IMG/VR virus record: IMGVR_UViG_3300018080_000148
Location: 1 to 64,000 of that record
Length of the DNA stretch: 64,000 bases
Source: a virus
Direction: 5' to 3' (one strand)
Under the pieces are notes generated by a model. That model was not told the DNA's origin. It saw only the letters and a program-made list of their open reading frames with translations, and ran no database searches. Shown here one piece after another: positions 1 to 64,000 of this stretch. Both the position numbers and the translations under genes were made by a program. The first letter of the stretch is position 1, and each line of letters begins with the position of its first letter.

Positions 1-426
1 CGCCGACTCCTTAAGACGAACGCCTTCTTTAGAAGCCACCTTTTTCATGGCCTCCTCAACACGTTCCTTTTCCTCCTCCATCAAGGTGGTATATACATGC
101 CCAGATCGGACACGCTGAAAACCATACTTGGCCGCACTAACCAAGTCCCTATCTGGCTTGTCGGGCAGATTGTCGTAGATATAGAACTTTTGCAGAGACT
201 TAATGAGATCAACACCCGCTTCACTACACCGCTCTTTGAGCGAGTTAGATTCCCAACGCTGCCACAAAAGAAATAAGCAGTCTATTCCTTTACGTATGTC
301 CTGATCCGCAGTAGACAGCCTCCCAGGATTGCGAGGGAATCTAGGTCGTATGTGCTTCAGCACCTCCAGAGTTTTTTCGTCGATCTTTTTAATGCGATCA
401 ACGGGACTTTCCCCCTGTATAGCCAT
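1..426 (-). CDS. Hypothetical protein, partial (runs off the window start)
   Basis: ATG at 426 preceded by AGGAGG; open frame MAIQGESPVDRIKKID... continues to position 1. Confidence 0.6.
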   Translation of the reverse strand, partial: MAIQGESPVDRIKKIDEKTLEVLKHIRPRFPRNPGRLSTADQDIRKGIDCLFLLWQRWESNSLKERCSEAGVDLIKSLQKFYIYDNLPDKPDRDLVSAAKYGFQRVRSGHVYTTLMEEEKERVEEAMKKVASKEGVRLKESA

Positions 427-440
427 TTCCTCCTGTATGG

Positions 441-1211
441 TCACGCTATCAAGTCCTTCATCTTGATGTCTCGGGGAACCCAGGTTTTCGGCCTGTCTGG
501 ATCTTCCCCGTCCTTATATGGAAGATAACTGTATGGCTCAAGAAAGTCCAGTGGAATGTAAGGGATTAACTTCCCATACGTCCCACGACGGTCGCTGCGG
601 TCGATACGGAACCAGATCTCTGCACCCTTCATCGTTGGGCTTTGATAGACGACGCACGCACCACCTCGGGAAGCGCCTGCTCTGCGGAACCAAGAAGAGA
701 TGGTTTTGGTGCTAATCAACGGCTCCATGTAGAGCGAACCATTCTTGGCCTTGAAGAACTTCACCTTCTTCTCATCACCAAGCCAAGTCTGGAAGAGTTT
801 GACCGCCTTTTCTTTAAGACGAATGCTGGAAACGAAGGCCAGCCCCTCACACAGGCCGAAGACTGTACACGAGGACTTGCCCTCGAAGTCCCGGCCAGCC
901 GCCCATTCGTAAGAAGTGTCGAAAACATCCTGCCCCAAAGGAAAGATGAGACACGTTTCCATGAATGGGTCTTGGAACCGTGGGTTGGGACGCTCCTTGA
1001 ACTGGATGAGAACTGTACCTTTCTTGTGCATCCACAACCAGTCGATCTTGTTTGACATGTCCTCATTAGCATCGGCGCTAACAAAACACTCTTTATCAAT
1101 ATCGGAAACCACCTCCACGAGGAAACGTCTACGTCGATTCTGAACTTTCGTTCCGGCGTCTACTCGTTTTTGTTCATTGGTCTCCTTGTGCAACTCTTTC
1201 ATATCTGGCAT
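441..1211 (-). CDS. Hypothetical protein, possible PD-(D/E)xK nuclease fold
   Basis: 256 aa ORF with GGAG RBS; EDM..KID...IQFK resembles a PD-(D/E)xK active-site pattern (weak). Confidence 0.45.
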   Translation of the reverse strand: MPDMKELHKETNEQKRVDAGTKVQNRRRRFLVEVVSDIDKECFVSADANEDMSNKIDWLWMHKKGTVLIQFKERPNPRFQDPFMETCLIFPLGQDVFDTSYEWAAGRDFEGKSSCTVFGLCEGLAFVSSIRLKEKAVKLFQTWLGDEKKVKFFKAKNGSLYMEPLISTKTISSWFRRAGASRGGACVVYQSPTMKGAEIWFRIDRSDRRGTYGKLIPYIPLDFLEPYSYLPYKDGEDPDRPKTWVPRDIKMKDLIA

Positions 1212-1228
1212 GAAAATCTCCCATACTG

Positions 1229-2089
1229 TTATACTGCCACTGGTATTTCTATCGGCGGCAGGGGGTTATAATTCACAATTTTAAAATCCTCAGTCTTGTA
1301 GGATTCAATATCATCTGCCTTATTAAGTTGCAGTTGCGGGGAATCAGGCTTCGGTCTGGAGAGGTATTCCTCAACAGCCGGAATCTGATCTTCATAGATG
1401 TGACTGTCTACAGTCGAGTGGACGAACTCATACGGTTCGTAGCCGCACTGTTGGGCGAGCATGTAAATGAATGCCGAATAGAACTGAATGTTGGCAGGCA
1501 CGCCCACGGGGAAATCACAACTGCGTTGAGTTAACATACCCGATAACATACCATCATCAACAAAACATTGAAAGGTGTAATGGCAAGGCGGCAGTTTCAT
1601 GTTATCAAGTTCGGCTGGGTTCCAAAGAGAGAAGAGGATTCGCCGATCATCTGGTTTATTCTTCAGTCGGTCCATCATGTAGGCCAACTGATCGAAGCCA
1701 CCACGACCATACTCGGGCGAGTCGGGATCACCGTTGCCAAACTCGCCGCCAAAGTGACGCAAATTGAAACCGTAAACCTTCCCAAAAGAGTCGGGGACAA
1801 AACCACGGGCTGCGGCCCACTCTTCGTCCACCCACGGCGTCCAAAACTTGCAGCCATTCGCAATGAAGTCGGCATTTCTTGTCCTGCCGGAAACGAATGT
1901 TGTCAGTTCTCCAAACACCGCCTTGGGCCACAACTTGCGGCGAGTTGTCATTGGAAACGCCTGATCGATTCGATAACGAGATTGAATTCCAAATTTCGCT
2001 ATCGTCCTCACGCCCGTCCGGTTCGTCTTCCAAACCCCCTCTTTCAGAATCCGTTCCAATGCGTCGTCATACGGGTCCATCACGTACAT
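1229..2089 (-). CDS. thyA: Thymidylate synthase
   Basis: NRTG, DDRRILFSLWNP, LPPCH (catalytic Cys), QRSCD, GVPANI, HIYEDQI and C-terminal IPVAV motifs. Confidence 0.97.
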   Translation of the reverse strand: MYVMDPYDDALERILKEGVWKTNRTGVRTIAKFGIQSRYRIDQAFPMTTRRKLWPKAVFGELTTFVSGRTRNADFIANGCKFWTPWVDEEWAAARGFVPDSFGKVYGFNLRHFGGEFGNGDPDSPEYGRGGFDQLAYMMDRLKNKPDDRRILFSLWNPAELDNMKLPPCHYTFQCFVDDGMLSGMLTQRSCDFPVGVPANIQFYSAFIYMLAQQCGYEPYEFVHSTVDSHIYEDQIPAVEEYLSRPKPDSPQLQLNKADDIESYKTEDFKIVNYNPLPPIEIPVAV

Positions 2090-2158
2090 GTAAGATCTCC
2101 TTTGGTGAAAAAGTTTCGTCGCATTATACTTTAAGAAAGAGATTCACGGAACGCCAAT

Positions 2159-3118
2159 ATGCTAGTACCCACCAAACAAGAATACCCACTTCACGAGCAC
2201 ATGATCGCCGGGCTCGTGGAATCCGAAGAAAAAACACTGCTGAAAGACAAGGCCACTGCTATCATTGCCACATGTCAGGCAGATCTCAAATATCTCATGT
2301 GGTCTCTCTTCTCTCTATTCTTGAGGACCGACCGCACCTTCATGGAACATGCTATTGTTGTCATCAACGGCCCAGACAAAAGAACTGGAGACCCTAGCTT
2401 GCAGGACAAGAAAGAAAAGTTCCTGCATGAATTCAGAGATGAGTGTGACATGCCCATCACGGTCACCCGAACCTGGAGCCGAATAGGGCACTGCCAAGCT
2501 ATCGAATCCGCCATACCATGGGTTCACACCGAATACTACCTGTTGATGCACGACGACATCATTGTCGATGATGAAAAATGGCCCGCACAGTTGCAAGAGA
2601 AGGGGTTTCTCCAAGATCCTATGCGAGCCGTAATAGCGGCACCACCACTGCTTCTGAATACTATCAACCGCACAAAATACAATGGGAAAAACAAAGTCGG
2701 CCTGCCCCACATCAATACGGCCTTCGCCCTGGTGAGAAAAGCAGCAGTCGTAGACAGTGGGGCCAAGTGGTATGGCTATCACATCCCTAAGAAATTCACT
2801 TACGACCACTCCCTTGCCGAATTCATGAAATACCACGGAGACAGCGGACATTTTGGCCATTCGCCGCCCAAGCTAGGAGAGGAATACGAGTACATCAATA
2901 CAGATGTGGGTGCCTGGGTTTACTACAATTTGCGTGAGCGTGGATACAGGTTCCACTACTTTGGCCGAGGCACCGTCTTTCATTTCGGTGCTGCTAGTTG
3001 GGATTTTCAGAACACTCGCCAGAGATTAACCGTGGGACAACACTACATTAAAGAACTAGAAGAAAAAATCAAAGAAGCTGGACACCAAAAATTGTACGAA
3101 AGGCACCTCAATGGATGA
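2159..3118 (+). CDS. Glycosyltransferase family 2-like (GT-A fold)
   Basis: IVVING...IGHCQAI...YYLLMHDD pattern typical of GT2. Confidence 0.7.
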   Translation: MLVPTKQEYPLHEHMIAGLVESEEKTLLKDKATAIIATCQADLKYLMWSLFSLFLRTDRTFMEHAIVVINGPDKRTGDPSLQDKKEKFLHEFRDECDMPITVTRTWSRIGHCQAIESAIPWVHTEYYLLMHDDIIVDDEKWPAQLQEKGFLQDPMRAVIAAPPLLLNTINRTKYNGKNKVGLPHINTAFALVRKAAVVDSGAKWYGYHIPKKFTYDHSLAEFMKYHGDSGHFGHSPPKLGEEYEYINTDVGAWVYYNLRERGYRFHYFGRGTVFHFGAASWDFQNTRQRLTVGQHYIKELEEKIKEAGHQKLYERHLNG

Positions 3119-4247
3119 CATCGCTTTCTTAATAAAAACGATAGACCGCCCCAAAATGCTCCACAGAATCCTAACATCCATTAGGAAATTCTACCCGGAA
3201 GTGCTTGTCATTGTGGGAGATGATAGCGAAGAGCCATACCCGGAGGTGTCAGCGCAATTCGAAAACGTAGTTCACCTTGAACTGCCACCAGACATAGGGT
3301 GCTCCGCAGGAAGGAACCGACTGCTTGAAGCAGCCCTGGATCGTGAAAAACCACTGTTCGCCTTATTCGACGACGATAATGTTGTATCTCGATGCACCCA
3401 AATTGAACTCATGCGGGTTAACCTACTGGAACACCCTGTTGATCTAGTAGCTGGCTTCTTTTACAAATCGTACCCCAAAGGCGTGATAGAAGCCTACGAG
3501 GGATTCTTTGCATGGGACGAACACCATGCACACCTGAGACTGTCAAAACCAAAAGGGATAGGTGATGCCAAACTGAGACACTGCCTCATCGAAGTGGACT
3601 GCACCCAACAGTTCTTTGTAGCAAACACCCAGGACATCCTAGACATGGGAGGATGGAGCGAAAAATACAAAACAAAAGAACATGAGGATTTCTTCTTGAA
3701 GCTACGAAAAAGCGGAAGGCGTGCCGCCATATGTCCATGGTCAGGCGTATTACACAGAAGAGAACATGCAGTGCATGGCCGGGATGAAGAGTATGAGGGC
3801 ATCCTAAACATCAAGAATGAAATAGAAGACAGGAAAAAACTGTACGAAAGCCGAAGAGGGCGAGGCTCCTACAGAAACATGTGGAAAAAAGATTGGGGTG
3901 CAGAAAAGTTCTCTGTAAGAGGCACGCCTTATTCAGCCGAAGACTACGTAAGAAGAGTGTTGACTAAACACAAAATCAACTTCCGCTCTGGATCGGCTAA
4001 AATGCCTTTCGTCAGTTTAGACGCCGAAACATTGGACGAAGATAGAAGACCACCCCTACAAATCAATCCAGTGCCTTTGATTTTTGTTCCGAAAGATCAG
4101 GAGGCAATAAACGAGAGCGTATCGCCATCAGAAAGTGATATGCACAAACCCTTGGGTTCAATCGTTCCTCCAGAAAATCCCGATTTCTCTGACGGTGCTC
4201 TCTGTAGTCCTCCCAATTCCCCAAAACGGAATCTACTTTTAGTTTAA
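3111..4247 (+). CDS. Glycosyltransferase family 2 protein
   Basis: IKTIDRP, VIVGDDS, GCSAGRNRLL, ALFDDD and EHEDFF motifs; the 3' end overlaps the convergent gene by 185 bp. Confidence 0.85.
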   Translation: MDDIAFLIKTIDRPKMLHRILTSIRKFYPEVLVIVGDDSEEPYPEVSAQFENVVHLELPPDIGCSAGRNRLLEAALDREKPLFALFDDDNVVSRCTQIELMRVNLLEHPVDLVAGFFYKSYPKGVIEAYEGFFAWDEHHAHLRLSKPKGIGDAKLRHCLIEVDCTQQFFVANTQDILDMGGWSEKYKTKEHEDFFLKLRKSGRRAAICPWSGVLHRREHAVHGRDEEYEGILNIKNEIEDRKKLYESRRGRGSYRNMWKKDWGAEKFSVRGTPYSAEDYVRRVLTKHKINFRSGSAKMPFVSLDAETLDEDRRPPLQINPVPLIFVPKDQEAINESVSPSESDMHKPLGSIVPPENPDFSDGALCSPPNSPKRNLLLV

Positions 4248-5892
4248 GGTCCGAAAAATCTGGTCGGCATTTTACGTAATGCCCCTCCTGATATATGTCT
4301 GGCCATGTTTCGCAAAAATCGGTATCTGGCTTAATCAACACGCAGCCTGCGTACAACGCCTCAAAATCACGAATACACGACTCGCTATTGCCCCAAGGCG
4401 ACACACAGATTTTAGAATCCATCAAGGACTGCATGTATTCTGGAGTTTTCATTTTGCCATCTTCCGGGGCCGAGAAGTATTTCTTGAACTCCTGGTTGGG
4501 TAACCAATAGGTGCGCACATAACTCTTACACGACAACTCGTTGATGGCATCCAGAGCTTTTTGTCGGTGGGCTGGAACCAAGATGTCCTTGTGCCCCATA
4601 GACCCAACAAAGTTTATGTCATACTTTCGCCCCAACTCATAATGTACATCACCAACCGTACTGATTGCCGAACGAAACCTGCGCAGCATGAACATGGAAG
4701 AGAAGATGGGGATTAGCTTAGAAGTGTCGCAGACAATCTTCTTCTCCGAAAACCCAGCCAGCTTTTTCCATGGCCCATCCAATCCCTGGTAGATGCATTT
4801 TTTATGCCACGTTTGATCGGTGACATACCAACTACGATCTCTGTAAAGGTGGTAACACAACACGCCAGCCACAGAAGGATGTAGACTCAATTCGGCGGCG
4901 GCTCCCCCAAAGCACGTATCCTCCTTCCTCAAGTCAAAAACGAAAACGGGCTTGCCAAAATCCAACACTCCCGGATTGCGTCTAACTTCGTGAACATCCG
5001 TCAACAAAACATGAGCGTCTTCATGTTCCCCGAAAACAAAATCCGCCAGATTGTCAAAACCCGACATATTGTCTGACAATTCCCCCGGAAGCTTGTCGTC
5101 TCTAAAAAAACACCCAATCCTCCACATGCCATTATCTGGAGAACTAGGATTCGCATAAGATGGGCCCGACATCACAAGCTCTTGAAAATTCTTGGTAAGA
5201 ACACACTGACCCCACGGCCCACCTTGATTCACATAGAGAACATTGTTGCTGGAATTTTGGTTGTAGCGCCCTCTATTTATGGACGCACTTTTTCTTCGAT
5301 GGAGTTTTTGGTGCTTATCTCTCAACTCGGGACTGTGCTTTAAGAAATGAGTATAACCTCTACTGAATCTTTCTATTTTATACCCCAACCTTTTAGCTCT
5401 AGCGATGAAATCATTGTCCTCATAGCCCCAGCCATTGAAGCTTTCGTCATATCCACCCAGAAGCTCGAAATCCTTCTTGTAACAAACAATTTTACCCGAC
5501 GCTTGATCGTTACCGCCCTCAATTACACATGGCTCGTCTTGTTCCTGAAGCAACTCGTAAACATGCCAAGCGAAACCCTCGCCAGCATAATTGTCGGCAT
5601 CCATGTTGCAAAGAATGTCGCCCGTGGCCAAGCAGTGGGCAATGTTTTTACAACGACTCATGTGAAAATATTGGAAATAGTCATTGCGATAATACACAAG
5701 CTTGCCCGAGCGGATATGCTCCATCATCTCACTGGCAACCCAGTCTACGAGACCATCGGTGGAATTGAAATCCACCAACACAAATTCGAGATCTGGATAA
5801 TCTGCATTATCTGCAATGTTGCGTGGCAACGTTTTTCGCAAATGAACCAGCCGATTCATGCAAGTAGTACAGAATGAGACTTTCGCCACCAT
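4063..5892 (-). CDS. Two-domain glycosyltransferase (N-terminal GT2/GT7-like, C-terminal GT-B-like)
   Basis: SFCTTCMNR, LVDFNSTDG, NMDAD and GGYDESFNGWGYEDNDF at the N-terminus; SKICVSPWG...RDFEALYAGCVLIKP at the C-terminus. Confidence 0.85.
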   Translation of the reverse strand: MVAKVSFCTTCMNRLVHLRKTLPRNIADNADYPDLEFVLVDFNSTDGLVDWVASEMMEHIRSGKLVYYRNDYFQYFHMSRCKNIAHCLATGDILCNMDADNYAGEGFAWHVYELLQEQDEPCVIEGGNDQASGKIVCYKKDFELLGGYDESFNGWGYEDNDFIARAKRLGYKIERFSRGYTHFLKHSPELRDKHQKLHRRKSASINRGRYNQNSSNNVLYVNQGGPWGQCVLTKNFQELVMSGPSYANPSSPDNGMWRIGCFFRDDKLPGELSDNMSGFDNLADFVFGEHEDAHVLLTDVHEVRRNPGVLDFGKPVFVFDLRKEDTCFGGAAAELSLHPSVAGVLCYHLYRDRSWYVTDQTWHKKCIYQGLDGPWKKLAGFSEKKIVCDTSKLIPIFSSMFMLRRFRSAISTVGDVHYELGRKYDINFVGSMGHKDILVPAHRQKALDAINELSCKSYVRTYWLPNQEFKKYFSAPEDGKMKTPEYMQSLMDSKICVSPWGNSESCIRDFEALYAGCVLIKPDTDFCETWPDIYQEGHYVKCRPDFSDLKLKVDSVLGNWEDYREHRQRNRDFLEERLNPRVCAYHFLMAIRSRLLPPDLSEQKSKALD

Positions 5893-6782
5893 CGCAACCT
5901 CCCTTCGTCGTCTTTATCAAACTCTAAAGCTCTTTCTTCCTGCTCAAGGGTGGTTGGATGCATAAACACCTCCCGCTCATCAGTGCAACAGTCCTTGCAC
6001 CGTGGCGGTTGCAAGTCACTGGCGGATCGCTTAACCCGTCCACACTCACCACAGATGTACAACCTGCGCCAAAACAATCCCAACCGACCCTTTCCATTGC
6101 CCATCGCTTTGGCAAAACCAGGAAGCCTCTTGCTATTCCAATACTCGTGATACTCGGGAACCTCTCTGCGAGAATGCCAAATTTTCAGCGGGCCGTGAAT
6201 CCACAGAGTTTTACCAAATTGCCCTCTAAAATTCCATGTGTGAGGAAGGCAAAAAGGATTGAACCTCTCACGATAGATGGCCGCACAAAATGGCGGCTGA
6301 TCGTTGCTGGCACCCGTTTCTGCACATATTACCTTCCACCTGTCGAAGAGCTTCTTCACACGGTCGTCCTTCTTGAAAAAGACAACCCCGCTATTGTAAT
6401 AGATCATGTTGCGATCTATCTCTTTCCCATTAGCCCACAAGTGAAATGTGGGCGCATAAGCAACAGCCAAACCATGTGCCTCGACCATCTCCCATGCGAA
6501 ACTCAAATCCTGATCCAAGATAACCGTGTCGTCATCGAGGAAGAGAGTTTCGTCGTAAGGAGAGTAATCGTACATCAAAGACTTGCGAGACAGATTCTTC
6601 AGGTCTGATGGGAAATCAATCCTCACCACGTCGTCGAACGTTCCGGGTTCCACATTGGTGGTCTGGTCTGTCAGCAGGGTGGTGTGCAGACCACACCCCT
6701 TCGCCGAAGCAAGCGAGCGATAAGCCAACTCCCCGCTGACGTGGGCGTCTCCCCAGATCACATAAATGACACCTCGACTCAT
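5856..6782 (-). CDS. Nucleotide-diphospho-sugar transferase (GT8/GT77-like)
   Basis: Start MSRGVIYV overlaps the upstream stop (ATGA); SPYDETLFLDDDT, YNSGVVFF, DQPPF and LPHTWN motifs. Confidence 0.8.
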   Translation of the reverse strand: MSRGVIYVIWGDAHVSGELAYRSLASAKGCGLHTTLLTDQTTNVEPGTFDDVVRIDFPSDLKNLSRKSLMYDYSPYDETLFLDDDTVILDQDLSFAWEMVEAHGLAVAYAPTFHLWANGKEIDRNMIYYNSGVVFFKKDDRVKKLFDRWKVICAETGASNDQPPFCAAIYRERFNPFCLPHTWNFRGQFGKTLWIHGPLKIWHSRREVPEYHEYWNSKRLPGFAKAMGNGKGRLGLFWRRLYICGECGRVKRSASDLQPPRCKDCCTDEREVFMHPTTLEQEERALEFDKDDEGRLRWWRKSHSVLLA

Positions 6783-7576
6783 GCGTATCTCCTGAGTTTT
6801 TGATCCATGTCGCCCGCCACATTCAGGATTGCTCCAATTTCCCCCTGAGACAGGACATCTCTCCATTTATCCACCGAAGTCAAATCAATAGGACGAGCAG
6901 AGTCCGTGCCGCCCATCGCCCAACCATTCTTTCCCGTTTCGTCATGCTTCTTCTTATGATGCTCCAACAACTGGTCGCTCCATGAGAGCCGCATCATTTC
7001 CATGACCTTTCTCAAGGTGGGGGCTGGGTCATGCACGAAGCTATTGTAGTAAACCGGCAAAGCCTCCATCTGAAAAAATGCACCGGTCTTGTACTGCCAA
7101 TAAACAGCAGCACGAATCACATCCTCGTGGGGATGCCCCTTAGCCCTCTCCAACACCTCGCCGTAATTCCTTTGCAGGCCACGAGCTTGATCCTTCAACC
7201 AATCATTCAATCGGCTGACGATCTCTCGCTGCATCCAAGCCCCCTTGACTTTGCTTTTGTCGGAAACTTTCTTCATGGATGCAACAACCGAAAGAACGTC
7301 CCGCAACATGAAGACTACATTATCCTGGGGACGCAGGTGTTGACGAATGCAATCGTATTCAACAAACAACTCAGTCCATATTGGCAATTGGAATCCAACC
7401 GCACGAATTTCCTGGGGGAAATCATCCCATGGTCGATTGCCCTCCAAGACCCCATAGCCCTTGATCTCCCCATAGCAATGAATGTTGGGATGGCTATTCA
7501 GAACCAACCTCATCAGCGTCGTGCCACTCCTCTGACAACCAAGGACAAACACCCTGGGCAATTCTTCTGGCTTCAT
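6779..7576 (-). CDS. Sulfotransferase family protein
   Basis: 5'-PSB motif FVLGCQRSGTTLM, 3'-PB RD...VAS, SVDKWR. Confidence 0.88.
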   Translation of the reverse strand: MKPEELPRVFVLGCQRSGTTLMRLVLNSHPNIHCYGEIKGYGVLEGNRPWDDFPQEIRAVGFQLPIWTELFVEYDCIRQHLRPQDNVVFMLRDVLSVVASMKKVSDKSKVKGAWMQREIVSRLNDWLKDQARGLQRNYGEVLERAKGHPHEDVIRAAVYWQYKTGAFFQMEALPVYYNSFVHDPAPTLRKVMEMMRLSWSDQLLEHHKKKHDETGKNGWAMGGTDSARPIDLTSVDKWRDVLSQGEIGAILNVAGDMDQKLRRYA

Positions 7577-9177
7577 TTACTGAAAATCCTATTTATCTCT
7601 TTTATCTCTGGACTGTCGGGAGTTATCACCCTGCCGTGCTTGGCCTCTGCGATCATCGACTCCACCAAATCTATCGCCTCCACCTTATCCTTTTTACCCA
7701 CCCAAAATGGATACGGCATCCGCTCCATATCCTTCCCCTGAATGTTCTGGGTGTGGTTGATGTAGCTCTTCAGAAGCCTTGTGGCTAAATCAGAGACTCC
7801 CCATCCTATAATGAAGTATAACTCGTCTTCATTCACGCCATCTTTCAGGAACCCGCACGGTGCTCCACTGTCTAGGACATAACCTTCCGGCAAGTACCTC
7901 ATCTTAATCCGACTGGCCACCAAGTTCCATGTCAATCCCATGCGCCCGAAATAGGGAAGTCCGCCAATGCCATGTAAATACCAATTGCCGTTCTTTTTAA
8001 AAAGCTTAACGGCCTCTCCATCATTTTTCCAGTAAATTGCATAACGAGCGGGAGCATAGATAATTTCCTTGGTCGCTTTGTTGTAAGGTTTGTAGCCCGA
8101 GTGGTCCTTCAATACCCTGGGCTTCTCCAGAGGGGTGATCCGCACATTCCTGCGTGTCTTACCCTCTAGCTCTTGCCGCCGAACTTCTTCTTCCTTCTTA
8201 GGCGACAACTTGTTCAACCGAGCCCGTGCCTTTTCCCCCTCCAGAGTAATAGGGTCATCAAAGAACTCAAACTCATGAGTCTCTTCTATCTTACCATCCT
8301 TAATCTCCCGGACAAAATACTCGTTTTTGCCCGTTGTCATGCCACCCGTGCAAACAATGTAATCCCCCAACTTTGGCCCCTCAAAATAACGAGCATCTTC
8401 CTTCGTGATCGTCCAAGAAAAATTGCCCGTCATCTCCATGTGCTTTCGCAAAACCGGCTGGCCATCTAAAAGCATTTCGTGCGTTCCAAAGCCCTTGCAG
8501 CCCCGAACAACCACCATGGGATAATCAGTTTCCTCTGAGAAGTATTTCAGACGGTCTACCGCCACTCGGCCATGGTCCATCAAATACCTCCTCAAACCAT
8601 CCATGGTTTTAATGGTTAGGAAACTGTCGCTACAAATGAAGGCATACGCCCCCAGGAAGCGCAGGTGATCCATCGTCTTGAGAACAAACCAGGAATAACT
8701 CTCCTTTTTGATCTTGCGGCCATCTCGCTTGCCGTAGATCTTCTCCCACTTGTCCTGGTGTTCTAGATCAATGGTGGCACCAAACGGAGGATTGCCCGTT
8801 GCGAAATCAAACTCCAGATCGAAGTTCTGATGAAAAAAGTCCCCATAGAGGAGATTGGTTTTCTTCGGACAGCAACCATACCTGTATGCAATAGCCCTTC
8901 TCAATCCTTGGTAAAGGCCAGCATCTATCTCGACCGCCCATATGTTGTTGTTAAGAATGTGGTCTAGTCGAGATTCCATGTTTCCATCTTTGTGCATCTC
9001 CAAAAATCTGTCGATCAATGGAATGACAAAGGAACCATTGCCGCACCCCGGCTCTAAAACCGTACTGCTGGGATGCAGTGGTAAAGAAGACACAATCTTT
9101 GCAGCAGTCTCCACGGGCGTCAAGAACTGCCCAAGCTGTGACTTCTTGTCTCTTTCGTGCTTACGTATTCTTTTCAT
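7573..9177 (-). CDS. N6-adenine DNA methyltransferase (TaqI/Eco57I-like gamma class)
   Basis: LGQFLTP, VLEPGCGNGSF (SAM binding) and GNPPF catalytic motif; no cognate nuclease nearby. Confidence 0.88.
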   Translation of the reverse strand: MKRIRKHERDKKSQLGQFLTPVETAAKIVSSLPLHPSSTVLEPGCGNGSFVIPLIDRFLEMHKDGNMESRLDHILNNNIWAVEIDAGLYQGLRRAIAYRYGCCPKKTNLLYGDFFHQNFDLEFDFATGNPPFGATIDLEHQDKWEKIYGKRDGRKIKKESYSWFVLKTMDHLRFLGAYAFICSDSFLTIKTMDGLRRYLMDHGRVAVDRLKYFSEETDYPMVVVRGCKGFGTHEMLLDGQPVLRKHMEMTGNFSWTITKEDARYFEGPKLGDYIVCTGGMTTGKNEYFVREIKDGKIEETHEFEFFDDPITLEGEKARARLNKLSPKKEEEVRRQELEGKTRRNVRITPLEKPRVLKDHSGYKPYNKATKEIIYAPARYAIYWKNDGEAVKLFKKNGNWYLHGIGGLPYFGRMGLTWNLVASRIKMRYLPEGYVLDSGAPCGFLKDGVNEDELYFIIGWGVSDLATRLLKSYINHTQNIQGKDMERMPYPFWVGKKDKVEAIDLVESMIAEAKHGRVITPDSPEIKEINRIFSK

Positions 9178-9188
9178 TCATTCAAAAC

Positions 9189-9222
9189 GAGTAACCCGCC
9201 GCACAAAGGCGGCGGGTTACTC
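9189..9222 (-). terminator. Intrinsic terminator hairpin
   Basis: 14-bp perfect stem GAGTAACCCGCCGC/GCGGCGGGTTACTC followed by TTTT on the minus strand. Confidence 0.7.
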
Positions 9223-9230
9223 TCTTCTCA

Positions 9231-9445
9231 TGGTTTTTCAGACGGCTTTGGGGAGTCGAACCCCGGTGGCCCTTACCAAGCCGTTTGGGCGAATTCATTG
9301 GGCATTAGCTTTGATCCTTACTGGCAACGGCAATTTATCTGTCTTTCGGGCAAGCCCTAATCGTTTTCAACAGGTGTCACCTAAAGGAACTAAATCCCAC
9401 TTGGCTTCGCCAAACCACCAGCGGGGTGACGCTGAGTTGGGCATT
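9231..9445 (-). ncRNA. Candidate structured ncRNA ending in a tRNA-like (acceptor + T-arm) module
   Basis: Minus strand ACGGCUU-GGU(AAGGGCC)ACC-GGGG(UUCGACU)CCCC-A-AAGCCGU; intergenic, with an AT-rich promoter-like region upstream and a terminator downstream. Confidence 0.5.
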
Positions 9446-9566
9446 TTTAATTCTAACATTAAATAAAAAATCTTACATGTTACATCAGAAACTTCAAGTG
9501 ATACCGGTACATTTCATGCCCTTTCATTTTTCCATTTCCATAATATAGCGTATTCAATGGAGAAAA

Positions 9567-9956
9567 TCAACCTCCAAGAAACGCTCTCATCATGCAGCGA
9601 GGACACATGCCGCCAACAATGTTGCCTTCATCATCGTACTTGGCAAATCGCATATGCTTCAACCTCGATGGCCTATTACATGTAGGACAGTGTAATGTAC
9701 CTTTAGGGCCTCTGTCAACATCATCTGCGGGGAAAACAAGCTTTAATGGCGGGAGCCTGTCCAGCTTTCTTGCTGGAAGGGCTTCTCTAAGCTTCTTCTT
9801 TTTCTTCCTTTTCTTGAAGAAGGGATCTTCACCGCTATCGACAACCGGGCCAACACTCATGCGGCGGACCATAGGAATGGATGGACGAGCAAACGTGGCC
9901 ACACAATTAGTGCCCGTAGCATTTTCTTGTATCTTTAACCATTCTGCAAAATTCAT
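9567..9956 (-). CDS. Hypothetical protein with F-x-E-W-L N-terminus and CxxC...CxxC
   Basis: Starts MNFAEWLKIQE; translationally coupled to the upstream ORF (TAATG). Confidence 0.65.
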   Translation of the reverse strand: MNFAEWLKIQENATGTNCVATFARPSIPMVRRMSVGPVVDSGEDPFFKKRKKKKKLREALPARKLDRLPPLKLVFPADDVDRGPKGTLHCPTCNRPSRLKHMRFAKYDDEGNIVGGMCPRCMMRAFLGG

Positions 9957-10414
9957 TACATCCCCATTCCCATGCCGCCCATTGGGCCCCCACCGGGCAA
10001 TCCTCCCGCCCCGCCTGCGGCACCAGCAGAATCCATACCCTGAGTCAGCATTTGGCTCAACTTATCAACGGAAACCGTAAAGGTTTCTCCCTCATCGTCG
10101 GTTTCTGGAACTCTGGCCCACTTCTTCGTGGTCTTACTCTTAGCAAACAACTTCTTCGTCGCTTGGGCTGGGTCTACAATGAGCTTGATTTTGGCGGCTG
10201 TTACATTGCCCTGGTCATCCTTGATTAGGTCCACTACTTGGTAGCCGCTCATGCTGTGTGCCTTGCCACCCACTTTAAAATTGGCCAAAACCTGGGGAAT
10301 CTTCTCCAGATCGTCCACGTTAATACCTAATTCATCACTCAAGGCGTCGAGATGGTTCATGGCCTTGGGTTTCTGATCTTCTAGGAATTGGCGGAACGAC
10401 AATTGCATGTTCAT
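9956..10414 (-). CDS. Hypothetical protein (putative virion internal protein)
   Basis: Starts MNMQLSFRQFLED; ATATATA 4 nt upstream; Gly/Met-rich tail. Confidence 0.7.
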   Translation of the reverse strand: MNMQLSFRQFLEDQKPKAMNHLDALSDELGINVDDLEKIPQVLANFKVGGKAHSMSGYQVVDLIKDDQGNVTAAKIKLIVDPAQATKKLFAKSKTTKKWARVPETDDEGETFTVSVDKLSQMLTQGMDSAGAAGGAGGLPGGGPMGGMGMGM

Positions 10415-10452
10415 ACCTTATATATCAGTATCAAGCGGATTTAGGAGAAAGT

Positions 10453-10911
10453 ATGCGATCCCCAGGATTTTCAGATTTCAGAGAACTAATGGACAAATGG
10501 GACGAGGCCGTAGACCGCAAACAGATCCAAGACATGATAGAAGGTAACCACTTTGTCTTCTTTTTCAAGCGAAAAGACGAGGTATTCGGAGCCCCCGAGG
10601 AAAGCCGACTCACGTTCGCTAAGATGAAAAACCCCGACGAAGATGCTTCTGAAGAATGGATTAAGGACGCCTCGTTTGCCGCCGTTAACTTCAATCGAGC
10701 GCTCAAGGGCGAAAGTGTGAAAAGTGTTTTCAACGCCGAAGACCTCAAGCAGATCAAAGTCATCGAAAGAGACGAAGCCGTAGACGTATTGGTTAAAAAA
10801 GCCAGTGGTATGCCCGATAAGAACATCAAACAAGATCTGAGCGACAGCGAGGAAGACGTGCCAGAAGATCCAGCCGCATCCCCTACTATCAACAAGGTGA
10901 AGGAGCGGTAG
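10453..10911 (+). CDS. Hypothetical protein
   Basis: AGGAGA RBS, 152 aa. Confidence 0.7.
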   Translation: MRSPGFSDFRELMDKWDEAVDRKQIQDMIEGNHFVFFFKRKDEVFGAPEESRLTFAKMKNPDEDASEEWIKDASFAAVNFNRALKGESVKSVFNAEDLKQIKVIERDEAVDVLVKKASGMPDKNIKQDLSDSEEDVPEDPAASPTINKVKER

Positions 10912-11759
10912 TGGATTTCAGCTTTGCCCAGTGGTTAGAAGCAAACAACAAGTGGGGAATCCTCTCTTGGGATGGCAAGAGATGGTACGAAAGCTCCCAC
11001 ATGATGGGCGACCGAGCGGAAATCAAAGTCACTTGGCGTAGCAATGGGAAAGTGGATGTGGAAGTTGGCCCCAGACATCCCATGCTCAAAAGAGCGCTAA
11101 AAGTGCTCCTGAGACAACGGCCCGAATTCCGTGATGCGGAAATTGAGTTTGATGGATACTCTCCAGGAACCGTAGGCGAATTTATCAAGGGGCCCACACG
11201 CCCGCCGTGGGAAATGCCCCGCTACTTCTATCAGGGCACTTCTATGGATCGCTGGGATCGCATCCAGGATGAAGGTCTGGTGCCTCGATCTGAAACAGGC
11301 GTTAATCCCGCCTATGGGGCCCACATCAGTTCCGCCAAACCCTCTAACCCAGATTACGTCTACCTCGGAGGGTCACCAGGATCGGCCTGTAGCTTGGCAG
11401 CACATGACGCCGCAAGATTAGACAAAAGCCAACCAGTGATGCTACGAATTGATTCCCGAGGGATGAGGAAGAGCAAACTTCGGCCAGATGAAGATGCTAT
11501 TCCGAGGGGCGACCTCTACGGAAACCACGACTGGCAATATAGCATGAAAAGATTGGACTCTGTTGGATACGAAGGAAGCATAGATCCGAAGTTCATCGAA
11601 CTCTACAAGGTGTGGGACAAGAAATGGGTTGATCCACCGCCTCCACCCGAACCCGACTGGCTGGCCAAACAAGTAATGGGCATGGGCGGATCGGATTATC
11701 AGACCGTTCCAGGCACCACATCCGCTAAATACAAATGGGCCAACCCGAGAGAGGATTAG
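10911..11759 (+). CDS. ADP-ribosyltransferase-fold protein (Tpt1/KptA-like NAD-binding domain) with capsid-targeting-like N-terminus
   Basis: YFYQGTS...RIQDEGLVP...YVYLG...PVMLRID...GSIDPKFI pattern; starts MDFSFAQWLEAN. Confidence 0.6.
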   Translation: MDFSFAQWLEANNKWGILSWDGKRWYESSHMMGDRAEIKVTWRSNGKVDVEVGPRHPMLKRALKVLLRQRPEFRDAEIEFDGYSPGTVGEFIKGPTRPPWEMPRYFYQGTSMDRWDRIQDEGLVPRSETGVNPAYGAHISSAKPSNPDYVYLGGSPGSACSLAAHDAARLDKSQPVMLRIDSRGMRKSKLRPDEDAIPRGDLYGNHDWQYSMKRLDSVGYEGSIDPKFIELYKVWDKKWVDPPPPPEPDWLAKQVMGMGGSDYQTVPGTTSAKYKWANPRED

Positions 11760-11760
11760 T

Positions 11761-12462
11761 ATGGGCATGCAATTTGACATCCCAGACAAACACAAGAGAA
11801 AATACCAGTGCTTTGTCTGCGGCGAACAATTTACTGATTTTGTAGAATACAAAGAACACATTGTCAAGAAACACGAAGAGGGTAAAGATTACGTGCTCTG
11901 CCCCCTAAAGAGATGCGGTGCCCCCGTGCGAGATATGCGTCTGCACTTCAAGGTGAAACATCCATCTGAGAAACTGCCCAAAAAAGCCCAAACACGAGCC
12001 ATGGTGTGGAAGGACATCTCGCCAAGGAGAGGCAAGAAAAAAGACGGCAAGCCCGTTATGGAAACACGTAAGCCCAAGTTCCGTAAAGGGATATATGAGT
12101 CAACCAAAATGAGCAGAAGCTTCAAGTACGACTCTGGATACGAAGAAAAGGTATTTGAGCTACTGGATAGCTGGGTCGAGGTAGAAGCTTTTGCTGTCGA
12201 ACCATTTAAGATACCCTACGTTTTTGAGGGCAAACCACGCACATACACACCTGACATTCTCGTAACTTTCCTCGATGGCCACACAGAACTGTGGGAAGTG
12301 AAACCAGAAAACCAAACCGCTCTGCCTATTAACAAGGCCAAGTGGAAAGCGGCAGAAGCCGCCTGTGATACCAGGGGGTGGTTGTTTAAGGTAATCACCG
12401 AACAAGTTATCAATCAGTTGAAAAAGAGGGTGCGAGATCAAGAGATCTTATTTGGTGATTAA
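11761..12462 (+). CDS. TnsA-like endonuclease (T4 gp4 head-completion-like) with N-terminal C2H2 zinc fingers
   Basis: YDSGYE, EPFKIPY, YTPDILV and EVKP motifs; CFVC...HIVKKH and CPLKRC...HFKVKH. Confidence 0.8.
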   Translation: MGMQFDIPDKHKRKYQCFVCGEQFTDFVEYKEHIVKKHEEGKDYVLCPLKRCGAPVRDMRLHFKVKHPSEKLPKKAQTRAMVWKDISPRRGKKKDGKPVMETRKPKFRKGIYESTKMSRSFKYDSGYEEKVFELLDSWVEVEAFAVEPFKIPYVFEGKPRTYTPDILVTFLDGHTELWEVKPENQTALPINKAKWKAAEAACDTRGWLFKVITEQVINQLKKRVRDQEILFGD

Positions 12463-12464
12463 AT

Positions 12465-12493
12465 GAAACGCCCGGCCATAGGCCGGGCGTTTC
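12465..12493. terminator. Hairpin terminator between convergent genes
   Basis: GAAACGCCCGGCC-ATA-GGCCGGGCGTTTC. Confidence 0.75.
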
Positions 12494-12495
12494 CT

Positions 12496-12795
12496 CTACT
12501 GGCGCTTCCACCAGTCCGCATCGTCATAATCTTCTTCTGGTTCTTCGTACATGTCCAATAAAGAATCCAGGTCGATACACTGATTGTAACCAACATACTG
12601 AACACTGTAAACAGTGCCTACCCAATACCATTTATCTTCATCGTTATTGTAAACAACAAAGACCATGGATTCCGGGCCGGGCGGCTCTTCCTCATCCATC
12701 GGATGAGCCCAAACCCCAATATCTAGTTTGACCGCCCTAAGTTCCAATGGATCTTTTTGGACAACTGTGTGTATTTGCGCTCCTGACAAGTCCAT
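12496..12795 (-). CDS. Hypothetical protein
   Basis: AAGGGA RBS; acidic 99 aa protein. Confidence 0.6.
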   Translation of the reverse strand: MDLSGAQIHTVVQKDPLELRAVKLDIGVWAHPMDEEEPPGPESMVFVVYNNDEDKWYWVGTVYSVQYVGYNQCIDLDSLLDMYEEPEEDYDDADWWKRQ

Positions 12796-12815
12796 TACAT
12801 TCCCTTTTTAAAATA

Positions 12816-13553
12816 TCAAACGCCACTAATGGGCACCTGATCTACTGTAAATTCGTTCCCATTGAGGATTTTCTGGACTTTCACCCACTCCTCTTTAGCA
12901 TCGGCCAAATTATCATGTTCACCACATCGCTCGACACCATCTTGGATACGAACATTAACGTGGTATCTGCCCGCTTTCAAATATACACCATCATCAATAT
13001 AGTTCCAAGATCTTTCACGACATTGGCATGGCGTATCCGTTATTCTTTTGGCAACATCCAATAAAGAGTCGGAAACAATCTCTGGTCGCATATCATCGAT
13101 GTCATTCCAATAACGACTTCGCAACAGCGCCACTTTGGCCCCTAGACGGATGCCCATCTGGGCATCCGTCAGTTTATCCCCTATCACCCATGATTTAGAA
13201 TAATCAAAGGGGCCGTGCTGTGCCTCGGCCTGTGTAATCATGCCCAACTCTGGCTTTCGGCACCCACATCGCACATCTGGATCATGTGGACAATAGAATA
13301 TGCCCTTAACATGCGCATCGTGTTTCCTCAACATGTCTAACATGTATTCATGGACCTTTTGCATGTCATCGAGCGTATAGTAGCCACGCCCAATCCCACT
13401 CTGATTGGTCACCACAAACACATCAAAAGATCGCCCAAGGAGCCGCATCGCCTCAATCGCCCCAGAAACGAATTCGAAATCTTCAACCTTGCACACGTAT
13501 CCGGAATCCACGTTAATGGTTCCATCACGATCAACGAATATGGCCCTACGCAT
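12816..13553 (-). CDS. gmhB: D,D-heptose 1,7-bisphosphate phosphatase-like (HAD IIIA)
   Basis: FVDRDGTIN, VVTNQSGIGRG, CPH..CGCRKP and IGDKLTD motifs. Confidence 0.88.
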   Translation of the reverse strand: MRRAIFVDRDGTINVDSGYVCKVEDFEFVSGAIEAMRLLGRSFDVFVVTNQSGIGRGYYTLDDMQKVHEYMLDMLRKHDAHVKGIFYCPHDPDVRCGCRKPELGMITQAEAQHGPFDYSKSWVIGDKLTDAQMGIRLGAKVALLRSRYWNDIDDMRPEIVSDSLLDVAKRITDTPCQCRERSWNYIDDGVYLKAGRYHVNVRIQDGVERCGEHDNLADAKEEWVKVQKILNGNEFTVDQVPISGV

Positions 13554-13866
13554 CCGATAGCTCCTTTAAGATCCTATTGACTTTCATTTTCTTGGCCAGT
13601 CCCCACATGCCTCCCTGAGATTCCGGCCTTTTATACTTCTCAAAGTCCTCGATCTCAACTTCCACCCAAACTCTTCCCTTGGTAGATAAGTGTGGGGCGT
13701 GCGGTTTGAAAGTAACGTGCCATCCTGGTCGGTAGGCGTAGCCTTTTCTTCGATGATGGGTCTCTGCTTCCAGCCATTCTCCAATCGGTATTCGCAGAGG
13801 GCAGTTTATGAACAGAGGCCCGAGAGTGCCATCTTTTCTCTGGCGGACCAACTTATACGCTATCAT
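13546..13866 (-). CDS. Hypothetical phage protein
   Basis: 106 aa ORF coupled to both neighbours. Confidence 0.65.
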   Translation of the reverse strand: MIAYKLVRQRKDGTLGPLFINCPLRIPIGEWLEAETHHRRKGYAYRPGWHVTFKPHAPHLSTKGRVWVEVEIEDFEKYKRPESQGGMWGLAKKMKVNRILKELSDA

Positions 13867-14961
13867 TCAATCGCCTTTTATCAACCTATATGAATCCTCC
13901 TCGAAGTGCTCAGTGGAGAACTCAAACATTTCTGTGTCCTCCAAAGCATACATTGCGTGACGGAGACCGGGATGGACATGAAAATCATCACCGGGCTCCA
14001 GAATGTTAAACGAAGCTATTTCATCGTGGCTAGTTACTTTGGGGTTCACCCAACGCCAATGAATTGTTGGAAACATAAGTCCCAACTCTTCGCCTGCCAC
14101 CTCCAATTTTCCATCAACAACGCAATCGTTATTGGAATAGATCACGAGAAGTTTACCGCTTTGTACGTAGAAGGTTTCATCCTTCTTAACGTGATAGTGC
14201 CAAGAACAGCCCCGATCTTTCTTAAAGAACAAAAGCTTGCCACAATATTGCGGCTTGTTGACAATCCAGTCCTCGTAACCCCAACCCTTGGGCACGAACG
14301 TGCGGCGAATATCTTCGGGCTCTAACCACTCGCTGGCTTCTAGGCTAAAGTGATCTGCCACAAAAGAGGCGAGAGGGCCACACACCTTCTTTTCAAGATC
14401 CTGAATCGTACCGTCATTGATTACAACGTAATCAATGTACTCGGCACCCGGAGGAATCCTATCACAACTGACGCTAATGATAGGGTTGCCATGGGTGTTC
14501 TTGAAAAAATCCACCAACGGACGAAGATGAGCTTCAGATGGGTGATCGTCATCATTTATCTTATCGGGACGGATAATGAGAACATTCATGCCACCTTCTT
14601 CTTTTATCCGCTTCAATTCGTTGATGTAGCGACAATCAGTGATGAATGTTTTGTCAGGACACTTTCGGAGTGTTGCCTCAATCCACACATCACTTTTGAT
14701 CTGACGAAACCCGTCACCAATCCATTGAAGAGCCTGACGCACGGGCATATCAAATCCTGGCGGGACATCAGGCTTTCGTTTCCACTCCTCTGAAAATTCC
14801 TTGGTAACGCCAAAGGCATCATAGTACACCTGCTTGAGCACCTCAGCCCAGGCGTGATGATGCCACTCATATCCAAACCGGCGTTCCAATTCCTTCTTTA
14901 AGAATGCGCCTAGTTCATCCTTGCCATTGGCCAATTGGCCAGCTATTCCAATTATCTCCAT
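13867..14961 (-). CDS. Deoxynucleoside monophosphate kinase (T4 gp1-like) fused to a cupin domain
   Basis: N-terminal IIGIAGQLANGKD, RQALQWIGD, ITDCRYINE, HPSE; C-terminal VPKGWGYE, CSWHYHVKKDETFYV, EFST...DSYR. Confidence 0.8.
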   Translation of the reverse strand: MEIIGIAGQLANGKDELGAFLKKELERRFGYEWHHHAWAEVLKQVYYDAFGVTKEFSEEWKRKPDVPPGFDMPVRQALQWIGDGFRQIKSDVWIEATLRKCPDKTFITDCRYINELKRIKEEGGMNVLIIRPDKINDDDHPSEAHLRPLVDFFKNTHGNPIISVSCDRIPPGAEYIDYVVINDGTIQDLEKKVCGPLASFVADHFSLEASEWLEPEDIRRTFVPKGWGYEDWIVNKPQYCGKLLFFKKDRGCSWHYHVKKDETFYVQSGKLLVIYSNNDCVVDGKLEVAGEELGLMFPTIHWRWVNPKVTSHDEIASFNILEPGDDFHVHPGLRHAMYALEDTEMFEFSTEHFEEDSYRLIKGD

Positions 14962-15033
14962 TGCATCGCTCCAAAACTATCATCAGATTGTTATTAACTT
15001 ACTATTTTAGCGAAGAAAGGTCAACGTGAATTT

Positions 15034-15345
15034 ATGGCAAAGAAAGAAATAAAACGCATTTGCAAAAACTGCAAGCTTTTCGACCCACCGAAAGGTCAAT
15101 GCAGCGTTGTCGTCCTACACGATGGAGAACGATACCATCTCCCAGTGGAACCAGAAGACAAATGCTTTTTTGAGAAAGAGTTTATGGCTATTAACGAGGA
15201 AGGGGATGTAGAATCCTTTAAGCCAGAAATCCAAGAGGTCCAATTTTGGACAGAAGATCCCAAAACCGGAGAAAAGACTGCTGATGATGGCGTCGTGAAA
15301 ATCAAATATCCAAAAGGGTTCTTCGGCGACGAAAAGCAAGAATGA
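15034..15345 (+). CDS. Hypothetical protein (Cys cluster)
   Basis: CKNC...C...C pattern, 103 aa. Confidence 0.6.
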   Translation: MAKKEIKRICKNCKLFDPPKGQCSVVVLHDGERYHLPVEPEDKCFFEKEFMAINEEGDVESFKPEIQEVQFWTEDPKTGEKTADDGVVKIKYPKGFFGDEKQE

Positions 15346-15355
15346 AAGCGTGTAA

Positions 15356-16180
15356 ATGGTCCAAACGGGAGCCGAAAAAGGCTGTTGTGGGAATTTTGCT
15401 AGAGCCGTCCCCGGCGTAACGGAAAACCCCGATCTGCAATGTTTCGCCGATTGTTGCAAAACATGCCCTCCCGATTGCTGTGACACATTGTATTTCTACT
15501 TTGAGTGCGGCGATCCACAGGAAGGTGAATGTTGTGAAGGAGCGGGATTCCTAGATCCGAATCTATTCCCTACAACAAGCGAAGAAACAGAATACTACTA
15601 TCCTGGTGAAGAACTGGACGAGCTTCCAGATTTTTATCACGAGGACGGGACCATTGTACGTGCGCTCGGATTCGGCCCCGGTTCATGTCCCTGTGAACAA
15701 ATCAAAGTCACCCTCACCACAACCTATTGCTGCTTGATACTCGAAGGGGCGAGTGCCGCACACGTGGGCGACGGCCAAGTAAGTGCCACCGTAGATCCAG
15801 AGTCAGCCAGCAATGGTTGCGGAACCTACCGTGCCGAAATCAGCGTGAATGGTGGTGCTTGGCAAAGCTCGCCCGTCAGTGTTCAAGATGACGATTCTAT
15901 CCAGGTGCGTGTGGTAGCCGAGGATGGGGACTGCGACTGCTATTGCTGCTACCTCAGTTCCGAAGACCCATGTAATTACGGAGCGGAAATGTTTGCGGCA
16001 CAATCAGTCAGTGGCGGACTCAAGTTGGTTGTGAATAGAGATGCAGTGCTGCGAAGATACCACAGCATACAACAAGCTCACGCCATTAACGCTTTCCGCA
16101 ATTGGAAGAAGGACAAGAAGAACAAAAGCGTTAAACGAACCGCTCCAATCAAACAGAAGAAACCAAAGCGACTTTTCTAG
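15356..16180 (+). CDS. Cysteine-rich hypothetical protein
   Basis: 274 aa with 21 Cys including six CC doublets; basic C-terminus. Confidence 0.65.
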   Translation: MVQTGAEKGCCGNFARAVPGVTENPDLQCFADCCKTCPPDCCDTLYFYFECGDPQEGECCEGAGFLDPNLFPTTSEETEYYYPGEELDELPDFYHEDGTIVRALGFGPGSCPCEQIKVTLTTTYCCLILEGASAAHVGDGQVSATVDPESASNGCGTYRAEISVNGGAWQSSPVSVQDDDSIQVRVVAEDGDCDCYCCYLSSEDPCNYGAEMFAAQSVSGGLKLVVNRDAVLRRYHSIQQAHAINAFRNWKKDKKNKSVKRTAPIKQKKPKRLF

Positions 16181-18197
16181 CCTCGGCACACACCTCTTCA
16201 GCTTTTTCCTTCTTGTACCCCAGAGCCTTCTGAACCCCCGCAATGTTCTGCCCAATATCTTGCAGGTCTCGGAATCCGGCTTTCCAGAGTTTTTCTGCTC
16301 GCACTTTGCCAATGTTGGGAATCTGGCAGAAATGGACCAGTTCTTTGCGGACACCGTATGCCACCCGCAACTGTAGGGTGCGAAGCCAATCTTTACGTCC
16401 CCACTTGCCCGTCATGCTATCCAAAGCCGTCAACACCGCATTGGTGCGTGGGAAGTCAAACTGAATGTTCCTTGCAAGTCCCGCAAAAACACTAGGATTC
16501 ATCCCACGAAGCAATGTGAAGTAAGCATAGGCCGCTTTAATGACCGGCTCCTTGGGCGGGTTGCTCTTGGCATAACTCTGCACTTTGGCAGCAAAGGTCG
16601 CCATCTCCTCCCTTTCCAGGCGACTAACAATCCCACCCTTCCAAGTATCAACGTTGGCCAACGCCATTGAAGTGAAAATGTCGTTCTCATAAAGCCCGCT
16701 ATCAAAAAGGATTTTAAAATTACGTTTCAGGTCGGCGACATCAAACGGAGAGTAATAAAACATACTGGAAATGACGCCGACAGTAGAACACTTGTATTCA
16801 CCATCCTCTTCGTAGACTGCACCATACTTGAGAAGGAGATCCAGAGTGCTCTCCACAATCTCGTCTTCCAGATCATTCGCCTGCCAATGTGCCAAGCTCT
16901 TCTCATACCAATTGTGAATATCTTCTTTGGTCTTAACGCCACCATGGTGAATTTCGCTCACCAAATGAAAAGCCAAGGTTTTGTAATGAGGACGCTCCTC
17001 ATTGCCGGTGTATGCCAGAAGAGTAGATTCGATGTTCCTCTTCTTGCCAATGCGCTCGTAATGAAGCAACTCTTCCGATTGTGGAAGAAGAACGTACACA
17101 TCGCCACGAGGGTCCAATCCCACACGACCTGCACGGCCCGCCATCTGCCAAATGTCATAAGACTCAACAAGATCCAGACCACGGTGAACGCCCAAAATGA
17201 TTACTCTGCGGGCTGGCATATTCAAACCCCAAGCCAACGTACTCGTAGCCACAATCACCCTCATCTCCGGATCTTCCCTGAAAGCCTTCTCGACCTTATG
17301 TCGCTTAGTCTTTTCCAGGTCGGCATTGTGGTACTCGCATTTAATCCCGGCTTCTACCAACCATTTTTTCATCAACTGGCCGGTTCGCTTGGTATGAACG
17401 AAGATCAAGAACTTATCATCTGGATATTCATTTACAATCTGCAACGCCGCATTGACCTTCTCCATTTCCTTCTCGTCATAACTGCCCTTGTCGTAATAAA
17501 TCTCGTAGTGCATCCCCAGGGGACACGGGCGGAACTTGGAATTGATTAAGAAGGTGTCCTTTTGCGTCAGACTGTAAGATACCCACTCAGCCAATTCCCT
17601 GACGTTGGGCATGGTAGCCGACAAGAAAACAATGCGTGCATCTGGAGCGATCTGGCTAAACTTCATCAACCCTACTTCGAGATGATCGCCACGACCAGGA
17701 ACCGTAAGCAAGTGAGCTTCATCCACCACTAGAGTGCCCACATCCTTCAGCCACGTGTTGTTCTCCGACTTGTAGTTTCGACATCGGCTATTCAGCATTT
17801 CCGATGTCATGAGGATCTGATTGGCTGCCTCCAACTCTTTACGACGATTGGGCGTCAACCTGTAATCCCCCGTGCAAATCGACAAGCCCAAATCATGAAA
17901 ATGGTGGTTCTTATCCGTCCAATCGTCGATCTTTTCTTTTGCCAGCGCCCGCAAGGGTGCGAGATACATGGCCTTGCCGCCACGGACTCTACACTCATGA
18001 GACATCATCATCTCCGCACACACCGTCTTTCCGGCTGAAGTGGCGGCAGCAATAATGGCGTTGGCGTCTTTGTCGTGTATCTCAAGAACACGACTCTGGA
18101 CGGGGTTGAAAGTCTTGAAGGGGAATTTGGCATACTTCGGAAACTCAGAAGTGGGAACCAAGTTGGTTTGATCGGGCAGCAATTGTACTGGTGGCAT
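16149..18197 (-). CDS. Ski2/Hel308-like SF2 DExH helicase
   Basis: FNPVQ, AATSAGKT, VVDEAH, LSATMPN, ATSTLAWGLNMPA and QMAGRAGR motifs; C-terminal HhH IPNIGKVRA. Confidence 0.92.
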   Translation of the reverse strand: MPPVQLLPDQTNLVPTSEFPKYAKFPFKTFNPVQSRVLEIHDKDANAIIAAATSAGKTVCAEMMMSHECRVRGGKAMYLAPLRALAKEKIDDWTDKNHHFHDLGLSICTGDYRLTPNRRKELEAANQILMTSEMLNSRCRNYKSENNTWLKDVGTLVVDEAHLLTVPGRGDHLEVGLMKFSQIAPDARIVFLSATMPNVRELAEWVSYSLTQKDTFLINSKFRPCPLGMHYEIYYDKGSYDEKEMEKVNAALQIVNEYPDDKFLIFVHTKRTGQLMKKWLVEAGIKCEYHNADLEKTKRHKVEKAFREDPEMRVIVATSTLAWGLNMPARRVIILGVHRGLDLVESYDIWQMAGRAGRVGLDPRGDVYVLLPQSEELLHYERIGKKRNIESTLLAYTGNEERPHYKTLAFHLVSEIHHGGVKTKEDIHNWYEKSLAHWQANDLEDEIVESTLDLLLKYGAVYEEDGEYKCSTVGVISSMFYYSPFDVADLKRNFKILFDSGLYENDIFTSMALANVDTWKGGIVSRLEREEMATFAAKVQSYAKSNPPKEPVIKAAYAYFTLLRGMNPSVFAGLARNIQFDFPRTNAVLTALDSMTGKWGRKDWLRTLQLRVAYGVRKELVHFCQIPNIGKVRAEKLWKAGFRDLQDIGQNIAGVQKALGYKKEKAEEVCAEARKVALVSSV

Positions 18198-18297
18198 TGA
18201 TTTCTCCCTAAAGACAGATGGCGTGCGAGCCGAGGAATAAAATTCTTGGTGATGAAATATCGAGGCTCACACGCCACCCTATATATGCAAACAGGAA

Positions 18298-18555
18298 CTA
18301 TCCCCCCTTCTTTCCAAATCGAGCCTCTTGTTCGGTCTTCACAGCGGCGTCGATTTTCTCCACCATGTCAAACCATTCCGAGCCACTGTTGGCATTGGAA
18401 AGCCATTTATCGATGTCGTGATCTTTGGAGAGTATCCTGGCAACGTCGGCGATGTCTCCGCTAAGCCGTTGCTTGAATCGCCCGCCCAGGAATGAAAGAT
18501 CTTCGTCAGAAAGCTTTCTCACATACTCGGTTACAATAACATCATCCTTTTTCAT
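18298..18555 (-). CDS. Hypothetical protein
   Basis: 85 aa ORF with AGGA RBS. Confidence 0.6.
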   Translation of the reverse strand: MKKDDVIVTEYVRKLSDEDLSFLGGRFKQRLSGDIADVARILSKDHDIDKWLSNANSGSEWFDMVEKIDAAVKTEQEARFGKKGG

Positions 18556-18572
18556 CGTCCTATACCTCTATC

Positions 18573-18884
18573 ATGCGAGTAAAGGTTGATAACAGCAAAC
18601 TTGAAAAGCTACTTGCAACTCACTGGACTGAATTCTTGAGCGTCCGTGATGTACGCAACTTCTGCGCTGAAGTAGCCACCTTACATTTCGATTTGCATCC
18701 CCACTGTCAAATTCGGCAAATGTCCGTTTCGAGATTTGAGTTCCGCAAAAGTGCCGCAGATTTTATCTTATGGATAGACGTTACTATATCGCAACCCGAC
18801 AAACAAATCAAGGCGACTATTGAATGTTCATTCTCGTTGACAGGAGAATTGCTTTATGAAAACCATGCGCTAAATGATGTCTAG
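18573..18884 (+). CDS. Hypothetical protein
   Basis: 103 aa ORF filling the gap. Confidence 0.5.
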   Translation: MRVKVDNSKLEKLLATHWTEFLSVRDVRNFCAEVATLHFDLHPHCQIRQMSVSRFEFRKSAADFILWIDVTISQPDKQIKATIECSFSLTGELLYENHALNDV

Positions 18885-19148
18885 CGCTAATCCCTCCTCG
18901 TCTTCTCCCATGAAAACTAATTTGTCATCCGGGCAAGTGACGCCCACGTTGTATGTGTCAATGTACGTTGTTCGTTCATCCTGTGATGTCTGGACCCAAC
19001 AGTAATCGTCGCAGAGTTCCTTTCCACGCTTTCCTAGCTGTGTGATGCCTAGCGTAAGAACTGTTCCACCTGGAAGGGCCAATTGGATTTCTCCAAATTT
19101 TAGCAAGTGTGTGATGAGCAGATATTGGATTTTATCTTTCTTTGTCAT
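18870..19148 (-). CDS. Hypothetical protein
   Basis: GAGGA RBS, 92 aa. Confidence 0.6.
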   Translation of the reverse strand: MTKKDKIQYLLITHLLKFGEIQLALPGGTVLTLGITQLGKRGKELCDDYCWVQTSQDERTTYIDTYNVGVTCPDDKLVFMGEDEEGLALDII

Positions 19149-19205
19149 GGCATCGTCCTCCTATTAGGAATACAAAATATTTATCCTTAATAGGCGACAG
19201 GATGC

Positions 19206-19676
19206 TCAAATCAAATTTATTTGGTCTTGTTGCATGTAGGCGTACTCGAAACCCTCAAAACTACACATTTCAGTTTTTACCTCATAGGGTGATGGCATGG
19301 GCTTCCCCTCCTCGTCCACACACACCGTCCAACAATACACCTTTCGATTTGACTTGGGTATTTCCACTAGAGATAAATAACTACTGCCCAAGAATTTCTG
19401 GGCAATTTTCACAACGAGAGAAAACGGCAAGAAAGGCATGTCGTGGCCAAACACCTGTACCGTCTCTAGAAAGTGGCCATCATAGTCTGCTTTGCTGTAG
19501 TAAATTACAACATTGTAGCCATCCACCACCGTCTCAGCGACCTTCAATATGTGAATGTCGTCTTCAATGCGAGGATCATTCCTGGGGTAATTGTACGGCA
19601 CCAGCCTATCACCCAAGACTCTTTGCCTCTCAATTAAGTTGTCGAAATCTTCTACGTACATGTATGTTCGCCTCAC
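19206..19676 (-). CDS. Hypothetical protein
   Basis: 156 aa; GTATATA motif 5 nt upstream of the GTG start. Confidence 0.65.
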   Translation of the reverse strand: MRRTYMYVEDFDNLIERQRVLGDRLVPYNYPRNDPRIEDDIHILKVAETVVDGYNVVIYYSKADYDGHFLETVQVFGHDMPFLPFSLVVKIAQKFLGSSYLSLVEIPKSNRKVYCWTVCVDEEGKPMPSPYEVKTEMCSFEGFEYAYMQQDQINLI

Positions 19677-19691
19677 ACAGTTATATACTCA

Positions 19692-20738
19692 TTAAGACTT
19701 GTATTCGCTCCCATACATTGCATTCTCATCATTCGGCCACAAATATCTTTCCATGTCATCGCCATCCAAGCCCGCCGCTCGGATTGCCATCTCTAACTGT
19801 TCAATCGAAACCCGTCTGGCCTCCTGAGACCAAATCCCATCAGCCGGTGCTAATAAATTCTTCCTCAGCCTAGCCAAAAACCAATTGCGGGTCTGTTCCA
19901 TCCCTTTGGACATGCAACCCTCAGTAAACCCGAGCAGTTCCATTACATCCGCTAAATCAAGCCACAATAAACCCGTCCATTTATCTCCTCTTCTATACTT
20001 CTCTGGATAGGGGCGGTCCTTCGTCCGCTCCACAAAATGAAGCAGCAATTTAATCCAATTTTTTACCAAATAGGCGTCCAGACACCCTTCTGCCCCCATG
20101 GGCCTAAACTCCAACGTCCTGCGATCCCCAATAGTCACCCACTGGTACGTGTTGGCCGTATAATACTTGTCACTCAAAAAACCAATCAAGTTGCCGGGCG
20201 AAGGAAGCCGCTCGTGCGAAAAAAACTGGCTCTGGCCAATGCATTGGCAGTAACGATTTCTCTTCCTTGGAAAAGGCACAGAATCGAGAAAAATAGGCTC
20301 GCACTTGATCCAATGCGCCAGCACAGAACCCATCTGCAAATCATTCAGATCCCGCACCTCGGCGTGGAGGTGGAAAGAACAATCCTCTCCCACCTCTACT
20401 TGAGTATCTCGACCCAACAAATCAACCACCTGACAAATCCTTTTCAAGCCATACCAGCCCTGCGACACAGGCGAACATATCTCTATGCCACAACTCGCAT
20501 CCGTTTTGACGACCCAGTTTGGATTGTTCTGCGAAGCACGCACACGCCACCTGTTAATTGTTACCTTTTCACCAAGAAAATCTGCAAGGAGGTTGCCTAC
20601 ATAATGTATTCCTTGAGGAAGTTCCCTCCTCGCCAACGGATTTTCCCTGAAATTCCGCCTGTCAAATGAATTTAACTCAATCTCGGTTCCAAAACGACGA
20701 TTGTACCGGAATGTTAAAACGTCTTCGGGAGAGTCCAT
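19692..20738 (-). CDS. Putative amidoligase (COOH-NH2 ligase family)
   Basis: RFGTEIE, WVVKTDAS, EICSP, CSFHLH and TLEFR motifs. Confidence 0.85.
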   Translation of the reverse strand: MDSPEDVLTFRYNRRFGTEIELNSFDRRNFRENPLARRELPQGIHYVGNLLADFLGEKVTINRWRVRASQNNPNWVVKTDASCGIEICSPVSQGWYGLKRICQVVDLLGRDTQVEVGEDCSFHLHAEVRDLNDLQMGSVLAHWIKCEPIFLDSVPFPRKRNRYCQCIGQSQFFSHERLPSPGNLIGFLSDKYYTANTYQWVTIGDRRTLEFRPMGAEGCLDAYLVKNWIKLLLHFVERTKDRPYPEKYRRGDKWTGLLWLDLADVMELLGFTEGCMSKGMEQTRNWFLARLRKNLLAPADGIWSQEARRVSIEQLEMAIRAAGLDGDDMERYLWPNDENAMYGSEYKS

Positions 20739-20802
20739 TTATTAACCAATCATTGACTTGACCTACCTCATAGATTATAAAGATAAATAGGAGACGTTGC
20801 CA

Positions 20803-21288
20803 ATGCCAAGAAAGAAGAATTACAAGTGCCTCCTCGTCAAAACCAAGGACAGGAGAAGCTTCTTCACCCACGAGAAAAATCTTCCTGAATTAGTAGAGTT
20901 TTCGAAAACGTTTGGAGCAGAAATATCTGTTGTCCAAGTTAAAGAAGCAGAAGTTCTCGATCTAGTCGGACTGGGCACAGCCATTTGCGATGCCGTCTAT
21001 GCGCCTAAGGCCCAACCCGACTACGAAATTATCGAAACCAAAATCCCCACACGAACCAAAAGACGGTCTCGTATCCTTAAGACTTCTCAAAAAATTCGTG
21101 AATTCATACGAGAGAAATTCTACAGTGGTGAAGTGGTGTCCCTCCAATCCTTGAAGAAGAGGTTCAAGCGATACCGACTCACCTCGGCTTGCTTGTGTAA
21201 CCATTTGAGAATCGTCCGAGAAGAACTAGAGTCCGAAGGACATTACGTCGAAAAAGTGGGCGGCGGGAAATACCAACTCCATAAATGA
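20803..21288 (+). CDS. Hypothetical protein, possible C-terminal winged-helix DNA-binding domain
   Basis: AGGAG RBS; basic C-terminus ending VEKVGGGKYQL. Confidence 0.6.
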   Translation: MPRKKNYKCLLVKTKDRRSFFTHEKNLPELVEFSKTFGAEISVVQVKEAEVLDLVGLGTAICDAVYAPKAQPDYEIIETKIPTRTKRRSRILKTSQKIREFIREKFYSGEVVSLQSLKKRFKRYRLTSACLCNHLRIVREELESEGHYVEKVGGGKYQLHK

Positions 21289-21319
21289 AAAAAGCCCACC
21301 GGCCTTGGGCCGGTGGGCT
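21288..21319 (-). terminator. Intrinsic terminator
   Basis: AGCCCACCGGCC-TTG-GGCCGGTGGGCT with an A-run (U-tract on the minus strand). Confidence 0.75.
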
Positions 21320-21335
21320 CCTTCAACACCATCAC

Positions 21336-22568
21336 TCACTCGCCTTCGCTCAACATTTCGTCCAACGGATTTGCGATCTCTTCATCGCCACCTTCCACGG
21401 GGACATTTTGTGTAGTGTCACTCGTGGACAACTCGATGGCTGCGCCGTAAACGTTCAAGTAATCCACCGCCTCTTGTTCCGTCTCGGCATCAATGATGGC
21501 CGGGCACTTTTGGACCAGTTCAGCAGGAATATCATTCCTCACTTCTGAGGACTTGAACTTGATCTCGCTGTCACCACACCAAGGCTCCAACACCTTGTAA
21601 TTGCCAGACGATACCTTCTCAACACGACCTGCGGCCATCATCACTGACAAAAGGCCACCCAGCGGGTTTACACCTTTGTCGAAATACAGTTGCACTTCGG
21701 ACGTGTTCAAGAACGGTGTGAAACATCGACTCTTGGTGTTGCGGAAACGTAAATTCACACCCAGGGATTTACTGGTGTGTTTGCTGGTGCGCTTCTTATC
21801 TTCCTTCGCTTCAATCTTGGCACCCGCCGCCGTTCTCACTCGACAAGAACAGTAAAACTCCAACGCCTTGCCGCCGCCAGCCCCCGTCTCATCGGAACCA
21901 AACTGCACGCCGATCTTTTGGCGAAGCTGGTTGATGATAAACAGGGTGGCATTGTTCTCGCTCAAGAAGGGGTTGAGTTTGCGGAGGGCATCACCTGCGG
22001 CTCGGGCACGTTCGCCCGGCTTCTCCAGGGAGCCCACGATCTTCTTGAACTGCTCCTTGGTGTAGGTCTCAGGCAGATCCGTTTCTTTCCATTCACGCTC
22101 GGTTGGTGTTACACCAATCGAATCCCACATGAAACAAATGGGTGTATCAGTCCCGTAATGGGCACGAATTTTATTCGTGAGGTTGGTGATCTTGGTCACC
22201 ACCTGCTCGATGCTGATCGGCTCAGCTACCACCAGCTTGCTGGTGTCCACGTGGGCTGCGGTTTCGGCAAAGACCGGGTTGGATGCTCGTTCGCAATCCA
22301 ACATCACGGCAATCCCACCCATTCGCTGGGTAGCGCCCAAAACCGTCAATCCCAACAGCGACTTGCCGCCAGCGGGCGGACCATACACTTCGGTAATCTT
22401 ACCACCGGGCACACCGCCCCCGATAAACTTGCCGCTGCAAATATAGTTCAATGCTAGGTTGCCGGTGTCAATGAAATATTGACTTTTCCCCACGTCCTGT
22501 AGCATCTTAACGCCAGCACTCTTCTCTAACTCGTCGAAGAATGCATCCACCTTCTTTTTCCTCGCCAT
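21336..22568 (-). CDS. uvsX: RecA/UvsX recombinase (an in-frame upstream start at 22775 adds 69 aa)
   Basis: IDTGNLALN, GKITEVYGPPAGGKS, WDSIG, FIINQLR and GGGKALEFY motifs. Confidence 0.93.
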   Translation of the reverse strand: MARKKKVDAFFDELEKSAGVKMLQDVGKSQYFIDTGNLALNYICSGKFIGGGVPGGKITEVYGPPAGGKSLLGLTVLGATQRMGGIAVMLDCERASNPVFAETAAHVDTSKLVVAEPISIEQVVTKITNLTNKIRAHYGTDTPICFMWDSIGVTPTEREWKETDLPETYTKEQFKKIVGSLEKPGERARAAGDALRKLNPFLSENNATLFIINQLRQKIGVQFGSDETGAGGGKALEFYCSCRVRTAAGAKIEAKEDKKRTSKHTSKSLGVNLRFRNTKSRCFTPFLNTSEVQLYFDKGVNPLGGLLSVMMAAGRVEKVSSGNYKVLEPWCGDSEIKFKSSEVRNDIPAELVQKCPAIIDAETEQEAVDYLNVYGAAIELSTSDTTQNVPVEGGDEEIANPLDEMLSEGE

Positions 22569-22809
22569 AACCTCATAGCTCCCATATTTATCATGCTTTT
22601 CATGTTCGATCCTCTGAAATATGTCTCTCTCCTGCTCAAGCCACTCCGAGTGGAATTCACGAGGAGACAGTTCCCTTTTGAGCCTCAGCCAAACACTGAT
22701 TCGCTCCCTGGCCAAACACACCCCATACCAATACTCTTCATTCTTTTCATGCTCATGTATCCAGTAATTTTTCATGTGCCTCCTTAGATGTAACTCCCTC
22801 CAAAAGAAC

Positions 22810-22842
22810 AAAAAACAAGCCGGGCCATTTGGCCCGGCTTGT
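22810..22842 (-). terminator. Intrinsic terminator
   Basis: ACAAGCCGGGCCA-TT-TGGCCCGGCTTGT with U-tract on the minus strand. Confidence 0.75.
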
Positions 22843-22856
22843 CGAAGGAGCGACGA

Positions 22857-23849
22857 CTACTCAATGTCGATGCCCTGGATTTGGGCCATAAAGTCGTCTT
22901 CGGATAGCGGCTTGCTTTCACTCACTTCCGGTTCCGCCTTGGCCTCGGGAGCAGCCTCGGGGGCGGGCTCTTCGGCCTTGGTGGTGGTGGTCACGGTGAC
23001 GGTGGCTTCGACTTCGGAACCGCTGTCTTCCTGGGTAGCACTGCCACCTTGGAATTCGGTCGGGTCGAATTCGGAATCCTCGTCCTTCTCCAGACCGAGG
23101 TGAACCTTCAACTGGTGCTTCAGCGGCTCGTATTCGAGCAAGCCGTTTTCACGCAAAGCAGCCAAGTCGTGGAGGTTGGCCAGCCATTCCTTGACCTGAT
23201 CGGGGTCGCCGAGCGGCGACACGTCGAGGAACTTGGAATCGCTGTAGTTCGGGTAAGCTTCTCGACCACTCTGACGCATCGTCTTGATGATCTTGAAGTC
23301 CCGACCGGTCTTCAGGTCGGTCACGTCACCCAACGGATCTTCGTTCAACTCCTTGTCACCCACGATGGCGGTGATGATTCTCTTGTGAAGCGTCTTGCCG
23401 ACGCTGAGAATCTTCGGGCCGACGTTTGTCTCGACCTCGCCGTTGGAGTTGACTTGTTGTCGAACAAGCACGTTGTAGTAGTAACGCTCAATCGGCTTGA
23501 TGGCTCTGGCGTTGTTTTGCGTTTGCTCAGCCAGATCCGGAGCCTGCTTTTCAGACTCCTGCCACAACCAATTGTAGTAACGACAGACGGGGCAGTCACC
23601 CATCCAACGCTTGTCTTCAAGCTGCTTGAGGCACTGATAGTTGCGCCCGTTCAGCTTGTGGACTCGTGTGGACTGGTAAAAGGGAGGCTTCTCCCGATTG
23701 AATGTCCCCTTGGGGGCGGGCGGCAGCAGTCTGACGACCACCACGCCGTTACCATCCGGCATCTTGACGAAGTTGTTCAGGAAACCGGCACCGGGCTGAG
23801 TGTTCAGCCGTTCGTTTTCTTGGATCAGTTCTTGAATGTCTAATCCCAT
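22857..23849 (-). CDS. T4 gp32-like single-stranded DNA-binding protein
   Basis: VRLLPP, H..C...CPVC zinc site, YYYNVLVR, GRDFKIIK, YPNYSDSKF and an acidic tail. Confidence 0.88.
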   Translation of the reverse strand: MGLDIQELIQENERLNTQPGAGFLNNFVKMPDGNGVVVVRLLPPAPKGTFNREKPPFYQSTRVHKLNGRNYQCLKQLEDKRWMGDCPVCRYYNWLWQESEKQAPDLAEQTQNNARAIKPIERYYYNVLVRQQVNSNGEVETNVGPKILSVGKTLHKRIITAIVGDKELNEDPLGDVTDLKTGRDFKIIKTMRQSGREAYPNYSDSKFLDVSPLGDPDQVKEWLANLHDLAALRENGLLEYEPLKHQLKVHLGLEKDEDSEFDPTEFQGGSATQEDSGSEVEATVTVTTTTKAEEPAPEAAPEAKAEPEVSESKPLSEDDFMAQIQGIDIE

Positions 23850-23951
23850 ACTCTCATCTCCTCATTCAGTTACAGAAAGTTACAGAAAGTTAAACAGTTA
23901 TGCAAAGGTATGATCGGCTTTTATGGTTCCAAATTTTCCAAAATCCGAAAA

Positions 23952-24461
23952 TTATTTTTCCTCCTCTTCTTTTCGGATGTCTTCCCGTACTTGCATGATT
24001 ACCTCGCCGAGCCAATTCTTACCTCTCCACTTACTCTTATCATGCGCTCGGGGGTCGTCCTCACCGAGGGCGATTCCCCAAATATCATCGTAAGGACTGG
24101 CCTCGACTATAGTCTTCTCGCCAGTTTCCATCAAGACCAACTTCATGCCTTCATTTTGAGTGAACTTAGCGTAATTCGCCTTGTACACAACATTCCAACA
24201 GTAAGGTTTTCCATTGTCTTGAATTTCTTCCCATTTGGCCTTATTAAAGCCACGAACCCTGCGACCCCAACTCTTTTGGGTCTTGGGGTCATATGCTTGC
24301 ATGATTTTCGCTTCGGCCTGCTTATCGCCGAATAATCTGGCCTTTTCCGCCATCATATACTGCTCGTTGCAGTTGTAAGTTACCCCATCGATCTCAATGT
24401 CAACATGGTTCCACTGCGAGAAAGGCCCGCCCCAAAACAAATGAAATTGTTCCTCCGACAT
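23952..24461 (-). CDS. NADAR family N-glycosidase (YbiA-like)
   Basis: FSQW, EQYMMAEKARLFGD, KFTQN, VEASPYDDIWGI and GKNWLG motifs. Confidence 0.92.
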   Translation of the reverse strand: MSEEQFHLFWGGPFSQWNHVDIEIDGVTYNCNEQYMMAEKARLFGDKQAEAKIMQAYDPKTQKSWGRRVRGFNKAKWEEIQDNGKPYCWNVVYKANYAKFTQNEGMKLVLMETGEKTIVEASPYDDIWGIALGEDDPRAHDKSKWRGKNWLGEVIMQVREDIRKEEEEK

Positions 24462-24474
24462 GCTAAATATCCTT

Positions 24475-25590
24475 ATGGAATTTCGTGAATGGCTCTTATG
24501 GGAAGCTGGCTACGGGCCAGTTACCGATCCTTACGAAGCTCTTCAGCTTCTTGGATTGGATGATTATAGCGGAAAAAGGCTTGATGACACAATATTAAGT
24601 TCGGCCTACAGGATAGCGGCACGCAAAACCCACCCCGACTCCGGTGGAGACAAAGAAGAATTCCAAAAGGTTGCCGCAGCATATGAGATATTAAGGGCAT
24701 TCGCCGACAGTGGGCAAACTCTCCCAACCACCCCCGGCCAGACAAGAGCCCATACGGGATTTGGTAGTGGATTCGGCACAAGGCCACCAGCCCCGAACGT
24801 GCCCACAAGAGACAGGCCAGAAGAGGCACCTGTATATTCAGAAGCCGATCTTAAGCAATGGGCAGAACAAGTCGCTGCTAAAGGATTTGTACAAGTCATT
24901 CAAAAAGAAAAAAAAGACACCTTGGGCGCAATGGGGCATTGGCAATATCCCATGGGCAGTAAAGTTCGCACCTGGAAACTGTCCCGTTTTGGGAACGACA
25001 ACCCCGAAGGTATCATCACTACCGTCCGGGACATCATGCGACAAGCTAGGGTTGAAGAGCCTTGGGCTGATAAAGTGGTCCAAATTAACATTTATGATGC
25101 TTACGCTTTCATCAACTTCATATGGCCGCTCTCAGAAGATGCCATAGAACATAACAAGAGAACAGCGGCACATTTATCTAGATTGTTTGGGCGTGAATAC
25201 AAGGCCGATACCTTTGGCTACTGCACCATAGAATTTAACGCTCCTCCGAAACCCAAGAAAAAAGGCGGCGGCATGAAAGCCAATGCGGTTTCTGAATACC
25301 TAGCAAACAATGGATTGAGATACGTGGGCGGTGGCGGCAAGAACACCTACTACGGGCTGACGGCACACCAAGAAGGAAAAACACCATTGGGGTACGTTGT
25401 GAAATTGCAAAAAGCCGTATTCAAGTGTGTTTATCGCTACCGCTACACAGGTGGCTACCGATCCGAAATTAGAGAAGTTGAAAAGTTCAGCAAACCCTAC
25501 GGCCAATTAACGCCCGAGATCCTCGACAAAGTGATCGAATGGGTTAAGGCGATGTACGAAAAACACGGTCTTGGTGAAGATAGGGACTAA
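24475..25590 (+). CDS. J-domain (DnaJ-like) protein with capsid-targeting-like N-terminus
   Basis: DPYEALQL...AYR...HPD..GDKEEFQKVAAAYEIL; starts MEFREWLLWEA, 5 nt after CTAAATA. Confidence 0.8.
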   Translation: MEFREWLLWEAGYGPVTDPYEALQLLGLDDYSGKRLDDTILSSAYRIAARKTHPDSGGDKEEFQKVAAAYEILRAFADSGQTLPTTPGQTRAHTGFGSGFGTRPPAPNVPTRDRPEEAPVYSEADLKQWAEQVAAKGFVQVIQKEKKDTLGAMGHWQYPMGSKVRTWKLSRFGNDNPEGIITTVRDIMRQARVEEPWADKVVQINIYDAYAFINFIWPLSEDAIEHNKRTAAHLSRLFGREYKADTFGYCTIEFNAPPKPKKKGGGMKANAVSEYLANNGLRYVGGGGKNTYYGLTAHQEGKTPLGYVVKLQKAVFKCVYRYRYTGGYRSEIREVEKFSKPYGQLTPEILDKVIEWVKAMYEKHGLGEDRD

Positions 25591-25961
25591 CGGTTCATCA
25601 CGTTGGACAAATCAACCCATCCCCATCTCGGGTATTCTCCGGGATTTTGAGGGGCCATAGCCGCTTCGGTGTAGTTCCAGTCTTGCCCCATCTCAGTCGA
25701 GTGTCGGACATGAATGCACTTCCCCTCCCCGTCCAATTGATGCAACGCATCGCAAATACCATCCTGATAGTCGCACTCTTCGGCCATAGCCAGAAGCTCG
25801 TCCAGCGGATAGTCGTCATCAGACCACCCCATTCCAAGACAATCATAACTGTTGATGCGAACAAACTCTTGCCCTGCTGGACTTTCCAACACCAAGTAGT
25901 TTAAGGGATGCTTCTCATCAAAAAGCTCACGAAGCCTCTTCATCTTCAGCCAGTAATTCAT
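25587..25961 (-). CDS. Hypothetical protein
   Basis: Start MNYWLK with AGGA RBS. Confidence 0.55.
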   Translation of the reverse strand: MNYWLKMKRLRELFDEKHPLNYLVLESPAGQEFVRINSYDCLGMGWSDDDYPLDELLAMAEECDYQDGICDALHQLDGEGKCIHVRHSTEMGQDWNYTEAAMAPQNPGEYPRWGWVDLSNVMNR

Positions 25962-26478
25962 CTTTTGTCCTAACCAATGCACCACTGCACATGGTCATTG
26001 TTTTCTCTCGCATCATCGTTAATGCTTCTTGAATTCCAACATCTGGCAATTCCGGCAAGCCGAACTTTTTCAAAACTTCAATCGGGACTATAATGGTTGA
26101 AGATTCATCTTCCTGTTTTTCAAAATCTTCAATCACTTCAAGTTCATTACCTGGAATGTGTCCAATGTGCGGAAGGTCTTTACATGCCTCCCTCTCCCAG
26201 GAGCGGAAGTTCTTCTCGTGTTCATAAGAATGAAAAACAACCGGTGTGATGACTACCTCGGCTCCACCATTGATTACCTGCAACCCCTGTGTGATGGTGC
26301 AATTACCATACACATCTTTAAAGTCAAAACTCTCGGGGTCTATCCAAGTGGCCGCATCTTCCTCTTTGATGTGTACATCACAACGCCTAACATAAAGTGA
26401 ACTGGAATGAGGGTATCGAATGAACCTTTGTCCCTCAAGCTTCCTGAGGGCGTCCTTAGGAATCGCTTTGTTTTCCAT
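25927..26478 (-). CDS. Hypothetical protein
   Basis: Start MENKAIP with GGAG RBS. Confidence 0.6.
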   Translation of the reverse strand: MENKAIPKDALRKLEGQRFIRYPHSSSLYVRRCDVHIKEEDAATWIDPESFDFKDVYGNCTITQGLQVINGGAEVVITPVVFHSYEHEKNFRSWEREACKDLPHIGHIPGNELEVIEDFEKQEDESSTIIVPIEVLKKFGLPELPDVGIQEALTMMREKTMTMCSGALVRTKDELLAEDEEAS

Positions 26479-27103
26479 GACAATCTCCACAAAGGTACTC
26501 GAACATGTTATTGGTGCCCCAAAACAATTCTTTGCCGGTGTCTTGAGTTTTGCCACATTTGGAGCAATGCATCGGTCTGATTTTATGCTGGACCTCATCA
26601 CACTTCTCTGAAAGCGCCCGCATCTTCTGAAACAACTCTGCACCATAAATGCGGCCCGTGTGTTTATCATCCGCTTCCTGGAACTCGCCTCGGAGCTTCT
26701 TCTGGATCTTTTTTCGTCGGCTGCAACACGACCTTGTTTTGCGTTCGGCCCGAAGACCCTGCTGCTTGGAAGCAAAGTTGGCCTTAATCCCTTCCATGAG
26801 TTTGTGGCCCGCACTCTCATTCCTGGTCTTTACCTGCACCGAAAAAGACTGCTTGTCACTCACCATTTCCTTGGGAACCTCTTTCCACTCCACTCCCGAG
26901 TCAATTCCCGCTCTTTCCAGTTTCCTCGCCACCTTCACATCTTTGGCTGCGATTTTCTTCGCCCGAGCTACATCCCCCGACGTGAGATTGTCCCCCCGAG
27001 TCAACTTGTAAGTCACCAGGGCATCCTTCACTATCTCCAATACCTTCAGACGATTTTCCTCCTGCTTCTCCGCTTCCTGTAGCCAAAAGTTCTTGCTGCT
27101 CAT
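26456..27103 (-). CDS. Hypothetical protein with C-terminal CxxC...CxxC
   Basis: Start MSSKNFWLQE with AGGAG RBS. Confidence 0.6.
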   Translation of the reverse strand: MSSKNFWLQEAEKQEENRLKVLEIVKDALVTYKLTRGDNLTSGDVARAKKIAAKDVKVARKLERAGIDSGVEWKEVPKEMVSDKQSFSVQVKTRNESAGHKLMEGIKANFASKQQGLRAERKTRSCCSRRKKIQKKLRGEFQEADDKHTGRIYGAELFQKMRALSEKCDEVQHKIRPMHCSKCGKTQDTGKELFWGTNNMFEYLCGDCHGKQSDS

Positions 27104-27350
27104 TTTCTCTCCTGAATAGCGACCATAATTGCGGCAGGTCTCTCTTAAAGGCATTGACGAACTGGTGCCGCACCGGCCAGATCGCATAAACCATGAACAA
27201 GGGGAACGATATGGCAAACACACCAACCCACCACATCCACATGGGCGTGATGGCCAGGGCAAACAAAATACACCCCAGCGCTATCACAATGTCAATCGTC
27301 TCATCCTTCAGACTCGTCCACCAAGATTTCTGGCGGTCCATCTTCCTCAT
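26901..27350 (-). CDS. Small membrane protein (two predicted TM segments)
   Basis: IVIALGCILFALAI and WWVGVFAISFPLFMVYAIW hydrophobic runs; AGGAG RBS. Confidence 0.5.
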   Translation of the reverse strand: MRKMDRQKSWWTSLKDETIDIVIALGCILFALAITPMWMWWVGVFAISFPLFMVYAIWPVRHQFVNAFKRDLPQLWSLFRRENEQQELLATGSGEAGGKSSEGIGDSEGCPGDLQVDSGGQSHVGGCSSGEENRSQRCEGGEETGKSGN

Positions 27351-27759
27351 CTCCTATGTGCGCCTCGATTCCTTTTGCCTTAAGTTCTTCCTTGGCCCTC
27401 TTCTCAAGCTCATCGAGTTTTTCTTTCAGAGTCGTCAGCCCTTCAGCCTCCAACTCCTCATTGAGTTTTTTCTTCTCGCCCTCCTCCTTAAGATACTCTT
27501 CTTCCAAGGCTTCTAGAATCTGGTAATTCTTCTCTAGCTGCGCCCGAACCTCTTCCTCCCGCCGCTCATCACGCTCCTTCTGTTTTTCGGGATCATTGAT
27601 GATGGGACGAATTTTCTCACGGGTTCTGTGGGCTGCCCGCTCGGCACGCTTCCTTGCACGATTATCGGCTTTGATTTTCTCACTCCGACGTTGAGCCTTC
27701 TTTTTCCTGTCAGCTTCCTTGCTATGCTTCTTGCGTTCTTTGAGTTTTTTGTTACCCAT
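27301..27759 (-). CDS. Charged coiled-coil hypothetical protein
   Basis: Start MGNKKLKERKK; K/R/E-rich. Confidence 0.6.
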   Translation of the reverse strand: MGNKKLKERKKHSKEADRKKKAQRRSEKIKADNRARKRAERAAHRTREKIRPIINDPEKQKERDERREEEVRAQLEKNYQILEALEEEYLKEEGEKKKLNEELEAEGLTTLKEKLDELEKRAKEELKAKGIEAHIGDEEDGPPEILVDESEG

Positions 27760-28390
27760 TAAACCTAATTGCCTCCACGGTTGTGCCGCCTTGCTCACGA
27801 GTGGGCAGCCAGATTGTCTTCCACGTATTGGGCAGGCGATCATTCAATTCCTTGAAAACACGATCCTTCATGCGTTCAACGAAAGCCTCTGCCTTTTCAG
27901 TTGGAAGTTGACCAACTTCCACATAAAAGATCAACAGCCCCTCAAGAGGCGGCTGGTCCAACTCGGTCTTCTTGGCCTCTATGAAATTATAATACTTGGA
28001 AAGTGCTTCTCCAAGCTTCTTCTCGTCCACAATGTCTGGATGCTTCATTGGAGGGAGTTTTCTTTTAACTTCATCTTCAGCCTTAACTCTTTTCATGAAC
28101 TCCTCCAACTCTTCACCTTCTAGCCCATCATACACTTCGGCGTTTGAGGGAACTTCCTGATAGTGGGAAACCAAGTGTTTGCAATAGGCGTTCGTGTCTA
28201 TTGGGTGCTCTGCTGGCCTAGTCATATCGAGCATGTCATCCTCTACTGGATCGCAATAGCTGCACTTACAACCTTGTTTGTGATCGGCTGCAAGCTCGTC
28301 TCTATGCTTAAGCGAGTCCCTATCAAGCTTCTTTTGATATTCCCCAATCCTGTTAGACTGTTCCTCCCAATAATTTTCCACACTGTTCAT
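27752..28390 (-). CDS. Hypothetical protein with a portal (gp20)-like motif
   Basis: IFYVEVGQLPTEKAEAFVERM resembles the T4 gp20 conserved segment (recalled as FYIDVGNLP..KAE). Confidence 0.55.
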   Translation of the reverse strand: MNSVENYWEEQSNRIGEYQKKLDRDSLKHRDELAADHKQGCKCSYCDPVEDDMLDMTRPAEHPIDTNAYCKHLVSHYQEVPSNAEVYDGLEGEELEEFMKRVKAEDEVKRKLPPMKHPDIVDEKKLGEALSKYYNFIEAKKTELDQPPLEGLLIFYVEVGQLPTEKAEAFVERMKDRVFKELNDRLPNTWKTIWLPTREQGGTTVEAIRFNG

Positions 28391-28391
28391 G

Positions 28392-29159
28392 TTATCCCCT
28401 TAAATCTGGTACTCCGAATTTGTCATCCACCCCATCCCAAGCCAACGTTGGCTCTTCACCAGCCGGTGGGCCCTGATTCTCAAATGGACCATCCAACTTG
28501 CCCGGCAAGTTGAAGTGAATGCTGTTGATTGTTCTTTTTTGCCCTGCATCATCGACTGTTACATAGTCCATCCCCGCCTGCGCATTGGGATTGGGCTTCT
28601 CATCATAAATCGGGTACTTTTGCCCCCGAGTAAATGGAAGCCCTCGCTTGGCAATCTCATCCCGCAGAAAAGCGGGCGGATCAAACACCTCTTCCCGTAA
28701 CGCACGACCAAGATTGACGGGCGCACGTGGCTGCGGAGCAGTCACGTTGGGTCTTCTTGGGGGAGATGCCCCTCCCTGCTGTTGAATAATTTGCCCCAGC
28801 AAGTCGGGATTCGCAGCCAACAAGGCCGCTAATTGATCTCTCGGATTAGACGACTCTTCCGGAGATTCTTCTGAGACCATGGCCGTGGGGCCATCGTCGA
28901 ACTTGAACTTCTTGTTTTTAATCATGAAGCCGTCATCGACTTCTCTGTAGTTCAACTTCTTCTTGGTGTACTCGTAGATCTCCACATCCGTCACTAAAAT
29001 ATTACGACGTGCCAATTGTGCAAAGATCTTGGCGGCGGCTGCCTCTAAAGGAATGTCGTCATTGGCTTTGCCCACTCGAACCTTCCGGGTCAACACTTCA
29101 TCGCCATATTTTCCTTTTTCAATTTCCTCCTGAAAATGAAATATCAGTTCATAACCCAT
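28392..29159 (-). CDS. Hypothetical protein
   Basis: AAGGAG RBS, 255 aa. Confidence 0.7.
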   Translation of the reverse strand: MGYELIFHFQEEIEKGKYGDEVLTRKVRVGKANDDIPLEAAAAKIFAQLARRNILVTDVEIYEYTKKKLNYREVDDGFMIKNKKFKFDDGPTAMVSEESPEESSNPRDQLAALLAANPDLLGQIIQQQGGASPPRRPNVTAPQPRAPVNLGRALREEVFDPPAFLRDEIAKRGLPFTRGQKYPIYDEKPNPNAQAGMDYVTVDDAGQKRTINSIHFNLPGKLDGPFENQGPPAGEEPTLAWDGVDDKFGVPDLRG

Positions 29160-29167
29160 GTTGCTCC

Positions 29168-29707
29168 TTACCAGCTATCCACGCCTGCAAATTCGCCTCG
29201 ATATTCATACTGATGGTACTCACCAGTCAGATCATGCTGAGTCTTGGTGCGGACCTTCTGTGCGAAGATCTTCATCCTCTTGTAAAGACGCATGAAATGA
29301 ACCAACTCCTGAGCATTGGGATCAGACAAACCCATCTCTTCTAAGATGTCAGCGTCCGTGATCGTCGGCTTCTTCGGATCAAGAAACGCCTTGTGTCTAA
29401 ACTTACTGTGTGACGAAGGGAAGGCCGACTGGTTTACAATCGAAAACAAGCCGGAATAAATCCCCACCAAAAGGGTTGTGAGCCTATTGGGCGGCTTGCC
29501 ATCTATCACAGAAGACCTACGAGTGGCCTTTTCCCAACCATACTTGCGTTCATACTCGCCCGCATCCATGGTAAAGAATTCCTTGTTTTCCTCGGTCAAC
29601 TCCTTGCAGTATCGATCAAGATCCAGGTGTTGCCACCCAATTTCTTCTTCCCATTTCTTACGTGCGGCCTCTTCGTCAGCCTTGTTTTCCCATACGTTCT
29701 TAGCCAT
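29168..29707 (-). CDS. Hypothetical protein
   Basis: Start MAKNVWENK overlapping the upstream stop region. Confidence 0.6.
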   Translation of the reverse strand: MAKNVWENKADEEAARKKWEEEIGWQHLDLDRYCKELTEENKEFFTMDAGEYERKYGWEKATRRSSVIDGKPPNRLTTLLVGIYSGLFSIVNQSAFPSSHSKFRHKAFLDPKKPTITDADILEEMGLSDPNAQELVHFMRLYKRMKIFAQKVRTKTQHDLTGEYHQYEYRGEFAGVDSW

Positions 29708-30659
29708 CTTCTTCATTCTCCTCGTTATTAGGTGAGTAACCATGCACTTGAATCCGTCCATAGAATTCCGGGAACGGCATGGCTTTGCCATACCTGGACA
29801 TAATCCTCTCTTCCCGAACGTTCAGGCCGGGGATTTTCACAGGAGAAATAAAAAGAGTGACGTATGGGCAGTAGAAATACCCACTAGAATAAAAATCGCC
29901 CTTGTGCCCCACCAAAATCGTCCCCTCTTGACAAGATGGGTGTGCATAAACCTTTTGCCTGCCCATCGCACCTCTATGGAAACTCTTTATGTCAAACTCA
30001 TCCTGTTCCAATAGAGTAGAGGCCAACTGTGGCGTAGTCAAAATCCAGGTGGGTTGACGACCACCTTGCTTTTCAACTCGGCCCATCGTCATTCGCAAGT
30101 GGGCTTCCAGGTCATCTCTGTTCTTCCATTGGTGTTCAGAAGTTGTTGGCGCATTCCTGGCCACGTCATTGATGACCTCCACGTTCATCTTGTTGACAAG
30201 CCACTCTGCATATTCAGCACAAGCCTCTGCTTCCGCATCTAGATTGTGATCTTCACTTGATGGCCGAGATGGCATTCGCTGAAGAGAAGCCGTCTTGGCT
30301 TTAACCGCACGAGAACGAATGTTACCATACAAGTCTCGATACGCAATAGAATGTTCGGCCCCCATCATTGTTTGGACCGAACCAATCTGAAAGCCAATAA
30401 AAGAAGACGGGTTGATGACCCTGCGGACAATGGGAATACTTACCCGCTTGAGATAAGGGAAGTATTCATTGAAAAATTCCGTAACTTCCTTCAGGTCGCC
30501 ATGCGTTTCGTTGATGGTTCTCTGGCTATCTAACGCAAGAGCCACCTGTTCTTTCTCTAAGTTGTCTACGATCCCTCTTAACAATCCAGTGCTTTCCCAG
30601 AGATCTACTATTTGCTGTTTCTGACTCAAAATCCTTTCGTGTACTGATACTTCATCCAT
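29700..30659 (-). CDS. Reduced T4 gp23/gp24-like capsid protein paralogue
   Basis: WESTGLL.G, IPIVRRV, SVQTM, LDAEAE, ILVGHKG, GYFYCPYV, IMSRYG and FYGRI motifs. Confidence 0.75.
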   Translation of the reverse strand: MDEVSVHERILSQKQQIVDLWESTGLLRGIVDNLEKEQVALALDSQRTINETHGDLKEVTEFFNEYFPYLKRVSIPIVRRVINPSSFIGFQIGSVQTMMGAEHSIAYRDLYGNIRSRAVKAKTASLQRMPSRPSSEDHNLDAEAEACAEYAEWLVNKMNVEVINDVARNAPTTSEHQWKNRDDLEAHLRMTMGRVEKQGGRQPTWILTTPQLASTLLEQDEFDIKSFHRGAMGRQKVYAHPSCQEGTILVGHKGDFYSSGYFYCPYVTLFISPVKIPGLNVREERIMSRYGKAMPFPEFYGRIQVHGYSPNNEENEEDG

Positions 30660-30671
30660 ACTGCCTCCTAA

Positions 30672-31328
30672 TTACCTTTCTATAAGTCCAACACCATATC
30701 TGGTGTTTACAACGGTTGGCTCCCGGCCTTGGACTTTACAGAAATCCCGAAACACATCTCCTGTCGGCTGATGGAAATTGACGTACTCCACCACGATCAG
30801 CCCACCCTCTTCCACATGCGGCCAAACCATGTCCATGTGCAGCCGCATTTTGTCATGTGTGGTTTCCTCATTGAACATCACCATGTCCCATTTCGTGGCT
30901 TGTAAAGCCTTGGTGAAATCGACATCCATGAAATCCCCCACATGCACGTCCACGGCACGTGGGTTGGGATAAGCATCTTTTATGTTGGCAACACCCATCC
31001 GGGGAGAAAAATACTCATCCTCTTTTTCTTGGAAGCCAAGAAATGTTTCCACCGAACGACAGCTTTTCAAAAAACAGCCACTTAAAAGTCCGAGGCGAAA
31101 TCCAATTTTCAGAAGAGATTTGGGGTGAATGTGTTTTCCCAAATGATAATAGAAAGGCGTGTAGGTATCATCTGTGTAAGCAAAGGTCCGACGAGACCTC
31201 TCCTCAATGACCCTCATGCGACCCAAAAGAATGCGGGCGCTAATCAATTTTGCACCAAGCTCTTTTTCGAGCTTGGTTCGTAGCTCTTGAATATCCACTC
31301 TTGACCTTTCTAAAATAAAGAGACCCAC
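30672..31328 (-). CDS. Class I SAM-dependent methyltransferase-like protein (degenerate)
   Basis: KSLLKIGFRLGLLS and VEEGGLIVVE; the start may be a downstream GTG. Confidence 0.5.
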   Translation of the reverse strand: MGLFILERSRVDIQELRTKLEKELGAKLISARILLGRMRVIEERSRRTFAYTDDTYTPFYYHLGKHIHPKSLLKIGFRLGLLSGCFLKSCRSVETFLGFQEKEDEYFSPRMGVANIKDAYPNPRAVDVHVGDFMDVDFTKALQATKWDMVMFNEETTHDKMRLHMDMVWPHVEEGGLIVVEYVNFHQPTGDVFRDFCKVQGREPTVVNTRYGVGLIER

Positions 31329-31422
31329 CCCTATCGCCCTAGTTTACCGTTGAGGACTTGAGATGGGCTGGATATGTAAACCGGCAAAGCCGGGTAGTCC
31401 AACCTTTCGGTTATATAGAGAG

Positions 31423-31998
31423 CTACTTAATAATTTTTTCCCAACCCTTCCGCAGCATTTTTACCACATCCATGGCATCGGGAACCGCCGTATGCGTGAC
31501 ACCACGAGACTCTCCGATCCTCTTGCGGCACTCTGAACTGTCCGGAAGAGCCGTATCGCCCGCTCGAAGAAGTAGCATGCCCGGATCGAGGATGCGATGG
31601 CGGTACTTGACCCAATCGTCCCACCCAGGCAACCGATTCAAGAACTGGAGATCGAAGGCGGCAAAGTTCTTGCCAGCAAAATTCACCTTCTCTTGATCTG
31701 GATAACCTGGATAGTGGTGACACAACCAACCGTGAAAAATCTCGGGCACCTGTCCAGGCTCGTAGTAATCGTACCCCACTTCACGCTTAGCGATGCGCTT
31801 GAAGATGGCGGGGTGCATGGATAATGCGAATGGCTCACCCTGGAAAATCGGGTGGACCACATAACAATGAAACTTTGGAAGCTCTTCAATGGGGCGTTGT
31901 TCCCGCAAATCGTCAACCACCGCCCCGATCTCGATGACTTGACACATGTAGGGATTCACCCCGGTCGTTTCAATATCAACACTTACATACTTCATCAT
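31423..31998 (-). CDS. DEDDh 3'-5' exonuclease
   Basis: SVDIETTG, GKNFAAFD and HTAVPDA motifs. Confidence 0.88.
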   Translation of the reverse strand: MMKYVSVDIETTGVNPYMCQVIEIGAVVDDLREQRPIEELPKFHCYVVHPIFQGEPFALSMHPAIFKRIAKREVGYDYYEPGQVPEIFHGWLCHHYPGYPDQEKVNFAGKNFAAFDLQFLNRLPGWDDWVKYRHRILDPGMLLLRAGDTALPDSSECRKRIGESRGVTHTAVPDAMDVVKMLRKGWEKIIK

Positions 31999-32323
31999 TC
32001 GCTCCTATGAACTTAACAGGCTTGCCGAGATCTTCTGCTATCTTGATTTCGGCGTTAACACCAGTGGATTCTTTCCACCCGTCTAATGTCAGTATCCAAA
32101 CCTCGTCCGACCATTCGATAAAAGATCGATCCAGAGCTTCCCAGTATTCCCACGTGCCAGGAAGAGAGCAGCGTGTAGCCACCGGATGGCAAGCGGTAAT
32201 TGGAGAATAGACGATGTGCCCGGCATTCATAAGTTCGCCGGTTTTGTCTGTCACCGCCTCGAATCTGGCTTCCTTTACCTTTTCATCAGGATCGGAGTAG
32301 GGCACTCCCAGATATATTTTCAT
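31976..32323 (-). CDS. DUF1937 / nucleoside 2-deoxyribosyltransferase-like protein
   Basis: IYLGVPYS, YSPITACHP and GWKESTGVNAEI motifs. Confidence 0.8.
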   Translation of the reverse strand: MKIYLGVPYSDPDEKVKEARFEAVTDKTGELMNAGHIVYSPITACHPVATRCSLPGTWEYWEALDRSFIEWSDEVWILTLDGWKESTGVNAEIKIAEDLGKPVKFIGANDEVCKC

Positions 32324-32603
32324 GCTTCCATTCCCATTTAACATGTCCATCCATGATATTACATTCAAGAAATTGCATCAAGGCATAAAAAAAAGAGATC
32401 CTGCGAATCACGTCTTCACAGCATCTCTTACCCGGAAAATCGGGATGGTGTTCCCTGTTGGATCAGCATGAGTTGTAACGTTTCCATTATCCAACTCCCA
32501 TGCAAGCTGGTGTCCTCCCATGGTGGCCAGTGACGCATTCGCATGGGCGGCGGCATCGGCCATTCTGCCACGGGATGAAGATGGACCTCAATCCAGGATT
32601 TTA

Positions 32604-32635
32604 TGTGGACACGTTTTTTCCCAATGACCACACCT
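32604..32635. repeat. 32-bp direct repeat, copy 1
   Basis: TGTGGACACGTTTTTTCCCAATGACCACACCT, identical to 37374-37405. Confidence 0.95.
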
Positions 32636-32810
32636 AATATCTATGAATTACCACGTCGATTTTCACGAGCAAGTAATTTTGCCTCAGCTTATCGTAGAAC
32701 ACCCTGTAATATGCTCCGTCCTCTAGCTGCCAGCTTTTGCCAGGGTCTTTAAGTTGCTCGAAAAAATGCAGTTGTTCCAAGTGGTTAAGTCCCGTGGTGT
32801 CAAACTGCAT
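32634..32810 (-). CDS. Small hypothetical protein (58 aa, not in the ORF track)
   Basis: GAGGGG RBS, MQFDTTGLNHLEQ...VVIHRY*. Confidence 0.5.
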   Translation of the reverse strand: MQFDTTGLNHLEQLHFFEQLKDPGKSWQLEDGAYYRVFYDKLRQNYLLVKIDVVIHRY

Positions 32811-32846
32811 TTATCCCCTCCCAGACAGTTGTGTTGCCACAAGTAT

Positions 32847-33347
32847 CTATGCGGGAGGATCGACAGCTTTCACAACTTCATCAACTTTTCGTTCTAAGTC
32901 CGGGTCTACTTTGGTCATAATGCGAGGCTGGATTTTGTCCATTTCCCGTCGCAGCATGTGGCCGTAAGACATGGCGTTGTCGTGGGCCTTGTCCATGGCC
33001 TTGAGAAACAACTGAAGTTTTTTGACGGCCCTTTTTCCGGCAATCACTTTCTTCTTGGCGTCCACAACTTTGGGATCACTCTTCGATTTTGCCTCGGCCA
33101 ACTTATCGGACCCACCATCTTCCTTAAAACCACGGAATCGATCAGCATAAATCTCATCGTATTGCGTCTCGTACCACTGGAGGTAACTTTCGGCATCCGC
33201 TAGTTTCTGACCGTAGTAATTGTACCAAGTCGCCTCTTCTTGAAGGTGCTTGTTCAAACTAGCTTCATCAAATGTCAGTTGATCGGGGTTAAGGTTTACC
33301 TCACCCCCACCAATGTTCACTTTTTTCTCTTTGTCTGATAGGTCCAT
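32847..33347 (-). CDS. uvsY: UvsY-like recombination mediator
   Basis: Helical protein with YYGQKLA, SDKLAEA...DP and AMDK pattern; next to the helicase in a T4-like context. Confidence 0.6.
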   Translation of the reverse strand: MDLSDKEKKVNIGGGEVNLNPDQLTFDEASLNKHLQEEATWYNYYGQKLADAESYLQWYETQYDEIYADRFRGFKEDGGSDKLAEAKSKSDPKVVDAKKKVIAGKRAVKKLQLFLKAMDKAHDNAMSYGHMLRREMDKIQPRIMTKVDPDLERKVDEVVKAVDPPA

Positions 33348-33406
33348 TACATGCCTCCAGTTATCTTATCGGGAGATTGTACCAAAAAAGGAAAACGTTC
33401 TAAAGA

Positions 33407-35143
33407 TCATTCCTCGCCAAAGAACTCTTTGTTGTATTTCTCTGCAATTTCTTCAGGAGTAGGGGCGGGCTCTATTATGGCATCCACCTCTTTGTCGGGC
33501 GCACCACCCACAAGCTGAGACATGGCATCTTCGGGACTGACCTCCTGACGATCACGATGTTCCTGCTCCACCTTTGCCATCACCTTTTCAGCCTGCTTCT
33601 TCTTGAAATGGTCCATCCTCTTTTGTTCACGAAGGTTTTCTTCTGTTTTCTCAGCCGCCGTCGTTTCTCGCAGTTGATCGGCCTGATGCTTAATCCGTTT
33701 GTATTCCTGCTCACCAATCGTCTCTAACACAAGACGGAGAGGGTCCATTCTCAAATAGAATTTCTTCCCCTTTTTGCCGTGGCGGTGTTTGGCCACAAAA
33801 CCCCTGGCGATGTTCAGGTCGGACTCATCCCGTGTCTGGTTTAGCGTCCAAAAAGCATCCAAAGGACGAACCTGCCCAAAAGCATCAGCAAGGTTTTCAT
33901 CATCGATCATGCCGCCTTCTCGTATGACTTCCTTGGCGCTCTTGTTGGGCTGCAAAGCCGTCAAAACGCAGACATGTTCGTCAACGGCAAAACTACGCAG
34001 GTCACGAACAATTCGATACTTCGACTCCCACCCCGGTATGCCAGGGTAATCCTTCATCTCGCCAACATAATCCACAATCACAAGATCAGGATAAAAACCA
34101 TGAAGAAGAGACTGTTGAAAGTAAGACCTGAACTCCGAGAGTCCCATGTGACTCCCAGGAAACTGCTTAATGATTAACCGTTGACGGTCATCCCCGAATA
34201 TGTCCCTGTTGTCCTCGATATAGTCATTCAACCCTTGAATAACCACACCTTCGTAATCCACAAGATTGTCGATGTTCATACCCGTTTCACGGGCTTTGTC
34301 AGCAATCTGAGCATCGAATCGCTGGGCAACTCGATCCCACGCTAATTCCAACGAGATGTAAAGTACCTTGTACCCCTTGTTCATGTTGGCCATAGCAGAC
34401 CGCAACAAGGCCAAGGATTTGCCCACACCCGACAAACCCATCCAAGCCCCTATTTCACCTCTGTCCAAGCCACCGCCAGACAACAACCCATCAATTACAT
34501 CAAACCCAGAAGAAAATACATCATTCTGCTCCTGCTTCCGCTTCATCTCCGCATACCGTTCCTCAATGGTTTTGGGGTCAAAATAATCCAACCCAAGATC
34601 GGTGTTGCGGTCCACCAGAATGGCCTCATTGAGAATTTCCCGCACCTTATCCAAAGACGCCTCGTCCTCGGGGTTTTCCTTCATGATACGGCTACATGTG
34701 CCAAAGGCCCGCTTCATCGCCATGCGCTGAGCGAACTTGACTATTTTGTCGAGAATGAAATCTCTCGACTCTTCCACGATGGAATAGTAGTCGTAGACAA
34801 GATTGAACTCTTGACGATAAAGTTGCTTAAAGTCCGCTTTCTTTCCTTCAATTACATCTTCCAACTGAACCGCCAAGAAAGTCTTCTTGGGGACGCTTCT
34901 GTATTTTTCAAAATAATTCAACAGAAGCTTGGACACTACCTTGTGAACTTCATTCGTAAAATATTCCGGCTTAACCAATCCTAAACTCAGCGTCAGTAGC
35001 TTCCGATCCTTCAATAGCATGTTCAATAATTCACGCTGAAACTCCTCATCCCACTTGTAGTGGTCTTCATTCGCTGGAATGTCCGGATCGACGAAGCCAT
35101 CCAGCATTCGCTCCTCTTCCGGCGTCAGTTCCATATCATCCAT
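33407..35143 (-). CDS. Replicative DnaB/gp41-like helicase
   Basis: GLSGVGKS Walker A, VLYISLE, IIKQFP, IVDYVG, TALQPN and AKHRHG motifs. Confidence 0.92.
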   Translation of the reverse strand: MDDMELTPEEERMLDGFVDPDIPANEDHYKWDEEFQRELLNMLLKDRKLLTLSLGLVKPEYFTNEVHKVVSKLLLNYFEKYRSVPKKTFLAVQLEDVIEGKKADFKQLYRQEFNLVYDYYSIVEESRDFILDKIVKFAQRMAMKRAFGTCSRIMKENPEDEASLDKVREILNEAILVDRNTDLGLDYFDPKTIEERYAEMKRKQEQNDVFSSGFDVIDGLLSGGGLDRGEIGAWMGLSGVGKSLALLRSAMANMNKGYKVLYISLELAWDRVAQRFDAQIADKARETGMNIDNLVDYEGVVIQGLNDYIEDNRDIFGDDRQRLIIKQFPGSHMGLSEFRSYFQQSLLHGFYPDLVIVDYVGEMKDYPGIPGWESKYRIVRDLRSFAVDEHVCVLTALQPNKSAKEVIREGGMIDDENLADAFGQVRPLDAFWTLNQTRDESDLNIARGFVAKHRHGKKGKKFYLRMDPLRLVLETIGEQEYKRIKHQADQLRETTAAEKTEENLREQKRMDHFKKKQAEKVMAKVEQEHRDRQEVSPEDAMSQLVGGAPDKEVDAIIEPAPTPEEIAEKYNKEFFGEE

Positions 35144-35241
35144 TATCTACCTCACAACATCTTTCATCGGGGGAGTGTAACCAATCTTTCCCACAAGCCA
35201 CACTACGTAAGCATATTAACCCCGCAATTTCTGCATCGGGC

Positions 35242-35270
35242 ATTATTATCGCTGGGAAGTTTTTAGTCAA
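35242..35270 (-). promoter_or_regulatory. Sigma70-type promoter upstream of the helicase
   Basis: TTGACT-17 nt-AATAAT on the minus strand. Confidence 0.55.
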
Positions 35271-35274
35271 TGCG

Positions 35275-35306
35275 AAACGCCCGCCCGGCAACAAGCCGGG
35301 CGGGCG
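35275..35306 (-). terminator. Intrinsic terminator
   Basis: CGCCCGCCCGGC-AACAA-GCCGGGCGGGCG stem with TTT on the minus strand. Confidence 0.65.
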
Positions 35307-35336
35307 CTGAAGAAGTCACAGAAGTGATCTGTGATT

Positions 35337-35897
35337 TTAGCCAACTCCGAGATAATCATACTCGGATAGGGACACTTGCCCTGATCTAAGAGATTTCTCT
35401 CGTGTTATTTTTTTGCCAGCCGCTTTTTGTTCGTTCCAAGTAATCGCCTTGCAGTACGCCTTAAATTTCGGGTGATCCAGTATTAACCCAGCCTTTCTCG
35501 ATGGTCGCTCATGGGCTGGAACGAGGGTGCGGACCAACTTCTCCAACAACCTCTCCTGATATATCCCGAACTTTTGCCGGTTTGCCCCATGCCTCGTTTT
35601 GTTCTCCCACAGCTTGATTAGCTCTCTAACCAGCCGCTTGAGAAAACGATCCTTCGCATGCTTCCGACACAATTCAAGGCATCGTTCAATGTACGTCTGC
35701 CTCTTGAAATACGACCCGGCCCTTAAAAGCGATATGCTCAAGTCCTGAAAGAAGTCCTCGGGATCTTCCGTATGGTTATTCTTGTCATTCTTCCTGATTA
35801 GCTGCCACGATTGGTACTTGGTCAGCTTCCCGTACTTGTCTTCCAACTCTTGAAATTCGTCTTCGCTTACAGGGAAACGCTTGTAGACATGCTCCAT
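35337..35897 (-). CDS. Sigma-factor-like protein (region 2 only)
   Basis: EDFFQDLSISLLRA and FKAYCKAITWN resemble sigma70 regions 2.2/2.3; no region 4. Confidence 0.55.
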   Translation of the reverse strand: MEHVYKRFPVSEDEFQELEDKYGKLTKYQSWQLIRKNDKNNHTEDPEDFFQDLSISLLRAGSYFKRQTYIERCLELCRKHAKDRFLKRLVRELIKLWENKTRHGANRQKFGIYQERLLEKLVRTLVPAHERPSRKAGLILDHPKFKAYCKAITWNEQKAAGKKITREKSLRSGQVSLSEYDYLGVG

Positions 35898-35907
35898 AAG
35901 ACCTCCA

Positions 35908-37218
35908 CTAAACTGTTTCTAGTTGATGCAGCCGCTCGCCGACCTTAACAGTGACCTTTAAGTCCAACCCAGCGTAAAGATCATCCGGCTTTTCCAACGT
36001 GTCTACGCACAGCCGAACATTCTTCTCCAGGTCTTTTTTCTTGACTGTCACCATATAACCGTCATGGACATGACATGCGATCCGAGCAAAGCCTTTCAAG
36101 GCATCAAACAACTGGACCAGCTTGTGCAAGCATACAATTGAGGCGGGCGCTTGCACCACGAAATTCCTGATTCGATGTTCTTTCCCATCAAACCTACGTC
36201 TTCGTCCATAGTGATCGTAGACAAAGCCGTCGTAATCATTGGAATTCTGCTGATCTCTTACCCACGCCATGGCGGCGGGGAACTCTGCACAGACATTTGC
36301 TTTCAATCGCTCAGCCACCCATTCATCGACTTTCAGCCTTCGAGAAAGCGTTTTCGTTCCCAATCCGTACATGATGGGTAGAAAAATTGATTTGCATACT
36401 TCTCGATAGGCGGGGCTACACTTAACACTAGTTATCCTCTCCCAAATAATTTTATACACATCTTCCCCGGTTTCCAAAATTTCTTTCAGAGCGGCATCTC
36501 TCGATAGCCACTGAAGAACCCGCACTTCCAAACTGGCGTAGTCCAAAACGATAAACATTAGGTCGCCGTATTCGCCCGGCAGGTAGTTGTGCATTTCATC
36601 TTTCGACAAGCTGTGAGGGTTAAACCCCTCCTTGAAGGCGTTGGAGCCTTTCAGCCTTCCATTCGCTTGCCCCTCTATCTCGTAGTGGGGATGAACCCTC
36701 CTTCGACCCCGCACCAATCCCGTTGATTCAATGGCAGGGAGAACCTCTTTGATGAGCGGAAGAAAAACTTGACCGTAGAGAGACTTGATCTGCTCCCACC
36801 GAGAGTATCGTGTCACCTTTGCCAGTCGCTCGGCTGCTTCTGCATAGTTCTCGGGACGATCCCCCTTGTATGCCATCAAGGATTCGAGCACTTTTAGATC
36901 GAGGATGGGGCGGCTGGTGACCAGCCTGTAGCCCGTTTTTCCGTAGAAGTAGGAGAAGATGTCCTTCAGTCCCCACCCTATCATCACGTTCTTGCAGTTC
37001 AGGTAGTGGGTGAACTTCGAGGCAAAAGACTTTAATTCATTTCCATCGAGGGGGAGAGGGTAATTGATAGCAACCTGTTCATTCGCCATGAAGAAGGCAG
37101 GTCTCTTCTTCGTCTTCAACTTCTGGTCAGGTCTTAAAGTGAAATCCCAAACATCTCCTCCAGGGGCAAAAAACATATTCTTGTCAACAAACGTCTCCAA
37201 TGCCTCATTAGCATCCAT
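35908..37218 (-). CDS. Short family-A DNA polymerase lacking the thumb subdomain
   Basis: NGRL, motif A LDYASLEVRVL, motif B R...K...MYG, NFVVQ and motif C HVHDG. Confidence 0.88.
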   Translation of the reverse strand: MDANEALETFVDKNMFFAPGGDVWDFTLRPDQKLKTKKRPAFFMANEQVAINYPLPLDGNELKSFASKFTHYLNCKNVMIGWGLKDIFSYFYGKTGYRLVTSRPILDLKVLESLMAYKGDRPENYAEAAERLAKVTRYSRWEQIKSLYGQVFLPLIKEVLPAIESTGLVRGRRRVHPHYEIEGQANGRLKGSNAFKEGFNPHSLSKDEMHNYLPGEYGDLMFIVLDYASLEVRVLQWLSRDAALKEILETGEDVYKIIWERITSVKCSPAYREVCKSIFLPIMYGLGTKTLSRRLKVDEWVAERLKANVCAEFPAAMAWVRDQQNSNDYDGFVYDHYGRRRRFDGKEHRIRNFVVQAPASIVCLHKLVQLFDALKGFARIACHVHDGYMVTVKKKDLEKNVRLCVDTLEKPDDLYAGLDLKVTVKVGERLHQLETV

Positions 37219-37284
37219 GTTATCCCTCTTGTGGGGTATTCGCTGCTGCGCTTAAGTCCTCTTTAAAGCTCTTTATTTTCAAAA

Positions 37285-37730
37285 AAGGGCCGCTTCCCTT
37301 AGTGGATACCTAGTTCTTTAAAGAACTACCGAGTCCTATAAGGCCCGGAAAATCCACAAGGTTACGGCTCTTGTGTGGACACGTTTTTTCCCAATGACCA
37401 CACCTTTCAATTTTCCCCGATTTGCACCTCGTTGAAGATCCTCGTTCTAGGCTACTGACCCAAGATTTTGGATTACTCTCTGACGAGAGAACTAGGTATC
37501 CACGTAAACCCCTCCTTTTGGGAGGGGCAAGGACCAGGACGTAGCGACCATACAGGAAGCAGGACTAAGCTAAAGCAAATTCCCAACATCAACTACCTGT
37601 CCGGAGCCTGGAAGACAGTCTTGCGACTGCCCACTTGGTTTCACCAGGAAGAACGTTCACCCTCCTATTGCATACGCAGGTTAGGATCACTCATGGAGGT
37701 TTTAACATGATAGGTCAGCGCCCGCCGAGA
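37285..37730. ncRNA. Highly structured non-coding region (ncRNA or origin candidate)
   Basis: 16-bp inverted repeat 37302-37317/37488-37503, 18-bp palindrome 37311-37328 and several hairpins; no credible ORF. Confidence 0.45.
37374..37405. repeat. 32-bp direct repeat, copy 2
   Basis: Identical to 32604-32635. Confidence 0.95.
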
Positions 37731-37822
37731 GCTTATTTTTTCTCATTGAGCCTTTGCAAATCAGTTTATTTCCTCAATCGTGCGCAATTCTAATGCCAAA
37801 CTGAACCCAAATCAAGTTCGAT

Positions 37823-37851
37823 TTGACGATTCTTTACACTTCGGCTATCAT
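37823..37851 (+). promoter_or_regulatory. Sigma70-type promoter
   Basis: TTGACG-17 nt-TATCAT upstream of the 37882 ORF. Confidence 0.6.
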
Positions 37852-37881
37852 AGTGTTCATAATTGAAAATCTGGAGGAGCG

Positions 37882-38583
37882 ATGTACGATCTTGAAGCTA
37901 TTCTTGAGTGGAACATGGACGAATTGCAGGCCAAAGCCTACAAGATCGCCCTCATATGGGAAGAACTCACGAGAGAAGAGTTTCCAGATTATCAACACAT
38001 TAGGTTGCGGCGGAAAGGAGACCCTCGAAAGTCCATTTTGTTTAAGTATTGTCGCAAGCTGGTGATGGAAACACAAGGCATGATTGCGGATAGCGAGTAT
38101 CGACTTTATGTCTTGGCCCAGCTTCACATCTTGAAAAACGCCAACCCCACCAACATTCACGCCAGGATTGATCCGGGCATTCTCTGCGGGCCGAGAGCTT
38201 GGCGGCGCTGGAAAAAATGGAAAGGGTTGTACGACAAGAAAAGAAGGGAGTACGACAACGACGTTGAAGTTGCGAAGATAACAACGCAGGTGTCGTCGAT
38301 AGAAAAGGAATTGGAAAGAACCAAGAAGTTCTTTTTTGAAAAATATAATCGGGAGCCGACCTACCAGCAGATTTATCAGGCAATGCACGATCACACGATG
38401 ATTCGGTGGGTTACGATTGACAGGGTGTCGCCTTATTACATTTTGATGTCACCTTATGTCGCTCGATCCCTGGAGGAGAGGGGGTTAGAGGAATTTTTTC
38501 TCTTCGACCTTAGTGTTTACCAAGAATCGATAACTCCAGAGATCGAGGACGTGTTTCATAAGGTATTCGATTACGAGTCTTAA
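37882..38583 (+). CDS. Hypothetical protein
   Basis: GGAGGAG RBS, 233 aa. Confidence 0.75.
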   Translation: MYDLEAILEWNMDELQAKAYKIALIWEELTREEFPDYQHIRLRRKGDPRKSILFKYCRKLVMETQGMIADSEYRLYVLAQLHILKNANPTNIHARIDPGILCGPRAWRRWKKWKGLYDKKRREYDNDVEVAKITTQVSSIEKELERTKKFFFEKYNREPTYQQIYQAMHDHTMIRWVTIDRVSPYYILMSPYVARSLEERGLEEFFLFDLSVYQESITPEIEDVFHKVFDYES

Positions 38584-40049
38584 GCTTTGCCGAGCAATCT
38601 CGCCATTCTTTCTTCTTCTTCCCGATCTCGCTTGGCAGCCTCAACGCCTTTTCTGCCCTGCTTGGCCAATCTATCCTTGATTACATGTCTCACGTAATCA
38701 GGGTCTAGCTCCCTATCTTTCCCGAAATAGTGCAGCATTGATGGCTCCATTCCCATTCCCACGCCTTTATCGAGCGGCTCAAATTCGGACTCTCCTGGTC
38801 GGCGTCGTCTGTAAAATGGAATTGAGGTAGCCGCATCCCCGCCCGGTTGGCCCATGCGGTATATTCTGTGGAGTTGTCTATACATCTTCTCTGGTGATAG
38901 TTGTAGATGTGTAGCGCTTGCGCCTAACCCCCCGCCCCTGGCCAGGGGAACGTCGAACTCTCCTGTGACGATGCCGCTCTTGGTCTTCTTTCCAGCCGAT
39001 GGTCTTTTCTTGATGGGCCCTTGCTGTGACAACCACTGGTAGAAGGGGTCGTCCTTGTCTATGGCTGATCCCATTGGAAAATACACTCCCATTCCATGCT
39101 CAGACATGTATTGGTAGAAGCTTTCTACGAAATCTACCCAAACATCCCACAACTGCTTGGTTCCAACACCTCTTCCTTGGAGTTTTTCCAGGGTTTTAAC
39201 ATAGCGATCCACTTCCCCTGGAATCCCCTTTTCAAGGGCAGCCGCCTTATCTCCTTTTACACTCCATTTCTGGGGATCGAGATCACCGGCCATATCTGGG
39301 AATACGGTGGAGTAGATGTCGATGTTGTGCGTGTCAATGCATCCAGCCCTACCGAATAGTAGTTGGGCCATAAACCCGGCTTTTACTGGTTGCACTCCTG
39401 GCAATTTGGAAAGGTGGGCGATGAGAGCCCTGTCGTCTCCCTTTTTGGCTAATGCGGGTAATGTTGTGAAATACTTCTCTTTATTAGACCATATTTGTGA
39501 CACCGTGTCCAACTTCCATCCACTTACCGTGTGCGCAAGTGAATGGTACTTGTCATCAAAAACCTTGACGATTTCTTGTAGTTGTTCTGGGGTTACTTTG
39601 TGAGGAAAGTAATGGTGCAGTATTGCCATCATCGTGTTGAATCCATCCCAATGTTTTGGAAATGGCACGTTGGCCGAGAGCGGGGAAAACATCATCGTTT
39701 GGGCGAAGTTCTCCGGGCTACTCATGGCAAAGCTTTGTATCTTTTTGATGTGCCTTGCATATCCGCTAAGGGGTGTTATTGGGCACGATCTTTTGAGATC
39801 TTCAAAAGGAGGTTCGTATTTTGCGTCGTATGGCGGCGTCCATATTTCACCTCCAGGATCTCTTTCTTCAGGAGGGGGCACTCGTTTGGGTTCGGGAGTC
39901 GTGTCAAATAGGCTGCCTTGTACATGTGTCGGCTTTTTCTTTTTCTTGCGTGCTGCTTCTTCTAGAACTTCACATAGACCAGTGCCCAGGCTGGACAATA
40001 CATAGCCCCAACAAGCTTCTTCTATATTAAACCATTCCTTGAATTCCAT
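38580..40049 (-). CDS. HhH-GPD glycosylase-like protein with capsid-targeting-like N-terminus
   Basis: LSKLPGVQPVKAGF...CIDTHN motif; starts MEFKEWFNIEE. Confidence 0.6.
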   Translation of the reverse strand: MEFKEWFNIEEACWGYVLSSLGTGLCEVLEEAARKKKKKPTHVQGSLFDTTPEPKRVPPPEERDPGGEIWTPPYDAKYEPPFEDLKRSCPITPLSGYARHIKKIQSFAMSSPENFAQTMMFSPLSANVPFPKHWDGFNTMMAILHHYFPHKVTPEQLQEIVKVFDDKYHSLAHTVSGWKLDTVSQIWSNKEKYFTTLPALAKKGDDRALIAHLSKLPGVQPVKAGFMAQLLFGRAGCIDTHNIDIYSTVFPDMAGDLDPQKWSVKGDKAAALEKGIPGEVDRYVKTLEKLQGRGVGTKQLWDVWVDFVESFYQYMSEHGMGVYFPMGSAIDKDDPFYQWLSQQGPIKKRPSAGKKTKSGIVTGEFDVPLARGGGLGASATHLQLSPEKMYRQLHRIYRMGQPGGDAATSIPFYRRRRPGESEFEPLDKGVGMGMEPSMLHYFGKDRELDPDYVRHVIKDRLAKQGRKGVEAAKRDREEEERMARLLGKA

Positions 40050-40057
40050 ACTTCTAT

Positions 40058-41572
40058 CTAGCTCCCGGCTGTAAGATTTGTTACTTTCACGATCACTCGT
40101 TCAGAACGAGGCTCGAAGGTGATTGCCGTGCCGCTACGAGAGCCACCCGGCCTGTGATAAATCAGTTTTACGTAGGTGCTGTTGTCTATCACATCAACAG
40201 TTGCATCCGGTCTTGCCTTCAATTTGGATTTGGGGTCCGAGGTGGCGATGAAGTCTTTTTGCATGTTTCCCGACCAATTTGCACCGCCTCTGGATGTACG
40301 AGCATAATTCCTAACGGCTGGGAGTGTGTCGTATCGCTCTCCCTTTGCTACCACCCCGGACATTAGGTCATTCAATAGTGCAACGAACTTCTTGGGATTT
40401 CCCTGGAATGCTTGGGCTGGCCTGCTGAGCAAGTCGATCACAGCTACCCTCCAGTCCTTGTAGTATGTGTCGTGCGCTGTGTTTGCCAACGCATTGCTCA
40501 AATCCCGGTCGAATTTCTGATCGCCACGCCCACCAAGAAGGTGGTAGGCGGGCAAGGGCCCGAGGCTGGCAATGTGAACTTTATGCTCCGTGGTGAATTT
40601 TACATTCCACCCCAACTGACTTCTTTCGCCCTGTTCTAATGCTGAACTACAAAACAAAACCAAATCGGCTGGATTATGTCTGACATCCGGCCAATCAGCT
40701 TCCCCACCGGTAAAAGCTATTTGATCCGGCTGACATTTAAGCACCTGTTGGCTGCGACGAAATATTTGATCTCCCAAGTCCCTAGCATTTTCCACGACCA
40801 TGTGGTGCAAAAGATCGACAGCTTGTTGTTTCTTGGTGCGGAAATGAATCATCTTAGAAGCAATCTGTTCTAAGTACCTTTCTCGCTTTTTCTCAAACAA
40901 ATCAACTGTTGTGGCACCATTGCCGAAATCAAATTCGTCCCTATCCACAAGCTTCCTGGTAGTTATGAGGTGAAGAAACACCTCCACCTCAAACAAATAT
41001 CCAAGTTCTGCGCCAAACCTACTTGCGCTTTGCCGAATAGCACGCTTAAAAGTATCCCATTCGCCAGTATTCCAGCCAGGATCGTTTAAGCCTTTTAGAG
41101 ATGCAACGGCCCCCAACTCTTTTTCATTGGGTCTTGTTTCCAGCATAGGGTCGTTGTGAGCAGCCAACCGCATGGGACTAAGACTGCCCGCTCCTGTACG
41201 CATCGGCATACTAAGTGTAGCGGGCTCGGATGAGGCCCCCATTATCGATTCATAGTCGTTGGGGAATTGGAAAGACACCCTTCCTTGTTCGGACTCAAAC
41301 TTCTGGAGAGTTCGTTGTTTTACCTTGTTGAAAAAATCATCCAATCCCTCCTCCTCCTGCATCCACTCTTTGAAGCTTAGGGCTAGTTTGCGGAATTGGT
41401 TGAGGGGACGGTATGGGTTGGTGAGGATTTTGTTCACTTCTTTTTTGCCCTTTGCGTTGGTAAGCTTATCCCACGCCTTTCTCCGGGACTCACGAGTGTA
41501 TTTCTTGAACACACCCGCCAGCTTTTCCATCATGTCCTGAATGGCTTCTTTTTGGCTTGATTTTTGTCCCAT
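40058..41572 (-). CDS. Hypothetical protein (504 aa)
   Basis: Long ORF with AAGGGA RBS; internal SFKEWMQEE near residue 65. Confidence 0.7.
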   Translation of the reverse strand: MGQKSSQKEAIQDMMEKLAGVFKKYTRESRRKAWDKLTNAKGKKEVNKILTNPYRPLNQFRKLALSFKEWMQEEEGLDDFFNKVKQRTLQKFESEQGRVSFQFPNDYESIMGASSEPATLSMPMRTGAGSLSPMRLAAHNDPMLETRPNEKELGAVASLKGLNDPGWNTGEWDTFKRAIRQSASRFGAELGYLFEVEVFLHLITTRKLVDRDEFDFGNGATTVDLFEKKRERYLEQIASKMIHFRTKKQQAVDLLHHMVVENARDLGDQIFRRSQQVLKCQPDQIAFTGGEADWPDVRHNPADLVLFCSSALEQGERSQLGWNVKFTTEHKVHIASLGPLPAYHLLGGRGDQKFDRDLSNALANTAHDTYYKDWRVAVIDLLSRPAQAFQGNPKKFVALLNDLMSGVVAKGERYDTLPAVRNYARTSRGGANWSGNMQKDFIATSDPKSKLKARPDATVDVIDNSTYVKLIYHRPGGSRSGTAITFEPRSERVIVKVTNLTAGS

Positions 41573-41591
41573 TTGTCCCTTTTGTGTCCCA

Positions 41592-42380
41592 TTAGTACCA
41601 ATGCAGAGTGTTGGCTATTGTTTCAGTAATCTCTTCTCTTGGTTGAGTGGGACAGAAGTACCAGTCTGTATCTGTGGGCATGATCTCCCAACTGTGTCCT
41701 CGCCCCACTGCGGATTCCACGTTGTAGTTGGTCATGCGGATCAAGCCTGTCTGTGGATCGTAAGTGACGTGAGTTTGGTTTTCTTCTACCCTTTGCTGAT
41801 CTTGAGCTTCGATTCCGTGGCCTCGTACCCCAAGTCGGATGATATAGCTGTTTTCATTCAATTTGCGGATACCCTCGAACATGAAAATAGACCGAGCGGT
41901 GCGCCGCACAGCGCTGGCGATATTGGCCACCAAGGCTTCCATTTCATCGAAGTCGTGTTTGGCGGAATCGGGTGGTTTCTCGTCGATCTTTTCCAATGCT
42001 TCAAGAAGTTCGTGAGCCACAGCGTCTTCGTACCCGCCGTATCCTGTTTGGTCAACTTGATACACCTTCTTGGTGATCCATCTGGGGATGCCAGTTAGAT
42101 CGACCGTCTGCTTTTCCAGCATGATGTTCAGACCCGTGCCAATCCAAATTCGCACGGCTCCCGGCCCCTCACCCCAATGAAGTTCATTGACGAATTTGAT
42201 ACAGGGCTCTTTGTGTCCTAGTCTATGCATCTCCAGGTACTCAAGGAGCTTTTCGATGTTTATCTGTTTGACTGGCTTGTCGTCCTTCTTCTTGTTGTAT
42301 TGCGGCTTGATGTCTTGGTCGAAGCCGAACACATCTCGGAATTCCTTTAATAACCAGTTCTTGAAGCTAAAGTTCACCAT
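41592..42380 (-). CDS. Hypothetical protein (putative virion protein)
   Basis: Starts MVNFSFKNWLLKE; CTAAATA 4 nt upstream. Confidence 0.75.
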   Translation of the reverse strand: MVNFSFKNWLLKEFRDVFGFDQDIKPQYNKKKDDKPVKQINIEKLLEYLEMHRLGHKEPCIKFVNELHWGEGPGAVRIWIGTGLNIMLEKQTVDLTGIPRWITKKVYQVDQTGYGGYEDAVAHELLEALEKIDEKPPDSAKHDFDEMEALVANIASAVRRTARSIFMFEGIRKLNENSYIIRLGVRGHGIEAQDQQRVEENQTHVTYDPQTGLIRMTNYNVESAVGRGHSWEIMPTDTDWYFCPTQPREEITETIANTLHWY

Positions 42381-42384
42381 ACGT

Positions 42385-42420
42385 TATTTAGAATTGCATT
42401 CACTGTTTCTGTACTATATA
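42385..42420. promoter_or_regulatory. Divergent pair of putative late promoters
   Basis: CTAAATA (-, 42385-42391) and CTATATA (+, 42414-42420), each 4-5 nt before an ATG with no SD. Confidence 0.55.
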
Positions 42421-42425
42421 CTGTC

Positions 42426-42803
42426 ATGAAAAGATTTACTGTTTGGATGGAACAACGGAACGAAGCGGTTGTCAGAGACGCCATTGTGTCAAAAGTTCGC
42501 TCAGATCTCGGCGGTGGGGACGACGATGAAGTCCTCCAGATGAGAACCACAGAACTGAGTAGCGAGATGCAGCGGGAATTGCTGAAGCTAGGGCCGGTAA
42601 TGGATCTGGTCGATGATTCGCAAATCGATCAACTGATGGACTTTATGCGTCAAGAAGACACCACTGTAGGCACTTTGGTAGAAAAAATTCTGGGAGGAGG
42701 ACCGAACCCTACGCCAGAACCGGAGTCTTTACCTCCAGAAACCAATCCGGCTATGGCTCCCCAACAAGTTCAGAGTACGCCTACGGGGACGGGATGGTCA
42801 TGA
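42426..42803 (+). CDS. Hypothetical protein (putative virion protein)
   Basis: Starts MKRFTVWMEQRNE. Confidence 0.7.
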   Translation: MKRFTVWMEQRNEAVVRDAIVSKVRSDLGGGDDDEVLQMRTTELSSEMQRELLKLGPVMDLVDDSQIDQLMDFMRQEDTTVGTLVEKILGGGPNPTPEPESLPPETNPAMAPQQVQSTPTGTGWS

Positions 42804-43438
42804 GGAAGTTTCACCAGTTTGTAGAAGAGAGAGAAAAAATGGCAATGCCAGGAGAGAAAGTGTGCATTATCATGCGAGGGCTGCCCGGCTCGGGCAAGTC
42901 CACCAAGATCAATGCGCTCTTGAAGAAATATGGTGGCGACTGGGATCACGTCTTCTCGGCGGATAACTACTTCATCCCCAAAACCCTAGAGAGAAGGGCC
43001 CGAGGAGAAGAGGTCTCTGCCGCAGATGAATTGGGGGAGTACACTAGCAATTGGAAGCCCGACCGATTGGGAGCGGCACATGGCAACAACATCAAGCAGG
43101 CTAAGGCTGCCATGGATCTGGGCATGTCGCCCATTATCATCGATAACACCAATGTTAAGCCTTGGGACTTTCAGAAGTATATCGAATACGCCGATAAGGT
43201 TGGTTACAAGATCATCTTCGAGGAGCCCACATCTCCCTGGTGGCTTGAGTACCGGCCTTACTTGCGTGATCGTAAGCTCGATCCTTCTAAACTGGATGAG
43301 TTCGCCGCCATCCTTGCGCAACGAAACATGCACGGCGTCCCTCAAGCTACTATTCGTCGAATGATGGATAAGTGGCAGGACAACTTTGACTTGGACGTGC
43401 TTCTTGGAAAGAAGAAGCCGCCGAAGGACAAGAAGTAA
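42800..43438 (+). CDS. P-loop kinase, N4BP2/polynucleotide-kinase-like (AAA_33)
   Basis: IMRGLPGSGKST, FSADNYF, IIIDNTN and RNMHGVP motifs; ATGA coupling. Confidence 0.85.
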   Translation: MRKFHQFVEEREKMAMPGEKVCIIMRGLPGSGKSTKINALLKKYGGDWDHVFSADNYFIPKTLERRARGEEVSAADELGEYTSNWKPDRLGAAHGNNIKQAKAAMDLGMSPIIIDNTNVKPWDFQKYIEYADKVGYKIIFEEPTSPWWLEYRPYLRDRKLDPSKLDEFAAILAQRNMHGVPQATIRRMMDKWQDNFDLDVLLGKKKPPKDKK

Positions 43439-44878
43439 TCACATTGGGAAGTCAATCTCTTCCCGAACCTCAACGTCGTGGCCCTCCTCTTTGAGGATCT
43501 TGATTCGCTTCATGGAGTGGCCTTCTAGGTACTCGTTGATTTTAAAAATGAAATCGTAGTAGTTCAGGATGTTCTTGTCGCCCGCCACTCGGAGCCCACG
43601 ACCCATCCTCTGTACTATTTGGTGGTCTGCTTGACCACCTGCGGCGTTGATTAGGTTGTGGACGAATACGTTGATGCCAGCATTGAAAATGCCCTGGGTG
43701 GCGATTCCCACCACATTTCCCGCCGAGGAAGTGAGTTTCTCAATAACATACTTGCGTGTGTCTAAATCGTCTTTACCCTGGACCCATAATGACCCTGGAA
43801 TCATCTTGTTCAGGGTGTCTCCGTGCGGAAGTCGCTCCACCAAGATAAGTGTTCTGCCGGTGAGGGTTTTTGATAATCCCACCACCATTTTGTGGAAATA
43901 AATGTTTTCGGCTATACCTTTGGTAACAGCGTCCAAATAGATTTCATAGGGCAGATCGGGTTTGCTGACTATGTAGAATGTGCATTTCGATCCCGATAGA
44001 ATGTCTCTTCCCTGCAATTCCTTGGTTGTTAGAACGCCGTCTTCGCCCGCCGTATCTGTTCGCATGATCGGCCCGAAGTATCCCTTGACGGCATACTTCT
44101 GCGTTTTATGTTGCCCACCATACTTGAATGGTGTCGCACTCACCGCCACACGAACTGAACACGCCTTTAGCTTGTTGTAATACTTCTTCGGCGTCTTGGA
44201 CATCATCTCGTGAATTTCATCCACGATTAACGCCCGCACGTGCGGAAGTAACTTCTCTATCTTATGGAGGGACTGAACGGTCGCACAAGTGAATACGTTG
44301 GGGTCTTTGTGCTTGTCGTAGAGGCGACCGACGTTCTCGAACCCCCACGATCTCATGGCATCATAGTTTTGATCTACCAAACTTTTTCTGTTGGCGAGGA
44401 TCAGGGTGGGAGTTTTTGGCGGCAATGCCTTCAGGATTCCCATCATGATTACGGTCTTGCCAGCCGATGTGGGAGCCTGTATCACCCCTCTCCTGTGTAG
44501 AAGCATCTGATTTATCAGATCAATCTGATAATCATAGGGGTCTTTGTGCTTGTCTTCTTCGGGAAGCCATTCCCGGACTAACTTCTCGGTGATCTTCGGA
44601 ATCCGAAATACAACTGGATTCCTCTTGTCTTTTAGTTGGTAACCCACTTTCCAGTGCCTAAGCGCAAGTTCCACCTCCGGAAGAAGACCTGTCAGAAACC
44701 TTCCCGTTTCTCTTTTGAAAAAGTCAATGTATCCATCCCACAGTTTTTGCTTGTACAGACGACTGTGCCAGTAGCCTCTTTCCTTCCATCGCAAGGCTCG
44801 CCACAAACCGTCTTTTACACGCTTGTCAGATTGCAGATATGAATAGCAGTTTTCAGCTACGATTATTGCCTGTTTCAT
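43439..44878 (-). CDS. uvsW: UvsW-like SF2 helicase
   Basis: YDYQ, APTSAGKT, IVDEIH, SATP, QRMGRGLR, YDF and HS.KR motifs. Confidence 0.88.
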   Translation of the reverse strand: MKQAIIVAENCYSYLQSDKRVKDGLWRALRWKERGYWHSRLYKQKLWDGYIDFFKRETGRFLTGLLPEVELALRHWKVGYQLKDKRNPVVFRIPKITEKLVREWLPEEDKHKDPYDYQIDLINQMLLHRRGVIQAPTSAGKTVIMMGILKALPPKTPTLILANRKSLVDQNYDAMRSWGFENVGRLYDKHKDPNVFTCATVQSLHKIEKLLPHVRALIVDEIHEMMSKTPKKYYNKLKACSVRVAVSATPFKYGGQHKTQKYAVKGYFGPIMRTDTAGEDGVLTTKELQGRDILSGSKCTFYIVSKPDLPYEIYLDAVTKGIAENIYFHKMVVGLSKTLTGRTLILVERLPHGDTLNKMIPGSLWVQGKDDLDTRKYVIEKLTSSAGNVVGIATQGIFNAGINVFVHNLINAAGGQADHQIVQRMGRGLRVAGDKNILNYYDFIFKINEYLEGHSMKRIKILKEEGHDVEVREEIDFPM

Positions 44879-44982
44879 GTTCTATTATGCCTTTAGCGCA
44901 TACCCTCACATCCTCCGCAAGTCTATCAGTATCTATCGGTTTTGTAAACACGAATTTCGGCCTGGAGCACTTAAATAATGAC

Positions 44983-45543
44983 ATGGAGATAGTGCCAACA
45001 ATCAAAAAGTTGAGAAACAATTATGACTTGAAGACATGGTTCGGCTTCAAGGGCTATGTAGAAAAGAATATTGAGGATGTCTGCAAGGCATTAGACACGA
45101 GATGGTTGGTTTCGATCTGCGATACATATGCTGATTTTGCAGAGCCCCATGAGGCGGCGTGCGCCCTGATAGTTGTTACTACCGTCAACATGGAGAAGTT
45201 GGCATTCTCCATCCGTGGGTCGAACAATTTTGATCGGCCTCCACGCCAACCATTGTGGGATGGAGTGGAATCCTATCTCCTTGCGAAAGGCGATATGATT
45301 CCCAATTTTTGTTTCCGGTTACGTCGCACGCTCAAAGAATTCCCTCACCTGCTAAGAATTTATGAAACCGTGTGGAGAAGGATGGTGGCAGCCGAGAATA
45401 CCAGTCTGGGAGTTATGCAAAAAGCAAACAGGTTTGACTTCAATCAACTTTTGACCAGCGATAAAGTGCCTCGTGCGATGACAAGGCTGCAAAAGTCTAA
45501 GATGAAATTGTTGGCCAATGTGAATAGGATTAAATTATCGTGA
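44983..45543 (+). CDS. Hypothetical protein
   Basis: RWLVSICDTYAD motif; TTAAATA 5 nt before the ATG. Confidence 0.6.
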   Translation: MEIVPTIKKLRNNYDLKTWFGFKGYVEKNIEDVCKALDTRWLVSICDTYADFAEPHEAACALIVVTTVNMEKLAFSIRGSNNFDRPPRQPLWDGVESYLLAKGDMIPNFCFRLRRTLKEFPHLLRIYETVWRRMVAAENTSLGVMQKANRFDFNQLLTSDKVPRAMTRLQKSKMKLLANVNRIKLS

Positions 45544-45549
45544 GGTAAC

Positions 45550-45933
45550 ATGAAAGCTGGAAAGATCTGGGGACAAACAGAGTTGATTCATGCTAATGGC
45601 TTGTTTGAATTTCATCGTGTGGAATACAAAGCTGGTTTCAGATGTTCGGAACATCACCATCAATACAAATGGAATGGGTTTTTCGTGGAATCCGGCAAGT
45701 TGATTGTTAGGGTATGGCAGGATGAACAGGGTCTAGTCGATGAAACCACACTGGAAGCTGGCGACTTCACGATGGTGAAGCCGGGGAAGGTACACCAGTT
45801 CGAGGGCGTTGAAGATGGGGTGGCTTTTGAACTTTATTGGGCCGAGTTTGACCACAGCGATATTGTCAGGAGGACGGTTGGGGGGCGGGCTCCCAAGGCG
45901 GCAGCCAACAAGGATTCTCCAAATCCCCCTTAA
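45550..45933 (+). CDS. Cupin domain protein (sugar isomerase-like)
   Basis: GKIWG, CSEHHH.YKWNGFFVESG and VKPGKVHQF motifs. Confidence 0.85.
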   Translation: MKAGKIWGQTELIHANGLFEFHRVEYKAGFRCSEHHHQYKWNGFFVESGKLIVRVWQDEQGLVDETTLEAGDFTMVKPGKVHQFEGVEDGVAFELYWAEFDHSDIVRRTVGGRAPKAAANKDSPNPP

Positions 45934-46462
45934 ACTGATCTTTGCGAAACACTACAAGCTTGACACAGAGATCAACATGCTCTCCAACAGGGAAGTAAGT
46001 GTTTACGGCTCGAACTGGGCCGTTTAATCCCCTACCATCTTTGGCATAATCATGGAAAGCCAGCAACCCATCATCCTTTAGCTTGGGGATAGACACAAGA
46101 ATGTCTTTTGAAACACTATCGAACTTGTGGCAACCATCAATAAATGCCAAGTCAAAATGCTTGTCGGGCAACTGGGGGACAATCTTCTCGCTTCGCTCCC
46201 TGTGGTGAGTAATTTCAGGATATGGCTCCACGTTCTCTCGAAATGTGTCATACCTAGCAAGATCTGCGCCCTCCCAAAATGGATCAATACAGGTGACTGA
46301 TTTAGCCCCCCCTTGAATCATGGCAATGGCCGAAGCCCCAAAAGCACTTCCTATTTCCAATACGTCCTTGCCAGCAGCGTGTCGCTGTAGCATTTGCAAC
46401 TCGTCTCGACGCACTAAAGCTTGAATCTTGCCCCAGTGTTTTCTTTTCAATGTATTTTCCAT
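45866..46462 (-). CDS. Class I SAM-dependent methyltransferase (Methyltransf_24-like)
   Basis: VLEIGSAFGAS, CIDP, FDLAFIDGCH and LAFHDY motifs. Confidence 0.88.
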   Translation of the reverse strand: MENTLKRKHWGKIQALVRRDELQMLQRHAAGKDVLEIGSAFGASAIAMIQGGAKSVTCIDPFWEGADLARYDTFRENVEPYPEITHHRERSEKIVPQLPDKHFDLAFIDGCHKFDSVSKDILVSIPKLKDDGLLAFHDYAKDGRGLNGPVRAVNTYFPVGEHVDLCVKLVVFRKDQFKGDLENPCWLPPWEPAPQPSS

Positions 46463-46647
46463 GTTAATAGGAGAGTGTGGTGAATCTAATTGTAATCAAA
46501 TGGCCGAATATCCCAATTATTTTTAGAATACGATTTGGCGAAAATCTAATTGGGTGAAAAGGTGCCTAAAACAAGGGGAAAACAGGGGCAATCTAATTTT
46601 TTGCATGTTAGTGAAATGTAACAAATTTATAATTACTCTTCAACAAC

Positions 46648-46681
46648 AAAAAAAGACCGTCACGCTGGGCGTGACGGTCTT
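46648..46681 (-). terminator. Intrinsic terminator
   Basis: AAGACCGTCACGC-TGG-GCGTGACGGTCTT with U-tract on the minus strand. Confidence 0.8.
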
Positions 46682-46706
46682 GGCTGATTGTTAAAGTAGT
46701 GGTGGG

Positions 46707-46934
46707 TCAGCACACGTCGCCACATCTACGCCCGTACAGTTCTGCGTTCACTGTGGCAAGAACCTTCTTGAGAACTGCACGCTCTAATTCATTGTCCATA
46801 TCCGGCCCATGCAAGGCCATTTCTTGGATCAATCCATGGTATTGACGCAACCCCGCCCAGGCTTGGTCTCTCGTGGCGTTAAGCATTGCTGCTCGATCAT
46901 CTGGGTTTTCCGGTGGGCTTTCCGGCACTGGCAA
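46707..46934 (-). CDS. Hypothetical protein
   Basis: 75 aa ORF ending just before the terminator. Confidence 0.45.
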   Translation of the reverse strand: MPVPESPPENPDDRAAMLNATRDQAWAGLRQYHGLIQEMALHGPDMDNELERAVLKKVLATVNAELYGRRCGDVC

Positions 46935-47130
46935 CTTCCTTTCTGATCTCTCGATCAGCTTCTCGAAGGTCTTCGGTAATATCCACTTCTTTTAATCCCT
47001 GCTTGAAGGCGGTAACAGACCCGCCCAGGGACCGCATTACGCTTGGAAGCCTGCTACCGAATAAAAGAAGCATTATTCCAGCGATAATCAAAAGCTCGGT
47101 GGGTCCGGGCATTCCGATGAAGGCGAACAT
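46897..47130 (-). CDS. tatA: Twin-arginine translocase TatA/TatE subunit
   Basis: G..ELLII...LLLFG.RLP...RSLG...FKQG signature. Confidence 0.88.
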   Translation of the reverse strand: MFAFIGMPGPTELLIIAGIMLLLFGSRLPSVMRSLGGSVTAFKQGLKEVDITEDLREADREIRKEVASAGKPTGKPR

Positions 47131-47139
47131 GGGGAACCC

Positions 47140-47436
47140 TTATGCTTGATTGATTTCGGACGTAACCTTGAAACATTGTCGGCAGAGATAGTTGGCAATG
47201 GCCACGGAATCGTGTGGCCAAAAACCCTCCCCTTCGGGATTGAGCCGAGGAGGATCATTATCATGGATGCGGCAGATCGAAGCATCACCACCGGTCATTT
47301 CCATGGCCGTGAGGATCAGTTCGGCCTCTGCGCCGCAGTGGACGCATTTCATGGTCTCGGGCCAAGGGGCCTGCCAACTGGCGTCTACCCCCTTGTTGCC
47401 GATGTAAACATCTACGTGTTCTGCGGGTTCGCTCAT
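47140..47436 (-). CDS. Hypothetical Zn-binding protein
   Basis: CVHC...CRQC. Confidence 0.55.
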   Translation of the reverse strand: MSEPAEHVDVYIGNKGVDASWQAPWPETMKCVHCGAEAELILTAMEMTGGDASICRIHDNDPPRLNPEGEGFWPHDSVAIANYLCRQCFKVTSEINQA

Positions 47437-47444
47437 TTTTTCTC

Positions 47445-48200
47445 TCAGCACATGTTGATGGGATTTTGACCCTTGGTGAACTCTCGGGCGACCGCTTCTT
47501 CGATGGGCTGAATGTTGAAGGCGTCAATCAAATAGCCCCGATTACCGCTCAAGCCGATAACCAAGGGATCAATCACTCTCGGCGGCGGCGGGATTCGTCT
47601 CTTTTCGATGTCCTCGTGGTAAGTCCACTTGTCAGCCTCTTCGATCAGGACCACGCTGTCGAATTTGTCTTTATGCGTCCTGATTTTTTGTCGGACTTCA
47701 TGAGGGATCACACCACTGAAACGACGGTAGATTTGAGTGGTGGCCCTAACCTGTACGAACGGGGTCCATCCGGTTCTTCTGCGAAGCCGCTTGGCACGCA
47801 GTTCCAGTCGCTTGACCACATCCTTGAAGTATTCGTCCAACACACTGGGGGGAGAGGTGGTGTGGGAGGAGGAGCCTCTGTCACGAAATTCCACCCTGAA
47901 ACGACAGACCCCTTGGGGGTTTTCGTAGCTGCCTCTTCCGAAGATGTTGTAAACGGCGAAAGTCGGCCATGGGCCTCGTCGCATCTTCAAGAAACTCATG
48001 TCGATGGGGTTGAATTGTTGAGCAAGCTGAAAGTCAGCAATAGCGGCAGCCACTTGTTCTTCGGCGGCTGCTTCGACTGGAAGCATGTCTCTTCGCAGCC
48101 GCTTGAGGGATTCTAGGTCGTTTCCTGGGGCTTTATCACCCACGTGGGTTGTTTGGATCTGGGCGATCATGGCACCGGGTTTGGGGGTAGTAGCAAACAT
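47445..48200 (-). CDS. Hypothetical protein
   Basis: AAGGAG RBS before MFATTP; C-terminal DPLVIG motif. Confidence 0.7.
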   Translation of the reverse strand: MFATTPKPGAMIAQIQTTHVGDKAPGNDLESLKRLRRDMLPVEAAAEEQVAAAIADFQLAQQFNPIDMSFLKMRRGPWPTFAVYNIFGRGSYENPQGVCRFRVEFRDRGSSSHTTSPPSVLDEYFKDVVKRLELRAKRLRRRTGWTPFVQVRATTQIYRRFSGVIPHEVRQKIRTHKDKFDSVVLIEEADKWTYHEDIEKRRIPPPPRVIDPLVIGLSGNRGYLIDAFNIQPIEEAVAREFTKGQNPINMC

Positions 48201-48235
48201 AACGCACTCCTTCACATGGGGCTGGGGAAAAACAG

Positions 48236-48321
48236 TGGCCGAGGCGGGACTTGAACCCGCACGGGCGTTACCGCCCACAGGATTTTAAATCCTGAGTGTC
48301 TGCCAATTCCACCACTCGGCC
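48236..48321 (-). tRNA. tRNA-Leu(UAA), CCA not encoded
   Basis: GGCCGAG acceptor stem, GGAAUUGGCAGAC D-arm, CAGGA-UUUAAAA-UCCUG anticodon arm, long variable arm, GGUUCAAGUCC T-arm. Confidence 0.95.
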
Positions 48322-48771
48322 CAACACTTTCGCTCGCAACTCTTCGAGTGTCATGTCGTGGTCTTTCTTGACCTCATTACACCGACTGCACAGTAGTTGC
48401 AAGTTGGACTCTTCTGTTTTGCCGCCTTTGGACTTGGGGGTTATATGATCCATGGTCATCAGGACCGCTCTGCCGCTCTTAAACACTCCATAGAGGTTGA
48501 AGTGAGGCGGTCTAGCACCACTGGATTCCAGCCAGAAAAACTTGCCTTCGACACCACAGCACGCACACTTTTGGGTGCGGCCCAAAAGCTTCATGCGTTC
48601 ACCACTCATTTTCACATTGAAAGTTCGCCATTGACCATCAACCTGCGCACGAACCTTCCACCGTTTTGGCCCAATCCGATTGAGAACCGGGCTGAGCCAA
48701 AACTTGGCAATTCGCTTCATCCCTCTCGGGGTGGGGTCTTGGAGTTTTCTCATAGCGGGCCAATGCATCAT
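48268..48771 (-). CDS. HNH endonuclease
   Basis: CACC...TMDHITPKSKGG...NLQLLCSRCN; ATGA coupling; the 3' end runs into tRNA-Leu. Confidence 0.85.
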   Translation of the reverse strand: MMHWPAMRKLQDPTPRGMKRIAKFWLSPVLNRIGPKRWKVRAQVDGQWRTFNVKMSGERMKLLGRTQKCACCGVEGKFFWLESSGARPPHFNLYGVFKSGRAVLMTMDHITPKSKGGKTEESNLQLLCSRCNEVKKDHDMTLEELRAKVLGRVVELADTQDLKSCGR

Positions 48772-49241
48772 TCCATTCCTTGTGCGATCTTTACCTCGTT
48801 GAGCAGTTCTTCGGACCAGACGGTCCACGTAGGGTCTGACCAGGGCGGGTCTTTGTTGATGTCGTCGGGATTGACTTTGAGCACACAGTAGTCACCATTT
48901 TCCACCTGATGAAACTCAATGATTTTGACGTTTTTCTTGTAGTCGTTGCTTACATCATAGGCAGCAAGCGGACGACCGGTTTTCCCTTCTTTTACAACCG
49001 GCTCTCCCAATCGCAAATTGCCATCCTCCATAACCCGCACTGTCTGGGCGGTAAAACCCAATTCAGTGTGAGGAAGCATAATTGCCCGCTCAATGTCGTC
49101 CGGTTCTTGGACGTAGTAGTTGCCGTCCTCATAGCGGCATTTGGTTTTTTCTGGCTGTTGTGTTCGCAGGTAGAAAACTGTTGCAAGAACGATCAACAGG
49201 GCCATGACGGCGAAAGTGAGGCCATTACGTAGCTTCGTCAT
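48768..49241 (-). CDS. Membrane-anchored hypothetical protein
   Basis: N-terminal TM segment LTFAVMALLIVLATVFY. Confidence 0.65.
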   Translation of the reverse strand: MTKLRNGLTFAVMALLIVLATVFYLRTQQPEKTKCRYEDGNYYVQEPDDIERAIMLPHTELGFTAQTVRVMEDGNLRLGEPVVKEGKTGRPLAAYDVSNDYKKNVKIIEFHQVENGDYCVLKVNPDDINKDPPWSDPTWTVWSEELLNEVKIAQGME

Positions 49242-49581
49242 CCTTCACCTCCTCAAAATGTTTCCCTTTATCTAAGTAAGCCAACTCCCTGATCCAATGG
49301 AGAAAATTGTGTCCGCCATGTTCTCCGGTTTTGAGAAAGTGTTGCTGCTTTGGGGTCCAAGCTTCATCGCCTTCGGGTTCTTCATCTTCACCAACAACTT
49401 CCCACACCTTTTCCTCTCGCCAGAATGGTGGATCAAAAACCCAAGAATGTCCACAATTCCAGCAGGTGATGCCCTCACAGACAAATTCTGTATCGTCCCG
49501 CTCGTCGAACTTGCCTTGATAGGCCCAGTTCGCCTTTTTGCACTCAGGGCACCAATCTTTAACCCACATGGAACCGTTCAT
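49225..49581 (-). CDS. Hypothetical Zn-ribbon protein
   Basis: CPEC...CWNC; ATGA coupling. Confidence 0.6.
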   Translation of the reverse strand: MNGSMWVKDWCPECKKANWAYQGKFDERDDTEFVCEGITCWNCGHSWVFDPPFWREEKVWEVVGEDEEPEGDEAWTPKQQHFLKTGEHGGHNFLHWIRELAYLDKGKHFEEVKDDEAT

Positions 49582-49793
49582 GCAACTTTCTCCGGGTATT
49601 TCTTGCCACAGATTGGGCAGTAGGTGGGGACTACGGTGATGGGTTTTTTGCGTTTCTTCTTGTCGATTTTTTCCACCGCCAGCAGGGGCAGTGACCGCAT
49701 CCTGCCCCGCTCGAAGTCCATTTGCATGGTCGTCACAATGCGGGTGTTGTAATCTTCGAGGGCTTCTTGGGTTTTTTCCAAGCAATCACACAT
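49578..49793 (-). CDS. Small Zn-finger protein
   Basis: MCDC...YCPICGKK. Confidence 0.65.
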   Translation of the reverse strand: MCDCLEKTQEALEDYNTRIVTTMQMDFERGRMRSLPLLAVEKIDKKKRKKPITVVPTYCPICGKKYPEKVA

Positions 49794-51162
49794 CTTCGTC
49801 TTCCTTGTTCTTCTCTTTAAGTTCCTTGGCCCACTCGGAGAAGTTTTCTTTGCTCAAATCGTCGTCCGTCGTGTCGGCAAAGTCCTGTAGCATTTCCGCA
49901 ACGCTGGAAAAGGGACCGTGCATTTCAGCCGTCCCTTCTTTTATCTCGTCCATGCGATCATGCATCTCTTCCAAGAACGCCTTATTGTCTTCGGGACCAC
50001 CATGAAAGCTAATGTCCCAATAAACGGCGTCAATGATTTCTAGAAGAGTGAAGGGGTAGTGGCACTTCAGATGCAGAGTGTTTTTGCCTAAATCTGAAAC
50101 CCACTCACGCACTTCCATTTCTGTGTTGATGGAGAGAGGGAGATGGACCAATTCGTTCACAGGCGTGTAAGAAACGCCGTAATTTTGTTCTTCGGGCGGC
50201 TCGTCTCCGGTTTCTGCGTAGTGCTTCAATAGGTCTTCGTCGCAGGGGCCGAGGCCGTGGAAGTCGTAGTTGAGATCGAGCGACACACGATGAGCACGGG
50301 ATTTGTTCTTCTCTACCCAACGGTGAACTTCTCCAGTGCGATAAATCTCCAGGCGGTTTACCACCGTGTCCGGTTCACACGGCTCTTTGGCCTGCGCATG
50401 AAATTCGTCGATGGCTCGGCACCACGAGTAACAAGAGATGAACTGTTTGAGATCTTCGTGAGCCTCAACGAAGTTGAACAGATCCCCCAGCGTCATGCCA
50501 TCCACGTTGCACGTGTGCATCAAGTAGTTGATGGGATTGAAGATTTGCTCACCATCTTCATTGAACAACCCTTGCGGCATCAAAACCAACGATTTTTCGG
50601 AGTGGCTGCCGAAAAGGTGGTAGAGAAGATCAAGTAGGGTATATCCCCACTCGCTCGTGATCGTTTCCTTGCCGCAGAACAGTTCTACCTTTTCGTCGAT
50701 CTTCAACGGAGCGTAGGGGTGGAGACAGGGAGTGTGATCGCTATCGTAGGTGGTTTTTAAAATCCCATCCTTGACTTCGAGTTTCTGAAAGAGGGTGATC
50801 GGGTCGTCGGAGATGGGGCCGGGTAATTCGTGGTAGATGTCGAAACCGGGCAAAAACCAGCCGGTTAGCCCCAAGAGAAGATCGTCGCCTTCCACAATTT
50901 CCATGATGTCACGAACGGAGACATCTTCAGTGAATTTGATGGGGTCACGCAGAGCGGCCCAGGTGTTTTTGGGCGGACTCTCTACGTCGAAGAAGAATTC
51001 CTCGACCTCTTCTTTGTCGGGCGTGGCCGAGACCACTTCCTTGGTCTCGTCGTTGATGACGGCCCAGAGGTTGCCCTGCTTCTTGACCGTGTGATCGCCT
51101 CGGCGATCAGAATTCCATCTACGGAGGGTCAGTCCGTTGCGTGCTATCTGAAGATTTCTCAT
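49786..51162 (-). CDS. Hypothetical protein (458 aa)
   Basis: Long ORF coupled to both neighbours. Confidence 0.75.
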   Translation of the reverse strand: MRNLQIARNGLTLRRWNSDRRGDHTVKKQGNLWAVINDETKEVVSATPDKEEVEEFFFDVESPPKNTWAALRDPIKFTEDVSVRDIMEIVEGDDLLLGLTGWFLPGFDIYHELPGPISDDPITLFQKLEVKDGILKTTYDSDHTPCLHPYAPLKIDEKVELFCGKETITSEWGYTLLDLLYHLFGSHSEKSLVLMPQGLFNEDGEQIFNPINYLMHTCNVDGMTLGDLFNFVEAHEDLKQFISCYSWCRAIDEFHAQAKEPCEPDTVVNRLEIYRTGEVHRWVEKNKSRAHRVSLDLNYDFHGLGPCDEDLLKHYAETGDEPPEEQNYGVSYTPVNELVHLPLSINTEMEVREWVSDLGKNTLHLKCHYPFTLLEIIDAVYWDISFHGGPEDNKAFLEEMHDRMDEIKEGTAEMHGPFSSVAEMLQDFADTTDDDLSKENFSEWAKELKEKNKEDEDV

Positions 51163-52001
51163 CCGTGATTCCCACTTTCTCCAAAAACCAAATGGCGGAC
51201 AGATTGTCCAGTATCTTTCAATTCTCGGAGAGATTCAATCCCTATTTGCAGGTGTTGTGAGGTGAACTGTTGGGTCACTTCGTCATCCCCCTTGTCCGTT
51301 TTTACGCCTTCGGGGGTCATAGGCATGTCCGAGCATAGTAGGAAGGCGCTGTGCGGGATGTGATTGGCGAAGCTGACGATAAAGAAGGTTGCCGTCTCCA
51401 TGTCAATGCCGATACACCGAAGTGAATGGAGATACTCCTTGAACTTCTCGTCATGCTCCCACAGTCGGCGGTTCGTTGTGTAAACCATGCCGGTGTGGTA
51501 AGCAAGTCCGTTGTCAGTGATGACGTGAGCGGTAGCCTGCATCATCTGGAAAGATGGTAGGGCTGGAACCTCGGGTGGATAGTAGCTGTCGGATGTACCC
51601 TCGCCACGGATAGCGGCAATAGGAAGGATGAAGTCGCCGACGTTCACAAACTCTCTCAATCCTCCGCACTTGCCCAAGAACAACACAGCCTTGGGGTGGA
51701 CCACCGATAGAAGGTCGCATAGGGTTGCCGCCATTGGCGAACCCATGCCAAAGTTGATGATCGTGATGCCGTCCGCTGATGTGGCGGTTTGCATGGGATT
51801 GCCAAGACCACGCATCTGACAATCCTCAACCAGGGCGAACTCCTTCACATAGGAAATAAAATTGGTAACGAGGATATACCGGCCAAACCCATCCAAGGGC
51901 GTGTCGGTGTAGCGAGGCAGCCAATTTTCTGCTATTTCACTTTTGGTCTTCACTGTCGCAAAACCCTTCGCCCAAGACATCGAATTCGTGGGTGTAACCA
52001 T
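51159..52001 (-). CDS. amn: AMP nucleosidase (short PNP-fold type); alternative GTG start at 51953
   Basis: NWLPRYT, YILVTNF, INFGMGS, FLGKCGGL, AAIRGEGTS, TTNRRLWE, IDMETAT and PEGVKT motifs. Confidence 0.9.
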   Translation of the reverse strand: MVTPTNSMSWAKGFATVKTKSEIAENWLPRYTDTPLDGFGRYILVTNFISYVKEFALVEDCQMRGLGNPMQTATSADGITIINFGMGSPMAATLCDLLSVVHPKAVLFLGKCGGLREFVNVGDFILPIAAIRGEGTSDSYYPPEVPALPSFQMMQATAHVITDNGLAYHTGMVYTTNRRLWEHDEKFKEYLHSLRCIGIDMETATFFIVSFANHIPHSAFLLCSDMPMTPEGVKTDKGDDEVTQQFTSQHLQIGIESLRELKDTGQSVRHLVFGESGNHG

Positions 52002-52115
52002 TTAACCCACGCTCTTGCCAGCAACCACAATCCCAGCGAACAGTGTCGCCTTCGTCGTAATTGATGATAATCCCCGTGCGGCAGTTGCCGCACGGGGATT
52101 CGGTGTTCATGAATT

Positions 52116-52427
52116 TCATTTTGGTCGTCTCGGAGGCTTTTTACCTTGCTTGTGGTTCGCCAGCAATTTCAAAAAAGCTTTGGCAAAAGCTGGCGGCAGT
52201 TCAACTTTTTGGCTCAGAAGGCCCATTGTCCCCTTCATGAGGGTGCCGTTACAGCCAAAATTGCAAATGTCGATTCCGCCATCCTCGAAGAGGTAGAAGT
52301 CGTACCAATTTCCTTCTACTTCGATTTCACCGAGAAATGTGGATGGGTTGGTTGGGTCGTAGCCAAACCGCTCGATTTTCAATGCCCGCTGTTCTTCCGG
52401 TGTCATTTGATTCCAGGGCTTTTCCAT
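52116..52427 (-). CDS. Hypothetical protein
   Basis: AAGGAG RBS, 103 aa. Confidence 0.6.
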   Translation of the reverse strand: MEKPWNQMTPEEQRALKIERFGYDPTNPSTFLGEIEVEGNWYDFYLFEDGGIDICNFGCNGTLMKGTMGLLSQKVELPPAFAKAFLKLLANHKQGKKPPRRPK

Positions 52428-52478
52428 TGCGGGGTTCTCCTTGTGGAAATTGTAGCCCAGGAAGAGTGAATTGTAAAC

Positions 52479-52670
52479 GAGAGTCCCCGTAAGCCGGATT
52501 CTGTTCTATGCCGCCATTTATCTGTTGGCCACTACCCGGCGTCACAGGGTTGCTCACCCCCTCAGCCTGTTTGTGTTGCAACCTGGGTGGTGTGTGCGGG
52601 CGATGCCCTCCCACCGTGAGCAATGTTGTCCGGACTTTCCTCACCGAAGTGCGGCGGCTCGGGACTACTC
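52479..52670 (-). ncRNA. rnpB: Miniaturised RNase P RNA
   Basis: GAGGAAAGUCCGG (52630-52642), ACAGAAUCCGGCUUA (52490-52504), AGAUAAAUG, GGGUAG, P1/P2/P3 pairings and upstream TATACT. Confidence 0.88.
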
Positions 52671-52678
52671 TTAGACAC

Positions 52679-52684
52679 AGTATA
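52679..52684 (-). promoter_or_regulatory. -10 element for the RNase P-like RNA
   Basis: TATACT about 8 nt upstream of the P1 5' strand. Confidence 0.5.
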
Positions 52685-52704
52685 GCGGAAAAGGTTCGCC
52701 TCCC

Positions 52705-53844
52705 CTACTTCCCTTCCTCTTCCCCCTTACGACCGGAGGTTTGCTGTAAGTCGTGTGGCCGCAATTCTTTGCGGCATGCATGAACAGCAGCGGCAATCAC
52801 CTGATGCATGTCGTAGTATTTGTAGGTTCCCAGCCGTCCACCAAAGATTACATCGGGCTCTTGCTTGGCAGCCTCCTGGTACTTTTTGCACAAGGCGTTG
52901 TTCTGTTCGTCGTTGATCGGGTAATACCGGGGTTCTCCCGGCTTCCATTCTTGCGGGTACTCGAATGTGAAGACGGTCTTCTCTTGTGTGCCGAACTCGA
53001 AGTGCTTGTGTTCAATGATCCGGGTGTGTTGCTTTTCTTCTTCGGTGTAGTTGACAACAGCGTTGCCCTGCATGTCTCCGGTAGACGTTACGTGTGTAAA
53101 CCTTAGAGAACGATACTCCAAAGGACCGTGCATGTACATGAAGAACTCATCGATGGGGCCAGTGAACACCAACTTCTTGGCCAACCTCTGCCAATCTTCC
53201 CCTGGGGTGAATTTGCAATTCAGTTCAAGGTCAATGCCCTTTAGCATCTTTTCAACGATTTGGGTATAACCGCCGATAGGGATGCCCTGGTATCTATCCT
53301 TGTAGTAGTTGTCGTCATAAGTCAGTCGGATCGGCAATCGTTTTATGATGAAAGCTGGCAACTCCTTGGGATCTCGGCCCCACTGTTTCTTCGTGTACCC
53401 TCGAATGAATATTTCGTAGATCTCTTCGCCAACCTGAGACAGAGCCCATTCCTCTAAGTTGCTGGGGTTTTCACACGGCACACGGACAGACGCCAGTTTC
53501 TTTTCCGCTTCTTCTGGAGATCCCACGCCCCATAATTGATGGAGGGTCAATAGGTTTATGGGGAAGGAGTACATTCTTCTCTTGTATCTTACCTTTGGGC
53601 GGTTGACGAAGTGGTTGAACTCGGCGAACCGGTTTACGTAGTTCCAGATTTCGTAGCTGTTGGTATGAAAGATGTGAGGTCCGTGGCAATGTACGTTGAT
53701 GCCGCCAACGTTTCTCGTATAGATGTGCCCAGCCACATGCTTGCCTCTTTCCCAAACAAGGACTTTTTTGCCATTCATTGCCATTTCATGGGCGAAGGTG
53801 GCACCGTATAGTCCTGCGCCCACTACAAGATAGTCGTATTTCAT
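52705..53844 (-). CDS. glf: UDP-galactopyranose mutase
   Basis: VVGAGLYG, GPHIFHT, YTKKQWG, YQGIP.GGY, LEYRSL, YYPIN and GRLGTYKYYDM motifs. Confidence 0.96.
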   Translation of the reverse strand: MKYDYLVVGAGLYGATFAHEMAMNGKKVLVWERGKHVAGHIYTRNVGGINVHCHGPHIFHTNSYEIWNYVNRFAEFNHFVNRPKVRYKRRMYSFPINLLTLHQLWGVGSPEEAEKKLASVRVPCENPSNLEEWALSQVGEEIYEIFIRGYTKKQWGRDPKELPAFIIKRLPIRLTYDDNYYKDRYQGIPIGGYTQIVEKMLKGIDLELNCKFTPGEDWQRLAKKLVFTGPIDEFFMYMHGPLEYRSLRFTHVTSTGDMQGNAVVNYTEEEKQHTRIIEHKHFEFGTQEKTVFTFEYPQEWKPGEPRYYPINDEQNNALCKKYQEAAKQEPDVIFGGRLGTYKYYDMHQVIAAAVHACRKELRPHDLQQTSGRKGEEEGK

Positions 53845-53877
53845 ATTTAATAATTTCACCTTCTGCTATATACAATC

Positions 53878-54567
53878 ATGATAGATATGACGCACAATTT
53901 TTTCGATTCACATCCGGATTTTTATGAGGGCGACTATGCCAACCAACCTGAGGCTATGTCTCTTAGGTTCAAGGCCATCATTGGCGACAATGTTGAAATT
54001 ATACGAGGAGCCAGAATAGTTGACCTTGGCTTTTTTGATGGACGGTGGGGTTTTGCCGCATTAAAGAACGGAGCCCAGTTCGTTAGGGGGTACGATGCCA
54101 GAAAAGAAAACCTAGATCGAGCAAAGCATTTGTTCGAGAAGTATGGCATGAAGAACTATGAATTTGTACAACTCAATTTAGATACGCATCCAGAGGGAAT
54201 TGTCGGCCACTACGATGTGGCGTTTGTTTTGGGGTTGATTTATCACACGGCAAATCACTTGTCGCTATTGAGTCACATAGTAGATACTGGCGTGAAACAC
54301 ATTATTGTTGATTCCAATGTTATACGCAGTAATAAACCCACCGTGCTGTTGAAGTGGGAGAACACAAGCAAGTTGGCGTGTGGTTTTTCTGAAGTCGCAA
54401 CAGTCCCCGTCGCTGTTCCGTCTGTAGGATCTCTTAAGCTGCTATTGAGCTATTTTGGCTTTAATCAATTGAGGTTTTTTGATTGGAGCAACATCCCCAA
54501 AAGCAACATAAGATCACTGGCTAAATATCGCAAAGGTGAACGAGTCACATTCGTGGCTTCTAAATGA
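53878..54567 (+). CDS. Class I SAM-dependent methyltransferase
   Basis: IVDLGFFDGRW and YDVAFVLGLIYH motifs. Confidence 0.85.
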   Translation: MIDMTHNFFDSHPDFYEGDYANQPEAMSLRFKAIIGDNVEIIRGARIVDLGFFDGRWGFAALKNGAQFVRGYDARKENLDRAKHLFEKYGMKNYEFVQLNLDTHPEGIVGHYDVAFVLGLIYHTANHLSLLSHIVDTGVKHIIVDSNVIRSNKPTVLLKWENTSKLACGFSEVATVPVAVPSVGSLKLLLSYFGFNQLRFFDWSNIPKSNIRSLAKYRKGERVTFVASK

Positions 54568-54596
54568 AAAAGCCGTCGCCCAAAAGGGCGACGGCT
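54567..54596. terminator. Hairpin terminator
   Basis: AGCCGTCGCCC-AAAA-GGGCGACGGCT flanked by A- and T-rich runs. Confidence 0.8.
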
Positions 54597-54606
54597 GTTA
54601 TTTTCT

Positions 54607-54730
54607 AGGGGCCAGTTTTGACATTGCCCACGCTGAACTGAGCAGGATCACCCTCCTGGCCCCTGACCCCATTCCCGATAAGAATCGAGGTTCTAAGTAA
54701 ATGGTCGGGTTCAGCGAACCCAGTTCGGGC
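54607..54730 (-). ncRNA. Candidate pseudoknotted ncRNA
   Basis: Crossing helices CGCUGAAC/GUUCAGCG and AGGGGCCAG/CUGGCCCCU; ATACATA upstream and a terminator downstream. Confidence 0.55.
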
Positions 54731-54765
54731 TGTTCTATCTTATGTATCCCTATTATATCAGATTC

Positions 54766-55116
54766 TCAGTGAATCCGAATCACAATCCCGCTTCCGTTGT
54801 AGTACCAGAAAAAGTTTGGGGGATACGGCTTGTAGTAATACGGGTTGATGTAATACGGGTGCGGGTACGGTCGTGGTGCAGGTCGATACCAATGGTGATG
54901 GTAGAAATGTGGATTCAATCCATGCCTTTGAAAACCAGGGTAGTACCCATGGTGGTTCATAAATGTGGCAGCCTTTTTGGGCGCATGAGTTGATGGCGTA
55001 GGTGGCTTTGGGAAATGCGCAGAAGCTCTTGGGTGTCTCACCGTTTGGGCTGCCGCCACTCCACCAAATAAAATTGCGACTGCAATGAATGCCGCTATTG
55101 CGTAAATCATTTTCAT
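54766..55116 (-). CDS. Secreted His/Tyr/Pro-rich protein
   Basis: Signal peptide ending AAA; low-complexity H/Y/P tail; AAGGA RBS. Confidence 0.7.
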   Translation of the reverse strand: MKMIYAIAAFIAVAILFGGVAAAQTVRHPRASAHFPKPPTPSTHAPKKAATFMNHHGYYPGFQRHGLNPHFYHHHWYRPAPRPYPHPYYINPYYYKPYPPNFFWYYNGSGIVIRIH

Positions 55117-55155
55117 ATTTATCCTTTCTGTTCGCAGTTCTATATATTGTTGACA

Positions 55156-56124
55156 ATGAATATTCTAGCATCTACTACACGACAATGGAACTGCGGAGAC
55201 GAATTCATTTTCTTTGGTGTTCGGAATCTCCTGGAAGAGTTTTACAAAGATAGCATCAATTGGGTTATCTATGATCGCAACCCCGACCTACACGACAAAG
55301 GCAGAATTTTGAGTGATAGTTGGAGGGGTCGTGGGCTAGATTACATTGATGAGATAGTTATTGCCGGATCTCCTCAGTGGTTCGGCAAATCGATGCGGGA
55401 TCTTTTCGAGAAGGTTTTGAGTGATAAAAGAAGTCCTATTTTTCTAGGCATTGGTTTGGGCAGCAAGAATGATTCATTTGCGGGCAACGCACGTGACCTT
55501 GCCGTCCTTCGTCAGGCTGCTCTTATTACCACTCGTGATCCCCGTGCAAAAAAAGCTGTTGAACAACAAGCTGGAGTGTCAGCCATTTCGAGAGTATGTC
55601 CAGCTTTTTTCGCTTCCAAGTCTGCCAACATACGCAGAAGGAGTAGGGTAGGGTTCTGCTTACAAACAAATGCGGGCAGGGGTGGGCATGGAATCACCAA
55701 GGAGTTGATGGACGGCGCTATTGAGTTGTACAAAGACATTGGCGGAACGATCATCTGTCACTATATGGATGAATTTGAGTATGCCGCCAGAAACTTCAGT
55801 GATGTGGTTTATTCAAGCGATGCGGTGGATTATTTGGATATTTACAACCAGTTCGATGTGGTAATTAGTACGAGATTGCATGGTGCCATTTTGGCCCATT
55901 CACTGGGGATTCCGAGTTTTGTTTTAACCAGCGGGGATGGCAAACACACTCAAAGGTGTTCGGGTGCTGCGAACATGTTTCCCCATCTGGTTGCCACTGC
56001 GCCAAATAATGTGCCTGCCCTTCTCAAGGAATTGGACATAGAGGGGGTATCAAAGAGCATCGTTCTCTTCAAAGACCGAGAGAGGGTTAATTATCTTGAA
56101 TTGTTGCAGGAGAAATTGAACTAG
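55156..56124 (+). CDS. Polysaccharide pyruvyl transferase family protein
   Basis: NCGDEFI, GIGLG, ITTRD, CPAFF and STRLHGAILAHSLGIP motifs. Confidence 0.88.
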   Translation: MNILASTTRQWNCGDEFIFFGVRNLLEEFYKDSINWVIYDRNPDLHDKGRILSDSWRGRGLDYIDEIVIAGSPQWFGKSMRDLFEKVLSDKRSPIFLGIGLGSKNDSFAGNARDLAVLRQAALITTRDPRAKKAVEQQAGVSAISRVCPAFFASKSANIRRRSRVGFCLQTNAGRGGHGITKELMDGAIELYKDIGGTIICHYMDEFEYAARNFSDVVYSSDAVDYLDIYNQFDVVISTRLHGAILAHSLGIPSFVLTSGDGKHTQRCSGAANMFPHLVATAPNNVPALLKELDIEGVSKSIVLFKDRERVNYLELLQEKLN

Positions 56125-56462
56125 TTTTTTTCTTTCTCTTTCATGGCCTCGTAGAGGATTTCTTCGATAGGGCGTTTAACTGTGTCGATCCATTTGGAGA
56201 GCACAGAAATGTTTGTGCCCATATCATGAATTGGTTCAGGCAAAACAATGGAAACACGATCTCCGACTTGTCCTAGCATGTCTACTGTTACCCAACCTCT
56301 TTTCCCTGGATCTCCCTCAATAGCTTCAACGCACCACCTTGTCATTTTAGCGATTTTTGATGTGTCTTCATCGAGGTGGATTCTTATCGTCCACATTTTG
56401 GTTGTGGCATTGTAGTCCATGATGTCAACCACCAGGAGCCCTTTGGGGTTTAGCTTGTCCAT
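56121..56462 (-). CDS. Hypothetical protein
   Basis: AAGGA RBS before MDKLNP, directly downstream of tRNA-Ser. Confidence 0.65.
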   Translation of the reverse strand: MDKLNPKGLLVVDIMDYNATTKMWTIRIHLDEDTSKIAKMTRWCVEAIEGDPGKRGWVTVDMLGQVGDRVSIVLPEPIHDMGTNISVLSKWIDTVKRPIEEILYEAMKEKEKN

Positions 56463-56479
56463 AATTTTCCTTTCTATAG

Positions 56480-56559
56480 CGGAAGCGACAGGACTCGAAC
56501 CTGCAACCCTTTCGGGCAACCGGCTTCCAACCGGCTTCCTCACCATTCGGATCGCTTCC
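56480..56559 (-). tRNA. tRNA-Ser(GGA), CCA not encoded
   Basis: GGAAGCG acceptor stem, GCCGG-UUGGAAG-CCGGU anticodon arm, CCC-GAAA-GGG variable arm, GGUUCGAGUCC T-arm, G discriminator. Confidence 0.9.
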
Positions 56560-56582
56560 GGCGTATATATCTAGGAGAGAAA

Positions 56583-57224
56583 ATGCAACAAAAATTCAAG
56601 TGGATAGCTGTACTCAATCAGTGTATTATAATAGTTCTGTTCATGAGGATGCAAACACCGGACCATCCGCCCGAGCATTACCTGGAATGGGATCACTACA
56701 TTGCGCAACCTGATGGCATTACTTGTGGCCCCACCAGTTGTGCCATGGTTATTAACTGGTATGGGAAGGAAGCGACAGTAAAAAGTTGCAAGGAGCAAGC
56801 CAGAACTAAATGGTTTGAGTATCAAGGGCAAGAAGTGGGTATGTCTTTACCGGACTACCTTACCTTCTGCTTACGGTCGCACGGGGTTCCCGCCAAGTTG
56901 GAATCAGGAAATGCCCACAAACTCAAATACTACGTTAGTGAGGGAAGGCCACCCATTGTTCTTCTGCGGAGTGGTGATCGCTATTGGCATTACGTGGTGG
57001 TGACCGGCTATGGCGACGGTAAGATAGTCACTGCGGACCCAGGCGGTGGTCGGCGAGAGGAGTTGGATGAAGAGGTATTTTTGGGGTCATGGGATTTCTC
57101 TTGCGACATGCGGGGCGATGTGGTGGAGGGGTTCGATCTATTTCGTTACATCGTGGAGCGTATCGCAGGAGTGGGCGGACACACAATGATTGTGCCCAGA
57201 CATCAAAGAAAGGATTTGCCGTAG
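56583..57224 (+). CDS. C39-like cysteine peptidase
   Basis: Q....CGPTSCAMV, HYVVVTGY and ADP motifs. Confidence 0.85.
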   Translation: MQQKFKWIAVLNQCIIIVLFMRMQTPDHPPEHYLEWDHYIAQPDGITCGPTSCAMVINWYGKEATVKSCKEQARTKWFEYQGQEVGMSLPDYLTFCLRSHGVPAKLESGNAHKLKYYVSEGRPPIVLLRSGDRYWHYVVVTGYGDGKIVTADPGGGRREELDEEVFLGSWDFSCDMRGDVVEGFDLFRYIVERIAGVGGHTMIVPRHQRKDLP

Positions 57225-57934
57225 AACAAATTACATGTTTTTACAAACTCTCTCTTGTGACGACTGTTTGGAATGTCATCTAGCGTGAGATCTCTGGCTC
57301 TTCTTTCTTTCCCCTCCATTCCAGAGTTCGTTTTTTTATTCTCGTGGTAATTTCTTGGGAGGCGGTTCACGCCAATGAACTTTAACAACTCTTGTGTCGG
57401 CCCGCTTTCTATTTGGTGTCTGAAGTACGGGCGGTATCTTTTTTCTTCCATGATTAACCTGTGCCATTCCGTATAAAAGTAACACACCCTCGTGATTTGA
57501 TCTGGCACGTGAAGCACTCTTGGCAAAGCCACTAGGATTTGATCGATCCATTTGTGTTGCCACCGAGGCGTGTTGTCTGCCAAGAAATTGTAGTCCAAAA
57601 TCAATGAGCTTATTACCTTCATTGGATGTCTTACGATGTGGAGCAAGGGGATGTCTTCCAGAATCGGCCATCTTAGAAATGGAACTGCCAGATAAGAACA
57701 CTCAGCAACTATTTTGTTTACATCAACCCACTTTGCATTTTCGCCCTCTTCCCTTTTGGAAACAAAACTCAGAATAGGCTTTTCTTTGCCCTTGAACACT
57801 TTTTTTACATGTTCTGCTCCTGCGCTTTTGAAAACACTTTCATGGCCGCATGGCATCCCCAAAGACGTGAGCAGTTTTGCAGTGTAGACGGTGCCGCTTC
57901 TCGGCGTACTGGTCGCAATCAATCTTAGCTTCAT
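57203..57934 (-). CDS. Sulfotransferase-like protein
   Basis: TSTPRSGT, CGHE and IVRHPMKVISS motifs. Confidence 0.75.
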   Translation of the reverse strand: MKLRLIATSTPRSGTVYTAKLLTSLGMPCGHESVFKSAGAEHVKKVFKGKEKPILSFVSKREEGENAKWVDVNKIVAECSYLAVPFLRWPILEDIPLLHIVRHPMKVISSLILDYNFLADNTPRWQHKWIDQILVALPRVLHVPDQITRVCYFYTEWHRLIMEEKRYRPYFRHQIESGPTQELLKFIGVNRLPRNYHENKKTNSGMEGKERRARDLTLDDIPNSRHKREFVKTCNLFYGKSFL

Positions 57935-58551
57935 TGAGCCTTTCTGTGTGTTATTCGGTCTTCTGTCTGACCATCAAATATTATGGGCCACAGCCTTTCT
58001 AGAAAGTGCGCTTCTTTGACATTCCTTTGATAGTTAGTCGTTTTTATGACCTCCTCGTAGAATTTTTTCGACCTAAACAGAATGGCCTCTCGGGGAACCA
58101 TGAATTGGGCTCCGCAATTGAATTTGAATTTTTGTATTGGTGGCAAAAACCATTGGTCGGCGTATTCTCCCAAGTTTATCCTGCCCCATGGCCCCCATTT
58201 CCTTTCAATTTCCAATACCCTTGGGTTGGTGGCTGTTATCTTCGGATAGAATGGTTGATACGCATTAACAAACTGCAATTTTGCTATCTTTTGGGCGATA
58301 TTGTGTTTCTTAACTGTTCTCGTATGGTCGAAGGGCCCTCCTTGTAAAAACAAAGTGAAATCTGTCAAATCGGAATAGTTTTCCAGTATGTGTCGGAGAT
58401 ATGTTTCTGCCTCCAGGCCCAGGTTGGGTATGTCTTTGTCTTTGTCATATACGATGCATCTGTACGGTAGAGATTTGGTCCACCTCACATCTTCCCGGTA
58501 TTTGGCAACAACGATGGTTACTTGGTGTCGGGGCAACTTGAGCTTCAACAT
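57931..58551 (-). CDS. DUF3431 family protein
   Basis: VVAKYRED..W, PNLGLEAETYL.HI, FLQG.PFDH, GAQF.V and HFLERLW motifs. Confidence 0.8.
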   Translation of the reverse strand: MLKLKLPRHQVTIVVAKYREDVRWTKSLPYRCIVYDKDKDIPNLGLEAETYLRHILENYSDLTDFTLFLQGGPFDHTRTVKKHNIAQKIAKLQFVNAYQPFYPKITATNPRVLEIERKWGPWGRINLGEYADQWFLPPIQKFKFNCGAQFMVPREAILFRSKKFYEEVIKTTNYQRNVKEAHFLERLWPIIFDGQTEDRITHRKAQ

Positions 58552-58607
58552 GCAATAAAGGAGCGAGATTTCCAGCTAATTTCCAATACAATAGAGTAGG
58601 AGATTAT

Positions 58608-59243
58608 ATGAAGATTGTTGCATTTGTCCCCATTCGATTGAATAGCACAAGACTGAAGAATAAGAGCATTTTGCCGTTGGGTAACAAGCCTTTATGCTGG
58701 CACATTCTGAATACTCTAACGAAGGTCTTCAACGAGGTGTATGTTTACGCCAGTACGGAGCAAGTTATGGACTTCTCTCCAGAAGGCACGATTTTCCTCA
58801 AGAGACCCGCCGTTCTTGATCGAGATGAGACCTTAGGCATGGAAATCTACTCTTCTTTCGTTGGAGAAATAGACAGTGATTATTATTGCTTGGCGCATGT
58901 TACTTCGCCCTTCCTAACTGAGAAAACCTTGCAGTCGGGGGTTGATGCGTTGTTGTGTGGGCATGATAGTGCTTTTACAGCACGCCGGGAACAGACGTTT
59001 GCTTGGTTTCGCAACAAGCCGATCAATTACGCCACCAATTTCATTCCCCGCACACAAGACATGGAACCGGTTTACATAGAGACCTCCGGCTATTACATGT
59101 TTGATAATCAAACGATAAAAGCAGGCCGAAGAATAGGTGGCAATCCAGCCATTATTGAAGTGGGCGCAGTAGAGGGATTGGATATAGATGAAGAAGGTGA
59201 TTATGAGGTGGCAAAACTCTTTGCGAGAGGGTTGATTTCGTGA
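58608..59243 (+). CDS. Acylneuraminate cytidylyltransferase (NeuA-like CMP-nonulosonate synthetase)
   Basis: VPIRLNSTRLKNK, HVTSPF, PRTQD and DIDEEGD motifs. Confidence 0.88.
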   Translation: MKIVAFVPIRLNSTRLKNKSILPLGNKPLCWHILNTLTKVFNEVYVYASTEQVMDFSPEGTIFLKRPAVLDRDETLGMEIYSSFVGEIDSDYYCLAHVTSPFLTEKTLQSGVDALLCGHDSAFTARREQTFAWFRNKPINYATNFIPRTQDMEPVYIETSGYYMFDNQTIKAGRRIGGNPAIIEVGAVEGLDIDEEGDYEVAKLFARGLIS

Positions 59244-59248
59244 TTCTT

Positions 59249-59986
59249 CTAACAGAATGTTTTACGACAGAATTGGTGGAAAGGCACACGCTCGAATATC
59301 TCTAAAGCACCACCTTCTGTGGAATTGTAGATTTTCCTTCCACTTTTCTCAAATACTTTCTTGCATATCCTGTACATTACGAACACGGGCTCCCAGTTTT
59401 GTCTCCAATAGAAGTCTACTTTGCTTCCGTCAAAATGGTGAACTTTGTCTCCTCGGTAGTGGCAATCGCAGCCCAATAAATACACTTCATTAAATCCCAT
59501 GTGGTAAGCCATTTGGAGGGCCAAAGCAACAACCGTGTAACCCTGGTAAATCCCATATCTCATGTCTCCCCACTTATTCCAGTCTGGCATCAATCGGAAT
59601 CTTTGGTCATGTTCCGTAAAACGACCTCCCGAATTAGGGCGAGGAGGTATGTAAACCAGGGACTCATCTTTGAGTTGTCGGCGAATGTAACTCACAAATA
59701 ATTCTGTGCTTGTTTCTTTGCATGCTTTTTTGATGCTTCGGTTGTACTTGTTCCAATAAGAAGGGTCGATGACACACAAATATTGCGCCCTCTTCATAGC
59801 GGGGTGTTTGTAAAAGGAGTTAACGCCAATAATCACTTCATCGGGAGGAAGAAGCTGCACTGGGGTGCGATTGAGGGAGGGGCCGGTAGCGCAGATGAAA
59901 CATCGTTGGCCTTTGTGAATATCTAGATATTTGCTTAATCTAGGAGCAATCATGGGCGGTATTGGTTTCTTTTGCGCATACAGCAT
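59249..59986 (-). CDS. DUF115/Maf-like (sialyltransferase-fold) protein
   Basis: CFICATGPSL, IGVN, ALQMAYHMGFNEVYLLGCD and IYNST.GG motifs. Confidence 0.82.
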   Translation of the reverse strand: MLYAQKKPIPPMIAPRLSKYLDIHKGQRCFICATGPSLNRTPVQLLPPDEVIIGVNSFYKHPAMKRAQYLCVIDPSYWNKYNRSIKKACKETSTELFVSYIRRQLKDESLVYIPPRPNSGGRFTEHDQRFRLMPDWNKWGDMRYGIYQGYTVVALALQMAYHMGFNEVYLLGCDCHYRGDKVHHFDGSKVDFYWRQNWEPVFVMYRICKKVFEKSGRKIYNSTEGGALEIFERVPFHQFCRKTFC

Positions 59987-59990
59987 GTTG

Positions 59991-60623
59991 TTATATTGGT
60001 ATCCTGTGGGTAATGCGGTCTTTTGTTTTTTGGTCGAACATTATTCGCCAGGATCGTTCCAAAAAATGACCCTCTACAGGGTTGATGTCGTAGTTTACGG
60101 TTTTGATTATTTCCTTGTAGAATCGCAAAGAGCGAAAAAGGATGGCATCACGAGGCACGATGAAACACCCCCCGTTGGCGAATGTGAAGCTTTTAACTCG
60201 TTGTACCACAAACCACCGCTCTATGAATTCGCCCACATTTACCCAACCCCACGGCCCGTAGCGAGGCTTCATGTGGAACACTCTTTGTTCACGACAACTT
60301 GGCCTCTTGAAGAACGGTTCGAATTTGTTCGATAATTTATGCGACATTATCCTCTGAATAATGTTTGTCCTATTTATTCTCCTGCGAGCATCAACGTGCG
60401 GGAAGGGATCACCTTGGAGACAGATTAACCAGCGAGGCAGGTTTTCGTAATTGTTGATGATGTGTCGCAGGTAAGTCTCTGACTCACGCCCCACATTTTT
60501 TACATCCTTACTTTTGTCATATATGATGTAGGGCACCTGTTTTTGGACCACCCAAGATGAATCTTCTTTGTATTTGGCCACAACAATTAAAACGTCGTTG
60601 GCTCTTATCTTGGCGTGTAACAT
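59991..60623 (-). CDS. DUF3431 family protein (paralogue of 57931-58551)
   Basis: VVAKYKED, NVGRESETYL.HI, LQGDPF.H and HFLERSW motifs. Confidence 0.8.
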   Translation of the reverse strand: MLHAKIRANDVLIVVAKYKEDSSWVVQKQVPYIIYDKSKDVKNVGRESETYLRHIINNYENLPRWLICLQGDPFPHVDARRRINRTNIIQRIMSHKLSNKFEPFFKRPSCREQRVFHMKPRYGPWGWVNVGEFIERWFVVQRVKSFTFANGGCFIVPRDAILFRSLRFYKEIIKTVNYDINPVEGHFLERSWRIMFDQKTKDRITHRIPI

Positions 60624-60654
60624 AAAGCAATCTCCTGCTTTATGTAGTTCGCTG

Positions 60655-61272
60655 CTATTCGAAAGCTTTGATTAGTAAAGGTGCCAGATGCCGGTGGCTA
60701 GAATAGACCCTCCATATTATCAGATCGAGGTCGGCTGCACTTCTGCCACTCTTTTTGACAAGTTCGAGGTACTGTCTTTCGATTTCTTCGTACCGCTTTC
60801 TGGAGGTGGGGGTCGCTTTGGGCACGTCGTAGTCCAACGCCCTCATAAATTTGAGAACGTGTGTGTCCAAACCCGCCATTTCCAGGCCGGGCCGACTGTG
60901 CATCAGAAAGCAACTGGCTGTTTTGTACTTGATTCCTGGAAGTGCCACGAGATCCCATAGCGTGCAGGTTTTCAGATCAAGGCCGCTATTGGCGACGGCC
61001 TTGACGTACCGTGCTTTCTGGTTGTACGGCGACAGGGCGTACTCCTTGAACTTGAGAGCCAGAAACCATTCCGGTAACTGTTGGATTATTCCGAATGGTC
61101 TTCGCTTTCTAGGCGAGTAGCCAAGTTTTGAATGCGTCTCCTTCATGAAAGCTTCCAGCCGAGGTGCAATTGTCTTGGCCGTCTTGCCTGCCACACAGAT
61201 CCAGAAAATGAGAAGCTCTTCAAGTTGATACCTGTTCAGCTTGAAGTTGGTAATCGTATCGGGGTTTACCAT
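60655..61272 (-). CDS. HhH-GPD DNA glycosylase (8-oxoguanine glycosylase OGG2-like)
   Basis: LPGIKYKTASCFL, LDTHVLKFM, YEEIE and LDLIIW motifs. Confidence 0.78.
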   Translation of the reverse strand: MVNPDTITNFKLNRYQLEELLIFWICVAGKTAKTIAPRLEAFMKETHSKLGYSPRKRRPFGIIQQLPEWFLALKFKEYALSPYNQKARYVKAVANSGLDLKTCTLWDLVALPGIKYKTASCFLMHSRPGLEMAGLDTHVLKFMRALDYDVPKATPTSRKRYEEIERQYLELVKKSGRSAADLDLIIWRVYSSHRHLAPLLIKAFE

Positions 61273-61281
61273 GATTTACTT

Positions 61282-61929
61282 TCATAAGTGCTTGCATGAT
61301 TTACGGTTACATATAAACCGGAATTCTTCGCAGAATCCTTTTACAAGAAATACCATACCTTCATAAAAATGCATTGACAGCAGTTGGCGGTCGAATGTCT
61401 CGTTGGCCTCCTCGTGCATTTTGAAATTTACAGAATCAATCAATTGCTTGAGGAACTCCACCGTGGTGCCTTGCCTACGAAGACCTCCTTCGTATCTCGG
61501 CCAATAGGACGTGTGTAAATCTTCTATGACATATGTTCCACCTATTGTCACATAGGGGAACAGTGTTGTGCAAGACGTAATTTGCTGATGCATTACATGT
61601 CCGCCGTCATCAATGATGATGTCAAACGGCCCATGCTCTTGGGCTACTTCCAGCAAAAAAGATTCATTGGCTTGGTCGCCCGTGTGAATTTTTATTTTGT
61701 CACCGTTGAATTGCTGACAAGCGGGGTTGATGTCTATGCCGATGATTTCTGCGTTGGGGAAATAATCCCTCCACATCAGAAGGGAACCGCCATGTTGAAC
61801 CCCAATTTCCATGACTTTGCCTACCCGCTCCCTGATGTCGGTGAAATGGCGATCATAGATCTCGAAGTAGTGTAACCATTTGTCTGATTGTAGGTTGCAA
61901 CTTCTAAATATTTGTTTAAGAGTTTTCAA
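61282..61929 (-). CDS. Class I SAM-dependent (sugar O-)methyltransferase
   Basis: KWLHYFEIYD, EIGVQHGGS, GDQ, FDIIIDDGGH and YVIEDLHTSYW motifs. Confidence 0.88.
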   Translation of the reverse strand: MKTLKQIFRSCNLQSDKWLHYFEIYDRHFTDIRERVGKVMEIGVQHGGSLLMWRDYFPNAEIIGIDINPACQQFNGDKIKIHTGDQANESFLLEVAQEHGPFDIIIDDGGHVMHQQITSCTTLFPYVTIGGTYVIEDLHTSYWPRYEGGLRRQGTTVEFLKQLIDSVNFKMHEEANETFDRQLLSMHFYEGMVFLVKGFCEEFRFICNRKSCKHL

Positions 61930-61990
61930 CGAGCCCCCAACCTGTGAAGTCCGTGGTTATTATGAGTATATATGGTAACAGGAGGTGACT

Positions 61991-62158
61991 ATGACTGTTC
62001 TGATTAAAGTGGTTTTGGCGTTCATTTTGCCGCCACTCGCCGCCCTCATGCAAGTGGGATTGGGGCTCCACTTCTGGCTCAACATCATCCTGACCCTATT
62101 TGGATGGCTGCCAGGACTAATTCATGCTCTCTGGCTCGTGTTGAGCGAGCAGAAGTAA
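61991..62158 (+). CDS. YqaE/Pmp3 family small membrane protein (55 aa, not in the ORF track)
   Basis: AGGAGG RBS; ILPPLA...LNIILTLFGWLPGLIHALW signature. Confidence 0.9.
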   Translation: MTVLIKVVLAFILPPLAALMQVGLGLHFWLNIILTLFGWLPGLIHALWLVLSEQK

Positions 62159-62190
62159 AAAAAAGGCCCGCCGTAAGGCGGGCCTTTTTT
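62157..62190. terminator. Bidirectional terminator
   Basis: A-run GGCCCGCC-GTAA-GGCGGGCC T-run. Confidence 0.85.
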
Positions 62191-63041
62191 CATTTCAGAT
62201 CAGCCTCCGTTTGCCATTCCCCTTTCTCGTTTTTCCATATGCGAGCAGAAACCTCCTCACCTTTCAGCTTCTTGATTTGATCGCTGGGGATAAGGTTTTC
62301 ATTCTTCAGCATACGTAGGATTGTGGGGATGACAACAGCGTCATCTTTGTGTCTCGCCGCCGCTTCTCGGATCGTCTTCTCCATCTCGACTTGCGATTGA
62401 CAATTGATATTGTAGGCAATCTTCCAAGCGATGCTGTTGACGATACGAGGGAACAAGCGTGTCACAGACACATGTGCGTGGAACATGAATCTAGTTTCCA
62501 CGAGTGTTCGGTTTCCATGCTTTCTAAACACCACCTCACCGTCACATCCCATGATACGGGCTTGTTGATAGGAGATTTGGTTTAACAGTACCAAGTGGAG
62601 TTTAGTGGATTCAGAACCCACCTCCATGTCGTGTCGGACATTAAAGGTGAGTCTGCCGATCTGCCTGTCGTCGATTCTGATTTTCGAAACTCCGATAGCA
62701 CGGCCTTCCAACGCCATTGTGCTCAGGTTACACTTTACTTTCACTTCTTCCCAATTCTGCTCTAGGATTTCCACCTTTCTGATCTTAACTCCACGCTGTC
62801 CAACTGGAACGTTTTCTAGCTGGATGTTCCCTCTTTCATTCATTGAAATGCTGTCTTCCAGATCTTCTAGTTGAGATTGCAAGACCGAACCCATCACTTC
62901 GCCGTATGGCTGGTTGATGATGAACTGGCGTTTCAGATTAGGCTTCACGCACTGTGTTCGACGACACCCTGCATCGGCCTGCACTACTAGACAAGTAGCT
63001 ACCAATAGCGCAAAGATTGCGCCTACAGAGAGTGCTTTCAT
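62190..63041 (-). CDS. Secreted hypothetical protein
   Basis: AGGAGG RBS; signal peptide ending ADA. Confidence 0.7.
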   Translation of the reverse strand: MKALSVGAIFALLVATCLVVQADAGCRRTQCVKPNLKRQFIINQPYGEVMGSVLQSQLEDLEDSISMNERGNIQLENVPVGQRGVKIRKVEILEQNWEEVKVKCNLSTMALEGRAIGVSKIRIDDRQIGRLTFNVRHDMEVGSESTKLHLVLLNQISYQQARIMGCDGEVVFRKHGNRTLVETRFMFHAHVSVTRLFPRIVNSIAWKIAYNINCQSQVEMEKTIREAAARHKDDAVVIPTILRMLKNENLIPSDQIKKLKGEEVSARIWKNEKGEWQTEADLK

Positions 63042-63124
63042 CTCTCCTCCTATGGGTTATAGTTCGTCTCCAGAACTATTTATGGAGGAGCAGGTCAACA
63101 ATTCCTATCGAAGTGCATATTAAC

Positions 63125-63784
63125 TCAGGCAGCTTCCTTTCCTATTGGGATAAACCACCTGCGATCCTTGTAAATTTTTATCACTTCTCTGAGGCTATGT
63201 TCTTGTTCCCACATGCTTTCCGTGGCGGCTTTATCTAATTCGCTTTCAACAATCTTCTTCAAGTTGCGGGTGTGAACAATTTTGTAGTGGATCGTCATCA
63301 CCAGCCGTTGCTTCACCTTAGTTCGACTACCACATCTTTCGAGATGGGTAAATGTATCATAGGCTACTAATGTCCCCACCGGTTCTGTGAGCGATATAGT
63401 AGAATCCATCTTGTCCTTGGTAAAAATTACATGCTGACGCAGAGTTAGGATCTGTCCTTCTAGGTAGCCGTTTTGGTGTCTCACTGTGAACCATCCATCG
63501 GCTTCTACCATCCAGTTGGGATCGAGGATGCGATTGAAGCCGACAACGATGTCCTCTTGCTTAGATTCAATCAATGTACCGTGCCCTAGCTCGACCATCT
63601 TCTTCATGGTCGGCGCTCGAACGAGAACCCGTCGCACGGTGTCGAAGTCCTCGTTGATGTAGAATGTGCTTTCCTTGACTGACGTTGCCTCATATGGTGT
63701 GTAGATGTAAAACGAGAAAATGATCGTGAGAATTATGAGCACGGCGAGGCTAATGGCGACCCCCGGCAGAATGTATTTCATCAT
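63125..63784 (-). CDS. Membrane-anchored hypothetical protein
   Basis: AGGAGG RBS; N-terminal TM segment. Confidence 0.7.
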   Translation of the reverse strand: MMKYILPGVAISLAVLIILTIIFSFYIYTPYEATSVKESTFYINEDFDTVRRVLVRAPTMKKMVELGHGTLIESKQEDIVVGFNRILDPNWMVEADGWFTVRHQNGYLEGQILTLRQHVIFTKDKMDSTISLTEPVGTLVAYDTFTHLERCGSRTKVKQRLVMTIHYKIVHTRNLKKIVESELDKAATESMWEQEHSLREVIKIYKDRRWFIPIGKEAA

Positions 63785-64000
63785 GTCTCCTCCTTCTATC
63801 GTTATTAGCTCTACATATATTTAGAGCGCAATTAGGGAGGAACTATGGGGTTTTTCGATCAAAGACCAATGCTCAGGGGGAAAATTGCAGCCCATCACAA
63901 TAGGCTGGAATGTCGCTATCGAGCGATGCTTTTGTGGAATAGGATTTGGATCAAAAGACAGCGAATCCTAGACATCGCATCTTATAATGGCCGGTGGAGC

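Follow-up and report, generated by a model that had tools for sequence, protein, structure and literature searches.

A miniature RNase P RNA gene related to bacterial class A in a contig classed as viral

The window that we analysed (64,000 nucleotides, positions 1 to 64,000 of the IMG/VR record IMGVR_UViG_3300018080_000148) carries on its minus strand, at 52479–52670, a gene for a miniature RNase P RNA, which is recognised by its match to the Rfam model RF00010, by the canonical pairs of its structure and by the covariation seen on 12 sequences. Judged from its sequence, this RNA is a homologue of bacterial class A RNase P RNA and is descended from that class. The molecule consists of the catalytic domain and a 30-base stub. 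In our view the gene probably belongs to a phage and is functional, its product being a catalytic-domain-only RNase P RNA that would trim the phage's tRNA precursors. The direct basis of this proposal is the homology, the completeness of the core, an evolution that preserves the structure, the viral setting and the presence of tRNA genes nearby.

RNase P RNA is regarded as a hallmark of the cell, a housekeeping ribozyme; with a copy encoded by a virus, the viral auxiliary genes would gain a new class, one that acts on RNA processing, not on metabolism. The share of RNase P that is required in vivo, the purpose of the specificity domain (S-domain) and the use of the protein RnpA by an RNA of half the usual size are questions that can be tested by means of such miniature RNAs. 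Those that score below the Rfam cut-off go unseen in default annotation.

Identification of the RNA

The minus-strand letters given in an earlier, sequence-only reading of this DNA are exact over 52475–52670. Infernal aligns this segment end to end with RF00010 (model positions 1–367 of 367), with a score of 72.4 bits and an E-value of 4.7e-22 in a permissive Rfam scan of 52300–52900 (601 bases). That reading had claimed an RNase P RNA of about 190 nt and had proposed a covariance-model search as a check; the length is indeed 192 nt, and the end-to-end match with RF00010 is significant, though it lies below the curated cut-off. When the whole 89.9-kb record is searched, the same match is obtained (E-value 1.7e-23) and is the sole one in the record. 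RF00010 is the top scorer in the RNase P clan; two lower-scoring matches from the clan, which were not named in the output, were suppressed.

The length of 192 nt is counted from one end of P1 to the other (52670–52479); as a model match, which runs to 52475, the RNA is 196 nt long. We number it accordingly, from position 1 (52670) to position 196 (52475). Its MFE z-score is −3.8, and none of 200 shuffled sequences folds as well.

The gathering cut-off of RF00010 is 100 bits, so that the miniature RNA, at 72.4 bits, falls below it. A scan of the whole window with Rfam at the curated thresholds returned one tRNA only, and no RNase P RNA. Default annotation missed the gene only because the RNA lacks half of the model, which brings the score under the cut-off.

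The catalytic core is kept

In bacterial RNase P RNA, the catalytic domain (C-domain) contains the active site (P4, J5/15 and CR-IV/CR-V), the surface that receives RnpA and the L15 loop, whose GGU pairs with the 3' end of the tRNA, at CCA. The S-domain reads the elbow that is formed by the T-loop and the D-loop.

The miniature RNA keeps P1 to P7, P15 to P17, CR-I, CR-IV, CR-V and the GGU of L15, and all 57 pairs of the structure that we have drawn are canonical in the window copy. All the elements below are on the minus strand. P1 (RNA positions 1–11 with 182–192) has 10 bp and two single-base bulges, P2 pairs positions 13–18 with 156–161, and P3 (20–22 with 27–29) is reduced to 3 bp under a UUCG cap; these three pairings, which had been proposed from the letters alone, fall at the matching positions of RF00010 and consist of canonical pairs.

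CR-I, which includes the 5' strand of P4 (52630–52642, RNA 29–41), is identical to the model consensus, and CR-V, which includes the 3' strand (52490–52504, RNA 167–181), matches the model block; the 7 pairs of P4 are all canonical in the window RNA. The CR-IV/J18-2 region (52514–52523, RNA 148–157) is aligned to the AGAugAAUG block and runs into the 3' strand of P2. P5 is formed by positions 43–46 and 89–92. The segment that follows (52530–52578), aligned to the P15–P17 part of RF00010, consists of J5/15 (CAA), P15 (96–98 with 139–141), P16 (104–106 with 131–133), P17 (109–112 with 122–125) and the L15 internal loop, in which GGGUA (52533–52537, RNA 134–138) contains the GGU. The earlier assignment of CR-I and CR-V as the regions that form P4, of CR-IV and of the L15 GGU is thus borne out, since each of them occupies the matching position of the model.

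The P6 pseudoknot joins J5/7 to the loop of P17: its 5' strand (52616–52623, RNA 48–55) is a perfect 8-bp complement to its 3' strand (52550–52557, RNA 114–121), and only 2 of 2000 shuffles of the loop do as well. The stability of the fold may be marginal, because P3, P15 and P16 have only 3 pairs each.

What has been lost

Absent from the miniature RNA are P8 to P14, hence the CR-II/CR-III region, and P18. The segments of the S-domain, which amount to 15, 15 and 110 model positions (140 in all), are reduced to 6, 4 and 15 bases (25 in all), P18 goes from 23 model positions to 1 base, and P3 from 9 model pairs to 3. The remnant of the specificity domain is a stub of 30 bases (52586–52615, minus strand, RNA 56–85) which comprises P7 (56–60 with 81–85, 5 bp), a hairpin inside P7 (63–66 with 70–73, 4 bp closing a loop of 3 bases) and a single-stranded run of 7 bases. 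[quoted passage not shown]

Relatives and covariation

Relatives were found by scanning for sequences in which CR-I and CR-V patterns lie close together. Miniature RNAs occur in IMG/VR (L002, L003, whose RNA is identical in L006, L004, L005, L007 and L014) and in JGI and other metagenomes (L009 to L013; L008 and L002 are one contig). This makes 12 further loci, 11 of them distinct since L003 and L006 share one RNA; separate from these are four contigs from metagenome-assembled genomes (MAGs), L015 to L018, found among 185,579 species genomes. All the relatives match RF00010 end to end, with lengths of 187–243 nt and scores of 30.8–162 bits.

Some searches returned nothing. The exact 27-base pattern of the window had no occurrence in viral contigs, a CR-I to CR-V spacing of 75–105 gave no locus, and neither did a degenerate CR-I/CR-V pattern at a spacing of 100–130 (L002, with a spacing of 133, falls outside this range) or a pattern for the stub of the window RNA, L011 and L015. 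In 50,697 GenBank phage records, blastn found nothing that matches the miniature RNA, probably because the conserved blocks are too short for this program.

A covariance model was built from the window RNA alone and its drawn structure, and 16 sources were searched with it at E ≤ 0.01. It matched 12 of them, namely the window, L011, L015, L005, L004, L014, L003, L007, L002, L010, L009 and L013; the nearest relatives of the window RNA in this set are L011 (131.8 bits) and L015 (81.1 bits). The remaining four (L012, L016, L017 and L018) gave no match at this threshold.

On the 12 sequences, 96.4% of the 496 cells pair, compared to 30.0–41.8% after a shift of the 3' partners by 1–3 columns, in an alignment that was fitted to the window-RNA model and therefore favours the drawn structure. 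Changes on both sides are seen in 34 of the 57 pairs, and on none of the five measures used does any of 500 shuffles come up to the real alignment. The homologues show compensatory pairs in every helix except P4, that is in P1, P2, P3, P5, P15–P17 and P6, and also in P7, all 5 pairs of which change on both sides; the sequence-only reading had proposed to look for such changes in P1 to P4. Regarding P4, six of the seven pairs are invariant in the 12 sequences and the seventh is unpaired in one of them (CR-I, for its part, is invariant in the 11 aligned miniature RNAs); being invariant, P4 says nothing either way on covariation.

Two parts of this evidence are independent of our own model. First, P1, P2, P3, P5 and P15–P17 are Rfam's helices, and the relatives were separately aligned to the Rfam model. 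Second, RNAalifold was given the three closest sequences in an unguided MAFFT alignment and drew P6, P7 and the hairpin of the stub; the rest of the structure, which is pseudoknotted, came out mis-paired, as expected because the method draws nested pairs only. P6 is found as 6–8 bp with quite different letters in seven of the eight miniature RNAs that keep P15–P17 (L005 being the eighth).

Comparison with known RNase P RNAs

Compared to the class A RNAs (RF00010; M1 RNA or rnpB in E. coli), the phage RNA has the same catalytic domain with the same order of elements, but it is about half as long, it is devoid of P8–P14 and P18, its P3 consists of 3 bp and a UUCG, its P6 is lengthened to 8 bp, and it is encoded by a virus. 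Among the features of class A, the conserved regions, the core helices and the P6 pseudoknot are all present, whereas the S-domain and P18 are not, and the score remains under the Rfam cut-off.

The parallel with the archaeal type T RNA (Thermoproteaceae/Pyrobaculum), which had been drawn from the sequence, holds in part. The S-domain is almost wholly absent in both, type T being described in this way in the accessible text of PMC7191817, and the designs are alike. The parallel does not extend to lineage: type T is archaeal and cellular, whereas the phage RNA is viral, fits the bacterial class A model better than any other of the clan and keeps the bacterial P15–P17/L15 module. The likeness is one of shared design, not of shared descent.

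Another counterpart is an engineered one. According to the accessible text of Mao et al. 2018 (PMC5839562), the C-domain of the E. coli RNA cleaves on its own, with a reduced efficiency that depends on a "P6-mimic"; without the S-domain, P18 brings no benefit. Unlike this construct (Eco CP RPR), the phage RNA is natural and evolving, and it retains a small P7 stub. The miniature RNAs may be seen as a natural experiment on minimal RNase P, in which evolution has repeatedly arrived at the design outlined in that text, with a C-domain only, a P6 that is needed and a P18 that is dispensable.

Reduced RNase P RNAs also exist in cells. Those of CPR bacteria and of Mycoplasma fermentans, as presented in the part of PMC8172020 available to us, lack P12, P13, P14 and P18 and score below the Rfam thresholds; they keep the rest of the S-domain, whereas the phage RNA has lost the whole of P8–P14 and is viral.

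Full-text searches on RNase P, which covered the main texts of papers and few subscription journals, returned no description of an RNase P RNA encoded by a phage or another virus; a prior mention could exist, for example in a supplement that lists the non-coding RNAs of huge phages. In the accessible part of a 2024 review on RNase P in JBC (PMC11143913), phages are mentioned only as sources of substrates, and the words phage, virus and viral do not occur in the P Finder paper.

The record and its tRNA genes

The IMG/VR record is linear, has 89,922 bases (the window being its first 64 kb), is classed as viral and is 18% complete according to CheckV, so the genome would be about 500 kb if this estimate is right. 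ARAGORN detects 13 tRNA genes in it, all on the same strand as the RNA and spread over 26 kb (48.2–74.2 kb); Rfam adds two longer tRNA-like matches. Six of the 13 are tRNA-Leu, five tRNA-Ser, one tRNA-Tyr and one tRNA-Phe, with duplicates of Leu-UAA and Ser-GGA, so that 12 of the 13 are species with a long variable arm. CCA is encoded in none of them; in all 13, the discriminator is followed by C and then U. Most of the tRNA genes have a Shine–Dalgarno sequence and an ATG within about 10–25 bases downstream; the protein-coding operons are thus punctuated by tRNAs.

The miniature RNA lies 4.2 and 3.8 kb from its nearest tRNA genes, one on either side. They encode tRNA-Leu(UAA) (48236–48321) and tRNA-Ser(GGA) (56480–56559), both on the minus strand and without encoded CCA, and are candidate substrates. 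The window copy thus stands between protein genes, without any compact tRNA array around it, which sets it apart from most of its relatives: 7 of the 11 distinct miniature RNAs (L002, L003, L004, L005, L007, L011 and L014) are found among 3–29 tRNA genes each, L010 is accompanied by one tRNA gene, and L009, L012 and L013 by none in the DNA examined. The array of L004 also holds a tmRNA and a GOLLD RNA. L015, from an unpublished genome, is on a 1.5-kb contig that consists almost entirely of tRNA genes (10 according to Rfam, 13 according to ARAGORN). The habit of this family is a location within a phage tRNA cluster, of which the window copy is a looser version.

Proposed function and alternatives

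We read the molecule as a working RNase P RNA because its design is that of the E. coli C-domain construct, with no S-domain, no P18 and a lengthened P6. It would fold as a bacterial type-A core, with P1–P5, the P4 and P6 pseudoknots, P15–P17 and CR-I, CR-IV and CR-V; the GGU loop would dock the 3' end of the tRNA, and the core would remove the 5' leaders from the tRNA precursors that the phage itself encodes. The elbow-measuring part (P8–P14) and the strut (P18) would have been shed, and the 8-bp P6 would hold the small core together. Catalysis, the substrates, the protein partner and expression are what we infer here. As regards the partner, host RnpA would most likely be borrowed. Both the maturation of phage tRNAs and the use of host RnpA had been proposed in the sequence-only reading, and both are putative. 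The gene rnpA (PF00825), which had been noted as missing from the window, has no match at E ≤ 1 in the whole record, itself estimated to be 18% complete. Neither the CCA-adding enzyme (PF01743) nor RtcB (PF01139) has a match in this same record.

Several observations count against this function: the score under the Rfam cut-off, the short helices, the place outside a compact tRNA array, the missing matches to rnpA, the CCA-adding enzyme and RtcB (in a record of low estimated completeness), and the lack of CCA in the tRNA genes although the RNA retains a GGU loop that pairs with CCA. Speculatively, the C and U that follow each discriminator could pair with the two G's of L15, as C–G and U–G.

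A more ambitious version of the proposal, which we put forward tentatively and consider rather doubtful as a whole, is that the phage has an "elbow-blind" RNase P for itself, which would both mature the CCA-less tRNAs and punctuate polycistronic transcripts. The RNA would work with host RnpA, with a phage protein that we have not recognised, or alone. A cut at each embedded tRNA would free an mRNA that starts a few bases later, and cleavage would also release the 5' leader of tRNA-Leu(UAG), an SRP-RNA-like hairpin. The expression of the phage would then be independent of the rnpB of the host. If this holds true, the RNA would be among the smallest natural RNase P RNAs of bacterial lineage, and a trans-acting ribozyme encoded by a virus.

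Another explanation is that the RNA is a sponge for RnpA, or a host-takeover RNA, which binds the host protein through P2, P3, P4, CR-IV and CR-V and is a poor enzyme; it would starve the host rnpB of RnpA, or redirect RnpA, and the processing of phage tRNAs would not be its role. Such a role would suit a molecule whose protein-facing core is intact and whose substrate-measuring half is gone, in a record without rnpA, and the C-domain alone is described in the accessible text of PMC5839562 as cleaving with reduced efficiency. But a sponge needs neither the GGU loop, nor J5/15, nor the scaffold made of P15–P17 and P6, all of which are conserved and covarying; the presence of the relatives inside tRNA arrays fits a processing role better, and starving RNase P would block the maturation of the phage's own tRNAs, 13 or more. 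We consider this explanation unlikely.

We give even less credit to the idea that the RNA is a decaying relic of a captured host rnpB, devoid of present function. Its half size, its score below the Rfam cut-off and its location outside a compact tRNA array could be taken as signs of decay, but none of the 57 pairs is broken in the window copy, and the same deletions, accompanied by compensatory changes, are met again in contigs that are independent and come from different samples. The short-range conservation also argues against decay. When contigs of four public runs, one of which appears to be that of the source sample, were compared over 51500–53900, a 2,988-nt contig from another study was found to align with 51500–51926 with 21 differences, and to differ at 12 positions, without any gap, over 52449–52697, which comprises the RNA and its flanks (about 95% identity); between these two segments, 354 unrelated letters replace 522 bases that include the small ORF downstream of the RNA. 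The RNA gene is kept while the neighbouring ORF is exchanged.

The location in a phage, claimed in the sequence-only reading, agrees with the viral class of the IMG/VR record and with its replication and recombination genes of phage type. The PHROG and phage-type matches include a UvsX-like recombinase, a DnaB-like helicase, a family-A DNA polymerase, an SbcCD-like nuclease and a ribonucleotide reductase; several further helicases and a DNA methylase are other phage-type families among the ORFs. No capsid or terminase gene is seen among the 40 ORFs scanned, so the viral call relies on the IMG/VR class and on the PHROG matches. The MAG bin to which L015 belongs (G001, an unpublished genome) holds, on another contig, a full-size RNase P RNA of 384 nt (320.9 bits); three MAGs with a miniature RNA of another architecture (G002 to G004) gave no full-size RNase P RNA. 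That the DNA is not from a phage, and is a misclassed piece of a reduced cellular genome or of some other mobile element with an ordinary, if reduced, RNase P RNA, could be argued from the lack of capsid and terminase among the ORFs scanned, from these three MAGs and from the reduced RNase P RNAs of CPR bacteria (in the available part of PMC8172020), but it is very improbable in view of the viral class and the PHROG matches, of a tRNA set that is partial and redundant (Leu, Ser, Tyr and Phe only), and of the full-size RNA in the MAG that holds the close relative L015.

Flanking signals and neighbouring genes

The TATACT hexamer that had been pointed out just upstream of the RNA is found at 52684–52679, on the minus strand, 8 bases upstream of the first base of P1. 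It resembles a −10 element as read from the sequence, has no good −35 element and is not called by a consensus promoter scan, which makes it a candidate only. The minus strand gave no call for an intrinsic terminator. A sigma-70-like promoter on this strand, TTTACA-17-TACAAT (52449–52477, 10 of 12 consensus matches), begins at the 3' tail of the RNA and precedes an ORF of 103 amino acids (52116–52427), with AAGGAG and ATG downstream of the promoter. This ORF begins 47 bases past the RNA and has no Pfam match. We considered it as a protein cofactor and dropped it, since it has no Pfam match and is replaced in the contig of the relative.

On the other side, the RNA is preceded by a gene for UDP-galactopyranose mutase (52705–53859; Pfam GLF, E-value 1.5e-77), whose stop codon is 34 bases away. 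The covariance model of the window RNA found no match (E ≤ 1) in 80 viral loci with a homologue of glf (547 kb), which shows that glf and the RNase P RNA are not a conserved pair; this search doubles as a negative control for the model. As for the other neighbours, an AMP-nucleosidase-like protein belongs to a 90% cluster of which one member is encoded on a 30-kb ENA contig.

tRNA genes of the virus record

The 13 tRNA genes that ARAGORN detects in the record all lie on the minus strand, between record positions 48235 and 74213, and two of them fall inside the window (48236-48321 and 56480-56559, both on the minus strand). Not one of the 13 encodes its CCA end, while the discriminator is directly followed by C-U in the whole set. 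Twelve are tRNAs with a long variable arm (Leu, Ser or Tyr). Two further minus-strand tRNA matches are seen by Rfam and not called by ARAGORN, in the part of the record that extends past the window (L019): one of 124 nt (L019 2828-2951, 46.5 bits) and one of 95 nt (L019 6930-7024, 56.8 bits). These two matches may contain insertions.

Most tRNA genes in the 48-74 kb region of the record lead, within about 10-25 bases on the minus strand, into a Shine-Dalgarno sequence and the start codon (ATG) of the following ORF; examples are found downstream of positions 48236, 56480, 66295, 67857, 70249, 71264, 73158 and 73945. The tRNAs seem to act as punctuation in polycistronic mRNAs, an arrangement that resembles the one in mitochondria.

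An SRP-like hairpin ahead of tRNA-Leu(UAG)

Beyond the window, Rfam reports a match to Bacteria_small_SRP on the minus strand (L019 6313-6396, that is, record 70313-70396), with a score of 41.9 bits for a cut-off of 40 bits. This element, an approximately 50-nt hairpin, carries a 4.5S-like domain IV loop (the GGAA tetraloop region); its MFE z-score is only -1.1. The hairpin stops 2 bases short of the tRNA-Leu(UAG) 5' end, which makes it the leader of that tRNA. Cleavage by RNase P would release the SRP-like hairpin. Pre-4.5S RNA is named among the substrates of RNase P in a passage of PMC11143913.

Other arrays with a miniature RNase P RNA

In the other phage tRNA arrays that include a miniature RNase P RNA, position 74 is a C in nearly all tRNA genes and the full CCA is seldom encoded. 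The exception is the IMG/VR locus L005, where CCA is encoded in all eight tRNA genes. In L004, a viral contig of 115 kb, a single array of 18 tRNA genes houses a GOLLD RNA (2438-2853, 199.7 bits), a tmRNA (6827-7195, 93 bits) and a miniature RNase P RNA of 235 nt (8917-9151).

A second miniature architecture was recognized in L002 (10596-10802, from IMG/VR), in three metagenomic loci (L009, L010 and L013) and in two MAG contigs (L017 and L018). These RNAs are about 205-217 nt long and score 102-162 bits against RF00010, the Rfam model of bacterial class A RNase P RNA. Judging from the alignment of L002, P7-P9 and P18 are still present in this architecture, which has lost most of P15-P17 along with the P11-P14 region. 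Three MAGs with a miniature RNA of this kind (G002-G004) were searched for a full-size RNase P RNA and yielded none, which suggests that some RNAs of the second architecture might be cellular; the one of G002 (L016) scores just 41.3 bits.

Genes next to the miniature RNase P RNA

The minus-strand gene at 51159-52001 of the window codes for an AMP nucleosidase-like protein (Pfam PNP_UDP_1) and looks like an auxiliary metabolic gene. Its product shares 70-78% identity with many bacterial proteins, the named ones including proteins from Planctomycetota and Bacteroidota, and this gives a weak hint of the host range. At 54607-54747 of the window, the Rfam scan with gathering cut-offs reports no match. 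Directly after the miniature RNase P RNA lies a minus-strand ORF of 103 amino acids (52116-52427), which has a basic C-terminal tail and matched no Pfam family. In the 2,988-nt contig of a relative, from a different study, 354 unrelated letters take the place of the stretch that holds this ORF, and the RNase P RNA gene is retained.
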